Both the position numbers and the translations under genes were made by a program. The notes under the pieces are model-generated. The model did no database searches. It was not told the origin of the DNA and saw only the letters and a program-made list of their open reading frames with translations. From Squalus acanthias (Eukaryota), in NCBI GenBank assembly GCA_030390025.1, contig CM059431.1, forward strand, positions 157,668,001 to 157,732,000: a stretch of DNA of 64,000 bases, read 5' to 3'. Position 1 is the stretch's first letter, and every line of letters begins with the position of its first letter. Below are positions 1-64,000 of the stretch, piece by piece.

Positions 1-3000
1 TCTACTGCCCTTTTTAAATAACGGTGTTACATTAGCAGTTTTCCAGTCTGCCGGGATCTTTGCTGAGTCCAGGGAGTTTTGGAAAATTATTACCAATGCA
101 TCCACAATCCCTACCGCCACTTCCCTCAAGACCCTAGGATGTAAGCCATCAGGTCCAGGTGATTTATCCGCCTTGAGTCCCATTATTTTACCGAGTACCA
201 CTTCCTTAGTGATTTTGATCGTGTTTAGCTCCTCCCCACCTATAGCCCCCTGTTTGTCCAGTGTTGGGATATTCTTAGTGTCCTCTACTGTAAAGACTGA
301 TACAAAACATTCAGTGTATTTGCCATCTCCATATTTCCCACCATTAATTTCCCGGTCTCATCCTCTAAGGGACCAACATTTACTTTAGCCACCCTTTTTC
401 TTTTTATATAACTATAAAAACTCTTGCTATCTGTTTTTATATTTTTTGCTAATTTACTTTTATAATCTATCTTCCCTTTCTTATTCAATCTTTGTTATTT
501 TTTGCTGTCTTTTAAAGTTTTCCCAATCCTCTATCCTCCCACTAGATTTGGCTACCTTATAAGCCCTTGTTTTTAGTCGAATATTAGCCTTAATTTCTTT
601 ACTTAGCCATGGATGACTGTCTTTTCTTTTACACCCTTTTCTTCTCAGTGGAATATATATTTTTTGGACGTTGTAAAATAACTCCTTAAATGTACACCAC
701 TGATCATGTATCGTCTTACCCTTTAATCTATTTTCCCAATCCACTCTACTCAATTCCGCTCGCATACCTTCATAGTCTCCTTTATTCAAGCTTAGCACAC
801 TTGTTTGAGATCCAACCTTCTCACCCTCTAATTGAATATGGAATTCAACCATGTTATGGTCACTCATTCCAAGGGGATCCTTTACTAGGACATTTTTAAT
901 TAATCCTGTCTCGTTACACAGGACCAGATCTAAGGTTGCTTGCCCCCTGGTCGGTTCAGTTGCATACTGCTCAAGAAACCAATCCCTAATACACTCAATT
1001 AACTCATCTTCAAGGCAGCCCTGCCCAATTTGATTTGTCCAATTAATAGGATAGTTAAAATCCCCCATAATTAAAGATGTTCCCTTATTACAAGCCTCAA
1101 CTATTTCCTGATTGATACTCCGTCCAACAGAGTTGCAACTGTTCGGAGGCCTATAGACTACGCCCACTAGTTGTTTTTCCCCCCTTATTATCCCTTATCT
1201 CCACCCAAACTGTTTCATTATCCTGATCTTTTGACCCAATATCATTTCTCTGTATTACAGTGATTCCTTCCTTCATTAACATAGCCACCCCACCTCCCCT
1301 TCCTTCCTGCCTGTCCTTCCTGATCGTTAAATAACCTGGTATGTTTAATTCCCAGGCATTGTCACCCTGCAGCCATGTTTCTGTAATGGCCACAAGATCA
1401 TAACCATATGTAGTTATTTGTGCCATTAACTCATCTATTTTGTTACGAATGCTACGTGCATTCAGATAGAGAACTTTCAAATATGTTTTGTGACACTTAG
1501 TTCCTGCTTTTAGTCTTTTTATTACTTTTTACTCCATACCTTCTGCCCCTTCCTGACAAACTCTGGTTTTTAATTTCCCCACTGCTACCTAAGTCTATGA
1601 CCTTCTCTGTTGTCATTTTTATTATTTGCTCTCTAGGAACCTCCCCCCCCACTAGTTAGTTTAAAGCCCTCTCTACAGCCCTAGTTATATGATCCGCCAG
1701 GACTCTAGTCCCAGCACTGGCCAAGTGAAGCCCGTCCCAACGGAACAGCTCCCTCCTGCCCCAGTACTGGTGCCAGTGTCCCAGGAAGCAAAACCCATTT
1801 CTCCCACACCAGTCTTTGAGCCACTCATTTAACTCTCTAATTTTATTTGTCCTAGCCAAATTCGCTAGTGGCTCAGGTAATAATCCAGAGATTAATACCC
1901 TTGAGGTTCTGTTTTTTTATTTGACCCCTAGCTGCTCATACTCCTTTAACAGAACCTGCTTCCTTCTCCTATCTACGTCGTTTGTACCAACATGGACCTC
2001 GACAACTGGATCCACCCCCTCCCACTGCAAGTTTCTTTCCAGCCCAGAGGAGATGTCCTTAACCCTGGCACCGGGCAGCCAACACAGCCTACGGGACTCT
2101 TGCTCTCGGCTGCAGAGAACTCTATCTATCCCCCTAATAATACTATCCCCAACCACTACAACATTTCTATTTACTCCCCCCTCTTGAATGGCACCCCGTT
2201 CCACGGTGCTGTGGACAGGTTGCTCATCCTCCCTGCAGTCCCTGCTCCCGTCCCCACAGGGAGTAAGACCCTCGAACCTGTTGGACAAGAGCAAGGGCTG
2301 CGGCTCCTCCAACACTACCTCCTGGATCCCCGTACCTGCCTCACTCGTAGTCACACCGTCCTGTCCCTGACCATGGGCTACATCTGAATTAATTAACTTC
2401 ATAGGTGTGACCACCTCCTGAAACACAAAGTCCAGGTACTTCTCCCCCACCCTGATGTGTCGCAGTGTCTGAGGCTCAGACTCCAGCTCATCAATACGGA
2501 GCTGGAGTTCCTGTAGCAGCAGACACTTGTCACAGATGTAATCACCGTGAGCCTCAATGGGGTCCACCGGCTCCCACATATCGCAACAGTAACACATCAC
2601 CTGCTCCATTCTATGTAATTAATTTAAAAAAATTATTGTTAGTTATGGACACTCTCTGCCCGATTATAGATGCTAGTATCCCCTCTAATTAATTGGATTT
2701 AAATTAAATCAATCCCTCTAAATTACACCAGTTAAATGGTTTACCAACAGTCACTCTGCACCAGAAAGGCCTTATTAACTATAACCCACAGAGTTTAAGT
2801 CTAAAAAGAGAGAAATGTTCACCAACCAATTACTTACCTGCTTTCTGGTGACGTCACACCTCGATTATTTTTACCTCTCTCCCTCCCTCCAAGTTCGGAG
2901 ACTGGTCCCGCCTTACCTGGTCTCTGGAGCCTTTTAAACCCTTTGCCGCCGCCTCGCCTCACACAGGTCCACCGCCGCACCAGGAACCTGACAAAGATGG

Positions 3001-3367
3001 AAAAAGGAAGGCACACCTCCCTCCCCTCACTCCCTCACTCACCAAACTCGCAGCTTAGCACTCTATTCCAAATCTGCACTCTCGTCTCCCTTATTTATAC
3101 TGCTGAGATTTAAATAAGTGAGCTCTCTGGCAGTTACAGAACCAGATTAGACCAGTTAATTAATTAATTACTATTACCTGCTCTCCAGCACAGAGCTTGC
3201 TTAGCCTTGCCCAAGCCTGGAAGAAACTTTAAACTTGAAACAGTAAATTTAAATGCTAACTGCAAGCACACAAGACTAGAATTTATAAAAATAAGTGATT
3301 AACCTTTAAGAGTTACTCCCTCACTCACCAAACTCGCAGCTTAGCACTCTATTCCAAATCTGCACTC
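1..3367 (-). mobile_element. CR1-clade LINE, 5' part (5'UTR, ORF1 Zn-finger/esterase, ORF2 APE endonuclease and start of RT); degraded, continues beyond window start
   Basis: ORF1 1917-2609 has CxxC..CxxC, GDSIIRG and HVGTND, with its C-terminus in 1656-1859. ORF2 pieces: 1151-1480 (YLNARSIRNK..ITETWL), 481-1167 (VYRPP, GDFN, SDHN), 285-488. Frameshifts separate the pieces. Confidence 0.95.
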
Positions 3368-3622
3368 CTACTCCTACTCTTCTTGTTGTTCTTCTTCTTC
3401 TCCTCCTACCTCCTCCAACTTTTCTTCTTCTTCTTTCTCCTTTTCTTCGTATTCTTCTCCTCCTCCTCCTCTTTTTGTCCTCCTCCTCCCCTTCTTCTTC
3501 TTCTTCTTCATCTCCTACCTTTCCAACTTTTCTTCTTCTTCTTCCTTTTCTTCATCTTCTTCTCCTCCTCCTTCTCAACATTCACCTCTTCTTCTTCTTC
3601 TTCTTCTTCTTCTTCTTCTTCC
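3368..3622. repeat. (TCT/TCC)n pyrimidine-rich simple repeat
   Basis: Runs of ttc/tcc triplets seen directly. Confidence 0.95.
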
Positions 3623-4535
3623 TGAATGTTGTCCAGGTCTTGCTGAGTGCGGGCATGGTTTGCTTCATTATCTGAGGAGTTGCGAATGGAGCTGAGCACT
3701 GCGTAATCTTCAGCAAACATCCCCATTTCTGACCTTATGTTGGAGGGAAGGACATTGATGAAGCAGCTGAAGATGGCTGGGCCTAGGACACTGCCCTGAG
3801 GAACACTTCCAGCGATTCCCTGTGGCTGAGATTATTGATCTCCAACAGCCACAAACAACTTCCTTTGTGCTAGGTACGACTCCAGCCAGTGGAGAGTTTA
3901 CCTCTGATTCATATTGACCTCCATTTTGCTAGACATCCTTGCTGCCACACTCGGTCAAATGCTGCATTGATGTCAAGGGCAGACACTCTCACCTCACCTC
4001 TGGAATTCAGTTCCTTTGTCTATGTTTGGACCAAGGCTGTACAAAGGTCTGGAGCCGATTGGTCCTGGCGGAACCCGAACTGGGCATTGTTGAGCTGTTT
4101 ATTAGTGAGTAAGTGCCACTTGATAGCACTGTTGATGAGACCTTCCATCACTTTGCTTATGATTGAGAGTAGACTGATAGGGCGGTAATTGGCCGGGATG
4201 AATTTGTCCTGCTTTTTTGGACAGGACATACCTGGGCAGATTTACACATTATCGGGTAGATGCCTGTATTGTAGCTGTACAAGAACAGCTTGGCTAGAGG
4301 CGCGGCTAATTCTGGAGCACCAGTCTTCAGCACGACAGCCGGAATGTTGTCGGGGCCCATAGACTTTGCTGTATCCAGTGCGCTCAGCCCTTCCATGAAA
4401 TCACTTGCAGTGAATTGAATTGGCTGAAGACTGGTTTCTGAGATGGATCATCCACTCGGCACTTCTGGCTGAAAATTGCAGCAAACACTTCAGCCTTGTC
4501 TTTTGCACTTGTCTGTTGGGCTCCAGCATCATTGA
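3623..4535 (-). mobile_element. Non-LTR retrotransposon RT fragment (CR1/L2 group, family distinct from the neighbouring CR1)
   Basis: KSMGPDNIPAVVLKT..PLAKLF (4157-4396), NYRPISLLSIISKVME..QFGFR (4020-4229), MFAED (3508-3726). Confidence 0.9.
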
Positions 4536-4549
4536 AACAAAGAGTGACC

Positions 4550-4694
4550 GACACTTGGAATTGACTCCAAGGTAGATCAGTGGAGTGCAATATCTGGAAT
4601 ATTGAATAAATGATTGATGCTGACACTTGGAGCGGACTCCCAGGCAGTCAGTGGAGGGGAAACTCTGGAAACATTGAAGAAATGATTGATGCTG
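4550..4694. repeat. Two-copy ~72-bp tandem duplication
   Basis: gacacttgga...aaatgattgatgctg starts at 4550 and again at 4622. Confidence 0.8.
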
Positions 4695-5794
4695 CGAGTG
4701 ACGTCAGGTTGGAATGAAGCCACAAGATCGCGATCACCTGCGAGGTCTGGAACTACGCCTGAATTTTCCTAACCTACTGCCGGCTCTCGGCCATGACAGG
4801 GATCGCCACTGGGCGGTGTGGGGTAAGGGTGGTGGTGGGGGGCGGTATTGGGGGCAGGTGGTGTTGGCCTGGGCCTTGTAAATGGGCGGACTGCAAAGCT
4901 CGGCCTTTTAATTGAATACCAGGTTACCAATAGTTAAACTCGAGAAACCAAAGAATTTTTAATAAATAGGGCGCAGACAGAGCAGGCGCACTGCAGTGGG
5001 TCATAATCCAGTCGTTCCCTTCCTGCCCTCTCAGAAGTACCAGTCTCCGGAATGATTAATACTGATCGGCTTATTAACAGCAAATAAACTGCGGGATAAT
5101 AATCCCCAATGGAAATCCTTAAAGCTGCAAAACTCCAGCTGTAAAGCGTCCGTTTTCCTTCCCTCGCGAGCCCAGTGTTTCTGCAGAGCCTGCGACAATA
5201 GTGAATTCTAAAAACTCCCCGAATTTGTTATAAACATCCCATCGACAACCACACTTAACAACTACAGTGATATACGCAGCAGGGCATACCGATTCTGTAT
5301 TCATTTCACACTCACTCACACTGCCTTTGACAACATTGTGAAACATGAGACACTTACATCTCATTAAACTGCCCCACATTGCTGCCCTCGATCACTGGAT
5401 CGACGCAGCCCTTCTCTGGATAAAATATTCGTCATTATTTTCCGACTTCTATTTGCTGGCTCCTATAAATATCTTTTGTTACCGTCGTCCCGCTAATCTG
5501 TGAAAAAATAACAAGACCCTCAGCATCAGTATTTTGGCCAATTCGCAAGGTGCCTCTTCCCATTCTTAAGATTTCCGTTGATCACCTCTCTTTAAGGTCT
5601 TTTCCCTGGCAGAGATTCCCGTCTCTGCTCCGCCCAGGTGGTGCTTCATTCGGACTGTACAGAGAGAGTCAGAGGGATCAACAGACAGGGTTTTTTTTTA
5701 CATCTTTGCTTTTGTTTCCTCCAGACTCGATTATTCCAATATTCACCTGGCCGTCCTCCCATCTTCCACCCTCTGTAAACTTCAGCTCTTACAA

Positions 5795-6280
5795 AACTCT
5801 GCTGCCCGTGTCCTAACTCACACCAGGTCCGGTTCAGCATCACCCCCCTGTGCTCGCTGGCCTACATTGGCTCCCTGTCCAGCAACAAATCTATTTACAT
5901 TTCTTGTGATGAATACATCCATGTATCACGTATCCCTATCTCTGTAACCTCCTCCAGCCCAAAAATCTTCACAGAACTCTACATTCCTCAGATTATGCCA
6001 ACTTGTGAACCCCGTCGTCCTTCGGTCCAACATTGGCGGCCGTGCCTTCAGCCTCTGGGCCCCAAGCTCTGACAAACCCTCCCTATAACTCTCCACTGCT
6101 TCACCTCTCCGCAATTAAGACGCGCCTTAAAACCTACCTCTTTGACCAAGCTTTTGGTCACTTGTCCTAACGTGTCCATATGTTGCTCGGTGTGAAATTG
6201 TGTCCGCTATCGCTCCTGTGAGGCGCCTTGGGAGGTTTCGCTAAGTTAAAGTCGATATAGCAATGCAAATTGTTGTTGAT
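5795..6280 (+). mobile_element. L2 LINE 3' end
   Basis: catcacccc..ctacattggctccc (LHWLP), aaaacctacctctttgacc (KTYLF) and tail ending ..aaattgttgttg; same family as 23400-23885. Confidence 0.85.
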
Positions 6281-7174
6281 TTTGTGAAGCAGAGCGATGG
6301 AGCGGTGGTGAGAGACAGATACAAAGAGAGAGAGAGAAATAGACAGAAATAGACTGAAATATGTAGAGAGAAGTTGGAGCAAAAGACTTCCCCTGTGTGC
6401 ATCAGAGAGACTCCAAATCTTTGAATTTAATCCATCTGCCCTGTGACACTTTAGGTCACTGGCTCCAGTGGAGAGGGATGTGGCTGGCCCAGCGAAAGTC
6501 TGTTGATGTGACTGACTCAGGAGATTCAATATCAAACTATCTTCCTTCGTAAAATAATCATAGATTGAATTCTGGGACCAGGAATCAAATTGGTCTACAT
6601 AGAGTCATAGATTCATAGAAACTATTCGGCCCATCGAGTCCATGCTGGCTCTCTGTACAGCAATCCAGTCAGTCCCATTCCCTCGCACTATCTCCGTAGC
6701 CCTGTAAGTTTATTTCGCTCAATTGCCTATCTAGTCTCCCCTTGAAAACATCGAGTGTGTCCGCTTCCACCACTTCTGTCAGCAGCGAGTTCCAGGTCCT
6801 CAGCACTCGCTGCGTAAAAATGTTTTTTATTACTCCCACCCGTATCTCTTGCACAAAACCTTAAAACTGTGTTCCCAAGCCCATGTACCATCATCTAGTG
6901 GGAACAGCCTTTCCCCGACTTGCCTATCCAAACCTGTCATAATCTTGTACACATTTACCAAATCACCCCTCAACCTTCTTTGCTCTAATGAAAACAAATC
7001 CAGCTTCTCCAACCTCTCCTTGTAGCTAAGATCCCCCATCCCTGAAACCATTCTGGTAAATCTCCTCTGCACCCTCTCAAGGGCCTTCACATCCTTCCTA
7101 AAGAATTGTCACCAGAACTGGACACAATACTCCAGTTGTGGCCTAACCAGCGCGTTATAAAGGTTCAGCATAAT

Positions 7175-7932
7175 GGCCCAAAAATTTGGCCTAATACGGG
7201 AGAGTACGCACTGTGTACTCACCCGTATTAGATCCCGAAGTGCCGGTTTCCTGCATGCACTGCGCATGCGCGGGAAACCGGCACTTCCGGTATGGCGAAG
7301 GGCGCGGTTACTAGGTGAACAGCGTGCGCGCTAGATGCTGTGCGCACGCAGCACACTTAGGTTTTTTTCAGGTTTCAACGCGAGGGTAAGTATGGAAGAT
7401 TATACACATGTAAAAAGGAGGCGTAAGACCCCTTTTGAACAAGGTAAGTAGTTAATTAAGTATAATTTTCTTTTTCAACAGTTTTATCTTTTTTAGAGAC
7501 TTTAAAGAAAGGTAAGTATATTTTTATAACTTTTAAACATTTTTTTAATTTTTTCAAAAATTTAAATTTTTGTTTAAAGTGGTTAATTTATTTAACTATA
7601 GTTATTTTATTAATGTAATGGTTTTTTTTAAATTTATTTGAGGTTTAGCTGTTCTTTTGGGGTCTCTTTCAATTCACAGATTTGACATGTCTCCTGTCAA
7701 ATCTATGAATGAAAGATAGTCTGCTGCCATTGGCTCTCCATGGCTCACGTGATCCCAGAGGTCGCATCGCACTAACTGCGCCCCTGGGACACACGCACAC
7801 TGCGCACCGGCACTAGGGAGCGGCCCAGGACCCGAAGTTCCTGTGGGCCCAAAACACAACGGCCGGCGCGGAGTGTGATATCGCGCGCGGTCCTTACCCC
7901 CGCGGCAAGCCTCCGAGTCAAATTTCTGGGCC
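7175..7932. mobile_element. Non-autonomous DNA transposon (MITE, PIF/Harbinger-like)
   Basis: TIRs ggcccaaaaatttggc / gtcaaatttctgggcc; 3-bp flanks aat/aac (CpG decay of AAC is plausible); it splits CR1 sequence cagcat-aac-gtctc. Superfamily is inferred. Confidence 0.8.
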
Positions 7933-8084
7933 AACGTCTCTAATTTTGTACTTAATACCTCTATTTATGTAGCCGACGATCCCATATGCTTTGCTAACCA
8001 CTCTCTCAATATATCCTGCTATCTTTAGGGACCTATGCATGTTAACTCACAGGACCCTCTGTCCCCTGTACTCTTTAAAACTGT

Positions 8085-10146
8085 GAGAATTCGCACAACA
8101 CCAGGTTATAGTCCAACAGCTTTATTTGAAATCACAAGCTTTCGGAGCGCTGCTCCTTCATCAGGTGAAGTGAAGAGATGCATATAGGCACAGCATATAT
8201 AGTCAGAGAACACTGCTAGATGATTACAGTTAATCTTTCTAACTGCCCTTTATCACACCTCGGCAGAGAGATAATCACGGCAATCAAAGGTGTGGATGGT
8301 GTCCAAACAGGTCAGTCAGGAAAACATTACATCAGAGACAATGAGGTGGGGTCACAAGGAATCGAATGTGGCAGATGCTGGGGTCTGTATGGAAAACAAA
8401 AAACGTTTTTTGCTGAAAATCACAGCAGGTCCGGCCGCATCTGTGTAGAGAGAACAAGCCAACGACGACTCGAGTCTGGATGACTCTACGTCAGGTGGGG
8501 TTACATGTAGCGTGACATGAACCCAAGATCCCGGTTGAGGCCGTCCTCATGGGTGAGAAACTTGGCTATCAGTTTCTGCTCGGCGATTTTGCGTTATCGT
8601 GTGTCTTGAAGGCCGCCTTGGAGAATGCTTACCCGAAGATCGGAGGCTGAATGTCCTTGACTGCTGAAGTGTTCCCCGACTGGGAGGGAACACTCCTGCC
8701 TGGCGATTGTTGTGCGGTGTCCGTTGATACGTTGTTGCAGTGTCTGCTTGGTCTCGCTGATGTACCATGCTCCGGGGCATCCTTTCCTGCAACGTATGAG
8801 GTAGACAACGTTGGCTGAGTCACATGAGTATGTACCATGTACCTGGTGGGTGGTGTCCTCAGGTCTGATGATGGTTTCTGTGTTGATGATCTGGCATGTC
8901 TTGCAGAGGTTGCCGTGGCAGGGTTGTGTGGTCTCGTGGTCGCTGTTCTCCTGAAAGCTGAGTAATTTGCTGCGAACGATGGTCTGTTTGAGGTTAGGCG
9001 GCTGTTTGAAGGCGATTACTGGAGGCGTGGGGATGGCCTTAGCGAGGTGTTCGTCGTCATCGATGACATGTTGAAGGCTGCAAAGAACATGGCATAGTTT
9101 CTCCGCTCCGGGGAAGTACTGGACGACATAGGGTACTCTGTTGGTTGTCTCCCATGTTTGTGTTCTTAGGAGGTCTATGCGATTTTTCTTTGTGGTCCGT
9201 CAGAACTGTCGTTCGACGAGTCGGGCATCATATCCCGTTCTTACGAGGGAGTCTTTCAGCGTCTGTAGGTGTCCATCGCTTTCCTCCTCGTCTGAGCATA
9301 TCCTGTGTATTCGCAGGGCTTTTCCATAGGGGATGGCTTCTTTAACGTGCTTAGGGTGGAATCTGGAGAAGTGGAGCATCGTTAGGTTGTCCGTGGGCTT
9401 GTGGTAGAGTGAAGTGCTGAGGTGTCCGTCTTTGATGGAGATTCGTGTGTCCAAGAATGAAACCGATTCTGAGGAGTAGTCCATGGTGAATTTGATGGTG
9501 GGGTGGAACTTGTTGATGTTATCGTGTAGTCTTTTCAGTGATTCTTCGCCATGGGTCCATAGGAAGAAAATATCGTCGATGGATCTGGTGTATAGCGTTG
9601 GTTGGAGGTCCTGTGCAGCGAAGAATTGTTGCTTGAACTTGTGCATGACGATGTTGGCGTATTGGGGTGCGAATTTGGTCCCCATGGCTGTTCCGTGTGT
9701 TTTTGTAAAAAACTGGTTGTCGAAGGTGAAGACATTGTGGTCAAGGATGAAGTGGATGAGTTGTAGGATGGCTTCTGGAGATTGGCTGTTGTTGGTGTTG
9801 AGTACTGAGGCTGTCGCAGCGATGCCGTCATCGTGGGGGATACTGGTGTAGAGTGCTGATACGTCCTTCGTGGCGAGAAGTGTTCCTGGTTCAACTGGTC
9901 CGTGGGTGCTGAGTTTCTGTAAGAAGTCTGTAGTGTCGCGACAGAAGCTGGGGGTTCCCTGTACGTTGGGTTTCAGGATGCCCTCGATGTAACCAGAGAG
10001 GTTCTCGCACAGGGTTCCGTTGCCTGATACGATAGGACGTTCGGGTGTGTTGGCTTTGTGTATGTTTGGGAGGCAGTAGAAGTATCCCACGCGGGGAGTA
10101 CGTGGGATGGGAGCGCGTAGAATACTTTGAAGGTCTGAATCGAAGG
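8085..10146 (-). mobile_element. Penelope-like element family A (Poseidon-type), 5'-truncated; RT plus degraded GIY-YIG plus pLTR
   Basis: RT motifs FYCLPNIHK, RPIVSG, DVSALYTSIP, GTAMGT, SIDDIF, FLDT in 9200-10146; 13-bp TSD tctttaaaactgt at 8072-8084 and 10147-10159. Confidence 0.95.
8128..8172 (-). ncRNA. Minimal type I hammerhead ribozyme in PLE pLTR
   Basis: Reverse strand reads tcac-CTGATGA-aggagcagcgctcc-GAAA-gctt-gtga: conserved core, stem I tcac/gtga, stem II ggagc/gctcc. Confidence 0.85.
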
Positions 10147-10378
10147 TCTTTAAAACTGTCCCATTAAGTGTATATTGCCTCTCCCTGTTCCTTCTGCCAA
10201 AATGCATCACCTTACACTTCTCTGTATTAAATTCCATCTTCCACTTGTCTGCCCATTCTGCTAGCCTTTCAAAGTCCTTTTGCAATCGATAGGTATCATT
10301 CTCACTATTTGCCACTGCACCAAGTTTGGTGTCATCGGCAAATTTAGAAATTCGACTCTGTATTCCGATATCCAGGTC

Positions 10379-10384
<6 letters not shown>

Positions 10385-10418
<34 letters not shown>
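10385..10418. repeat. (TA)n microsatellite
   Basis: Seen directly. Confidence 0.95.
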
Positions 10419-10424
<6 letters not shown>

Positions 10425-10499
10425 GTGGCCCCAGCGCTGAACCCTGGGGGAACACCCAAGGAGTGCGTGATGCTTACACATTTCAGGATTTCTGCCCTG

Positions 10500-11030
10500 T
10501 ATTCATACCATGCTTTACGTGAGATGCTGTGCTTCGTTCGGTAGTGTCAGAGGAGTTGTACGCTGCATTGGACACATGCTGTATCTGAGTTCACTGCACT
10601 TGATTAATGACTGTACGTTGAGATTTATATTGTACCTAACCCCTGTGTAAGTGGCCTGTGAGTTTTTGTTGGAACATGTTGAAGGAACTTTATTCTGTTT
10701 TTAACCCGTGTTGTACCTGCGCTGAGAATGGTGGATGGAACGGTGTCGAGGGAGCTTTATTCTGTATCTGACCCTTGCTGTCCCTTACCTGGGAGTGTTT
10801 GATGGTGCAGTGTAGAAAGAGCTTTACTCTGTATCTACCCTTACTGGACCTGACGTGTGAGTGTTTGATGGACAGTTTAACTATGCTTTACACTGTGTGC
10901 ATCGCATGCTGCACCTGACCTGGCAGTGTTTGATGGGACGGTGTTGAGGTAGATTTACTCTGCATTAATCACGTGCCGTAATTTAACTGCGAGTGTTTGA
11001 TTGGACAGTTTAGATGGAGATTTATCTAGT
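10500..11030 (+). repeat. Degenerate ~63-bp tandem repeat
   Basis: Unit resembles gtgctgtacctg..gggagtgtttgatgggacagtgtagagggagctttactctgtatctaacc, about 8 copies. Confidence 0.85.
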
Positions 11031-11467
11031 ATTGCCCAAGATTTCACCTCGATTATTGCTCCAATGGCCCAACCCATTGATAGCCCTGATGATCCCTCCA
11101 CATTGCCTCTGACGCCCCTTCCTGATACAGGGAATAGACTGGGTTTAGAACACAGTGCAGCTTGTTATATCTTCATCCAAGCACCATTACCTCAACCTGC
11201 CTTCCACTGCCAAAGCAAGAGCGAGACACACTGCCTGATATTATGCGAGGGAGAATTTGGGGGGTATAAATCCAAACGTGAACATTGAATAGTTGGTCTT
11301 CATATTTGGAGGGTGGGAGGGAAATGCTTAAGGGGCAACTTTGCGAGGCGGTGCTCCTTGGGAACGGGGTCGGAGACAGGATTGAATGTATAACATGTGT
11401 TTATTCTCAGTGAGACTGCACACCAGGAGCAGAGATTAGTCATGTGACCCTGTGACACCTCGACTTG

Positions 11468-13130
11468 GCGGAGCTCCGGCTGCTTTGTGACATTGTTACC
11501 GGCTGCTGTATGATTGGCTCCTGGCTCATTTGTTATGTCTCCTGGAGACCGGTTTCCGCCCCTGGTTACCCACCATCAGTGGTGTGTTACAGTGGGCGGG
11601 GCTGGAGTTGGCAGCAGATATTGTGATTGAGTACAGCTCCTGTAAATAGGGGCAAGGAAAGAAAAGAACAATTTAATATTAAATAAATAATTCAACCAAA
11701 TGTCATTAATTGTAAATATATTCAAATTAAATCTATTCTTAGTCGCAAAATTACTCACATTGTATTCCGATCACAGTTCATGGAATTAATATTAATCATG
11801 TTACTATTGATAGTTTCTTGGAGTCAGCAGAATCTCAGGAAGGTACAGAGAGAGAGAGAGAGAAGTCGAATCATCACAACATTACCTGGGACCGGACAAA
11901 CGTCATTGGGTTCACAGAACAGAACTAGAGGTACCATGAACCCCAGCTTGAAAGACCGGATAAAACAGAAAGCTTCAGCAATGATTGGAAGAATGGGGGA
12001 CTTTCCTGAGAATCCAATCAGTCCAGGATTTTGCCGAGGTGAGAGTTGAACCCGGTATCAGCAACTGTTCAACATTTGTCATAACGCTCGGCCTTTGATG
12101 CAGCAAATTTGCCTGGGGATTCATTGTGTGCAAAACTTGTCCATACCTCACCTGGGAGCGCTTAAGAATTACATACTCACAGAATTTTATTCTGTAACCG
12201 TACCGTGCTGTACCTGAGTTAGTTTGTTTCATTGGATAGTGGCAGAGGAGCTTTCCACTGCATTGAGCACACGCTGTATCTGAGTTGACTGTGCTTGATG
12301 AACCAAAATACAGCGAAATTTACACTGTATTGAACCCCTACCGTACATGCATTGGGAATATTTGATGGGACAGTAGAACGGAGCTATAATCTGTATCTAA
12401 TCCGTGCTGTACCTGCCCTGGGAGTGTTTGATTGGACGGCGGGAGCTTTACTCTGTATATGGAACACATCGAGTGGGAGGGGCTCCGGCTGCTTTGTGAC
12501 ATTTCTCCTGGCTGCAGTGTGATTGGCTACTGTCTCCATTGTGATGTCACCAAGAGACAGGTTTCTGCCGCTGGTTGCACACCATCAGTGGAATGTTACT
12601 GCGGGCGGAGCTGGATTTGGCATCAGATATTGTGAGTGATTTTATTGCCTAGAAATAGGGGCAAACAAAAGTACGATTTAACATTAAATTAATTCATTCA
12701 AACACGTTCTAAATATTATCAAATTAAATATATTAATAATCACAAACACAGTCCCATTGTTTTCCTTTAACAGATTCTATAATCAAGATGAATCATATTT
12801 ATGTTAAAAGTTTCTTTGTTTGATCAGTATCCTAGGAAGGTGGAGAGAGAGAATTCGAATCATCACTACATTAACTGGGACTGGAGAAAGGTCGTTAGGT
12901 TGGGCTCAAGACCCCCCAGTGTCGAAGACCAGAAACGGGAAGCTTCAACAATGATTGGAAATGTAAGGAGGTTTACTGGGAATCTCTTCAGTCAATGATT
13001 TTGCTGAGGTCAGTGTCTAACAAGATATTGGGAGAAGTTTAGCATCTGGCATCAAACCTGGCCTTTGATGCGTTAATTTGACTGGGAATTCTCTGGTATA
13101 TAAAACTAGCCAATATCTCTAGTTATTGAT
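11468..13130 (+). repeat. Local tandem duplication (11468-12170 similar to 12476-13130) with more ~63-bp repeats between them (12170-12465)
   Basis: gctccggctgctttgtgacatt, caccatcagtgg and agcttca(g/a)caatgattggaa each occur twice about 1 kb apart. Confidence 0.85.
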
Positions 13131-13605
13131 CCACTCGCCAGAGGGAATAGTATTTCTGTATCTACTCCATCAAACCTCACATCATCTTGAAAACCTCTAT
13201 TAGGTCACCTCTTAACTTCCCTGTTCCAAGGAGAACAGTCCTGACTTTACCAACTTATCCTCATAACTGAAAACCCTCATCCCTGGTAACATCCTGTTAA
13301 AACTCATCTGTTCCCATTCCAAGACCTTTACATATTTCCTGAAGGGTGGTGCTCGGAATTGTCAACAATGCTCCAGTTGATGCTTTGCCAGTGTTTTATA
13401 AAGTTCTAGCATTATCGCTTTGCTGTTATATTCTATCCCTCCATTTATAAATCCAAGTAAATCATTTAATTTTTTTTTAAATTGTCAACTTATCCTGCCA
13501 CATTTAAGGATTTGTGTATATGGACATCAAGGTTTCTCTGATCATTTACAATTTTCAAAATTGAGCCATGTATAGTATACAGTCTTTCCATTTTAGTCCT
13601 CCCAA
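13130..13605 (-). mobile_element. Old CR1 RT C-terminal fragment
   Basis: Reverse strand resembles LFSLEQ..LRGDL and QF.AP motifs; degraded. Confidence 0.75.
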
Positions 13606-14210
13606 AGAATGTAATCAAAATAGCTTAATGGAATGCAGTTATTTATATCTAGAGGACGACAATATAAGTGGGAGAAGTTATGCTGCAGCTGTACAAAGCC
13701 CTGGTTAAAAAGTGTCCAGTTCTGGTCACCAGACCTTAGAAAGGATGTATTAGCCTTGGAGGGCGTACAGCGTAAATTTACCGGAATGATACGGGTTAAA
13801 TTATGAGGAGAGATTACGCAAACCAGGGTTGTATTCCCTGGAATTTAAAAGCTTAAGTGTTGATTTGATTGAAGTATTCAAGATATTAAGGGGAGCTGAT
13901 AGGGTAGATAGAGAGAAACTTTTTCCGATGGTTAGCGAGTCTAGGACGAGGGGGCAGAGTCTTAAAAATGGAGCCAGACCTTTCAGGAGTGAAGTTAGGA
14001 AACACTTCTACATGAAATGGTTGCTAGAAATGTATAACTCACTTCGGCAAACATCAGTTATTGCTGAGTCTATTGTTAATTTTAAATCCTGAGATTGATC
14101 GTTTTTTGTTAACCGAAGTGATATACGGAAAAGGGATATAAAAGGAGCTGGGTAATTAAATGGCAGAACATGCTCTGGGGGATAAATGACTTACTCCTGT
14201 CCCTATGAAG
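13606..14210 (+). mobile_element. CR1 3' fragment (paralog of 15200-15553 plus 19700-20233)
   Basis: YSLEFKSL..DLIEVFKI..RTRGQSLK (13829-14092). Confidence 0.88.
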
Positions 14211-14273
14211 AGTGAGAAATGATCGTGTTTCAAGGTGCTGCAAGTGGAGATGAGAATCGCGATGTAAACGCAA

Positions 14274-14346
14274 CGCCTGAAATGGGACTTGAACCCTGAA
14301 CCCTCAGATTAAAAGTCTGATGCTGTACCGACTGAGCTACCCGGGC
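14274..14346 (-). tRNA. tRNA-Lys(UUU), diverged, probable pseudogene
   Basis: GCCCGGGTAGCTCAGTCGGTACAGCATCAGACTTTTAATCTGAGGGTTCAGGGTTCAAGTCCCATTTCAGGCG; mismatches in D, T and acceptor stems; no nearby T4 terminator. Confidence 0.88.
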
Positions 14347-14802
14347 TCTGCTTTCGGTGGGCCATACAACGACTTTCACTGGCTCACCAGCTGCATTACA
14401 CTCTCAACAAATTGCATTTGCTTCTCCAGTAATCCCGCCTGTACAGCGCATTACTCTCACACACCAGACTGACTGCACCAACCCCCACCGGCTTCACTTC
14501 AGGAACAGTCTCCCTCCCACAAAGGACACGCTCTTTACCAGCGGCCTCAGATGAGAACGGAGGTGTCAGTTTGTTGCAGTAAATAAATGAGGGCATCTGG
14601 CGCTTCTCTCCCTGACACTGGGACAGATTGTAAAGCAAGTTTCTGTTTATTATGAAAAAGTAAAGCAAACATCCATCCACTATCACCAATTGCTTTCTGT
14701 CTCTGAGGCAATTTTGTATCCATACCACCACATTCCACTCAAATCCAAGGGTTTCCAACTTTTTAATGAGGCACATATCCAGGTTTGACGATTATAAAGG
14801 AA

Positions 14803-15200
14803 GAAAGACTTGTATTTATATAACGCCTTTCATGACCATCAGACGTCCCAAAGCGCTTTCTAGCCAATTATGTACTTTTTGAAGTATAGTTACTGTTGTA
14901 CGGTACGAAACGCGGCAGGCAATTTCCGCTGAGCAAACTCTCATGAAGAGCAACGTGATAAGGATCAGATACTATGTTTTAGTGATGTTGATTGAGGGCT
15001 AAATATTGACCAGGACACCGGGGATAACTCCCCTGTTCTTCTTGGAAATAGTGCCACGTGATCCTTTACGTCCACCTGAGAGAGTAGACGGGGCCGCGGT
15101 TTAACGTCTCATCCAAAAGATGGCACCTCGGACAGTGCAGCACTCGCTCAGTACCGCACTGGATTATCAGCCTAGATTTATGTGCTCAGGTCTCTGGAGT
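14803..15200 (-). mobile_element. Deu-domain SINE (SacSINE1/AmnSINE-like) with L2-type tail
   Basis: Reverse strand reads ggtgccatcttttggatgagacgttaaaccg (Deu core); tail ggcgttatataaatacaagtcttt. Confidence 0.75.
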
Positions 15201-15553
15201 ATGCAAAGATATGCGGCATTGTCAGCAGTGTAGATGGAAGCATAAAATTACAGAGATATATTCATAGATTAAGTGAGTGGGTGAACTGTGGCAAATGCTT
15301 ATAAATATAAACAACTGTGAGGTCATCCACTTAGGACCTAAGAAGAATAGATCAGAATACTTTCTGAATGGTGAAAGACTAGAAACAGTGGAGGCCCAAA
15401 TAGACTTACGGGTCCATGTGCATATATCATTAAAATGTCATGGGCAGATACAGAATATAATCAGAAAAGACTTTTGGAATGCTGGTATTTATATCTAGAT
15501 GACTACAATATAAAGGGGCGAAGTTATGCTACAACTATGCAGAGCCCTGGTTA
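15200..15553 (+). mobile_element. CR1 fragment, left part; continues at 19700-20233 after a PLE insertion
   Basis: CEVIHLG..YFLNGERL..DLRVHVH (15277-15498). Confidence 0.85.
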
Positions 15554-15621
15554 TAATGTAATAAAAACAGAAAATGCTGGAAATACTCAGCATGTCAGGC
15601 AGCATCTGTGAAGAGAGAAAC

Positions 15622-15662
15622 AGAGTAAACGTTTCAGGTCGATAACTGTTCGTCAGAACTGA
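15622..15662 (-). ncRNA. Hammerhead ribozyme motif (PLE family B), partly degenerate
   Basis: Reverse strand reads agtt-CTGACGA-acagttatcgacct-GAAA-cgtttact; stem II is imperfect. Confidence 0.7.
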
Positions 15663-16417
15663 AAAAAGCTGGAGATGGAACAAGTTTTTATGCAAATTCA
15701 GGGGCAGGGATAGGGGGGAGGGGAGGAAGAAACAAAAGGGAAGGCTTGTGATATGATGGAAGGCAGGAGAGATTAAGAGACATTAAGAGAGATTAAGAGA
15801 TGGTGCAAGGCAAAAGGAGATGGTAATGGCACAAGTTAAGAAACAAAATATGGCTTTGGATGAAGTGTAAATGGCACTGGCAGAATGAAAGACAGCTGCC
15901 ATGTGGGAGTGAAATTTTTAAAAAGAAATAAATAAATAAAGTAAAATAAAATAAATGGAAGGAAAAGGATAGGGGCAGAGGTTATGATCTGAAATTGTTG
16001 AACTGTATGTTGTGTCCAAAAAGCTGTAAAGTGTCTAATCGAAAGATGAGGTGCTGTTCCTCGAGCTTACGTTGAGCTTAATTGGAACAGTGTAAGAGGC
16101 CGAAGACGGTGAGGTCTGAGTGGGAGTGGAGCGGAGAATTAAAGTGACAGGCGACCGGAAGCTCGGGGTTCCCCTTACGGACTGAACAGAGGTTTTCTGC
16201 AAAGCGGTCACCCAATCTGCATTTGCTATCTCCAATGTAGAGGAGACCGCATCGTGAGCAGCGAATACAGTATACTAAATTGCAAGAAGCACAAGTAAAT
16301 CGCTGTTTCGCATGGAAGGAAAATTTAGGGCCCTGGAAAGTGGGAAGTGTGGAGGTAAAGGAGCATGTGTTGCATCTCCTGCGCTTGCACGGGAAGGTGC
16401 CGGGGGAAGGGGTGTTA

Positions 16418-17686
16418 ACATAAGAACATAAGAAATAGGAGCAGGAGTAGGCCAATCGGCCCCTCGAGCCTGCTCCGCCATTCAATAAGATCATGGCTGA
16501 TCTGATCCTAACCGCCAATCTACTATCTACTATCACAGAACCATCTCCTGCATCTAACAATATTGCACACACGAAATAGGAGCAGAATCAGGCTACACGG
16601 TCCCTGGGCCCGCTCCACTACCCACAGGGCCATGACCGATCCGAACCTAGACTCATGTCCAAATTCCTGCCCGCTCCCCGTAACCCTTAATGCCCTTTAC
16701 TTCTAGGAAACTGTCTATTTCTGTTTTAAATTTATTTAATGATGTAGCTTCTACAGCTTTTTGTGGCAGCATATTCCATGGACCTACCACCCTCTGAGTG
16801 AAGTAGTTCCTCCTCATCTCAGTTTTGAAAGAGCAGCCCCTTATTCTAAGACTATGTCCCCTAGTTCTAGTCTCACCCGTCATCGGGAACATCCTCCCCG
16901 CATCCACCCGATCCAACCCCTTCACAATCTTATATGTTTCAATAAGATCGCCTCTCATTCTTCTGAACTCAAATGAGTAGAGTCCCAATCTACACAACCT
17001 CTCCTCATATGACCACCCCCTCATCCCCGGGATTAACCGAGTGAACCTTTTTTGCACTGCCTCGAGAGCAAGGATGTCTCTCCTTAAGTAAGGACACCAA
17101 AACTGTATGCAGTATTCCAGGTGCGATCTCACCAATACCTTGTACAACTGAAGCAATACCTCCCTATTTTTATATTCTATCCCCCTAGCAATGAAAGCCA
17201 AAATTCAATTTGCCTTCTTAATCACTTGCTGCACCTGCATACTAACCTTTTGAGTTTCGTGCACCAGGACCCCCAGATCCCTTTGCACTTCAGTACTCTC
17301 CAGTTTCTTGCCATTAAGATAATAAATTGCTCTAGGATTTTTCCTGCCAAAGTGCATCACCTCACACTTTCCAGTGTTGTATTCCATCTGCCAAATCTCT
17401 GCCCACTTACTTAGCCTGTCTATGTCCCCTTGCAGGTTTTTTATGTCCTCCTCACTCACTACTTTCCCTCCCATCTTAGTATCATCTGCAAATTTTGATA
17501 TGTTACACTTGGTCCCTTCCTCCAAATCGTTAATATAGATTGTAAAGAGTTGGGGACCCAGCACTGACCCCTGTGGAACACCACTAGTTACTGATTGCCA
17601 GTCTGAGAATGAACCATTTATCCCAACTCTTTGCTTTCTGTTAGATAGCCAATCCTCTATCCATGCCAGAATATTACCCCCAATCC
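16418..17686 (-). mobile_element. Relatively young CR1 3' segment inserted in PLE family B
   Basis: ORFs 17205-17564 (LGPQLF..FADDTK) and 16653-17201; (aacataag)n tail; gtgtt on both flanks. Confidence 0.93.
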
Positions 17687-19699
17687 CGTGTTGGGGGTGA
17701 TAGAGGAGTGGACCAGTGTGTCACAGAGGGCGCGGTCCCTTCGGACTGCGAAAGGGGAGTTGAGGGAAAGATGTGTTTGATTGTGGGATCACGCTGGAGG
17801 TGGCGACAATGGCGGAAGATGATCCGTTGAATGTGGAGGCTGGTGGGGTGAAAGATGAGGACAAGGGGAACCCTATCGTGGTTCCGGGAGGGAGGGGCAT
17901 GGGTGAGAGCGGAAGTGCGGAAAATGGAACGTACACTGTCAAGGGCCGTGTCAACCACAGTAGAGGGGAATCCTCGGTTAAGGAAAAAGGAAGACATCTC
18001 GGAAGCACGAGTATGGAAGGTGGCATCGCCAGAGCAGATGTGGCAGAGTCGGAGAAACTGCGAGAATGGAATAGAGTCCTTAAAGGAAGCGGTGTGGGAG
18101 GAAGTGTAGTACAGGTAGCTGTAGGAGTCAGTGGGCTTGTAGTGAATGGTTGTCAATAACCTATCCCCAGAGATGGAGTCAGAGAAGTCGAGGCAGGGAA
18201 GGGAAGAGTTGGAGATGAACTATTTGAAGGTGAGGGAAGGATGGAAATTGGAAGCAAAGTGATTGAAATGTTCCAGTTCAGGGCGAGAGCAGGAAACGGC
18301 ACCGATACAGTCATCAATGTACCAGAAAAAGAGGTGAGGGAGTGGAACTGAGCAGGAATAGAACAATGAATGTTGCACATATCCCACGAAAAGGCAGGCA
18401 TAGCTAGGACCCATGCGGGTTCCCATAGCAATACCTTTAATTTGGAGGAAATGAGCGGAGTCAAAGGAGAAGTTGTTTAATGTGAGAACAAGTTCACCCA
18501 GGCAGAGGAGGTTGGTGGTGGATGGGGACTGGTTGGGCCTCTGTTCAAGGAAGAAGCGGAGCGCCCTGAGGCTACCCTGGTGGGGGATGTAGGTGTAGAA
18601 GGATTGGACGGCCATAGCGAGAAGGAGACGTTTGGGGCCAGGAAACTGGATGCTGTTAAAGTGGCGGAGAGCATCAGAAGATTCGAGGATGTATGTGGGA
18701 AGAAACTGGACAAGGGGAAAAAAAATAGAGCCTAGATAGGAAGAGATATGTTCCATGGGGCAAGAACAGGCTGAAACGATGGGCCTACCAGGGCAGTCCT
18801 GTTTGTGGATCTTGGGACGAAGGTTGAAGTGGGCTGTGCGGGGTTGGGTAACTATGAGGATGGCGGCCGTGGAGGGAAGATCTCCAGAGAAGATGAGATC
18901 AGTGACGGTCTTGGAAACGGTGGCTTGATGTTCGGTGGGGGGGTTATGGTCCAGGCGCAGGTAGGAGGAGGTGTCGGAGAGTTGGCTTTCAGCGTCCGCT
19001 AGGTAGAGGTCGGTTCGCCAAACAACAACATTACCACCCTTATCAGCAGGTTTAATGACAATGTTGGGGTTGGATCTGAGAGAATGGAGTGCTGCAAGTT
19101 CAGAGGGAGGTAGGTTGGAGTGAGTGAGAGGAGCAGAGAAATGGAGACGGCCAATGTCACGCCGGCAGATAGCAATGAAAAGGTCCAGATAGGTTAAGAG
19201 GCCAGAGGGAGAGGTCCAGGTAGAACGAGAATTCTGAAAACGCGAGAAAGGTTCAGCTGTGCGGGGACAAGACTCCTGACCAAAGAAGTGGGCACGGAGA
19301 TGAAGGCGGTGGAAAAAGAGCTCAGCGTCGTGCCGAGCTCAACATTCCTTGAGGTGGGGGCGTAAGGGGATGAAGCTCAGGCCTTTGCTGAGGACTGATC
19401 GTTCGGGGTCAGAGAGGGGAATGTCAGAGGGGATAGTGAAAACAGGGCAGGGGGTGAGATTGGAAGAAGGGATGGGGTCAGAGGAACGTGAAAGGGAAGA
19501 AGGTTCCGGAGGGATGTTTGTGTCTAAGAGTTGTTGAAGCTTGCTATCCTTGACATCTGAAAGGAAGAAACAAGTTTTTTGTTAAAATGCCGGAGGAGGC
19601 GAAGGATGAAATGGAACTGCGGACCAGGACAGCTTTGAGATAGAGTGAGTCGGTGCTGCTGAAGAGTTTTGTTAAAGCGCCGGATGAGGCGAAGGATGT

Positions 19700-20233
19700 G
19701 GTTGAATGTGTTCAGTTCTGGTCACCACACATTAGGCAGGGTTTATCAGCCTTGAAGGGAGTACAGCCTAGATTTACCGGAATGATACATAGACTCCAAG
19801 GGTTAAATTACGAGAAGAGATTACTCAAATTAGGGTTGTATTACCTGGAATTTAAAAGCTTAAGGGGTGATTTGATTGAAGTTTTCAAGATATTAAAGGG
19901 AACTGATAGGGTAGATAGCAGAAACTATTTCCGATGGTTGGCGAGTCTAGGACGAGGGGGCAGAGTCTAAAAAATAGAGCCAGACCTTTCAGGAGTGAAG
20001 TTAGGAAACACTTCTACATGCAATGGGTGGTAGAAATTTGTAACTCACCTCCGCAATGTGCAGTTGATGCTGAGTCAATTTTTAATTTTAAACATGAGAT
20101 TGATCGTTTTTTGTTATCCTCCGGGATATCGGGAAATGGGCTATAAACGGAGTTGGGTCACAGATCACACATGATCTAATTAAATGGCGGAACAGGCTCG
20201 AGGGGGTAAATGACTCATTCCTGTTCCTATAAT
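19700..20233 (+). mobile_element. CR1 3' fragment, right part
   Basis: CVQFWSPH..LRGDLIEVFKI (19653-19970), RTRGQSLK. Confidence 0.88.
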
Positions 20234-20299
20234 GAGCGTGAAATGATCGTGTTTCAAGGTGCTGAACGCAAGTGGAAATGAGAATCGCGAATTTAAAAA

Positions 20300-20372
20300 A
20301 GCCCGTACAGGGACTTGAACCCGGGACCCTCAGATTAAAAGTCGGATGCACTGCCGACAGAGCGATCCAGGC
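20300..20372 (-). pseudogene. tRNA-Lys(UUU) pseudogene (duplicate of 14274-14346)
   Basis: GCCTGGATCGCTCTGTCGGCAGTGCATCCGACTTTTAATCTGAGGGTCCCGGGTTCAAGTCCCTGTACGGGC followed by a T run; A-box and anticodon-stem mutations. Confidence 0.88.
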
Positions 20373-20750
20373 TCTGCTGTCGGTGGCTCATACAACGACT
20401 TTAATTGGCTCACGTACTGCATTACACACTCAACCAATTGCATTTGCTTCTCCAGTAATCCCGCCTGTACAGCGCATTTCTCTCACAAACGCAGACTGAC
20501 TGCCCCCCACCGGCTTCACTTCAGGAACAGTCTCCCTCCCACAAAGGACACGCTCTTTAACAGCGGCTTCAGATGTGAAAACGGAGGTGTCAGTTTGTTA
20601 CAGTAAATAAATGAGGGCATCTGGCGCTTCTCTCCCTGACACTGGGGAAGTAGTGAGACAGACTTTACAGCAAGGTTCTGTTTGTTTTGAAAAAGCAAAG
20701 AAAGTATTGTTACGGAATTATCCAGACTTCAATCAATGCTAAAAGAGTTC

Positions 20751-20822
20751 TGACCCCAACGTGATTAGAACACACAGCCTTCTGATCTGGATTCAGACGC
20801 GCTACCGTTGCGCCACGAGGTC
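20751..20822 (-). tRNA. tRNA-Trp(CCA), slightly diverged (possibly pseudogene)
   Basis: GACCTCGTGGCGCAACGGTAGCGCGTCTGAATCCAGATCAGAAGGCTGTGTGTTCTAATCACGTTGGGGTCA with TTTT downstream; C32A and T-loop G57T changes. Confidence 0.9.
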
Positions 20823-20969
20823 ATATCAGCGCGCACAATAAAGCAGCAAACTGCTCAGAATACCCAACAGGTAGCACAGCTTCCGAAAAACAAATAAACT
20901 TTCGGCGTCTAGACAGTAGTTATAACTACAAAGAAGGCCGTGTGAAAATATAAACTGTGGGTGTGTGTA

Positions 20970-21435
20970 TATAGAATCATAGAAACTCACAGCACAGGAG
21001 GAGGACATTCGGCCCGTCGTCCCTGTGCTGGCTTAGAAAAAGCAGCCGTGCTGTATTTCCATATTAGTCCTCCCAAAGTGCATCACTTCACACTTCTCCG
21101 CATTGACCTCCATCTGCCGAGCTTCTGCCCATTTCACCATCCTGTCTGTGTCATCCTGAAGTCGACAACTATCCTCATCATTATCTATTAAGGTGCCAAG
21201 TTTCGTGAAATTTGCAAACCTTATAATGCTGCTCCAGTCAAGTTCGTTTATAAAAGTTGCAAAGAGTAATGGACTCAAAACAGACCCTGGGGAACACCAC
21301 TGCAAACCACCTCCTCGTGTGAAAAACACCCATCCATCACCACACTTTGCTTCCTGTCACTGAGCTAATTCTGTATCCATACCATCAATTTTCCCTTACT
21401 TCCATGGGCTTCCATCTTCTTAACAAGCATCCCCT
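20970..21435 (-). mobile_element. CR1 fragment: 3' tail joined to an RT piece (internal deletion)
   Basis: GSVLSPLLF..FANFTKLG..KCEVMHFG (21033-21329); atagaatcatagaa tail. Confidence 0.8.
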
Positions 21436-21917
21436 CTGTGTGTGATATTTATATAGAAAGTTAGAGTTTATGTGATGAGTGTGATGCGTTATATGTGGGC
21501 CAGTTTAAAGTTTATTTTTATAATATGACAAATCCTGTTATAAAAATATAAATATGTTTAATTGCTTCTGTGATCATTCTAAATGTATTTGGGTGTATCT
21601 GTGTGCTAGTTATAAATATATTTGTGTGTATCTTTGTGTTATTTATCATTGTTTTTGTGTGTGTGTCTATATTATGTTTAAAAATATTTGTGTGTAATTT
21701 AATGTATCATATTGCGAAATAAATATATACACAATACATTTGGAATGAAGACAGATGTCTCCCAATAAAGGAATAAATATTACAGGTATATGGGAAAACA
21801 TTTGTAAGCAGCAGTGTCATGAAATGCATTTAAATGTAAAATAATCAAAATAAATTTGCATCCAAAATGGATAGACACAATTATATTTAAAGTTATCGCA
21901 GTGATTTTATTTCGTTT

Positions 21918-21989
21918 TTCTTGTTGATCTAGTAGTTAGGATTCGGCGCTTTCATTGTCACGGCCTGTGTTCGAGTCCCAGTCAGACGC
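21918..21989 (+). pseudogene. tRNA-Glu(UUC) pseudogene
   Basis: TTCTTGTTGATCTAGTAGTTAGGATTCGGCGCTTTCATTGTCACGGCCTGTGTTCGAGTCCCAGTCAG matches the tRNA-Glu pattern with broken stems; tttt downstream. Confidence 0.8.
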
Positions 21990-22554
21990 TAAAGCGCAGC
22001 TTTTAATTCAATTATTTGCATGCATCTGCTGTGAGAAAAAAAGCCAATTGTTTTAATCCCCACAAATGAACTGATGACCTTCTTTTGCAGAATGAAAGAA
22101 ATGCTGACAAACCAAGAGTCTATACTTCAATATTTTTTATTTGATGAACTGTGACCCACAGCTCATTTCACACATAGGAGTCTGGTTTAAAATGTCCATT
22201 GCTTGTAACAACAGGAATCTGTTGCAAATTTTGTTCAACTTAACAGGACTGGTTATTTCTCAGACAATAATATTCTCTGACATAATGTTCCCGCCCGGGC
22301 CCGGGACATTCCGCGCGGCAGGCGACGGTGATAACCGCTCCAGTCCGGAAACCAGCGCTTGACACACTGTTCAGCGAGATGCTCAATTCCTCTTTCTGCA
22401 AGTTCATCACTAGTGAACCGACAATCCCAGGGTGTTGGTTTTCAGATTTACATCAGTAACCTTTTAATTAAAGTCTTGTCACCGCGAACGAGCTCTCCTG
22501 CACCCGGTGCGGTCTCCCTTCCAGCCTTTCCGTGCCTTGTTTGTTCCGAAGTAT

Positions 22555-22745
22555 TCTGATTGTCATCGAGCTGAAACGTTAACTCTGTTTCTCTCTCCAC
22601 AGATGCTGCCTGACCTGCTGGATATGTTGATGGAGTTAGATGAAGTCGGGTGGGAGGAGGTTCATGAGTTGACTAAAAACACGGGCCTGGACCTGTTGGG
22701 CTGAATGGCCTGTTTCCCTGCTGTAACTACTGTGTAATACTGTGC
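22555..22745 (+). mobile_element. PLE family B pLTR remnant (broken hammerhead) followed by a CR1 3' tail
   Basis: gaaacgttaactctgtttctctctccacagatgctgcctgacctgctg, then gggctgaatggcctgtttc..tgtaatact. Confidence 0.7.
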
Positions 22746-23399
22746 AATACAGCACAGACATTCCCTCGTGCAAACTTCATCTACTTGTGCTACTTTTGAA
22801 GTGGTTCCGGGCTTCAACTGTTCAAATGTTTACCGCCAGTTTGCTGCTGGCGTAGACCAATTTCACTCAACGATCTTCTGACGGGGAGATGAGAATGCGG
22901 GAACTGAGTCAAAGCGAGTGTGAACCGGACACCTGTTCCTGCATTGTTGTGTGGGTTGTTTGTTATTATCCTACTTTTTTCTTTCCAAGTTATTAAAGTT
23001 CTGACCCTCGGTTGTTGAATAAAATGATCACAAATCTTCAATGACTGACACTCAAAATGTTCTCAGTTTCCACACCCACTTTCTCCAAATAGTGTTCTGA
23101 ATGCCATGAAAATATTCAATCCACTTTTATATTAATGGTAATTATAATCCAAGTTCATCTCTTGATTAATCGAATCACATTCCAGGTGCAGTGGGTCTTT
23201 ATCAATGCTTTGGTTGAAGGCTTGTGCGTGAGGAAGATTATTTAAGCTTTTGCGGCACTGACACTTAATGTTTAAACTTCAGTAATATTGGGCACATGCA
23301 GTTGGTGTAAGTGTTTGGTTGGTCCGCGGGGGCCGAGTGACTCAGCGACGGATTATTAATCAATTGCGTGAAGTTCGCGCGTGGATTTGAATTTCGCCC

Positions 23400-23885
23400 T
23401 AATTCACATCAAGTCCCGTTCAACCATCGCGACTGTGCTCGCTGACCTACATTGGCTCCCGGATAAGCAATGCCTCGATATTAAAATTATCATCCTTGTT
23501 TTCAAGTCCTTCCATGGCCTCCCCTCTCCCTATTACTGTAGTCTCGCCCAGCCCTACAACCCTCCGAGATTTCTGCGTTCCTGCAATGCTGGCCTCTTGT
23601 GAATCCTCGATTTAATCGCTCCACCATTAGTGGCTTTGCCTTCATTTTGCCAAGGCCTTAAGCTCCGTAATTCCTTCCCATAAACTCTCCGCCTCTCTAC
23701 CTCTGTTTCCTCGTTTAAGACGCACCTTAAAATCTACCTCTTTGACCAAAATTGTGGTCACCTACCCTAATATCTCCTTACGTGTTTTGGTGTCAAATTG
23801 TGGTTGACAATCGCTCATGTGAAGTGCTTTGGGACGTTTTACTGCGTTAAAGGCGCTTTGTGAATGCAAGTTTTTGTTGTTGTTA
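23400..23885 (+). mobile_element. L2 LINE 3' end
   Basis: VLADLHWLP..KIIILVFKSFHGL..PRFLRS (23381-23602); tail ttgttgttg. Confidence 0.88.
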
Positions 23886-24244
23886 GGAATATAGGAGGAG
23901 ACCATTCAGCCCCTCGAACGTGTTCCGCCATTTAATTAGATTATGGTTAATCTGCAGGTTAACTCCATTCACAGGCCTAGGTTCCTTTATCATATTGGCC
24001 TTTTATCTTATCCTTGCGAAACACAACTTTTAGACTAACGTTGTTGAAATTCTGCATCATTGTCTCGATTACTGCCGAAAATCCCATTGAGCTCCAGAAT
24101 GGTTCTTCCCAGTTGCACTTCCAGCGTCTTGGATGGTGTGAGTGTTCCAGAGTGTGAGGTAACGGTTGCTGCCATGAAGAAAACGATAGAAACATGGGAG
24201 AGGTGGGAAACCGCGGTTAGAGGCTGCTGTCAAGGATCGGACAC

Positions 24245-24702
24245 AGAATCATAGAATCAAACAGCACAGTAGGAGGCCATTGGGCCCACCGGGCCTGTGC
24301 CGGCTCTTTGTAAGAGCTGTCCGATTATTCCCACTCCCCTGCTCTTTACCCATAGCCCTGCAATGCTTTTCATTTTAATTTCCTTTTTTAAAGTTAATAT
24401 TGAATCTGCTTTCACCGCCCTCTCAATCAGTGCACGCACACTCACCCAGATCGTAACAACTCGCTGAGTAAAGAACAATCTCCTCACACCACTTTACAAA
24501 TGATCTTAATCAGTGTCCTCTTGTTACCGATCCTCTTGTCAGTGGAAACAGTTTTACCCTCTCTGCTCTATCGCCCCACCACTCCTCCTCCCCCGGCCAC
24601 CATTTTGAACACCTCTATTAAATCTCCTAAACTTCTTCGCTCTAAGGAGAACAATCCCAGCTTCTACAGTCTCTCCACATAACTGAATTCCCTCATCCCT
24701 GG
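24245..24702 (-). mobile_element. CR1 3' end fragment
   Basis: FFTQRVV..W (24257-24487); agaatcatagaatc tail. Confidence 0.82.
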
Positions 24703-25256
24703 ACATGATGCAAACCGACGAAGTTTGGAAAATATTGCCGGTTAGGAGCGGGAAAATCGAAAGGATCCAAAAATTAAAATACCGTCGCGAGCTTTGTGAA
24801 TCTTTAGATCAGCTTCAGGAAAGGGAATCAGAGGAGAATGAAAGGCGAACTGCCCGATTTACCAGAGGCGTTCAAGACACCGTTCCCTGCTTTCAAATGC
24901 TGGGACATTTACTCTGATGTTATCTGATCTGAGCTACTTAAAGGATTCTCGTTACTGCAGATCAGAAATTCAATCCTAACATCGGGTACAGGACAATCAG
25001 AGTAATTCGTAACAAACAATGCGCCGAAAGGCTGGAAGGGAGACCGCACCGGTTGCAGGAGAGCTGGTTCGCGGTGACATGGGTGTGTCTACAGTGTGCG
25101 GGTCCAGACAGTCTCTGTGTGTTCACAATGATTGTCCCATTCTTTAATTTGGAAAAGTTAAACTGAAAGTGGGGAATTGCTATTCCGGTCGTAGCAATCT
25201 GAAACTTAACTCGCCGACACCCTGGTTTAGGGAATCTTGCAAACAAATGTCTAACC

Positions 25257-25326
25257 GTTGCTGTGGCGCAATCGGTTAGCGCGTTCGGCTATTAACCGCA
25301 AAGGTTGGTGGTTCTACCCAGAGACA
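25257..25326 (+). pseudogene. tRNA-Asn pseudogene (anticodon GTT changed to ATT, T-arm deletion)
   Basis: CTGTGGCGCAATCGGTTAGCGCGTTCGGCTATTAACCGCAAAGGTTGGTGGTTCTACCCAGAGAC; T-rich tract follows. Confidence 0.88.
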
Positions 25327-25814
25327 AAGGTTTACATTTTTTCCCCTTTATGATTCATTGCCGCACAGTTCCAGGGTGTCAATGAGTGCTTTGGCTGCAG
25401 GAAAATATTCTGCACACATTGCCAGCTGTGCTGTTATCCAATGAGTTCCACCCAAATACTTCTATGAAAATTCCTTTCCAATAAAATGATAAAAACCAGT
25501 CGATGGATCCTGTTCCTCCAACCAACCCATTGGAAATAGATTAATTGCTTGGGTTCAAACAAACTGATGGAAATTGTATTCTGTATCTCCATATATGGAA
25601 CTGGAACAGGCCATCGCACCGTGTGAGGCTACATTGAATGTGTGGCTATTGCACAGCTGGTCTTTGGGAAAACAGTCCAGGACACGCTGGGCCATTTTAA
25701 TGATCATTTACCCGCATCAATAACTTTATTTTTGTCAATGTAAAATGTTGTAAAACACTGCGGTCTGATAGCAGGCACATGGGAACATGTTGCATTATTT
25801 GTGTAGGCGTCATG

Positions 25815-25990
25815 CTCTGGAATTCCCTGCCTAAATCCCTCCACCTTTACCCCTCGGTCACCTCCCTACAGACCCTGATTAAAACCGAAACCTTTGACCA
25901 GTTTTGATCAATCCTCTTCCTCACTCTATATTTGGATTTTGCATCCAAGTTTTCGATGACATCTCTATGAAACGCTTTGGGACATCCCAT
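25815..25990 (+). mobile_element. Old L2 3' tail fragment
   Basis: ctctggaattccctgcctaaa..ttaaaacc..tttgacc..tgaaacgctttgggac, similar to the other L2 tails here. Confidence 0.6.
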
Positions 25991-26309
25991 AGAAGAGCGT
26001 GTTTCTGGGTGTGTGAGTGGAGGGGGGGAATTCATCATGCAGTCTGGTATTTTTAAACCGTCAGTTTAATGACTTAAAACGAAGAAGCAGATTTAAACAC
26101 CCGAGAGAAATAGCTAATGCCAATCAGCAGACACGGAAAGCGGAAATTTGTCAATCACGTGCACCCTTACTGAAATACATGCCCTTTAAAAAAACACAAC
26201 ACTCCCCTGGAGAGGACAGGGCCGGTTAATGCTGGTGGAAACTCAAATCACCTTTGACCCTCGGTGACACAAAAAAGGGAAACAACAAACAAACACAAGT
26301 AAATCCACA

Positions 26310-29300
26310 GTGCTATTCCTGGGTATCCCTGTCCAGCTGTGCTAGTCCCTGGGTATCCCTGTCCAGCTGAGATAATCCCTGGGTATCGCTGTCCAGCTGT
26401 GCTATTCCTGGGTCTCTCTGTCCAGCTGTGCTAATTCCTGCGTATCCCGGACCAGCTGTGTTAGTCCCTGCATATCTATGTCCAACTGTGTTGGTCCCTG
26501 CGTATTCCTCTCCAGCTGTGTTGGGCCAGGGGTATATCTGTCCATCTCTGCTAGTCCCTGGATTACCGTGTCCAGCTGTGCTAATCCCTGGGTATCTCTG
26601 TCCAGCTGTGTTTGTCCTTGGTTATCCCTGACCAGCTGTGCTAGTCCCTGGGTATCTCTCTCCAGCTGAGATAGTCCCTGGGTATCTCTCGCCAGCTGTG
26701 CTAGTCCCTAGGTATCTCTGTCCAGCTGTGCTAGTCCCTGGGTATCCCTGTCCAGCTGTGTTGGTCCTTGGGTATCCCTGACCGGATGTGCTGTCCCTGG
26801 GTATCTCTGTCCAGCTGTGTTAGTCCCTGGGATCTCTCTGCAGCTGTGCTATTCCCTGGGTATCTCTGTCCAGCTGTGCTAGTCCCATGGTATCTCTCTC
26901 CAGCTATGCTATTCCATGGGTATCTCTGTTCTGCTGTGCTAGTTCCTGGGTATCTCTGTCCAGCTGTGCTAGACCTTGGGTATCTCTGTCCAGCTGTGCT
27001 AGTACTTGGGTATCTCGCTCCAGCTGTGCTATTCCCTAGGTATCTCTGTCCAGCTGTGCTAGACCCTGGGTTTCTCTGTCCAGCTGTGCTAGTTCCTGGG
27101 TCTCTCGCTCCAGCTGTGCTATTCCCTGGGTATCGCTGTTCAGCTGTGCTATTCCCTGGGTATCTCTCTCCAGCTGTGCTAATCCCTGGGTATCCATGTC
27201 CAGCTGTGCTAGTTCCTGGGTATCCCTGTCAAGCTGTGCTAGTCCCTGGGTATCTCTCTCCAGTTGTGCTAATCCCTGGGTATCCATGTCCAGCTGTGCT
27301 AGTTCCTGGGTATCTCTGTCCAGCTGTGCTAATCCCTGGGTATCCCTGACTAGATGTGTTAGTCTCTGGGTATCTCTGTCCAGCTGTGCTAGCCCATGTT
27401 ATCGCTGTCCAGCTGTGCTAGTCCCTGGGTATCCCTGTCAGCTGTGCTAATCCCTGAGTATCCCTGACCAGATGTGTTAGTTCCTGGGTATCTCTGTCCA
27501 GCTGTGCTAGCCCATGTTATCGCTGTCCAGCTGTGCTAGTCCCTGGGTATCTCTGTCCAGCTGTGTTAGTCCCTGGGTATCTCTGTCTAGCTGTGCTAGT
27601 CCCTGGGTATCTCTGTCCAGCTGTGTTAGTCCCTGGGTATCTCTGTCCAGCTGTGCAATTCCCTGGGTATCTCTGTCTAGCTGTGCTAGTCCCTGGGTAT
27701 CTCTGTCCAGCTGTGCTAGTCCCTGGGTATCTCTGTCTAGCTGTGCTAGTCCCTGGGTATCTCTGTCTAGCTGTGTTAGTCCCTGGGTATCTCTGTCTAG
27801 CTGTGCTATTTCATTGTATCGCTATGCTAGTTCATGGTATCACTGTCCAGCTGTGCTAGTCCCTGGGTATCCCTGTCCAGCTGTGTTGGTCCTTGGGTAT
27901 CCCTGACCGGATGTGCTGTCCCTAGGTATCTCTGTCCAGCTGTGCTAGACCCTGGGTATCTCTGTCCAGCTGTGCTAGTTCCTGGGTCTCTCGCTCCAGC
28001 TGTGCTATTCCCTGGGTATCTCTGTCCAGCTGTGCTAGTCCCTGGATATCCCTGTCCAGCTGTGCTATTCCCTGGGTATCTCTGTCCAGCTGTGCTAATC
28101 CCTGGGTATCCATGTCCAGCTGTGCTAGTTCCTGGGTATCCCTGTCAAGCTGTGCTAGTCCCTGGGTATCTCTCTCCAGTTGTGCTAATCCCTGGGTATC
28201 CATATCCAGCTGTGCTAGTTCCTGGGTATCTCTGTCCAGCTGTGCTAATCCCTGGGTATCCCTGACTAGATGTGTTAGTCTCTGGGTATCTCTGTCCAGC
28301 TGTGCTAGCCCATGTTATCGCTGTCCAGCTGTGCTAGTCCCTGGGTATCCCTGTCAGCTGTGCTAATCCCTGAGTATCCCTGACCAGCTGTGTTAGTCCC
28401 TGGGTATCTCTGTCTAGCTGTGCTAGTCCCTGGGTATCTCTGTCCAGCTGTGTTAGTCCCTGGGTATCTCTGTCTAGCTGTGTTAGTCCCTGGATATCTC
28501 TGTCTAGCTGTGTTAGTCCCTGGGTATCTCTGTCTAGCTGTGTTAGTCCCTGGGTATCTCGCTCCAGCTGTGCTATTCCCTAGGTATCTCTGTCCTGCTG
28601 TGCTAGTCCCTGGGTATCTCCGTCCAGCTGTGCTAGTTCCTGGGTATCTCTGTCCTGCTGTGCTAGACCCTGGGTATCTCTGTCCAGCTGTGCTAGTTCC
28701 TGGGTATCTCGCTCCAGCTGTGCTATTCCCTGGGTATCTCCGTCCAGCTGTGCTAGTCCCTGGGTATCTCTGTCCAGCTGTGCTAGTCCCTGGGTATCCC
28801 TGTCCGGCTGTGCTAGTCCCTGGGTATCCCTGTCCGGCTGTGCTAGTCCCTGGGTATCTCTGTCCAGCTGTGCTAGTCCCTGGGTATCCCTGTCCGGCTG
28901 TGCTAGTCCCTGGGTATCTCTGTCCAGCTGTGCTAGTCCCTGGGTATCCCTGTCCGGCTGTGCTATTCCCTGGGTATCCCTGTCAAGCTGTGCTAGTCCC
29001 TGGGTATCTCTCTCCAGTTGTGCTAATCCCTGGGTATCCATGTCCAGCTGTGCTAGTTCCTGGGTATCTCTGTCCAGCTGTGCTAATCCCTGGGTATCCC
29101 TGACCAGATGTGTTAGTCCCTGGGTATCTCTGTCTAGCTGTGCTAGCCCATGTTATCGCTGCCCAGCTGTGCTAGTCCCTGGGTATCCCTGTCAGCTGTG
29201 CTAATCCCTGGGTATCCCTGACCAGATGTGTTAGTCCCTGGGTATCTCTGTCTAGCTGTGCTAGTTCATGGTATCTCTGTCCAGCTGTGTTAGTCCCTGG

Positions 29301-30705
29301 GTATCTCTGTCTAGCTGTGTTAGTCCCTGGGTATCTCTGTCTAGCTGTGTTAGTCCCTGGGTATCTCTGTCTAGCTGTGTTAGTCCCTGGGTATCGCTGT
29401 CCAGCTGTGTTAGTCCCTCGGTATCTCTGTCTAGCTGTGTTAGTCCCTTGGTATCTCTGTCCAGCTGTGCTAGTCCCTGGGTATCTCTGTCTAGCTGTGT
29501 TAGTCCCTGGGTATCTCTGTCTAGCTGTGTTAGTCCCTGGGTATCTCTGTCTAGCTGTGCTAGTCCCTGGGTATCTCTGTCCAGCTGTGTTAGTCCCTGG
29601 GTATCTCTGTCTAGCTGTGCTAGTTCATGGTTTCGCTGTCCAGCTGTGCCAAGCCCTTGGTATCGCTGTCCAGCTGTGCTAGTCACTGGGATGCCTGTCC
29701 AGCTGTGCTATTCCCTGGGTATCCCTGACCATCTGTGCCAGACCCGGCGTATCGCTTTCGAGCTGTGATAATCCATGGTATCCCTGCCCTGCTGTGCCAG
29801 GCCCTAGGTATCACTGTCCAGCTGTACCAGGCCCTGATTATCTCTGTCCAGCAGTACCAGGCCCTGATCTCGGTCCAGCTGCGCTAGTCCCTGGGTATCT
29901 CTGACCAGCTGTGTTCGTCCCTGGGTATCTCTGTCCAGCTGAGCTCGTCCCTGGGTATCTCTGTCCAGCTGAGCTAGTCCCTGGGTATCTCTGTCAAGCT
30001 CTGCTAGTCGCTGGGTATCCCTGACCAGCTGTGTTCGTCCCTGGGTATATCTGTCCGCTGAGCTAATCCCTGGGTATCTCTGTCCAGCTGTGCTATTCCC
30101 TGGGATTCCATGTCCAGCTGTGCTTGTCCCTGGGTATCCCTGTCCAAATGAGCTACTCCCAGGGTATCTCTGTCCAGCTGTGCCAGTCCCTAGGTATCCC
30201 TGCCCAGCTGACCTTTTCCCTGGGTTTCCCTGTCCAGCTGTGCTAGTCTCTGGGTATCTCTGCCCAGCGGTTCAAGTCCCTGGGTATCACAGTCCAACTG
30301 AGCGAGACCCTGAGTATCTCTGTCCAGCTATGCTAGACCCTGGGTATCCCAGACCAGATGTGCTAGGCCCTGGGTAACACTGTCCAGCTGTGCCAGTCCC
30401 CGGGTATCCTAAGTCCAGCTGTGTTAGACCCTGGGTATCTCAGTCCAGCTGTGCTAGTCCCTGAGTAACCCTGTCCAGCTGTGCCAGGCCCTGGGTATCC
30501 CTGTTCACCTGTGCCAGGCCCGAGGTATCACTGTCCAGCTGTGCTAGTCATGGGTAACTCTGTTCAGCTGTGCTAGTCCCTGGGTATCGCTATCCAATTG
30601 TGCCAGGCCCTGGGTATCACTGACCAGCTGTGCCTGTCCCGGGGTATCGTTTTCAAGCTGTGCTAGTCCCTGGTTATCGTTTTCTAGCTGTGCTAGTCCC
30701 TGGGT
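26310..30705 (+). repeat. 30-bp satellite (gtccagctgtgctagtccctgggtatctct), ~4.4 kb, roughly 145 units
   Basis: Direct periodicity; degenerate edges and a homogeneous core. Confidence 0.98.
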
Positions 30706-31416
30706 GCCTCTTTCTGTGCTGTATAACTCTATGTTTCTATGACTTCTTGTAATATTCACATTTACTGTTTGCCCAAAAAATTACTTGTCACATTCATTTC
30801 CTGTTACACCACAGACATCAAAGTTCTAGTGAATCCTTTCACTCGTTCCAAATGGCAGTGGTTCTGCTAGTTCTAATTACGTGAGAAAAGTTTATTCATT
30901 TTACAACTGTTTAGAAAGAGAGTTTATGTGATAGATTGTTAATATTGTTTCCAGATAATTAACACACGATAGAAATATCGGGCAATACAGGACCATTTAA
31001 AAGATAGGATCAATTGGAGGCCATTCAGTCCCTCAATTTAATTCGGCCGATAACTTCGGTGAGAACTGACATTTGATAAGGTGCCACACAAGAGTTTATT
31101 AAACACAATTAGGGCTCATTGGATTGGGGGTAATATATTAGCTTGGATTGAGGATTGGTTAATGGACAGAAAAGAGAGACTAGGAATAAACGTGTCATTT
31201 TCGGGTTGGCAGGCTCTAACTAGTGGGTTACCGCAACGATCAGTGCTTGGGCCTCAGCTATTCAGAATCTCCATCAACGATTTTGATGAGGGGACCAGAT
31301 GTAATATATGCAAGTTTGCTGAAGATATAAACCTGACTGGGAATGTAAACTGTGAGGAGGATGCAAGGAAGCTTCAAGGGGATATAGACCGGCTAAGTGA
31401 GAGGGCAAGAACAAGG

Positions 31417-32326
31417 TGGATCAGTAAATTTGCTGATGACACCAAGATTGGTGGAGTAGTGGATGAGGTGGAGGGCAGTTGTAGGCTGCAAAGAGACATT
31501 GATAGGATGCAGAGCTGGGCCGAAAAATGGCAGATGGAATTTAACCCTGATAAGTGCGAGGTGATTCATTTTGGTAGGGCAAATTTGAATAAGGATTACA
31601 GGGTCAACGGCAGGGTTCTGAGGAACGTGGAGGAGCAGAGGGATCTGGGGGTTCATATCCACAGATCTCTGAAGGTTGCCAATCAAGTGAATAGAGCAGT
31701 AAAGAAGGCCTATGGTGTGTTGGCGTTTATTAACAGAGGGTTTGAGTTTAAGAACCGTGAGGTTATGCTGCAACTGTACAGGACCTTGGTGAGACCACAT
31801 TTGGAATATTGTGTGCAGTTCTGGTCACCTCACTATAGGAAGGACGTAGAAGCATTGGAAAGAGTGCAAAGGAGATTTACCAGGATGCTGCCTGGTTTGG
31901 GGGGGAGGTCTTATGAGGAAAGATTGAGGGAGTTGGGGCTTTTCTCTTTAGAGCGGAGGAGGATGAGAGGCGACTTAATAGAGGTTTATAAGATGATGAG
32001 GGGGATAGATAGAGTGGATGTTCAGAGACTATTTCCTCGGGTAGAGGCAGCTGTTACAAGGGGGCATAACTATAAGGTGCATGGGGGGAGATATAGAAGG
32101 GATGTCCGAGGTAGATTCTTTACTCAGAGAGTGGTTGGGGTGTGGAATGGACTGCCTGCTGTAATAGTGGAGTCGGACACTTTAGGAACTTTCAAGCGGT
32201 TATTGGATAAGCACATGGAGCACACCAGAGTGATAGGGAGTGTGATAGCTTGATCTTGGTCTCGGACAATGCTCGGCACAACATCGAGGGCCGAAGGGCC
32301 TGTACTGTGCTGTACTGTTCTATGTT
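31417..32326 (+). mobile_element. Young 5'-truncated CR1 nested in CR1
   Basis: Open frame WISKFADDTKIGG...FKRLLDKHM to its stop; 3' stem-loop and ttctatgtt tail; aagg on both flanks; absent from the paralog. Confidence 0.92.
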
Positions 32327-32984
32327 AAGGCAAATGAAATATAATGTGGAGAAATGTGAAGTTATCCACTTTGGTAGGGAAATAGAAAAGCAGTGTATTT
32401 TGTAAATGGTGAGAGATTGGGAAATGTTGGTGTTCAGAGGGACCTGGGTGTCCCTGTACACGAATCACTGAAAGTTAACATGCAGGTACAGCAAGCAATT
32501 AGGAAAGCAAATGATATGTTGGCCTATATTACAAGAGGATTTGGGTATGAGTAGAGACGTTTTACGGCAATTATGCTGGGCCCTGGCGAGACCACACCTC
32601 AAATATTGTTACAGTTTTGGTCTCCTTATCTAAAGAAGGATATACTTGCCACAGAGGGAGTGCAACGAAGGTTCACCAGACTGGTTCCTGGGATGGGGGG
32701 ATTGTCCTATGAGGATAGATTGAGTAGACTAGGTCTATATTCTCTTGAGTTTAGAAGAATGAGAGGGGATCTCATTGAAACATACAAAATTCTTACAGGG
32801 CTTAAGGGGATAGATGCAGGGAAGATGTTTCCCCTGACTGGGGTGTCTAGAACCACGGATCACAGTCTCAGAATAAGGGGTCGGCAATTTAGCACTGAGA
32901 TTATGAAAGATTTCTTCACTAAGAAGCTAGTGAATCTTTGAAATTCTCTACCCCAGAGGGCCGTGGAGTTTCGTCGTTGAGTAT

Positions 32985-33376
32985 ATAGAAACTAGGAGCA
33001 GGAGTAGGCCATTCGGCCCGTCGAGCCTGCTCCACCATTCAATACGATCATGGCTGATCATCCAAATCCAGTACCCTGTCCCTGCTTTATCACACAGAAT
33101 CCCCATCGAACCTGCACCGACACATATCCCACCCTATCCCCGTAACGCCACATATTTAATCCCCCCCTAACACTAAGGGTCAATTTATCATAGCCAAATC
33201 AACCTAACCCGCACATTTTTGGACTGTGGGAGGAAACCGGAGCACCCGGAGGAAACCCACGCAGACACGGGGAGAATGTGCAAACTCCACACAGACAGTC
33301 ACCCGAGGCCAGATTCGAACCCGGGTCCCTGGCGCTGTGAGGCACCAGTGCTAACCACTATGCCACCGTGTTGCCC
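32985..33376 (-). mobile_element. HE1-like V-SINE with CR1(HER1)-type 3' tail
   Basis: Reverse strand: GGGCAACACGGTGGCATAGTGGTTAGCAC (A box), GGTTCGAATC (B box), V-domain ctgcgtgggtttcctccgggtgctccggtttcctcccaca, tail ggccgaatggcctactcctgctcct. Confidence 0.92.
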
Positions 33377-33387
33377 AAAGGAATTGA

Positions 33388-33482
33388 TGCTCTAGGCGAG
33401 GCTCGACACTCGCAACCTCGGCATTTCCCGAGCCTGTACTGTCATATAAGTACCGCGCGCTAACCGATTGCGCCACTAGAGC
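33388..33482 (-). tRNA. Intron-containing tRNA-Ile(UAU) copy (20-nt intron 33425-33444), probably retroposed
   Basis: GCTCTAGTGGCGCAATCGGTTAGCGCGCGGTACTTATA-tgacagtacaggctcgggaa-ATGCCGAGGTTGCGAGTGTCGAGCCTCGCCTAGAGCA; canonical 37/38 intron position; extra G in the T-loop. Confidence 0.93.
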
Positions 33483-33739
33483 CCCGCATTAAAGAGATAG
33501 ATCAATAGATATTTGATTATTATGGAATCAATGGATATGTATATATTGCGGGAAATTGGAGATGAGGTAGAAGATCAGCCGTGATCTCAATGAATGGCGG
33601 AGCAGGCTCGAAGTGCCAATTAGCCTACTCCTGCTCCTATTTCTTATTTTCTTATGTTCTCTACAGCAACACGCATCCGTAGGCACTTGTGTGTTTTAGC
33701 TAATGTTCATATGAAGTTTCTGTGATTGTGCTGTCAAAC

Positions 33740-34678
33740 ATTGAAATCTTTATTTTCGTTCATGGACAAATTCGTGTGCACCTTTGGAAGTGGATTAGTG
33801 AGTTGCAGTGAATGGTGGGACATAACGGTAATGGCAATGTTGATGAATGTGAAGGAATGGCTTGGGCATTGTAGGGATGCTTTGTGGAATTGATGTGGCC
33901 TGTCGCCAACCTGGCGCATCATGTGGCAGCCAGGTTGTGCAGCGTCAAGTGAAGTAAATCTGCCCATGGTGAGGCCTTCTCTGGTGTCCCGTCAGTAGTG
34001 TGGTCGGGTGTTGATGCTCTCTGTGCTGTGCAGCATCTATTGATTGCGGAGAAGTTTTGTGTTCTTGCTGGTGCTGCTGGTGCGCCTGGTGCTGCTGGTG
34101 CTGGGGCTGATCTTGTTGGGATTCTGAGGAACAAATTCAGATAGTTTCGATGCCACCGATGTGATGTAATTGTTGGTAGGTGAAGTTGAGATGACAGAAG
34201 CGACCTGTCAATGGTGAGAAAGGTTGTTCCAATGAAGTGACACTGGATAACACGTTTACTCAAAGACTTGCAACCTGCATAAAGCTCAATCTGACTTCCA
34301 AATGGAGTAAAGAACAGCTTCTGAGCGTTGAAAGTGAACAGCTATGAGATGGGATCTTTTATAGAACATTTCCAGCTGTCAAGTAATGAGATGCTTCCAT
34401 GGCCATTCAACTCGCCCTGCTTACCTGACGCGATCCCCGAGCAACGTGGACCCCGTGGGCGACCAGGTAAAATCTGAATGTGAGCTCAAAATTATTTTTA
34501 AGTGGCTCTTAACTAGATCATAAGGAACTAAATTGCCTCCCCCCGCCGCCGCGTGTCGGGTCTGTTCAGAGTTGAAAGACCCGACATCAGGGAGACTCCC
34601 GTGGCGGCGGGTTGATATGAAAAAGTCCCGTCGACCCGTCACAAAACGCGCCCGCTGACCCCCCAAAAAATTCCCCCT
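33740..34678 (-). mobile_element. Probable Harbinger-derived DNA transposon remnant (paralog ~37660-38558)
   Basis: End aaaattccccc resembles the MITE TIR class; the paralog encodes AAREARVGHTMARF, resembling HARBI1-type C-termini (recalled, not searched). Confidence 0.45.
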
Positions 34679-34882
34679 CAGTGTCTGGCCGGGGTATTCA
34701 GGATTCCGCCCGCCGAGTAGCTCCCAGGGCGACATGTACTGGTCCTTGGAGCACATGGAATTGATTGAAATTCACTGATCTCAGGTTACGCCTGGCGATT
34801 AGCGCCAGCTCCAGATGTGCGGGGGTTCGGGTGCTGCACAGCCAGGACCTCAGATCCAATTCTCGCCCATAATGACAATATT

Positions 34883-34960
34883 AGGGGTCCGGTAGCACAG
34901 TGGTTATGTTACTGTCCAAGTAATCCAGAGGCCTGGACTAAGGACCCGGAGACACGCGGT
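34883..34960 (+). mobile_element. tRNA-derived SINE head fragment (paralog 38768-38845)
   Basis: ggtagcacagtggttatgttactg..agtaatccagaggcc; A-box-like, truncated before the B box. Confidence 0.55.
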
Positions 34961-36369
34961 CTCTGTGGTCCCCTGATCCAGCTCCCTTCCTCGGCCCAAG
35001 GTTCTTGTTATTAAACTGAGAGCGGTGTTGCTCCCCATACTTTCTAGATTTACGTCCCTGCTCGTTCAACACAGTCACGTGATTATTGTGGGGATCTTAT
35101 TTTAACAGGAAATTTAAACAAGATGTTTCAGTTCTTTAAACAGGAACTGAAGTTTCATGAAATGACGTGTATATTCAAATGTTATAACATTCCGATGTGT
35201 AAATAAGGTGACTGTCAAATGTGTGCCATCGAATTCAGTATTTTGGCAGCAATTTAAATGGTCACTGTTAACAGTAACAGATTTAGATGGTTTATGACAA
35301 TTAGATTTTCAGAGGTGATGAGGTCTATTTCCAACAATGTCACTATTTTACTGATGTATTTCTGTAGATGCGGCGCTGCTTAATGTTCTGTACAGCTGAA
35401 ACTGACGGTGGATTTAGTAAACCCGTAGTGTCAGGTCTGGTGGTGTAATAAAATATTTATTGGAATCGCAGCTTCATGGTCAGAAAAACTGGCTGAATGT
35501 TCAGTGTTAATGGTCTTAACTAAACTCAGAACATGTGATGTTGGTTTTGTTACTTCCATATTCAGTTATTTTCGCTGAGTGATTTCCTCTGTTGCCAGGG
35601 TAACAAACTGTCAGCTCTCAGTACAAGAGGCCTTTTCTCCAATTCATATCCGAAAGACCGTCAAACATTCAATGTAAACTCCTGACTATTTACTCTTCAT
35701 TCCGGGAGTAGGGACGTTTCCTGGAATAATTTTAATTCAATGACCACAATTTTAACATGAGATTAAAAAGCTGTTGTGTTGGAGCAGTAGGTTATATGGA
35801 TACATAAAATTCGTCATGCTTCCTCTTGCCATGGTTTAATAATGCTTCTTATATTGATAAAGCCTGTTTCAACCACTTTCTGAAAAGTGAATATTGCTCC
35901 ATGTGTTCGCACATGTTCCAACATTTGCACATGTCCGCCTGCCTCTTCCTAAAAACTCATTGAAAATACATTCTAGTTCATCAGTTTGAGTTTAAGCAAT
36001 TCCATCGTGATTCACCAGTAATTTATTAATTCTTGTTTGTAAAACACACTTCTTGTAAGATTCTCATTTACTGTTGGCCTGTTATTACCTGTTATATTCA
36101 TTTGCTGTTACACCTCAGACATCAAAGTTCCAGTGAATCTTTTCACTCGTTCCAAATGGCAGACGGTCTGCTAGTTCTAATTACGGGAGAAACGTTTCTT
36201 CATCTTACAACTGTTCAGAGATAGTTAATATCTGATAGATTATTAATATTGGTTCCAGATAATTAACACATGATAGAAATATCGGACAATACAAGACCAT
36301 AGATAGATAGGAACAATTGGAGGCCATTCAGTCCCTCAATCCTGTTCCGCCAATAACTTAGGTGAGAAC

Positions 36370-37550
36370 TGGCATTCGATAAGGTGCCACACAAAAAGTT
36401 ATTAAACAAAAGTAGGCCTCATGGGATTGGGTTAATATACTAAACTGGATTGAGCATTGGTTAATGGACAGAAAAGAGAGAGTTGGAATAAACGGGTCCT
36501 TTTCGGGTTGGCAGGCTGTAACTAGTGGGATACCGCAAGGATCAGTGCTTGGGCCTCAGCTATTAACAATCTACATCAATGATTTGGATGAGGGGACCAA
36601 ATGTAATATATCCAAGTTTGCTTATGATATAAAGCTGGGTTGAATGTAAGTTGTGAGGAGGTTGCAAGAAGGCTTCAAGGGGATATAGACAGGCTAAGTG
36701 AGTGGACCAGAATAAGGCAAAAGGAATATAACGTGGAGAAATGTGAAGTTATCCACTTTGGTAGGAATAATAGAAAAATAATGTCTTTTTTAAATTGTGA
36801 GAGATTGGGAAATGCTGTTATTCAGTGGGACCTGGGTGTCCCTGTACACGAATCACTGAAAGTTAACATGCAGGTACAGCAAGCAATTAGGAAAGCAAAT
36901 TGTATGTTGTCCTTCATTACAAGAGGATTATAGTATAAGAGTAAAGACGTCCTACGGCAATTATGTAGGGGCCTGGTGAAACCACACCTGAAGTATTGTG
37001 TACAGTTTTGTTCTCTTTACCTAAGGAAGGATATATTGCCACAGAGGGAATGCAACGAAGGTTCACCAGCCTGATTCCTGGGATGGGGGGATTGTCCTAT
37101 GAGGCTAAATTGAGTAGACTAGGCCTATGGTCTCTACATTTTAGAAGGATGATGGGTGATCTCATTCAAGCATACACAATTCTTACTGGACTTTTCAGGT
37201 TAAATGCTGGCAGGATGTTTCCCCTGGCTGGGGAGGCTAGAACCAGTTCTCACAGTCTCAGAATAAGGGATCGGCCATTTAGTACTGAGATGAGGAGAAA
37301 TCTCTTTACTCAGAATGTAGTGAATCTTTGGAATTCTCTACCCCAGAGGGCTGTGGAGGATTAATCGTTGAGCATATTCAAGAAAGAGATCGATAGATAT
37401 TTGAATATTAAGGGAATCAAGGGATATGTGAATAGTGCAGCAAGTGGAGATGAGGTAGAAGATCAGTCATGATCTCATTGAATGGCGGGCCATGCCCGAA
37501 GGGCCAAATGGCCTACTCCTGCTCCTATTTCTTATTTTCTTATGTTCTTA
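36370..37550 (+). mobile_element. CR1 3' segment (uninterrupted paralog of 31070-33660)
   Basis: ORFs 36640-36933 and 36996-37364; 3' tail. Confidence 0.92.
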
Positions 37551-39927
37551 CAACAACACGCAAGGGTAGATACCTGTGTGTTTTAGCCAATGTTTATATG
37601 AAGTTTCTGTCAATGTGCTGTCAAACATTGAAATCTTTACTTTCAACATTTTCATTTCTTGGACAGATTTGTGTGCACCTTTGGAAGTGGGTTAGTGAGT
37701 TGCAGTGAATGACGACATATAACGGTAGCTCTCGCAATGCTGATGAGTGTGAAAGAAATGGATTGTGCATTGTAGAGATGCTTTATGGTGTTGGTGTGGT
37801 GCACCATGTGGCAGCCAGGGGGTAAATCGTCAAAATAAACTAAATCTGGCCATGGTGTGGCCTACCCTGGCCTCCCGGGCAGCAGTTTCTCGGGTGCTGA
37901 TGCTCTGTGTCCTGTGCAGCATCAGTTGATTGTGGAGACATTTTGTGTTGTTATTGATGCTGCTGGTGCGCCTGGTGCTGCTGGTGCTGGGGCTGATCTT
38001 AGTGGGAATCTGAGGAGCAAGTTCACATAGTTTTGAAGCCACGGATGCAGATGTAATAGATGGTGGGTGAAGTTGAGATGACAGAAGCGATCTGTCAATG
38101 GTGAGAGAGGTTGTTCCAATGAGGTTGACACTGGATACAGGGTTTACTACAAAATCTTGCAACCTCCGTAAAGCTCAATCTGTCTTCCAAATGCAGTAAG
38201 CAACACTTCTGAGCTAGGAAAGTGAGCAGCTGTGAGATGGGAGCTTTTATAGCACATTTCCAGCTGTCAAGTAATGAGATTTTTCCATGGCAATTCAACT
38301 CAGGCCCTGCTTAACTGACGTGATCCTCGAGCAACGTGGGCGACCTGGTAAACTCTAAAGTTGAGCACAAAATTCTTTTAAAGTGGCTCTTAACAAGGTC
38401 ATAATGACATAAGTTGCCTCTCCCTCCGCTGCTTGTCTGGTCTGTTCAGAGTTGACATACCCGCCATCTGCGAAAGTCGCGTGGCGGAGAGTTGAAAACA
38501 AAATTCCCACCCGACCCATCACCAAACGCGCCCGCTGACTCCCCAAAAAATTCTCCCCTCAGTGTCTGACCCGGGTATTCAGGATCCCGGATGCCCGAGT
38601 AGCTCCCAGGTCGACATGTACTGGTCCTTAGAGCACAGGTAATTGATCTAAATGCACTGATATCAGGTTACACCTGGCGATTAGCGCCAGCTACAAATGT
38701 AGGGTGTTCGGGTGCTGCACAGCCAGGACCACAGAATCCAATCTCCTGCCCATAATGACAATATTAGAGGTCCGGTGGCACAGTGTTTATGTTACTGTCC
38801 TAGTAATCCAGAGTCCCGGACAAATGATCCGGAAACACGCGGTCTCGGTGTTCTGATCCAGCTGCCGGCCTCGGCCGATGGTTCTTGTTATTAAACTGAG
38901 AGCGGTGTTTGTCCCCATACTTTCTAGATTTACTTCCCTGCTCTTTTAGCACAGTCACGCGATTATTGTGGGAAACTTTTTTAACAGGAAATAAAAACAA
39001 GATGTTTCAGTTCTTTAAACAGGAACTGGAGTTTCATGAAATGACGTGTACATTCAAATGTTACAACATTCCGATGTGTAAAGAAGATGATTGTCAAATG
39101 TTTTGCCATCGGATTCTGTGTTTTAGCAACAATTTAAATGGTCACTGTTAACAGTAACAGATTTAAATGGTTTAAGACAATTAGATTTTCAGAGTTGACG
39201 GTGTCTATTTCTAACAATGACTATTTTATTGATGTATTTCTGTAGATGCGGCGCTGCTTAATGTTCTCTACAGCTGGAACTGACGGTGGATTCAGTAAAC
39301 CCGCAGTGTCAGGTCTGGTGGTGTAAAAATCCGTTATTGGAATCGCAGCTGCAAGGTTAGAAACACTGGCTGAATGTTCAGGGTTAATGTTCTGAACTAA
39401 ACTCCGAACATGTGATGTTGGTTTTGTTACTTCCATATTCAGTTATTTTCGCTGAGTGAGTTCCTCTATTGCCAGGTTAACAAACGGTCAGACCTCACTA
39501 CAAGAGGCTTTGGCTCCAATTTATATCCGAAAGACCGTCAAACATTCAGTGTAAATTCCTGTCTGTGCAGTCGGCACTCCAGGAGTAGGGACATCTTCTG
39601 AATAATTTTAATACAATGGCCACAACATTAAAATAAGATTATAAAGATGTTGTGTAGCAGCAGTAGGTTATATGGATAAACATAATTCGTAATACTTCCC
39701 CTTGCCATTGTTTAATAATGCTTCGTATATTGATAAAGCCTGTTTCAACCACTTTTTGAAAAGAGATCATTGCTCCAGGTGTTCGCACATGTTCCAACAT
39801 TTGCATATGTCCGCCTGCCGTTCTTGGCCTCTTCCTACAGATGCAGTGAAAAGACATTTCAGTTCATCAGTTTGAGTTTGAGCAATGCCATCAAGATCCC
39901 CCCATAATGAATTAATTCTTGTTTCTA

Positions 39928-40885
39928 AACTTGGATGAAGAGACCGACTGTACTGTAGCCGAATTGGCTGATGATACAAATACAGGTGGGTTCGGAAGTT
40001 GTGAGGAGGACACAAAGAGTCTGCAAATGGACAGAGAAAGGTTAAGTGAGTGTGTAAAAATTGGCAGATGGAGAATAATGTGGGAAAATGTGAAGTTATC
40101 CACTTTTGAAGGAAGAATGAAAAAGCAAATTATTATTTAACTGAGTGAGACTACAAAGGGATCTGGGGGTCCGAGTACCTGAAACACAAACAGTTAGCAT
40201 GCAGGTACAGCAAGTAATTAGGAAGGCTAATGGAATGTTGGCCTTTATTGCAAGGGGTATGAAGTATAAAAGTAGGGAAATTATGATGCAACTTTACAGG
40301 GCGCTGGTCAGACCGCACCTGGAGTACTGCGTACAGTTTTAGTCTCCATATTTAAGGAAGGATATATTTGCATTTGAGGCAGTGCAGAGAAGGTTCAGTT
40401 GGTTGATTCCTGGGATGAAGGGGTTGACATATGTCGAAAGGTTGAGCAGTTTGGGCCGATACTCATTGGAGTTTTGAAGAATGCGAGGTGATCTTATTAA
40501 AACATAAGATTATGAGGGGAATGATAGGGTGGATTATGGGAGGATGTTTCCCCTAGTGGGGGTATCTAGAACTAGGGGGCATAGTTTCAGAATAAGGGGT
40601 CATACATTTAAGACGGAGATGAGGATCAATTTCTTCTCTCAGAGGGTCGTGATCTTTGGAATTCTCTACCCCAGATAGCTGTGGAGGTGGAGTCATTGAA
40701 TATATTGAAGGCGTAGATTGACAGATATTTGAACCTCAAGGGGTTCCAGGGGTATGGGGAGAGAGCCAGAAAGTGGTCTTGAGGCCAAGATTGGATCAGC
40801 CATCATCTTATTGAATGGCGGAGCAGGCTCGAGGGGTCGATTGGCCTATTCCTGCTCATGTTTCTTAAGTTCTTATGTTCTTATA
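39928..40885 (+). mobile_element. CR1 3' segment inserted at the duplication junction
   Basis: ADDTNTGG (39919-40140), QRDLGV..RPHLEYCVQF (40145-40342), ttcttatgttctt tail; absent at the equivalent site near 36040. Confidence 0.92.
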
Positions 40886-41219
40886 TAAAGCACACTTCCT
40901 GTAAGATTCAGATTTACTTTTGGCACATTTAATCTCCTGTCACATTCATTTCCTTTTACACTTCCGACACCAGTTCTACTGCAAACTTTCACTCTTTCCA
41001 AATGGCAGTGGATCTGCTAGTTCTAATTACATGAGGCACGTTTATCCATCTTACAACTGTTTAGAGAGAGCCTTTATGTGATAGACTTTTAATATTGGTT
41101 ACAAATAATTAACACATGCGAGTACTATCGGACAATACAAGACCATAGACAAATAGGAACAAGTGGAGTCCATTCAGGCCCTCTGTCCTGTTCCGCCAAT
41201 AAATTACATAAGAGCAGGC

Positions 41220-41575
41220 AATGTAGCCTGGCGCTGTTGCGCAGGCGCAGTCTTGCTCCCTTGCTCTCACGCAGGCGCAGTCTTACTCCCTGCCGTTATT
41301 CCGGAGATTCCCGGTCACGGGTCAGTTTGCCTCTTGTGCCGGGCGGTGCACAGCGATCGGTGAGAGACGGTAAGGAACAGGATCGTTCTCCGGGATACAG
41401 GGGAGTCGCAACCGTTAATGCGTGGAAGTCCAGTGGGCGGGATTTGCTGTGTGCCGGGCGGCGCGGGCCGGTGTGTGAGTGACGGTAAGAAACAGGATCG
41501 TTGCCGCGATCTGTGACTGAGTGAACTCGGCTCCATTCAGCGCACGGCCTGACAGCTCGGCTGCTCAGCCCAGCG
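41220..41575 (+). promoter_or_regulatory. CpG island; candidate promoter and non-coding first exon(s)
   Basis: CpG-dense, non-TE sequence; two (g/a)cgcaggcgcag NRF1-like motifs, GC box gggcggg, and two ACG|GTAAG donors (~41370, ~41485). Confidence 0.55.
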
Positions 41576-41624
41576 TTTATATCACAGTGAGGGACTTTAA
41601 AGTGTAGCAGGTTTGTTTCGGAAT

Positions 41625-41950
41625 ATAAATCCCACGGAAATGTATTGAAACAGGGCAGAATACAGGGAAAGGTCCGGGATATAAACCCCAGGGAATGGAC
41701 TGAACTAGGTCAGAATAAAGGGGCAGCTCCGGGATATAATCCCCCAGGGAATGGACTGAACCGGGTCATAATACAGGGGATAGCCCGGGATATAAACCCC
41801 AGGGAATGGACTGAGCCGAGCCATAATACAGGTGAAGGTAGGAGATATAAACCCCAGATAATGGACTGAATAGGGTCATAATACAAGAGATGCTCCGGGC
41901 CAAAAGCAACCAGGAATGTATTGAACCTGTCCTGATACGGGGAATGGTCG
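41625..41950 (+). repeat. ~50-bp minisatellite (ccgggatataaaccccagggaatggactgaaccgggtcataatacagggg..)
   Basis: About 6 imperfect copies. Confidence 0.9.
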
Positions 41951-43364
41951 GGGAATGGAGGATGGGCCCCAAAGAGATCGGACAATTTCTGCAGTGTGGA
42001 GAAAAAAGGCGCTTTTCCGGCTTGGTGAGGGAAAATGCGGAACTCTCAGGCTGCCGGACTTTCACTATGAGGAAAAATACCAAATTAAACACAAAGCCTC
42101 GGAGCTGAGGGTTTGGAGTGTTGTGCAAGATAGAATGCAACTGCCAGTGATGTCAGGTGGTGTTTTACATGGGGAGGATGGGTCCAGTGAGATCAGACAG
42201 TGTGTAACCGGGTAGGATGGGCGCAGCGAGATCAGACAGTGGGTAACCCGTAGAGGATGGGTCCAGTGAGATCAGACAGTGTGTAACACGGGGACGATGG
42301 GTCCAGTGAGATCAGACAGTGTGTAACCGGGTAGGATGGGCGCAGCGAGATCAGACAGTGGGTAACCCGGTGAGGATGGGTCCAGTGAGATCAGACAGTG
42401 TGTACCCGGGGAGGTTGGGCCCAGTGAGATCAGACTGTGTGTAACCCTTTGAGGATGGGCCCAGTGACATCAGACAGTGTATAAGACGGGGAGGATGGGC
42501 CCAGTGAGGTCAGACAGTGTGCAAATCGGGGAGGATGGGTCCAGCGCGATCAGACAGTGTGTAAGACGGGGAGGATGGGCCCAATGAGGTCAGACAGTGT
42601 GCAAACCGGGGAGGATCGGCCCAGTGAGATCAGACAGTGTGTAACCCGGGGAGGATGGGCACAGTGAAGTCAGACAGTGTGTAACCCGGGGCTAGTCGGC
42701 CCAGTGAGATCAGACAGTGTGTAACCCGATTGGGATGGTCCCAGTGAGATCAGACAGTTTGTAACCCGGGGAGGGTGGGCCCAGTAAGATCATGCATTGT
42801 GTCAGACGGGGAGGATAGGCACAGTGAAATCAGACAGTGTGTAACCTGGCGAGGATGGTCCCAGTGAGATCAGACAGTGTGTAACCCGGGGAGGATCGTC
42901 CCAGTGAGATCAGGCAGTGTGTAATCCAGGGAGGATGGGCCCAGTGAGATCAGACAGTGTGTAACTCGGGGAGGATGGACCAAGTGAGATCAGACAGTGT
43001 TTAACTCGGGGAGGATGGACCAAGTGAGATCAGACAGTGTGTAACCCGGGGAGAATGGGCCCAGTGAGATCAGACAGTGTGTAACCCGTGGAGGATGGGC
43101 CCAGTGAGATCAGACAGTGTGTAACCCGTGGAGGATGGGTCCAGTGAGATCAATCAGTTTTACCCCGGCGAGGATGTGCCCAGTGGGATCAGACATTGTG
43201 TAACCCGCGGAGTTTTGGGCCCAGTGAAATCTGACAGTGTGTAACTCGGGAAGGGTGGGACCAGTGAGATCAGACAGTTTGTGTACACCGGGGAGGATGG
43301 GCCCAGTGAAGACATACAGTGTGTAACCCTTGGGGGGGGGGGGGGGATGATCTCATTGAGATCA

Positions 43365-43586
43365 TGATGCGGAGATGCCGGTGTTGGACTGGGGTGGACA
43401 AAAAATGAGAAGTCGCACAACACCAGGTTATAGTCGAACAGATTTATTTAAAATTACGAGCTTTCGGAGCTGTCGCCCCTTCGACAGGTAAAGGTACCTT
43501 TACCAGACGAAGAGGCGACAGCAACGAAAGCTCGTAATTTTAAATACATCTGTTGGACTATAACCTGGTGTTGTGCGACTTCTCAT
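43365..43586. mobile_element. Miniature palindromic Penelope pLTR element
   Basis: Inverted arms 43405-43495 and 43496-43586, one-sided ~40-nt tail, TSD cattgagatca (43354-43364 and 43587-43597). Confidence 0.9.
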
Positions 43587-45737
43587 CATTGAGATCAGAC
43601 AGTGTGTAAGCCACGGAGGTTGGGCCCAGTGAGATCAGACAGTGCGTAATCCGGGGTGGTGGGGGGCGGGGCACTGATGTAAAACAGTGTGTAACACGGG
43701 GAGGATGGGCCAGTGAGATCAGATAGTGTGTAACCCGGGGAGGATGGGCCCAGTGAGATCAGACAGTGTGTATCCCTTTGAGGATGGGCCCAGTGAGGTC
43801 AGACAGTGTGTAACCCGGGGAGGATGGGCCCAGTGAGATCATACAGTGTGTATCCCTTTGAGGATGGGCCCAGTGAGGTCAGACAGTGTGTAACCATGGA
43901 GGGATTGATCCAGTGAGGTCAGGCAGTGTATAACCCGGGGAGAATGGGCCCAGTGAGATCAGACAGTGTGTAACCCGGGGAGGTTGGGCCCAGTGAGCTC
44001 AGACAGCGGATAAAACGTGTGGGATGTGCCCAGTGAAATCAGACGGTATGTAATCTGCAGTGGATGGTTCCATTGAGATCAGACAGTGTGTATCCATTTG
44101 AGGATGGGCCCAGTGAGATCAGACAGTTTGTAAACCGGGGAGGATGCGCCCAATGTGGGCAGACAGTGTATAACCCGGGCAGGATGGGCCCAGTGAGATC
44201 TGACAGTGTGTATCCCTTTGAAGCTGGTCCCAGTGAGGTCAGACAGTCTGTAACCCTGGAGGGATTGGTCCAGTGAGGTCAGGCAACGTGTAACCCGGGG
44301 AGGAAGGGCCCAGTGAGATCAGACATTGTCTAACACGGGGAGAATGGGCCCAGTGAGATCAAACAGTTTGTAGCCAGGGGAGGATGGGCCCAGTGAAATC
44401 AGACAGTGTGTAACTCGGGGAGGATGGGCCCATTGAGATCACACAGTGTGTAACTCGGGGAGGATGTGCCCAGTGAGATTAGACCGTGTGTATCCAGGGG
44501 AGGATGGGCCCTTTGAAATCAGACTGTATGTATCCCGTTCAGGATTGGCCCAGTGATATGAGACAGTTTGTAACTCGGTATGGATTGGCCCAGTGAGATC
44601 AGACAGTGTGTAGCCCTTTGAGAATGGGCCCAGTGAGGTCAGACAGTGTGGAACACTGTGAGGATGGGCCCAGGGAGGTCAGGCTGTGTGTAACCCGGGG
44701 AGAATGGGCCAAGTGAGATCAGACAGTGTGTAACCCGGGAAGGTTGGGCCCAGTGAGATCAAACAGTTAGTAGCCCTGGGAGGATGGGCCCAGTGAATCA
44801 GACAGTGTGTTACTCGGGGAGGATGTGCCCAGTGAGATTAGACCGTGTGTAGCCCGGGAAAGGTGGGCCCACTGAAATCAGACTGTATGTATCCCGTTCA
44901 GGATGGGCCCAGTGAGACCAGACAGTGTGTATCCATATGACGATGGGCCCAGTGAGGTCATACAGTGTGTAACCCGGGGAGGATGGGCCCAGTGAGTTCA
45001 GGCAGTGTGTAACCCGGGGAATGGAACCAGTGAGATCAGACAGTGTGTAATCCGGGGAGGGTAGGACCAGTGAGATCAGACAGTATGTAAACCGGGGAGT
45101 ATGGGTCCAGTGAGATCTATCAGTTTTAACCCGGGGAGGATGTGCCCAGTGGGATCAGACAGTGTGTAACCCGCGGAGGTTTCAGCCCTGTGCAATCTGA
45201 CAGTGTGTAACTCGGGGAGGTTGGGACCAGTGAGATCAGACAGTGTGTCACACGGGGAGGATGGGCCCAGTGAGGTCAGACAATTTGTAACCCGGGAGGG
45301 ATTGGTCCAGTGAGGTCAGGCAGTTTGTAACCCGGGGAGAATGGGCCCAGTGAGATCAGACTGAGTGTAACCCGGGGAGGATGGGCCCAGTGAGCTCAGA
45401 CAGTGTAACCCGGGGAGGATGGGCCCAGTGAGATCAGACAGCGGATAACACGGGGAGGATGTGCCCAGTGAAATCAGACGGTATGTAATCTGGGGTGGAT
45501 TGTTCCATTGAGATCAGACAGTGCGTATCCCTTTGAGGATGGGCACAGTGAGATCAGACAGTATGTAACCCGGGAGGATGGGACCAGTGAGATCAGACAT
45601 TGTGTATCCTTTTGAAGATGGGCCCAGTGAGGTCAGACAGTGTGTAATCCTGGAGGGATTGGTCCAGTGAGGTCAGGCAACGTGTAACTCGGGGAGGAAG
45701 GGCCCAGTGAGATGAGACATTGTGTAACCCGGGGAGG

Positions 45738-48700
45738 ATAGAAACATAGAAGATAGGAGCAGGAGTAGGCCATTCGGCCCCTCGAGCCTGCTCCGCTATT
45801 CGATGAGATCATGGCTGATCATCCAAACCCAGTACCCTGTACCTGCCTTCTCCCCATATCCCTTGATACCTTTAGCTTTAAGAAATATATCTAACTCATT
45901 CTTGAATATATTTAATGAATTGGCCTCGACTACCTTCTGTGGTAGAGAATTACACACGTTCACCAGTCTCTGGGTGAACAAATTCTTCCTCATTTCTGCC
46001 TTAAATGGCTTACCCGTTATCCTTAGTTGATCACCCCTGGTTCTGGACTCTCCGACAATCGAGAACATTCTTCCTGCATCTAGTTTGTCCAGACCTGTCA
46101 GAATTGTTATGTTTCGATGAGATCCCCTCTCATTCTTCTATACTCCAGCGAGTATAAGCCCAATCGACCCAATCTCTCCACATATGTCATTCTTGCCAGC
46201 CCAGATATCAGCCTTGTGAATCTTAGCTGAACTCCTTCCATGGCAAGAACTTCCTTCCTCAGATAAGGCGACCAAAACTGCACACAGTAATCAAGGTGTG
46301 GTTTCACTAAGGCCCTGTACAACTGCAGCAGGACATCCCTGTTCCTATACTCAAACCCTTTCGCTATGAAGGCCAACATACCATTTGCCTTCTACACCGC
46401 CTGCTGCACCTGCATGCTTACTTTCAGCGACTGGTGCACAAGGACACCCAGGTCTCGTTGCACTTCCCATTCTCCCAATCTATTGCCATTCAGATAATAG
46501 TCTGCATTTCTGTTTTTGACACCAAAGTGGATAACCTCGCATTTATCCACGTTATATTGCATCTGCCACGCTTCTGCCCACTCACCCAACCTGTCCAAAT
46601 CATCCTGGAGTTTCTCGGTATCATCTTCGCAGCACACACTCTCACCCAGCTTTGTGTCATCTGCAAACTTGGAGATATTACTTTTAGTTCCCTTATCTAG
46701 ATCATTAATGTATATTGTGAATAGCTGGGGTCCAAGAACCGATCCCTGCGGTACCCCACTAGTCACTGCGTGCCACTCGTTAAAAGACCCATTAATTCCT
46801 ACTCTCTGCTTTCTGTCCGCCAACCAGTTCTCTATCCAAGTCAATACCTTGCCCCCAATCCCATGTGCCTTAACTTTACATGCTAATCTCTTTTGCGGGA
46901 CCTTATCGAAAGCCTTTTGAAAGTCCAAATAAACCACATCTACTGGTTCTCCCTTATATATTTTCCCAGTTACATCCTCAAAAAATTCCAGTAGATTAGT
47001 CAAGCACGATTTACCTTTTGTAAATCCATGTTGACTTTGTCCGATCCTGTCACTGTTTTTCAAGTGCTCAGATATTACATCCTTTATAATGGACTCTAGC
47101 ATTTTCCCCACCACCGGTGTCAGGCTTACCGGTCTGTAATTCCCCGCTTTCTCTCTGCAACCCTTTTTGAATAGTGGGGTAATATTAGCTACCCTCCAAT
47201 CCATGGGTACAGTTCCAGATTCCATCGAATGTTGGAAGATGATCAGCAATGCATCTACTATTTCTAGGGCCACTTCCTTAAGTACCCTAGGATATAGATT
47301 ATCAGGCCCTGGGGATTTATCGGCCTTCAATCCCGTCAATTTCCCTAACACCATTTCCCTGCAAATACTGATTTCTTTCAGTTCCTCCCTTTCATCAGAC
47401 CGTATGTTCTCCAACATCTCTGGGAGGTTATTTGTGTCCTCCTTTGTGAAGACAGAACCAAAATAAGCATTTAAATGGTCTGCCATTTCTTTGTTCCCCA
47501 TTATTACTTCCCCCGCTTCTGACTGCAATGGACCTACACTTGATTTCACTAATCTTTTTCTCTTCACATATCTATAAAAGCTCTTACAGTCAGTTTCTAT
47601 TTTACCAGCAAGCTTACTTTCATATTCTATTTTCCCCTTCTTAATTAATCCCTTTGTCCTCCTTTGTTCAATCCTAAACTGCTCCCAATACTCAGGGTTA
47701 CCGCTTTTTCTGGTCAATTTATATGCCCTCTCCTTGAATCTTATGCTGTCCTTAATTTCCCTTGTTCGCCACGGTTGAGTCGCCCTTTTTGTTTTATTCT
47801 TATCCCACACTGGGATGAACAAATTCTGTAGTTCATCCATGCAGTCTTTGAATGTTTGCCATTGCCTATACAACATCAACCCCTTGAGTGACATTCCCCA
47901 ATCAATCCTACCGAATTCGCGCCTCCTACCATCGTAGTTTCCTTTATTTAAATTCAGGACCCCAGTCTCTGATTCAACTATTTCACTCTCCATCCTAATG
48001 AAGAATTTAAATATTATGATCACTCTGACCCAAGGGGCCTCGTACAACAAGATTGCTAATTAATCCTTTCTCGTTACATAATACCCAGTCTAAGATGGCC
48101 CAATCTCTGGTTGGTTCCTCGACATATTGTTCCAGAAAACCATCCCGTAAACATTCTGGGAATTCCTCCTCCACAGTATTTTTATAATTTTGTTAGCCCA
48201 ATCTATATGTAAATTAAAGTCACCCATGATGACTGCTGTGCCCTTACTGCATGCTTCTCTAATTTCCCTTTTAATGCCGTCCCCAAACTCCGTATTACTA
48301 TTTGGAGGTCTATATACCACACCCACTAACGTTTTCTGCCCCTTGTTATTTCTCAGTTCTACCCATACAGATTCCGCATCATCACGGCTAATATCCTTCC
48401 TTTCAATTGTGTCAATCCCCTCTTTAACCAGCATTGCTACCCCACCTCCCTTTCTTTTTTGCCTATCTCTCCTAAATATTGAATAACCCTGGATGTTGAG
48501 TTCCCAGCCTTGGCCACCCTGGAGCCATGTTTGTGTAATCCAAATCAAATCATATGCATTTACCTCTATTTGCGCAGCTAATCCATCCACCTTGTTCCGA
48601 ATGCTCCTTGCATTAAGACACAAAGCCTTCAGCCTTGTTTCTTTAACAACTCAGACCTATATGAATTATTATTTTCTGTGACCATGTTTGATTTAAACCG

Positions 48701-50326
48701 TTGAGTTCTTTGCCTTCTACTTTTGTTTTTCTCCTTCCTGTCTTTAGCTTTTATCATTGCTTCCCTTTCCTCTGTTTCCCTGCTCACGTTCCCAACCCCC
48801 TGCCACTTTAGTTTAAACCCTCCCCAACAGCACTAGCAAACACTCCCCCTAGGACATCGGTCCGGCCCTGCCCAGGTGCAGACCGTCCCGTTTGTACTGT
48901 TCCCACCTCCCCCAGAACTGGTTCTAATGTCCAAGGAATTTGAATCCCTCCCCCTTGCACCATTCCTCTAGCCACGTATTCATTTGAAATATCTTCCTAT
49001 TTCTACTCTGACTAGCACGTGGCACTGGTAGCAATCCTGAGATTACTACCTTTGAGGTCCTATTTTTTAATTTACCTCCTAACTCCCTATATTCTGCTTT
49101 TAGGACCTAATCCCGTTTTTTTACCTATATCGCTGATGCCTATGTGCACCACGACAACTGGCTGTTCGCCCTCCCCCTCCAAAATGTTCTGTAGCCGCTC
49201 CGAGACGTCCTTGACCCTTGCACCAGGGAGGCAACACGTCATCCTGGAGTCTCGTTTGCAGCCGCAGAAACGCCTATCTATTCCCCTTACAATTGAATCC
49301 CCTATCACTATAGCTCTTCCAGACTTTTTACTTCCAGCCTGTGCAGCAGAGCCACCCATGGTGCCAGGATGTTGGCTGCTGCCGCCTTCCCCTGATAAGT
49401 CATCCCCCCCAACAGCATCCAAAGTGGTATATCTGTTTGAGAGGGGGATGGCCACAGGGGACCCCTGCACTACCTGGCTGCACCTCTTAATCTGCCTGGT
49501 GGTCACCCATTCACTTCCTGCCTGTACACCCTTTACCTGCGATGTGACCAACTCGCTAAACGTGTTAACCACGACGTTCGCAGCGTCGCAAAAGCTCCAA
49601 TATGCATCCATCTGCAGCTCCAGCACCGCAATGCGGTCCGTCAGTAGCTGCAGCTGAATACATTTCCCACACACATGGTCGTCAGGGACACAGGAAGCGT
49701 CCCTGATTTCCCACATGTTGCAGGAGGAGCATATCACGGGGCGGAGCTCTCCTGCCATGACTTACCCTTTAATTAATTAATTAAAAATAAACTAATTGAA
49801 TCCCGCCAATTTCACTTCAATTAATTGATATATACAAGGGCCCTTGCTTGACATCAGTCCCCGCTACACCAGAGACTCTAGAAACTATAAACCACAGAAT
49901 TTAAGTATGGAAAAAAGGAGAAAGAGAGAAATACTCACCAACCAATCACTTACCTGCTTTCTGGTGACGTCACACTTTGCTTATTTTATACTTCTCTCTC
50001 TCCCGCTCTCTGGGCTCAGATTGGTAAGCCTACCTGGTCGCTGCCGCCTTTTACCGCCGCCGCCTCGCCGCTGTCGCTCCACCCAGGTCCGCCGCCTCTG
50101 TGGGCCTACGTGGTCGCTGCCGCCTTTTACTGCCGCCGCCTCGCCGCTGTCGCTCCACCCAGGTCCGCCGCCTCTGTGGGTCTACCTGGTCGTTGCCGCC
50201 TTTTACCGCCGCCGCTTCGCTGCTGTCACTCTAACCAGGTCCGCCGCCGCTGTGGGCCTACCTGGTCGCTGCCGCCTTTTACCGCCGCTGCCTCGCCGCT
50301 GTCGCTCCAACCAGGTCCGCCGCCTC
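45738..50326 (-). mobile_element. Near full-length CR1 LINE (monomeric 5'UTR, ORF1 esterase, ORF2 APE-RT, 3' tail) with a few disablements
   Basis: ORF1 49087-49758 (CSSC..CGKC, GDSIVRG); ORF2 pieces 48090-48623, 46392-48050 (NYRPVSLT, QHGF, DFQKAFD, GVPQGS, FADD), 46107-46379, 45796-46068. Confidence 0.97.
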
Positions 50327-50327
50327 T
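50029..50327 (-). repeat. Four 76-bp GC-rich monomers at the CR1 5' end
   Basis: Unit cctacctggtcgctgccgccttttaccgcc..ccaggtccgccgcctctgtggg starts at 50029, 50105, 50181 and 50257. Confidence 0.92.
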
Positions 50328-51041
50328 GGGCCCAGTGAGATCAAACAGTTTGTCGCCCGGGGAGGATGGGCCCAGTGAAATCACACAGTGTGTAACCCGG
50401 GGAGGATTGGTCCAGTGATATCAGCTAGTGTGTAACCCATTGAGGATGTGCCCAGCGGTATCAGACAGTGTGTAACCCGGGAAGGATCGGCCCAGTGAGA
50501 TCGGATAGTATGTAAAGCGGGGAGGATGGGCCCACTGATATCAGAGAGTGTGTAACCCGGGGAGGATGTTCAAAGTAAGATCATACAGTGTGTAATCCGG
50601 GGAGGATGGGCCCAGTGAGATCAGACAGTGTATGACCCAAGGAGGATAGGCCCAGTGAGATCAGACACTCTGTAACCCGGGGAGGATGGTTCCAGTGAGC
50701 TCAGACAGCGTTAAACACGGGGAGAATGGGCCCAGTGAGATCAGACTTTATGTAACCAGGGGTGGATGGTTCCAGTGAGATCAGACAGTGTGTAACCTTT
50801 GGATGATGGGCCCAGTGAGATTTGACAGTGTGTCACCAGGGGAGGATGGGCCCAGTGAGATCAGGCAGTGTGTAATCCGGGGATGCTGGGCCAAGTGAGA
50901 TCAGACAGTGTCTAACCCGGGGAGGATGGTCCCAGTGAGATCAGACAGTGTGTAACCCGGGGATGATGGGTCCAGTACTAGCAAACCGTGTGTTACCTCT
51001 GAATGAAAGCCCCAGTGACATCAGGAAGCTTCGGTTTGCCA

Positions 51042-51192
51042 TCTGATATCAGTGGGCCCATCCTCCCCGAGTTACATACTATCCGATCTCACTGGGCCGA
51101 TCCTCCCCGGGTTACACACTGTCTGATACCACTGGCTACATCCTCAACGGGTTACACACTAACTGATCTCACTGGACCCATCCTCCCCGGTT
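51042..51192 (-). repeat. Inverted block of the 40-bp satellite
   Basis: Reverse complement resembles 50397-50545. Confidence 0.88.
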
Positions 51193-51403
51193 TGCATAAA
51201 GCACAGAGTAAATTGTACATTTCCATCCAGAAATTTGTTGATTTGCTGGAAGCCCAGGCGGGCATGTCAGGGATCTATGAAAAGGGACAAAATCAGACAG
51301 AAATTCTCGCACCCAAACTTTTATTTTTATTAGGCAGAAGAAAAGTCTACATTACATTACTTCACACTATTCACACTGTTATTTTCTGTCCTGCCATAAT
51401 TAG

Positions 51404-51569
51404 ATCTCCCGGTGAATGACTGAGTGATTGAGGAAGGTCCACAGCTGAGAGTAAACAGGGATTGTAGACTGAGGAACGACAGCAGCTGAACCAACAGAGG
51501 ATTGTGTGAGCACAAACCAGAAAGAACCCTTCCGATTCAAAGACTCCCAGAGATCGACTGGGGAAAAAG
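51404..51569 (+). other. Candidate 5'UTR exon of the downstream gene
   Basis: Non-repeat island with acceptor ttattttctgtcctgccataattag| and donor AAG|gtaata. Confidence 0.4.
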
Positions 51570-52519
51570 GTAATAGAGAGTCCCATTGACTCAGATAAAC
51601 ACTGGTCCTGGAGATGGACTGGGGAGAAAGGTCAGAGAGTGTCCCATTAACTCAGATACACACTGGTCCAGGAGATGGACCGGGAGAAACGTAAGAGAGA
51701 GAGTCCCATTGACTCAGATACAAACTGGTCCTGGAGATGGACTGGTGAGAAAGGTCAGAGAGAGTCCCATTGACTCAGATACACACTGGTCCTGGAGATG
51801 GACTGGGGTGTGTGGATGAGGGTCGCGCAGTTGATGTAGTCTACATGGACTTCAATAAGGCATTGGACAAAGTCCCGCAATGGAGACTGGTCAAGTAGGT
51901 AAGAGCCCATGGGATCCAGGGCAATTTGGCACATTGGATCCAAAATTGGCTTAGTGTCAGGAGGCAGAGGGTGATTGTCCAAGGTTGTTTTTGTGACTGG
52001 AAGCCTGTGTCCAGTGGTGTAACGCAGGGATCGGTGCTGGGTCCCTTGCTGTTTGTAGTGTACATTAATGATTTAGATATGAATGTGGGAAATATGATCA
52101 GTAAGTTCGCAGATGACACGAAAATTGGTGGAGTGGTAAATAGCGAAGAGTGTAGCCTTAGGCTACAGGACGATATAGATAGGTTGGTTAGATGGGCAGA
52201 GCAGTTGGACATGGAATTTAACTCTGAAAAGTGTGAGTTGATGAATTTTGAGAGGAGTAACAAGGCAAGGGAATACACAATGAATGGTAAGACCCGAGGA
52301 AGGACAGAGGATCAGTGGGACCTTGGTGTGCATGTACATAGATCCCACAAGGCAGCAGGACAGGCAGATAAGGTGGTTAAAGAGGCATATGGGGAACATT
52401 CCTTCTTTAGCCGAGGCATAGAATTTAAGGGTCATGATGCGGAGATGCCGGTGTTGGACTGGGGTGGACAAAAATGAGAAGTCGCACAACACCAGGTTAT
52501 AGTCCAACAGTTTTATTTG

Positions 52520-52566
52520 AGATCACAAGCTTTCGGAGCTTACGTGGCCCCTTCCTCAGGTGAAGT
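52520..52566 (-). ncRNA. Hammerhead ribozyme, left arm
   Basis: Reverse strand reads tcac-CTGAGGA-aggggccacgtaagctcc-GAAA-gctt-gtga. Confidence 0.85.
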
Positions 52567-54691
52567 AAAGAAATACAGACTCGACAAAGCATATATAGAT
52601 AGAGAACAATGCATGTGTAACTTACAATGGCAGACGACTACATTTAAATCATCCTGACTGTTTATCTGCCGAGGTGTAACAAAACGCAATCAGGTCAGCC
52701 AGGAAGGTACCACATCAAAGACATAGCAAGATACAACTGAGACAATGAGGTGGAGTCACAGGGGGTCTAATGTGTCAAAAGCCGCAGTCGGTATGGGAAA
52801 CGATAAACTGTAACATTTTTACTTTTTTACTGGGAATCACATCTGTGGACAAGCCAACGACGACTCGAGTCTGGATCACGTCATGTATCGTGACATAAAC
52901 CCAAGATCCCGGTTGAGGCCGTCCTCATGAGTGCAGAACTTGGCTATCAGTTTCTGCTCGATGATTTTGCGTTGTCGTGTGTTTCTAAGGCCGCCTTGGA
53001 GAACGCTTACCCGCAGATCCGAGGCTGAATGTCCTTGACTGCTGAAGTGTTCCCCGACTGGGAGGGAACACTCCTGCCTGGTGATTGTTGCGCGGTGTCC
53101 GTTCATACATTGTCTCAGTGTCTGCATGGTCTCGCCGATGTACCATGCCGCGGTGCATTCTTTCCTGCAACGTATGAGGTAGACAACGTTGGCCGAATCA
53201 CATGAGTATGTACCATGTACCTGGTGGGTAGTGTCCTCACATGTGATGATGGTATCTGTGTTGATGATCTGGCATGTCTTGCAGAGGTTGCCGTGGCAGG
53301 GTTGTGTGGTGTCGTGGTCGCTGTTATCCTGAAAGCTGGGTAATTTGCTGCGAACGATGGTACTTCTGAGGTTAGGCGGCTGTTTGAAGGCAAGTAGTGG
53401 AGGCGTGGGGATGGCCTTAGCGAGGTGTTCGTCGTCATCGATGACATGTTGGAGGCTGCGAAGAACATGGCGTAGTTTCTCCACTCCGGGGAAGTACTGG
53501 ACGACGTAGGGTACCCTGTTGTTTGTGTCCCATGTTTGCCTTCTGAGGAGGTCTACGCGATTTTTCGCTGTGGCCCGTCGGAACTGTCGATCGATGAGTC
53601 GAGCGTCATATCCCGTTCTTATGAGGGCGTCCTCGTAAGAACGGGATATGACGCTCGACTCATCGATCGACAGTTCCGACGGGCCACAGCGAAAAATCGC
53701 ATAGACCTCCTCAGAAGGCAAACACGGGACACAACCAACAGGGTACCCTACGTCGTCCAGTACTTCCCCGGAGCGGAGAAACTATGCCATGTTCTTCGCA
53801 GCCTCCAACATGTCATCGATGACGACGAACACCTCGCTAAGGCCATCCCTACGCCTCCACTACTTGCCTTCAAACAGCCGCCTAACCTCAGAAGTATCAT
53901 CGTTCGCAGCAAATTACCCAGCTTTCAGGATAACAGCGACCACGACACCACACAACCCTGCAACGGCAACCTCTGCAAGACATGCCAGATCATCAACACA
54001 GATACCATCATCACACGTGAGGACACTACCCACCAGGTACATGGTACATACTCATGTGACTCGGCCAACATTGTCTACCTCATACGTTGCAGGAAAGAAT
54101 GCACCACGGCATGGTACATCGGCGAGACCATGCAGACACTGAGACAACGTATGAACGGACACAGCACAGCAATCACCAGGCAGGAGTGTTCCCTCCCAGT
54201 CGGGGAACACTTCAGCAGTCAAGGACATTCAGCCTCGGATCTGCGGGTAAGCGTTCTCCAAGGCAGCCTTAGAAACACACGACAACGCAAAATCATCGAG
54301 CAGAAACTGATAGCCAAGTTCCGCACTCATGAGGACGGCCTCAACCGGGATCTTGGGTTTATGTCACGATACATGACGTGATCCAGACTCGAGTTGTCGT
54401 TGGCTTGTTCACAGATGTGATTCCCAGTAAAAAAGTAAAAATTTTACAGTTTATCGTTTCCCATACCGACTGTGGCTTTTGACACATTGGACCCCCTGTG
54501 ACTCCACCTCATTGTCTCAGTTGTATCTTGCTATGTCTTTGATGTGGTACCTTCCTGGCTGACCTGATTGCCTTTTGTCACACATCGGCAGATAAACAGT
54601 CAGGATGATTTAAATGTCGTCATCTATCATTGTAAGTTACACATGCATTGTTCTCTATCTATATATGCTTTGTCGATGCTGTATTTCTTTA

Positions 54692-54738
54692 CTTCACCTG
54701 AGGAAGGGGCCACGTAAGCTCCGAAAGCTTGTGATTTC
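54692..54738 (+). ncRNA. Hammerhead ribozyme, right arm
   Basis: tcac-CTGAGGA-aggggccacgtaagctcc-GAAA-gctt-gtga. Confidence 0.85.
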
Positions 54739-55979
54739 AAATAAAACTGTTGGACTATAACCTGGTGTTGTGCGACTTCTCATAGAATTTAAGAGCAGGG
54801 AAGTTATGATGGAGCTGTACAAAACGCTAATTAGGCCACAGATGGAATACTGTGTGCAGTTCTGGTCGCCACACTATAGGAAGGATGTAATTGCATTGGA
54901 GAGGGTGCAGAGGAGATTCACCAGGCTTTTACCTGGACTGGAGCGCTTCAGCTATGAAGAGAGACTGGACAGGCTGGGGTTGTTTTCCTTAGAGCAGAGA
55001 AGGCTGAGGGGGGACCTGATTGAGTTTTACAAAATTAAGAGGAGCATGGATGGGGTAGATAGCAAGGAACTGTTCCCCTTAGTAGAGGGGTCAATAACCA
55101 GGGGGCATAGTTTCAAGATAAGAGATAGGAGGTTTTGAGGGGATTTGAGGAAAAACTTTTTCAGCCAAAGGTTGGTTGGAATCTGGAACTCACTGCCTGA
55201 AAAGGTGGTAGAGGCAGGAACCCTCACAACATTCAAGAAGCATTTAGATGAGCACTTGAAACGCCATAGCATACAAGGCTAGGGACCAAGTGCTGGAAAA
55301 TGGAATTAGAAGAGACAGGGCTTGATGGCCGGCGCGGACACGATTGGCCGAAGGGCCTCTTCCTGTGCTGTATAATTCTATGACTCTATGACTCTATAAA
55401 GGTCAGAGAGAGTCCCATTGACTCAGATACACACTGGTCCCGGAGATGGACTGGGGAGAACGGTCAGAGATTGTTCAATTGACTCAGATTCACACTGGTC
55501 CTGGAGATGGACTGGGGAGAAAGGTCAGAGAGAGTCCCATTGACTCAGATATACACTGGTCCTGGAGATGGACTGGGGAGAAAGGTCAGAGAGAGTCCCG
55601 TTGACTCAGATACACACTGGTGCTGCAGATGGACCGGGGAGAAAGGTCAGAGAGAGTCCCATTGACTCAGATACATACTGGTCCTGGAGATGGTCCTGGG
55701 GGAAAGGTCAGAGAGAGTCCTATTGACTAAGATACACACTGGTCCTGTAGATGGACTGGGGAGAAAGGTCAGAGAGAATCCCATTGGCTCAGATACACAC
55801 TGGTCCTGGAGATGGTCCTGGGGGAAAGGTCAGAGAGAGTCCCATTGATTCAGATACACACTGGTCCTGGAGATGGTCCTGGGGGAAAGGTCAGAGAGAA
55901 TCCTATTAACTAAGATACACACTGGTCCTGGAGATGGACTGGGGAGAAAGGTCAGAGAGAATCCCATTGACTCAGATGA

Positions 55980-58900
55980 TACCCTCCACACTATTACTGC
56001 AAATTTGGTTTGCCCAGTCTATATGTAGATTAAAGTCCCCCATGATTATTGTATTACCCTTGCTACATGCGCCTCTAATTTCCTGATTCATACTCTGCCC
56101 TATATTACAACTACTATTTAGGGGCGTATAAACAACTCCCACCAATGTTTTCTCCCCCTTGCTGTTTCTTCGCTCAACCTAAACCGATTATTCTACTTGT
56201 TTTTCGGAGCTATGTTCCTTTTTCTCTACTGTCTTTATCCAATTCTTTATCGATACGGAGACCAAAACTGTGCACGGTACTCCGGGTGTGGTCTCAACAA
56301 AGCCCTGTACAATTGTAGCAAGACTTCCTTACTGTTTAACTCTAACCCACTTGCAATAATGTCCAACATGCCATCGCCTGCCTAATTGCTTGCTGTACCT
56401 GCATGCTAACTTTGTTTCCTGTACGAGAACATCTAAATCTCTCTGAACACCAACATTTAATGATTTTTCACTTTTTAAAAAAGGTTATGTTTTTCTGTTC
56501 TTCCTACTAAAGTGAATAACCTCACATTTCCTCACATTATATTCCATCTGTCATCTTATTGCCCACAAAGTTAACCTGCCCATATCCATGTGCAGGCTCG
56601 TTGTGTCCTCCTCATAGCTTACTATTCCAGCTAGCTTTGTATCATAAGCAAACCTGGAAACATTGCACTCGGTCCCTTCATCTAAGTCATTAATATAGAT
56701 TGTAAATAGCAGAGGCCCGAGCACTGATCCTTGTGGCACCCTACTAGTTACATCCTGTCAAGCTGAAAATGACCTGTTTATCCCTACTCTTTATTTTCTG
56801 TTAGTTAACCAATCCTCTATTGATGCTAATAGCGTCATAGCTTCACAGAAGGAGACCATTCGACCCATCGAGCCCGCGCAAGCTCTCTGTAGAGCAATCC
56901 AGTCCTTCCCATTCCCCCGCTCTATCCCCGTAGCCCTGCAAGTTTATTTCCCTCAAGTGCCTAACCTGTCTCCGCTTGAAAATATTGAGTGTGTCTGCCT
57001 CCACCGCTTCCGGTGGCAATGAGTTCCAGGTCCTCACCACTCTGCCTGATCATATTATGATATTCTAAGTGCCCTCTTACCCCTCCCTTAAAAAGGGATT
57101 CCAGCATTTTTCCGACGTCAGGCTCACTGACCTGTTGTTCCATGCTTTCTCTCTTCCCCCTTTTTTGAATAGCGGGGTTACATTTGCGACCTTCCAATCC
57201 GCTGGGACCATTCCAGAATCAAGGGAATTTTGGAAGATCAAACCCAATGCATCCACTATCTCTTCAGCCACCTCTTTCAGAACCCTAGGATGTAGGCCGT
57301 CAGGTCCAGGGGATTTGTCGGCTTTTAGTCCCATTAGTTTCTCTAGTACTTTTTCTCTACATTAATTAATTACGTTAAGTTCCTCACCCTCATTAGACCC
57401 TTGGTTCTCCACCATTTTTGGTATGCTTTTTGTGTCTTCTACTGTGAAGACAGATACAAAATATTTGTTTAACTTTTCTGCCATTTCCTTATGCCCCATA
57501 ATAATTTATCCTGTCTTAGCCTCTAAGGGACCAACGTGTACTTGTGCTACACTTTTCCTTTTTACATACTCTGACAATCTGCTTTTATATTTCTTGCTAG
57601 ATTTCTTTCATTCTATTTTTTCCCTTTTTTACAAATTTTTGGTCAACCTTTGCTGGTTTCTGAAACTCTCCAAATCCTCAGGCTTACTATTATTCTTTGC
57701 AACATTATAAGCTTCTTTTGTCAATCTAATACTATCCTTAACTTCTTTAGTTAGCCACGGTTGAATCATTTTTCACCTGGAGTTTTTGTTTCCCAATGGA
57801 ATGTATTTTTGTTGAAAATTGAAATATTTCTTTAAATGCTAGCCACTGCTTATCTACCGCCACATCTTTTTAATCTATTTTTCCAATCTACCTTAGCTAA
57901 CTCGCCCCTCATACCTATATAATTGGCTTTATTTAAGTTTAAGTCTCTAGATTCGGACTTAGGCAAGTCACTCTCAAATTTAATGTAAAATTCTATCATA
58001 TTATGATCACTCTGCCCCAGAGTATCCTTTACTATGAGTTTGCTAATTAACCCTGTCTCATTACACAATACAACATCTAAAATAACCTGTCCCCTGGTTG
58101 GTTCCATGACACATTGTTCTGGAAACTGTCCCGAATGCATTCGTCCTCCAGACTACCTTTGCCTATTTGATTTGTCCAGTCTATATGAAGATTAAAGTAC
58201 CCCAAGATTATTGCATTACCTTTGTTGCAAGCTCCTACTATTTCTTGATTAATATTCTGTTCAATGGTATAGCTACTGTTGGTGGCCTATATACTACTCC
58301 TACCAGTGTTTTCTGCCCCTTGTTATTCCTTATCTCCACCCATACTGATTCTACTTCCTGATCTTCTGAGTTGAGATCCTTTCTCGCTACTGTCCTTATG
58401 GCATCCTTTATTATCAGGGCTACTCCCCCTCCTTAACCATTCTGCCTGACTTTTTGAAACGTTATGTACCCTGGAACATTTACTTCCCAACTTCGGCCGC
58501 TTTGCAACCATGTCTCTGCAATGGCTATTAGATCAAACCTATTTATCTCTATTTGTGCCACTAGGTAACCTATCTGTATACGAATACTTCGTGCATTCAG
58601 ATAAAGAGCATTTAATTCTTTTTTTTAACCATTATTCCCTGCTTTGACCTTATTCTCTGCTGCACTGCTACCATTAAACTCTCTGTCGCTTCCTGTCACA
58701 CTCTGCTTATTTTTACCCAAATCGCTACACTGCTCTATTGCCTTGACCTTTCTCTTTAAATGTATACATTTCCCCTCACCTGACCCCCCCTTTTTTTAGT
58801 TTAAAGCCCTATCTAATGCCTTATTTACTGTCCCCTACTACTACCAAAATCCTTCCTTCTCCCCCCACTTGGATGGCCCCCTGTACCGCAGTGCCGTGGT
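55980..58900 (-). mobile_element. Mosaic of degraded CR1 fragments (endonuclease, RT, 3' tail, ORF1 remnant)
   Basis: PQGSVLGP (56551-56739), KSPGPDGLHPRVLKE (57077-57334), SDHNMIEF (57850-58140); 3' tail at 56832-57040. Confidence 0.9.
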
Positions 58901-59089
58901 ACCACAATGGGAATTTTTAACATGGAGATGTGAGATTAAACAAAAAAGTATTGAAGAGGATAATTATCCAGCTGGTTAATGCTGGTTCATTATTGTGGGT
59001 ATTATTTCTCGAGTCTGTAAGAACATTTGGTGCAGAGAATATGGGATGGGTTTTGGATTATGCTTTACTTCAAATAGCTTTTAAATATT

Positions 59090-59238
59090 AAAGCAAAATA
59101 CTGCGAATGCTGGAAATCTGAAATAAAAACAAAAACTGCTGGAAATACTCAGCAGGTTAAACAGCATGTGGAGAGAGAAACAGATTTAACGTTTCGGGTT
59201 CTGACGAAAGGTCATTGACCTGAAACGTTAACTCTTTC
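59090..59238. mobile_element. Miniature inverted pLTR of PLE family B with an intact + strand hammerhead core
   Basis: Left arm matches the 15562-15637 pLTR plus a tail; then gtt-CTGACGA-aaggtcattgacct-GAAA-cgtt-aac at ~59198-59233. Confidence 0.8.
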
Positions 59239-59239
59239 T

Positions 59240-60420
59240 GTATCCTTTTCTGAAAGCCTTATCGTCCTGCCTGCCACCTTCAAAGATTTCTGTATGTATA
59301 CCCCAAGTTTTTTCTGTCCCTGCAACCCCTTTAAATTGTACCAGTTAGTTTAAATTGCATCGCCTCATTCTTCTTTCGAAAATGCAGCACTTCACACTTC
59401 TCTGTTTTAAATTACACCTGCCATGTGTCTGCCCATTTCACCAGACTGCCTATTTACTCCTGAAGTCTTCTGCTATCCTCCTCATGGTTTACGACTTTTC
59501 CGAGATTCATGTCATCTACAAACTTTTAAATTATGCTCTGTATAGCTAAGTCCAGGTCACTAAAATATATCAAAAAGAGCAGTGATCCTAATACCGACAC
59601 CTGGGGACACTGTATACATCCCTCCATGTGAAAAATATCGGTTCACAACTACATTCTGCTTTCTGTCCCTTCGCCAATTTAGTATCTACGCTGCCACTTT
59701 TCCTGTAATATCATTGGCTTCAATTTTGTTAACCAGATTATTATGAGGTAGTTTATCAAACGCCTTCTGATAGTCCACATACGCAAAATCAACTGCAGTA
59801 CCTTCATCAACCGTCTCCTATTTCATCGATTAACTCATTCAAGTCAGGCAGACTTGATTTGCCTTTAGAAAAAATCAATTTCCTGTCGCTAATTAACCCA
59901 TTTTCTTCCAAGTGACATGAATTTTGATTTGGATTTTTATCCCTAGAAGCTCCCTCAATACCGATGTAAAGCTGAGTCGCCTGTAGTTAATTGTTTTATC
60001 ACTCTGTCCTTTTTTTGAAGAGGGAAGTAACGTTTGCAACCCTTCAGTCCTCTGGCACCTCTCCCATAACTAAGGATTGGAAGTTTGTGGGAGAGCGGGT
60101 GACTTTTCTACTTTGCGCCTTGCAATCCGTTTTAGTACATCGTCCTAATCTATTGATATCGTCTCCCATTTCTCACCCACCTCCTCCTTTACTGTACGAT
60201 TGGCAGCAGCCTCTTCTTTAGTGAATACGGATGCAAAGTGTTAATTTAGTACCTCAGCCATGTCCGCTGCTTCCACAAGATGATTGCCTTTTTGGTCCCA
60301 AATCGGACCCACCTTTTCTTGGACTATTCTTTCACGGTTTATATGTTTATAAAGGGAGTTAGTGTTCCCTATTACGTTACCGCTAATCATTTCTCATACA
60401 TTCTCCTTGCCCCTCTCTTG
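59240..60420 (-). mobile_element. Old degraded CR1 ORF2 fragments
   Basis: Reverse strand shows DYQKAFDKL-, FVDD- and KCEVLHF-like motifs. Confidence 0.75.
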
Positions 60421-60822
60421 TTGCTGTTGTGTATTTATTACACTAGTGGCAGCATTAGTGAAACAGCAAATTAATGAATTTTACAAAGTCTCAAACTGTT
60501 TATAAATTAACTAAATCGCTATTACATTTCAATGGGGAAAGGAAAGGACGCTGATTGATAGTTTCAATGAACGCACGTGCTCGAGCACACACACAAATGG
60601 AGAATTATGATTGTAAAATAGCAGTCAAATCCACCAGTTGTATATTCATGGTGTTTTCTGAGATCCCAGAGCTAACAGCTGTTGTACTGATGGGGGAGGA
60701 GGGATTTGATATCATGTTTAACAAGGCAGCGTTCTCCTTCTCATTTTAATATTTCTATCAACCCTCCTATTAATATTATATTTGTTACAGAACATCAGAA
60801 TCTGGGAACGCCTGTCACCACC

Positions 60823-60886
60823 ATGGCTGAAGGTCCAAACAGGGGAGAAGATCCAACATCTTCAAAAAGAATGAGAATGGACACTG
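60823..60886 (+). CDS. First coding exon of a probable NACHT/LRR (NLR-family) gene; exon spans 60791-60886
   Basis: Acceptor tttgttacag| at 60790, Kozak caccaccATGG, peptide MAEGPNRGEDPTSSKRMRMDT, phase-1 donor G|gtaggt. NLR identity rests on recalled similarity to shark NLRP3-like N-termini, not on a search. Confidence 0.75.
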
Positions 60887-61099
60887 GTAGGTTCAGAAAA
60901 CACGTTAAAATATAATTTCTGTCCGAAGAAATGTCCAGATCTAATGCATGAACCTGGAGCGCACACAGGAAGAGGGAACAGGACAGGGGCTGAGTACAAA
61001 GAGGGAAGTGAGTGACCATCTAGAGAGACATCGCAGTCACAGGTGGACGGAGCCCTGAGTACTGGAACTGTCCAATAGATACCAGGTATTGGAGATTAT

Positions 61100-62810
61100 A
61101 CGATGCATCGAGGCAGTGACTCAGAGGAGGGTCTTCCTGAGCAACAGTGTGGCACCAGAGAGCAAGAGGTCACCCAGCGGTGCGAGAGTGAGAGGCAGGT
61201 GGGCCACAGCAATAGGAGAGCGATACTGGTGGCAGATTGTATATTCGATGGAATAAACAACCTCGTCTGCAGCCCTGAGCAGGCCCCGAATGTTTAGTTG
61301 CCTCCCTGGTGCCAGAGGGAAGAACGTCCTTGAACAGGTGGGACCACCTCTGGGAAGGAAAGGAAAGGAGATCAGAAAATAGCCATGGTCGGAACCAGTA
61401 ACACGGATAGAAATACGTTTATAGAAGGACTTTTAAGACTTAGGCACTAAACTAAGCAAAAAGGCCTCGAGATGTTGAATTCCGGACTGTTTTGCACTGG
61501 GCTGCTGAAGGAGGGAAATATGAGGCTGATCAATGTGCGGCTGCAGAGCTGGAGCAGGAGGGTAGGGTTCACGTTCTTGGGGCTCCAGAGTGAGTTCCGT
61601 TGGAAGCGAAGGGAAGGCCGCGTTCTGTAATGACAAACAATTCTGTTTTTACAGTAAAGGTGAATGGAAATGTTATTGGCAAGAAAAAGGAAGGAGGATT
61701 TGAAGTAATGAGAGAGAAAGTCACTTGTTTCTTTTTTTCAATACGGAACGGGGACCAGCCAACATTTCAAACATTGGAGCTAGTATAGAGTGTTGTGTAT
61801 GTGAGTGTACAAATCATTTCAAGCATTCAGAAGCATGAGAGATGTGATCTAGTATCTATAAGACAGGGACTGGGTTTTCACAGGATTCAGAGCGAAATGT
61901 TTCTGGTGATAACATTTTGAGGGAAGAGCAAAATATTTTTGGACGCCAGTATCAATAAAGCGTTCTATGACAGCCCAACAACAACAACAAGAACAATTTG
62001 ACGTTTATATAGCGCCTTTAATGTACTAAAATGACTCAGGGTGCTTCACAGGAGTATTATCAATCAAAATTTGACGCCGAGTCACATAAGGAGATATTAG
62101 GACAGGTGAGCAAGAGCTTACTCAAAGAGGTAAGGTTTAAGGAACGTCTGAAAGGAGGAGAGCGAGAGAGAGAGAGGCGGAGAGGTTTCGAACAAAAGGG
62201 TGTTCCAGGGAGCTTTGCTAAGATGGAATCCACATTTACACAGTTCAGCAATAGGAAGGTAAATAGCACAATTCTCAGTTGGTTTTCCAGGCAATCAAGC
62301 AGTGAAGGTGAGATAGAGGTGGGACTGAGGTATCTAGTTGTGGAGGATGCAATTTTTGGGGAGATACAAAATATTTCCTTTACTTTCTAAAAATGATGGT
62401 GGAAGTGAGAATGTTGATGTACTAGAGGAGGATGTGGGTTCACAGTTTGAGATCACTGTAGAGAAGGATTTGGATCTGAGTAATATAGCCGAGGTGGAGA
62501 ACTCACTGGGCTGCAAAATAATGTACCCCAGACTGTTAAAGGAAGTTAGAGAGGCGATAGGACGGACTGACCACAGCATTTCAACCCACGTTTAATATCC
62601 AAAATATACAGGTGGACTGAGCCCAAACAATGTTTCTGTTATAATGTGGAGAGTGGATTAAACTCGTTACCAGAGACTATTGTGTAGAAACTCCTCAAAT
62701 CTGTTAATCCTGGTCGAATTAGTGAGCATTTAGCGATAAAGAGGATGATGAGGGGAGCTGGAACGGATTAGCTGTGGAAAAGTTGCATATGATAATTTTA
62801 CGAACAAGGA
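61100..62810 (+). mobile_element. Very old CR1 (ORF1 and ORF2 remnants) with an L2 tail on the - strand at ~61975-62190
   Basis: RRAILVADCIFDGI resembles RAIVIGDSIVRGI; MYPRLLKEVRE; L2 tail aacaacaac..tatatagcgccttt. Confidence 0.6.
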
Positions 62811-63775
62811 CGAACAGGTAAATACCCTTTGGTCCATCCAGACTTTCCCAGGCAATTGCGATACTTTGTCGATACTTTGTTCTAGCTATCCCAAGCTAAA
62901 CCATGTGATCGCCTGAGTGAGGTGGAAAAAAACAGGTAAAAACAGGCCAATTTGGGGGATTAAAATACGGGAAATTCCTCTCCGACCCATCTAGGCGATT
63001 GAAACTAGTCCAACAGATAAATCTTGCACTGAATTCACGGAAGTGCCTTCCTGTTGTAAGAGGTGATGTCTGCCCCAAATACGACCAGGTTCAGCTCTCG
63101 CTTGAAGGAATTCAGCGAGTCAGCGTCCACCGCAAGAGAAGGTATACTGTTCCAGAGGTCCACTATTCTCTGGGAAAAGAACCACCTCCTGACATCTAAC
63201 TTAAATCTGGCTTTTCACAACTTAAAATTGTGACCCCTGGCCCTCCCTAACCTATTGAATTGGAAGAAACTTTCAACTGGAACACAATCGATTCCCTGCA
63301 TCATCTTATAAACCTCAAACAGATCACCTCTAAGTCTTTGCTTCTCTAATGTGTAGAGACCAAGTTCTTATGCTATCTTGATAACTAAGTTGCTTTATAC
63401 TTTGAATTAGTCTAATGTCCCTCCTCTGCAACAGTTTCAAAGCCTCAATAAGAAGACCAAAACTGGACACAGTATTCCAAGTGAAGCCTTTACCAAGGTC
63501 TTGTACTAGGACAAAATAGGTCGTCTTATGAATGCACCCCAATACCCTCTTTGTTCTAGCTAACGCTTCACGCCATTGCTCCTGTACCTTTAGAGATGTA
63601 TGCACTAGAAAGCCCGGAACTTCTTTACTTCCCCTTATTTAATGCCATGAAGGGTGTATGAATGTTGAGCATTCGCACTGCCCACAGGCATAACACGGCA
63701 CTTATCCAAGCTAAACATGATTTGCCAGTCATGAGCCCAATCTCCCAACACATTAAATGCAGTTTTGTTGAGACG
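62810..63775 (-). mobile_element. CR1 3' segment with a long 3'UTR
   Basis: RLRGDL.EVYKM-like sequence near 63300-63345; HTSLKVQEQ..RVLGCI (63330-63605). Confidence 0.75.
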
Positions 63776-63944
63776 GGACTACAGAGGTTTTGGAATTTTG
63801 TACATGCCCTGTATATGTGGCTTATCAGAAGGTTTTTGATAATGTGGCTCACAGCAAGCTTTAGCCGTTTGGTATACGATAAAATGTGAGCCGCCTGGGT
63901 AGAAAGTGGATAATGTGTTTAGTTTTTTCCATTTGTGTTCACAG

Positions 63945-64000
63945 ATCCGAACTCTATAATCACTGAGTTCTTGACAAAGTGCGACGATTACCAACTGTTC
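63945..64000 (+). CDS. Second coding exon (partial) of the probable NLR gene
   Basis: Strong acceptor ttttttccatttgtgttcacag|; phase-compatible with the previous exon: (G)AT-CCG-AAC.. = DPNSIITEFLTKCDDYQLF, open to the window end. Confidence 0.75.

What the first reader, a model, noticed from the sequence alone, without database searches (positions are those of the whole stretch)
32985..33487. Retroposed chimera: unprocessed pre-tRNA-Ile(UAU) (leader, intron, UUU trailer) fused to an HE1 SINE
Seen on the - strand, in order: a ~5-nt leader (gcggg), tRNA-Ile(TAT) with its 20-nt intron, an 11-nt trailer tcaattccTTT, then immediately the first base of a full HE1-like SINE with its CR1-type tail. 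The whole ~500 bp interrupts a CR1 (gttgagtat|attaaag) and is absent from the paralogous CR1 at ~37370 (gttgagcatattcaag), so it arrived as one unit. Its limits match a nascent Pol III precursor rather than a mature tRNA or a genomic duplication. Inference: it formed by template switching or RNA ligation during CR1 retrotransposition (analogous to U6/L1 chimeras), or by Pol III read-through of a weak T3 terminator. The latter would make it a dimeric SINE with an intron-containing tRNA head.
Basis: partly seen in the sequence, partly recalled or inferred. Interest (0 to 1): 0.85.

Follow-up and report, generated by a model that had tools for sequence, protein, structure and literature searches.

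The report
Pre-tRNA fused to SINE, retroposed together
A 503-base insert made of an unprocessed isoleucine tRNA precursor joined head-to-tail to a complete SINE was copied into this site as one piece, and the same kind of fusion recurs elsewhere in the genome with isoleucine and other tRNAs, which points to the LINE reverse transcriptase hopping from SINE RNA onto freshly made tRNA transcripts.

Summary
On the minus strand lie a 7-nt leader, a degenerate tRNA-Ile(UAU) with its 20-nt intron, an 11-nt trailer ending in TTT, and a full 392-nt SINE. They form one 503-bp insert with no target duplication. A paralogous duplicate at about 37376 lacks it.

It is not unique. Five other loci with unrelated flanks carry the same pre-tRNA-Ile + SINE structure. 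Homology to the tandem-array tRNA-Ile gene runs only from -7 to the terminator T-run.

The six copies do not form a lineage. Their SINE bodies fall in three monomer subfamilies, their junctions take five forms, and their heads share no derived changes.

Thirteen SINE copies directly follow other complete tRNAs. Seven of the 13 start within 0-2 nt of a T4+ run, against a genome baseline of about 2%. The Lys and Phe chimeras are unit insertions into transposons, and their homology to the source gene stops at or within 2 nt after the terminator.

Best reading: recurrent end-to-end template jumps of the LINE reverse transcriptase from SINE RNA onto oligo-U pre-tRNAs. This is a new variant of U6/L1-type chimeras. 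A read-through dimeric SINE is not excluded.

The parts
33483..33489 (-). 7-nt 5' leader ATGCGGG of the pre-tRNA. The first two bases (AT) are ambiguous with the target site.
   Evidence: It matches the bases just upstream of the tandem-array tRNA-Ile gene. It is shared in full by 3 of 5 other chimeric copies (L014, L005, L007); L002 keeps ATG but lacks CGGG, and L004 lacks the first 3 nt. Upstream of it all copies differ.
33388..33482 (-). Degenerate tRNA-Ile(UAU) with its intron, 95 nt. It has an extra G in the T loop, and T-stem pair 50-64 is changed from T-A to C-G.
   Evidence: Alignment to the array gene shows 3 substitutions and 1 insertion in 109 head positions. ARAGORN and Rfam do not call it.
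33425..33444 (-). 20-nt tRNA intron, retained, directly 3' of position 37.
   Evidence: It is identical to the intron of the array gene. ARAGORN reports a 20-nt intron in the array gene.
33377..33387 (-). 3' trailer tcaattccTTT, ending in the T-run of the gene's terminator. The gene has T4; all chimeras have T3 or fewer.
   Evidence: Homology to array genes ends here. The gene continues Tgttgtgtgattttt; the window continues with the SINE.
32985..33376 (-). Full-length HE1-like SINE, 392 nt, class A one-unit form. A box at 33355-33365, B box at 33312-33320. The sense strand has no T4 run.
   Evidence: It has 1 mismatch in 391 nt to monomer L003 and is 97-99% identical to other monomers. 10,657 copies in the genome share its first 19 bases.
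32987..33062 (-). LINE-like 3' tail of the SINE, ending in TTTCTAT. Other copies end in (TTTCTATG)n.
   Evidence: It is 84% identical over 76 nt to the 3' tail of the host LINE at about 33570-33644 on the plus strand.
31063..32253 (+). Reverse-transcriptase ORF remnant of the host LINE, whose 3' region is interrupted by the insert.
   Evidence: Pfam RVT_1, E 1.7e-14.
37330..37430 (+). Uninterrupted paralogous (empty) site in a duplicated segment.
   Evidence: Flanks align to 36713-37375 and 37380-38076 at 85.5% and 80.7%.
32764..33304 (.). Stretch deleted on the alternative haplotype scaffold C3503: 541 bp, from inside the SINE into the flank, with 3-bp overlap.
   Evidence: Locus L031 aligns to window 31316-32763 at 100% and to 33305-35000 at 99.2%.

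Best explanation
Window 32985-33489 is a chimeric retrocopy. Its 5' part is a primary Pol III transcript of a tandem-array tRNA-Ile(UAU) gene. That transcript still carries its 7-nt leader, its 20-nt intron and its trailer up to the oligo-U end. It is joined end-to-end to a complete SINE RNA, and the pair was inserted as one unit.

Most likely mechanism (inferred, not shown):
1. During target-primed reverse transcription of the SINE RNA, the partner LINE's reverse transcriptase reached the SINE's 5' end.
2. It added a few non-templated bases.
3. It jumped onto the 3' oligo-U end of a nascent pre-tRNA and copied that to its 5' end.

The event is recurrent. The same enzyme and SINE system produced at least six full-length and one or two truncated Ile chimeras, plus chimeras with at least seven other tRNA species. 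The preferred donors are tRNA genes or pseudogenes amplified in tandem arrays of roughly 70 (Ile, exact 3' exons listed) to over 350 (Phe) copies, whose precursors should be abundant or poorly processed.

Shown: the unit insertion, the transcript-like limits, the recurrence and the concentration at terminators. Inferred: the template jump itself, the role of non-templated A's, and which LINE did it.
For: 1. Unit insertion. The paralogous segment lacks all 503 bp, with no target duplication.

2. Transcript limits. 35 of the 40 scored matches are array genes. They match the window only from 33489 to 33377, that is -7 to the T-run.

3. Recurrence. Two anchor patterns find 6 loci plus the haplotype duplicate, all with unrelated flanks on both sides.

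4. No lineage signal.
- The six SINE bodies fall in three structural classes. Each class also contains plain monomers and chimeras with other tRNAs.
- Junctions take 5 forms in 6 copies, while the next 13 SINE bases (GGCAACACGGTGG, the anchor) are invariant in all 6.
- Heads share no derived change except a trailer A/G. That variant is also polymorphic among array genes, with 4 array copies carrying G.

5. Generality. Of 49 hits for a B-box 15-45 nt upstream of the SINE start, 12 were fetched and 10 have complete tRNAs: Lys, Glu, Asp x2, Arg, Gly, Phe x2, Leu, Ser. Three of 3 fetched from the 46-76 nt control also have tRNAs.

6. Concentration at terminators. 7 of these 13 have a T4+ run 0-2 nt before the SINE. 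The baseline is 217 matches per 10,657 SINE starts; 0 of 16 monomer flanks have one. Binomial P is 2e-9.

7. Replication with other tRNAs. The Lys and Phe chimeras interrupt transposons whose paralogs are continuous. Their homology to the source genes starts at -1/-2 and ends at the T4 run for Lys, or 1-2 nt after it for Phe.

8. Partner always complete. In the 6 full-length Ile loci and the truncated copy L104 the SINE start is complete to within 1 nt. The possible eighth case, L003, lacks the first one or two G's. No T3-ended Ile trailer is joined to anything else.

9. Precedent read in passages. The Bombyx R2 reverse transcriptase needs non-templated addition, mostly of A's, for template jumping onto an acceptor 3' end (PMC8857657). 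A CR1 reverse-transcriptase switch from a SINE to a tRNA was proposed for PittSINE (PMC5729268).
Against: 1. All eight Ile chimeras have T3 or fewer, where every array gene seen has T4. Six of the eight have a G right after the T-run, as the gene does. The Phe chimera shares 1-2 bases (A, G) with its gene beyond the T4. A terminated transcript should not carry those bases. One source locus with a weakened terminator would explain the uniform T3+G.

2. The window's SINE shares two private variants with only one other copy, L003. L003 is itself preceded by a trailer-like tcaaatctttg. That hints at a common composite source. However, their junctions and trailers differ at 3 places.

3. The window's head differs from the array gene at 4 of 102 positions, while its body differs from the class consensus at 3 of 392 (Fisher P 0.04). 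No assembled gene carries these head variants.

4. Some tRNA-adjacent copies lie beyond a strong terminator: Asp_b after T6aaaT5, and most of the control-bin cases. Some adjacency is therefore DNA-level.

5. No U6 or 5S fusions were found with short recalled motifs. A jump onto any oligo-U RNA would predict some.

6. No RNA or enzymatic evidence was obtained.
Confidence: 0.6

Rival explanations
1. Dimeric SINE made by read-through. A SINE landed at the terminator of one or a few tRNA-Ile array genes, leaving only T3. Pol III then transcribes from the tRNA promoter through the SINE, which has no T4. The LINE recognises the SINE tail and retroposes the dimer. The window copy is progeny of such a master or of an earlier dimer copy.
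For: - There are six copies with the same leader, trailer and T3.
- The 505-nt sense strand has no T4; the first T4 lies 196 nt downstream.
- T3 plus G is uniform, where the gene has T4 plus G.
- The window and L003 share two private body variants, and both are linked to an Ile trailer.
- The heads are 4-fold more diverged from the array gene than the bodies are from their class consensus: 22/612 against 21/2418. A dispensable head decaying in a source lineage would look like this.
Against: - No master in a native array context exists in the assembly. All 6 loci have unrelated flanks starting at -7.
- The bodies belong to three monomer subfamilies, and the heads share no derived changes.
- There are five junction forms in six copies.
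- The same geometry is seen for at least seven other tRNAs, each of which would need its own precise terminator insertion. Only about 2% of SINE copies abut a T4 run.
- The Lys and Phe chimeras lack a leader.
Confidence: 0.22
2. RNA ligation before reverse transcription. The pre-tRNA 3' end is ligated to the SINE RNA 5' end, as proposed for U6/L1 chimeras with RtcB, and the ligated RNA is then copied.
For: The join is end-to-end and exact, complete RNA to complete RNA, in the 6 full-length Ile cases and L104. The idea for U6/L1 is recalled from the literature and was not read here.
Against: - Zero to six extra bases of varying sequence sit at the junctions: GT, AGT, A, GAAAA, GAAGGT. That is the signature of non-templated addition rather than ligation.
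- From general knowledge, a Pol III pre-tRNA ends in 3'-OH and a SINE RNA starts with a 5' triphosphate. These are not RtcB substrates.
Confidence: 0.08
3. DNA-level adjacency. A resident tRNA-Ile gene or a genomic duplicate of one was later hit by a SINE, or the pair moved by segmental duplication.
For: - The window does contain a cluster of tRNA genes at 14274-20823.
- Some SINE copies do sit beyond terminators of tRNAs.
Against: - The paralogous site lacks both parts, and the break points are exact.
- Homology to tRNA-Ile genes ends at -7 and at the T-run.
- Five other copies have unrelated flanks.
Confidence: 0.03

Closest known systems
U6/L1 and related chimeric retrocopies of mammals (template-switch chimeras)
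   Same: - A complete small Pol III RNA ending at its oligo-U is fused in sense orientation to the 3' partner.
- The fusion is inserted in one event and formed again and again.
Background was read in passages of PMC4476161 and bioRxiv 10.1101/2025.02.02.635956.
   Different: - The partner here is a full-length SINE joined at its very 5' end, not a variably truncated LINE.
- The donor is a pre-tRNA with leader and intron. The tRNA/L1 chimeras described in the 2025 preprint are mostly half tRNAs in antisense.
- There is no poly(A) and no target duplication.
- The enzyme is a LINE with a (TTTCTATG)n-type tail.
PittSINE of pittas, derived from TguSINE1 (CR1-mobilised)
   Same: A template switch of a CR1 reverse transcriptase from a SINE RNA to a tRNA was proposed as the way a SINE gains a new head (PMC5729268, passages).
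   Different: - There the new tRNA head replaced the old head and founded a family.
- Here the whole SINE is kept and the added head is an unprocessed precursor.
- The events here are seen as individual, recent, low-copy insertions.
Pre-tRNA-derived tailless retropseudogenes of mammals (Schmitz et al. 2004)
   Same: They are retrocopies of tRNA precursors, which argues for capture of nuclear, unprocessed Pol III RNA. I saw this only as cited in PMC4476161 and PMC3747384; the paper itself was not read.
   Different: Those stand alone without a SINE or LINE partner and are ascribed to L1.
Dimeric or composite SINEs (Alu, Tu types, GarnAlu and the like)
   Same: They consist of two Pol III-derived units in tandem that can move as one (PMC7245038, passages).
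   Different: - Those families have a uniform junction and their own lineage.
- The six copies here have five junction forms, three body classes and no shared head changes.
End-to-end template jumping of non-LTR reverse transcriptases in vitro (Bombyx R2 / BoMoC)
   Same: The jump goes from the 5' end of one template to the 3' end of another, after non-templated addition that is mostly A (PMC8857657, passages).
   Different: - That is an in vitro property of an R2-clade enzyme.
- The paper suggests jumping may not be needed in vivo and that overhangs of 3 nt or more are unproductive.
- The data here are genomic footprints only.

Membership tests
Template-switch chimeric retrocopy (U6/L1 type) | The 5' part is a complete small Pol III transcript ending at its terminator T-run. 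| tested here: met
   Homology to the array gene runs from -7 to the T-run only. The same holds for the Lys and Phe chimeras against their genes.
Template-switch chimeric retrocopy (U6/L1 type) | Both parts are in the same orientation and inserted in a single event. | tested here: met
   The paralogous site is empty for the whole 503 bp. The Lys and Phe chimeras interrupt transposons that are continuous elsewhere.
Template-switch chimeric retrocopy (U6/L1 type) | Independent recurrences occur, with variable junctions and partners. | tested here: met
   There are 5 junction forms in 6 Ile copies, 3 SINE classes, and 10 + 3 fusions with other tRNAs.
Template-switch chimeric retrocopy (U6/L1 type) | The 3' partner is 5'-truncated at variable internal points. 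| tested here: not met
   The SINE start is complete to within 1 nt in the 6 full-length Ile loci and L104; L003 lacks the first one or two G's. The two other T3-ended trailer matches are chance hits. The search required near-exact trailers.
Template-switch chimeric retrocopy (U6/L1 type) | The reverse transcriptase actually switches templates. | not testable with these tools
Dimeric/composite SINE family | Several copies exist at unrelated sites. | tested here: met
   There are 6 loci plus a haplotype duplicate.
Dimeric/composite SINE family | The copies share a uniform junction and diagnostic changes, forming their own lineage. | tested here: not met
   There are five junction forms and three body classes shared with monomers. 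The heads carry only private changes plus one polymorphism also present in the genes.
Dimeric/composite SINE family | The element is transcribable as one Pol III unit: a promoter in the head and no terminator inside. | tested here: inconclusive
   The sense strand has no T4. In the window copy the head's B box is broken by an inserted G.
Functional tRNA-Ile(UAU) gene | A cloverleaf is recognised by tRNA finders. | tested here: not met
   ARAGORN, with and without introns, and Rfam find nothing at 33388-33482.
Functional tRNA-Ile(UAU) gene | The gene has native flanks and a T4+ terminator. | tested here: not met
   The flanks are LINE sequence, and the T-run is T3 followed by the SINE.
HE1 / V-SINE of sharks and rays | A tRNA-like head with A and B boxes. 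| tested here: met
   TGGCATAGTGG and GTTCGAATC lie at composite positions 125 and 170.
HE1 / V-SINE of sharks and rays | The 3' tail is shared with a LINE of the same genome. | tested here: met
   76 nt at 84% identity to the tail of the host LINE, which has an RVT_1 ORF.
HE1 / V-SINE of sharks and rays | Identity to the published HE1 consensus and the V-SINE central domain. | not testable with these tools
No repeat library is on hand. The name HE1 and its partner HER1 were seen only in a table of PMC3747384.

The most novel reading that the evidence does not exclude
The LINE reverse transcriptase that moves this SINE habitually ends SINE cDNAs with a few non-templated A's. These pair with the UUU-OH ends of nascent, La-type Pol III precursors.

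On this reading the genome holds a fossil record of primary pre-tRNA transcripts, showing their true 5' starts, introns and termination points. It also holds a standing supply of new two-headed SINEs.

The tRNA-Ile(UAU) fusions would then be a dimeric SINE caught at birth. They come from a tandem array with at least 70 exact gene copies listed and include a very young pair (this locus and L003).
Probability: 0.3. Interest if true: 0.75.

Novelty: new variant of a known kind. Interest (0 to 1): 0.6.

Why it matters
How SINEs acquire new heads, and how dimeric SINEs arise, has mostly been inferred from old, uniform families. Here the raw products are visible:
- individual, recent insertions;
- complete primary Pol III transcripts, still carrying leader, intron and oligo-U end;
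- each welded to the exact 5' end of an active SINE;
- for eight tRNA species including Ile.

This extends the U6/L1 chimera phenomenon to a SINE partner, to pre-tRNA donors and to a non-L1 LINE in a non-mammalian vertebrate. It supplies in vivo footprints of the end-to-end jumping known from R2-type enzymes in vitro.

It also suggests that tandem arrays of tRNA genes and pseudogenes, numbering roughly 70 to over 350 copies, feed the process. The idea is directly testable with a retrotransposition assay and with nascent-RNA sequencing.

Tried and rejected
- **tRNA finders on the window.** Default ARAGORN and Rfam, at both gathering and E-value thresholds, do not see the window's tRNA. Intron-aware ARAGORN also fails on it, and mislabels the array gene by placing the intron one base off.
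- **First gapped pattern.** Its gap was too narrow and it missed the window. It was widened.
- **First tree.** A tree of the first 275 SINE bases was uninformative because 18 of 40 copies were dropped by my length filter. It was replaced by the structural alignment.
- **L003 upstream.** It does not match the tRNA head beyond the 11-nt trailer-like stretch: score 26 against 21 +/- 4 for shuffles.
- **Chance hits.** L105 and L106 are trailer-like hits with no tRNA. L117 and L118 are T3-ended trailer matches with neither tRNA nor SINE; I estimate about 4 such matches by chance.
- **U6 and 5S tests.** The U6 3'-end motif gave no hit. The 5S motif gave one hit, which Rfam does not call 5S. These motifs were recalled and only 10 nt long, so the test is weak.
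- **Sequencing runs.** Runs of other organisms hold about 0.3 of the sampled words, roughly the SINE's share of the stretch. No conclusion is drawn on polymorphism, expression or presence in relatives.
- **Earlier findings.** The search of earlier findings returned nothing.
- **Supplements.** No supplementary files of any paper were opened.
Full report
**What is there**

Read on the minus strand, the window carries these parts in order:
- ATGCGGG at 33489-33483;
- a tRNA-Ile with anticodon TAT at 33482-33388, including a 20-nt intron at 33444-33425;
- the trailer tcaattccttt at 33387-33377;
- a SINE from 33376 to 32985.

ARAGORN and Rfam do not report the tRNA. The reason is visible in the alignment to the genome's own tRNA-Ile(UAU) genes. 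The window copy has an extra G in the T loop. It also has T-stem pair 50-64 changed on both sides and one trailer change. That makes 3 substitutions and 1 insertion in 109 head positions.

The window is part of a 3.7-Gb eukaryote assembly that can be searched.

**One unit, inserted into a LINE**

Both flanks align to a second, uninterrupted copy of the same segment: 36713-37375 at 85.5% and 37380-38076 at 80.7%. At the junction the paralog reads straight through (gagcat|attcaag). The window has 503 extra bases and no target duplication. A 2-nt 'at' can be assigned to either end.

The host has a reverse-transcriptase ORF at 31063-32253 (RVT_1, E 1.7e-14). Its 3' tail is 84% identical over 76 nt to the SINE's tail. 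The SINE therefore shares its tail with a LINE of this genome. I did not test whether that LINE is of the CR1 clade, and the name HE1 could not be checked against a consensus. I saw it only in a review table (PMC3747384).

A second scaffold, C3503, is 99.2-100% identical to this locus but lacks window 32764-33304. This is a 541-bp deletion running from inside the SINE into the flank. It is a derived allele or assembly variant, not a tRNA without the SINE.

**The head has the limits of a primary transcript**

A 141-base query across the head was scored on 40 of 331 candidates. Thirty-five of the 40 are tRNA-Ile genes in tandem arrays, 33 on C2450 with a 1638-bp period and 2 on C188. They match only window 33489-33377.

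- Upstream of ATGCGGG the gene and the window differ.
- Downstream, the gene continues from its T4 run into gttgtgtgattttt, whereas the window has T3 and then the SINE.
- A second group of tRNA-Ile genes on C26 has a different leader and trailer, so the head comes from the array type.

**Not unique, yet not a family**

The exact 26-nt junction occurs only here and on C3503. One more locus matches with 3 mismatches.

With anchors in the tRNA and the SINE and a free gap, 7 places are found, that is 6 loci plus C3503. A second anchor pair finds no further locus. In the five other loci the flanks on both sides are unrelated to the window and to each other. The copies begin at or near the same leader and end in (TTTCTATG)n.

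They do not behave as one lineage:
- **SINE bodies.** They fall into three structural classes: class A one-unit (window), class A with a 47-bp internal duplication (L002, L014), and class C (L004, L005, L007). Each class also holds plain monomers and fusions with other tRNAs.
- **Junctions.** Between the T-run and GGGCAAC there are five forms in six copies. The next 13 SINE bases (GGCAACACGGTGG, the anchor) are identical in all six.
- **Heads.** They carry private changes only. The one exception is a trailer A/G that is also polymorphic among array genes, with 4 array copies carrying G.

One further copy is 5'-truncated. L104 has the last two tRNA bases, the trailer, four extra bases and then the SINE, with no tRNA upstream. 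L003 may be a second truncated copy.

**The same thing happens with other tRNAs**

A pattern asking for a B-box 15-45 nt upstream of the SINE's first 19 bases gave 49 hits. They break down as follows:
- 4 are Ile copies;
- 8 are partial SINE-SINE dimers;
- several are heads of other SINE families;
- I fetched 12 that looked like tRNA 3' ends.

ARAGORN finds complete tRNAs in 10 of the 12: Lys-CTT, Glu-TTC, Asp-GTC twice, Arg-TCG, Gly-GCC, Phe-GAA twice, Leu-AAG and Ser-CGA. Rfam confirms the 4 of these that I submitted.

A control with the gap moved to 46-76 nt gave 36 hits. Five looked tRNA-like, and all 3 that I fetched have tRNAs.

In 7 of these 13 the SINE starts 0-2 nt after a T4+ run. 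In 6 of the 7 it is the first such run after the tRNA. An eighth case has T5 followed by 3 nt.

For comparison, genome-wide there are 217 matches of 'T4 within 0-2 nt' per 10,657 SINE starts. Runs longer than T4 are counted more than once in that figure. None of the 16 monomer copies that reach their 5' end has one. The binomial probability of 7 or more in 13 at that baseline is 2e-9.

**Replication of the transcript limits**

- The Lys-CTT chimera interrupts a transposon that is continuous in three other copies.
- One Phe chimera interrupts a LINE reverse-transcriptase ORF that is continuous in two other copies. Both have a leader of 0-1 nt.
- The Leu chimera has an approximately continuous paralog in the window at 7771-7934.
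- The two Asp chimeras share a 5-nt leader with unrelated sequence upstream.
- For Lys, homology to the source genes starts at -1/-2 and ends exactly at the T4 run. For Phe it ends at the T4 run plus 1-2 shared bases.
- The Phe head carries a variant 3' acceptor strand. That variant occurs at 358 places in the genome (1 mismatch allowed), mostly in arrays with a period of about 2032 bp.

The donors are therefore tandemly amplified tRNA genes or pseudogenes. For Ile, 71 exact copies of the 36-nt 3' exon were listed, and 171 copies with up to 3 mismatches.

**Mechanism**

The join is complete RNA to complete RNA. The 3' end of a Pol III precursor meets the 5' end of the SINE, with 0-6 extra bases of varying sequence between them. 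The whole is inserted once.

A DNA-level origin would need a SINE to land exactly at the terminator of many different tRNA genes, although only about 2% of copies abut any T4 run. The resulting dimers would then also have to be retroposed.

The simpler account is an end-to-end template jump during target-primed reverse transcription. For the Bombyx R2 enzyme, jumping needs non-templated addition. With balanced dNTPs that addition is mostly A, and jumping works best with 1-2 overhanging bases complementary to the acceptor's 3' end (PMC8857657, passages read). A's on the cDNA would pair with a UUU-OH end.

One observation may fit this idea. Twelve of the 16 monomers have TT and 4 have T just before GGGCAAC. 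Those T's could be part of the SINE RNA or could come from A-addition. I could not tell which.

A CR1 reverse-transcriptase switch from a SINE to a tRNA has been proposed for a bird SINE (PMC5729268). Pre-tRNA retropseudogenes are cited for mammals (PMC4476161).

**What does not fit**

- All eight Ile chimeras have T3 or fewer where the genes seen have T4. Six of the eight have G next, as the gene does. The Phe chimera shares A, and possibly G, with its gene beyond the T4. A terminated RNA should not carry these bases, whereas a source locus with a weakened terminator would explain them.
- The Ile heads are about four times more diverged from the array gene (22 of 612, leaving out the leader and the polymorphic trailer site) than the bodies are from their class consensus (21 of 2418). 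Fisher P is 5e-6. Part of this is gene heterogeneity. At least 26 standalone copies differ by one base in the 3' exon, and L002's A68G variant is present in five genes.
- The window's own head variants occur in no assembled gene.
- The window's SINE shares two private variants with only L003 (1 mismatch in 391). L003 is itself preceded by a trailer-like 11-mer. That suggests a shared composite source, yet the two junctions differ at three places.
- No U6 or 5S fusions were found, though only with short recalled motifs.

For these reasons I keep a read-through dimeric SINE at about 0.2.

**Comparison and verdict**

This works like the U6/L1 class of chimeric retrocopies but differs in four ways:
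- the donor is an intact pre-tRNA with leader and intron, whereas the tRNA/L1 chimeras of a 2025 preprint are mostly antisense halves;
- the partner is a full-length SINE;
- the join is end-to-end;
- the LINE is not L1.

It fails the tests for a uniform composite SINE family. I rate it a new variant of a known kind, of real interest to people who study retrotransposons, because it shows SINE head acquisition as individual recent events.

I found no description of such pre-tRNA/SINE fusions in five full-text searches. That library lacks most subscription papers and any repeat database, and I opened no supplements.

Noticed in passing
window 14274-14346, 20300-20372, 20750-20823 (all minus strand): This is a cluster of tRNA genes: Lys-TTT, a second weaker Lys-like copy and Trp-CCA. 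Similar flanks around the two Lys-like copies suggest a tandemly duplicated unit of about 6 kb. None is followed by the SINE.
   Followed up: partly
window 32285-34189 versus 36713-38076: This is a segmental duplicate, 81-85% identical, extending beyond the LINE tail on both sides. It supplied the empty site.
   Followed up: yes
G000 C5:59822027, C7:114070932, C8:94543358, C10:70009830, C10:80626172, C12:94095237, C22:56948845, C23:21587180: Eight partial SINE-SINE dimers. A SINE fragment ending at ...GAGTTTGCA is followed by 0-7 variable bases and a complete SINE start. The break point is constant while the junction bases vary, which may be another product of template jumping.
   Followed up: no
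G000 C2450 (for example 3345354-3384698) and C188: Tandem arrays of tRNA-Ile(UAU) genes with a 1638-bp period. 71 exact copies of the 3' exon were listed, and 171 with up to 3 mismatches. The C188 copies are markedly heterogeneous.
   Followed up: partly
G000 C357, C581, C1428, C3680, C3729, C3732 and others (L120, L121): Tandem arrays with a period of about 2032 bp hold a tRNA-Phe variant, 358 matches in all. Its 3' acceptor strand reads TTTGGGCA instead of TTTCGGCA. By my reading that gives a G-G mismatch in the acceptor stem. It is the donor of one Phe-SINE chimera.
   Followed up: partly
L085 (G000 C4:77535584-77535790): A tRNA-Arg(TCG) head carries a 16-nt insert next to the anticodon loop. 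ARAGORN reads it as an intron. Rfam scores the tRNA at 42 bits.
   Followed up: no
L028-L030, and the Lys, Glu and Asp_b chimeras: A second SINE form has the same head and body but a different 3' end (...ccgaaatggcctctatctgcactgtggggattctgtga, with GATTCTGT repeats). This suggests a second LINE partner. It also forms tRNA chimeras.
   Followed up: partly
L003 (G000 C11:72691387-72691793): This is the closest relative of the window's SINE, with 1 mismatch in 391 and two shared private variants. It is preceded by tcaaatctttg plus 5 extra bases, with no tRNA upstream. It may be a 5'-truncated Ile chimera.
   Followed up: partly
(runs X6-X14): Runs labelled as other organisms hold about 0.30 of the sampled words of window 32600-33900, roughly the SINE's share of the stretch. 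Near-identical SINE copies may therefore exist in relatives. Nothing could be laid, so this is unverified.
   Followed up: no
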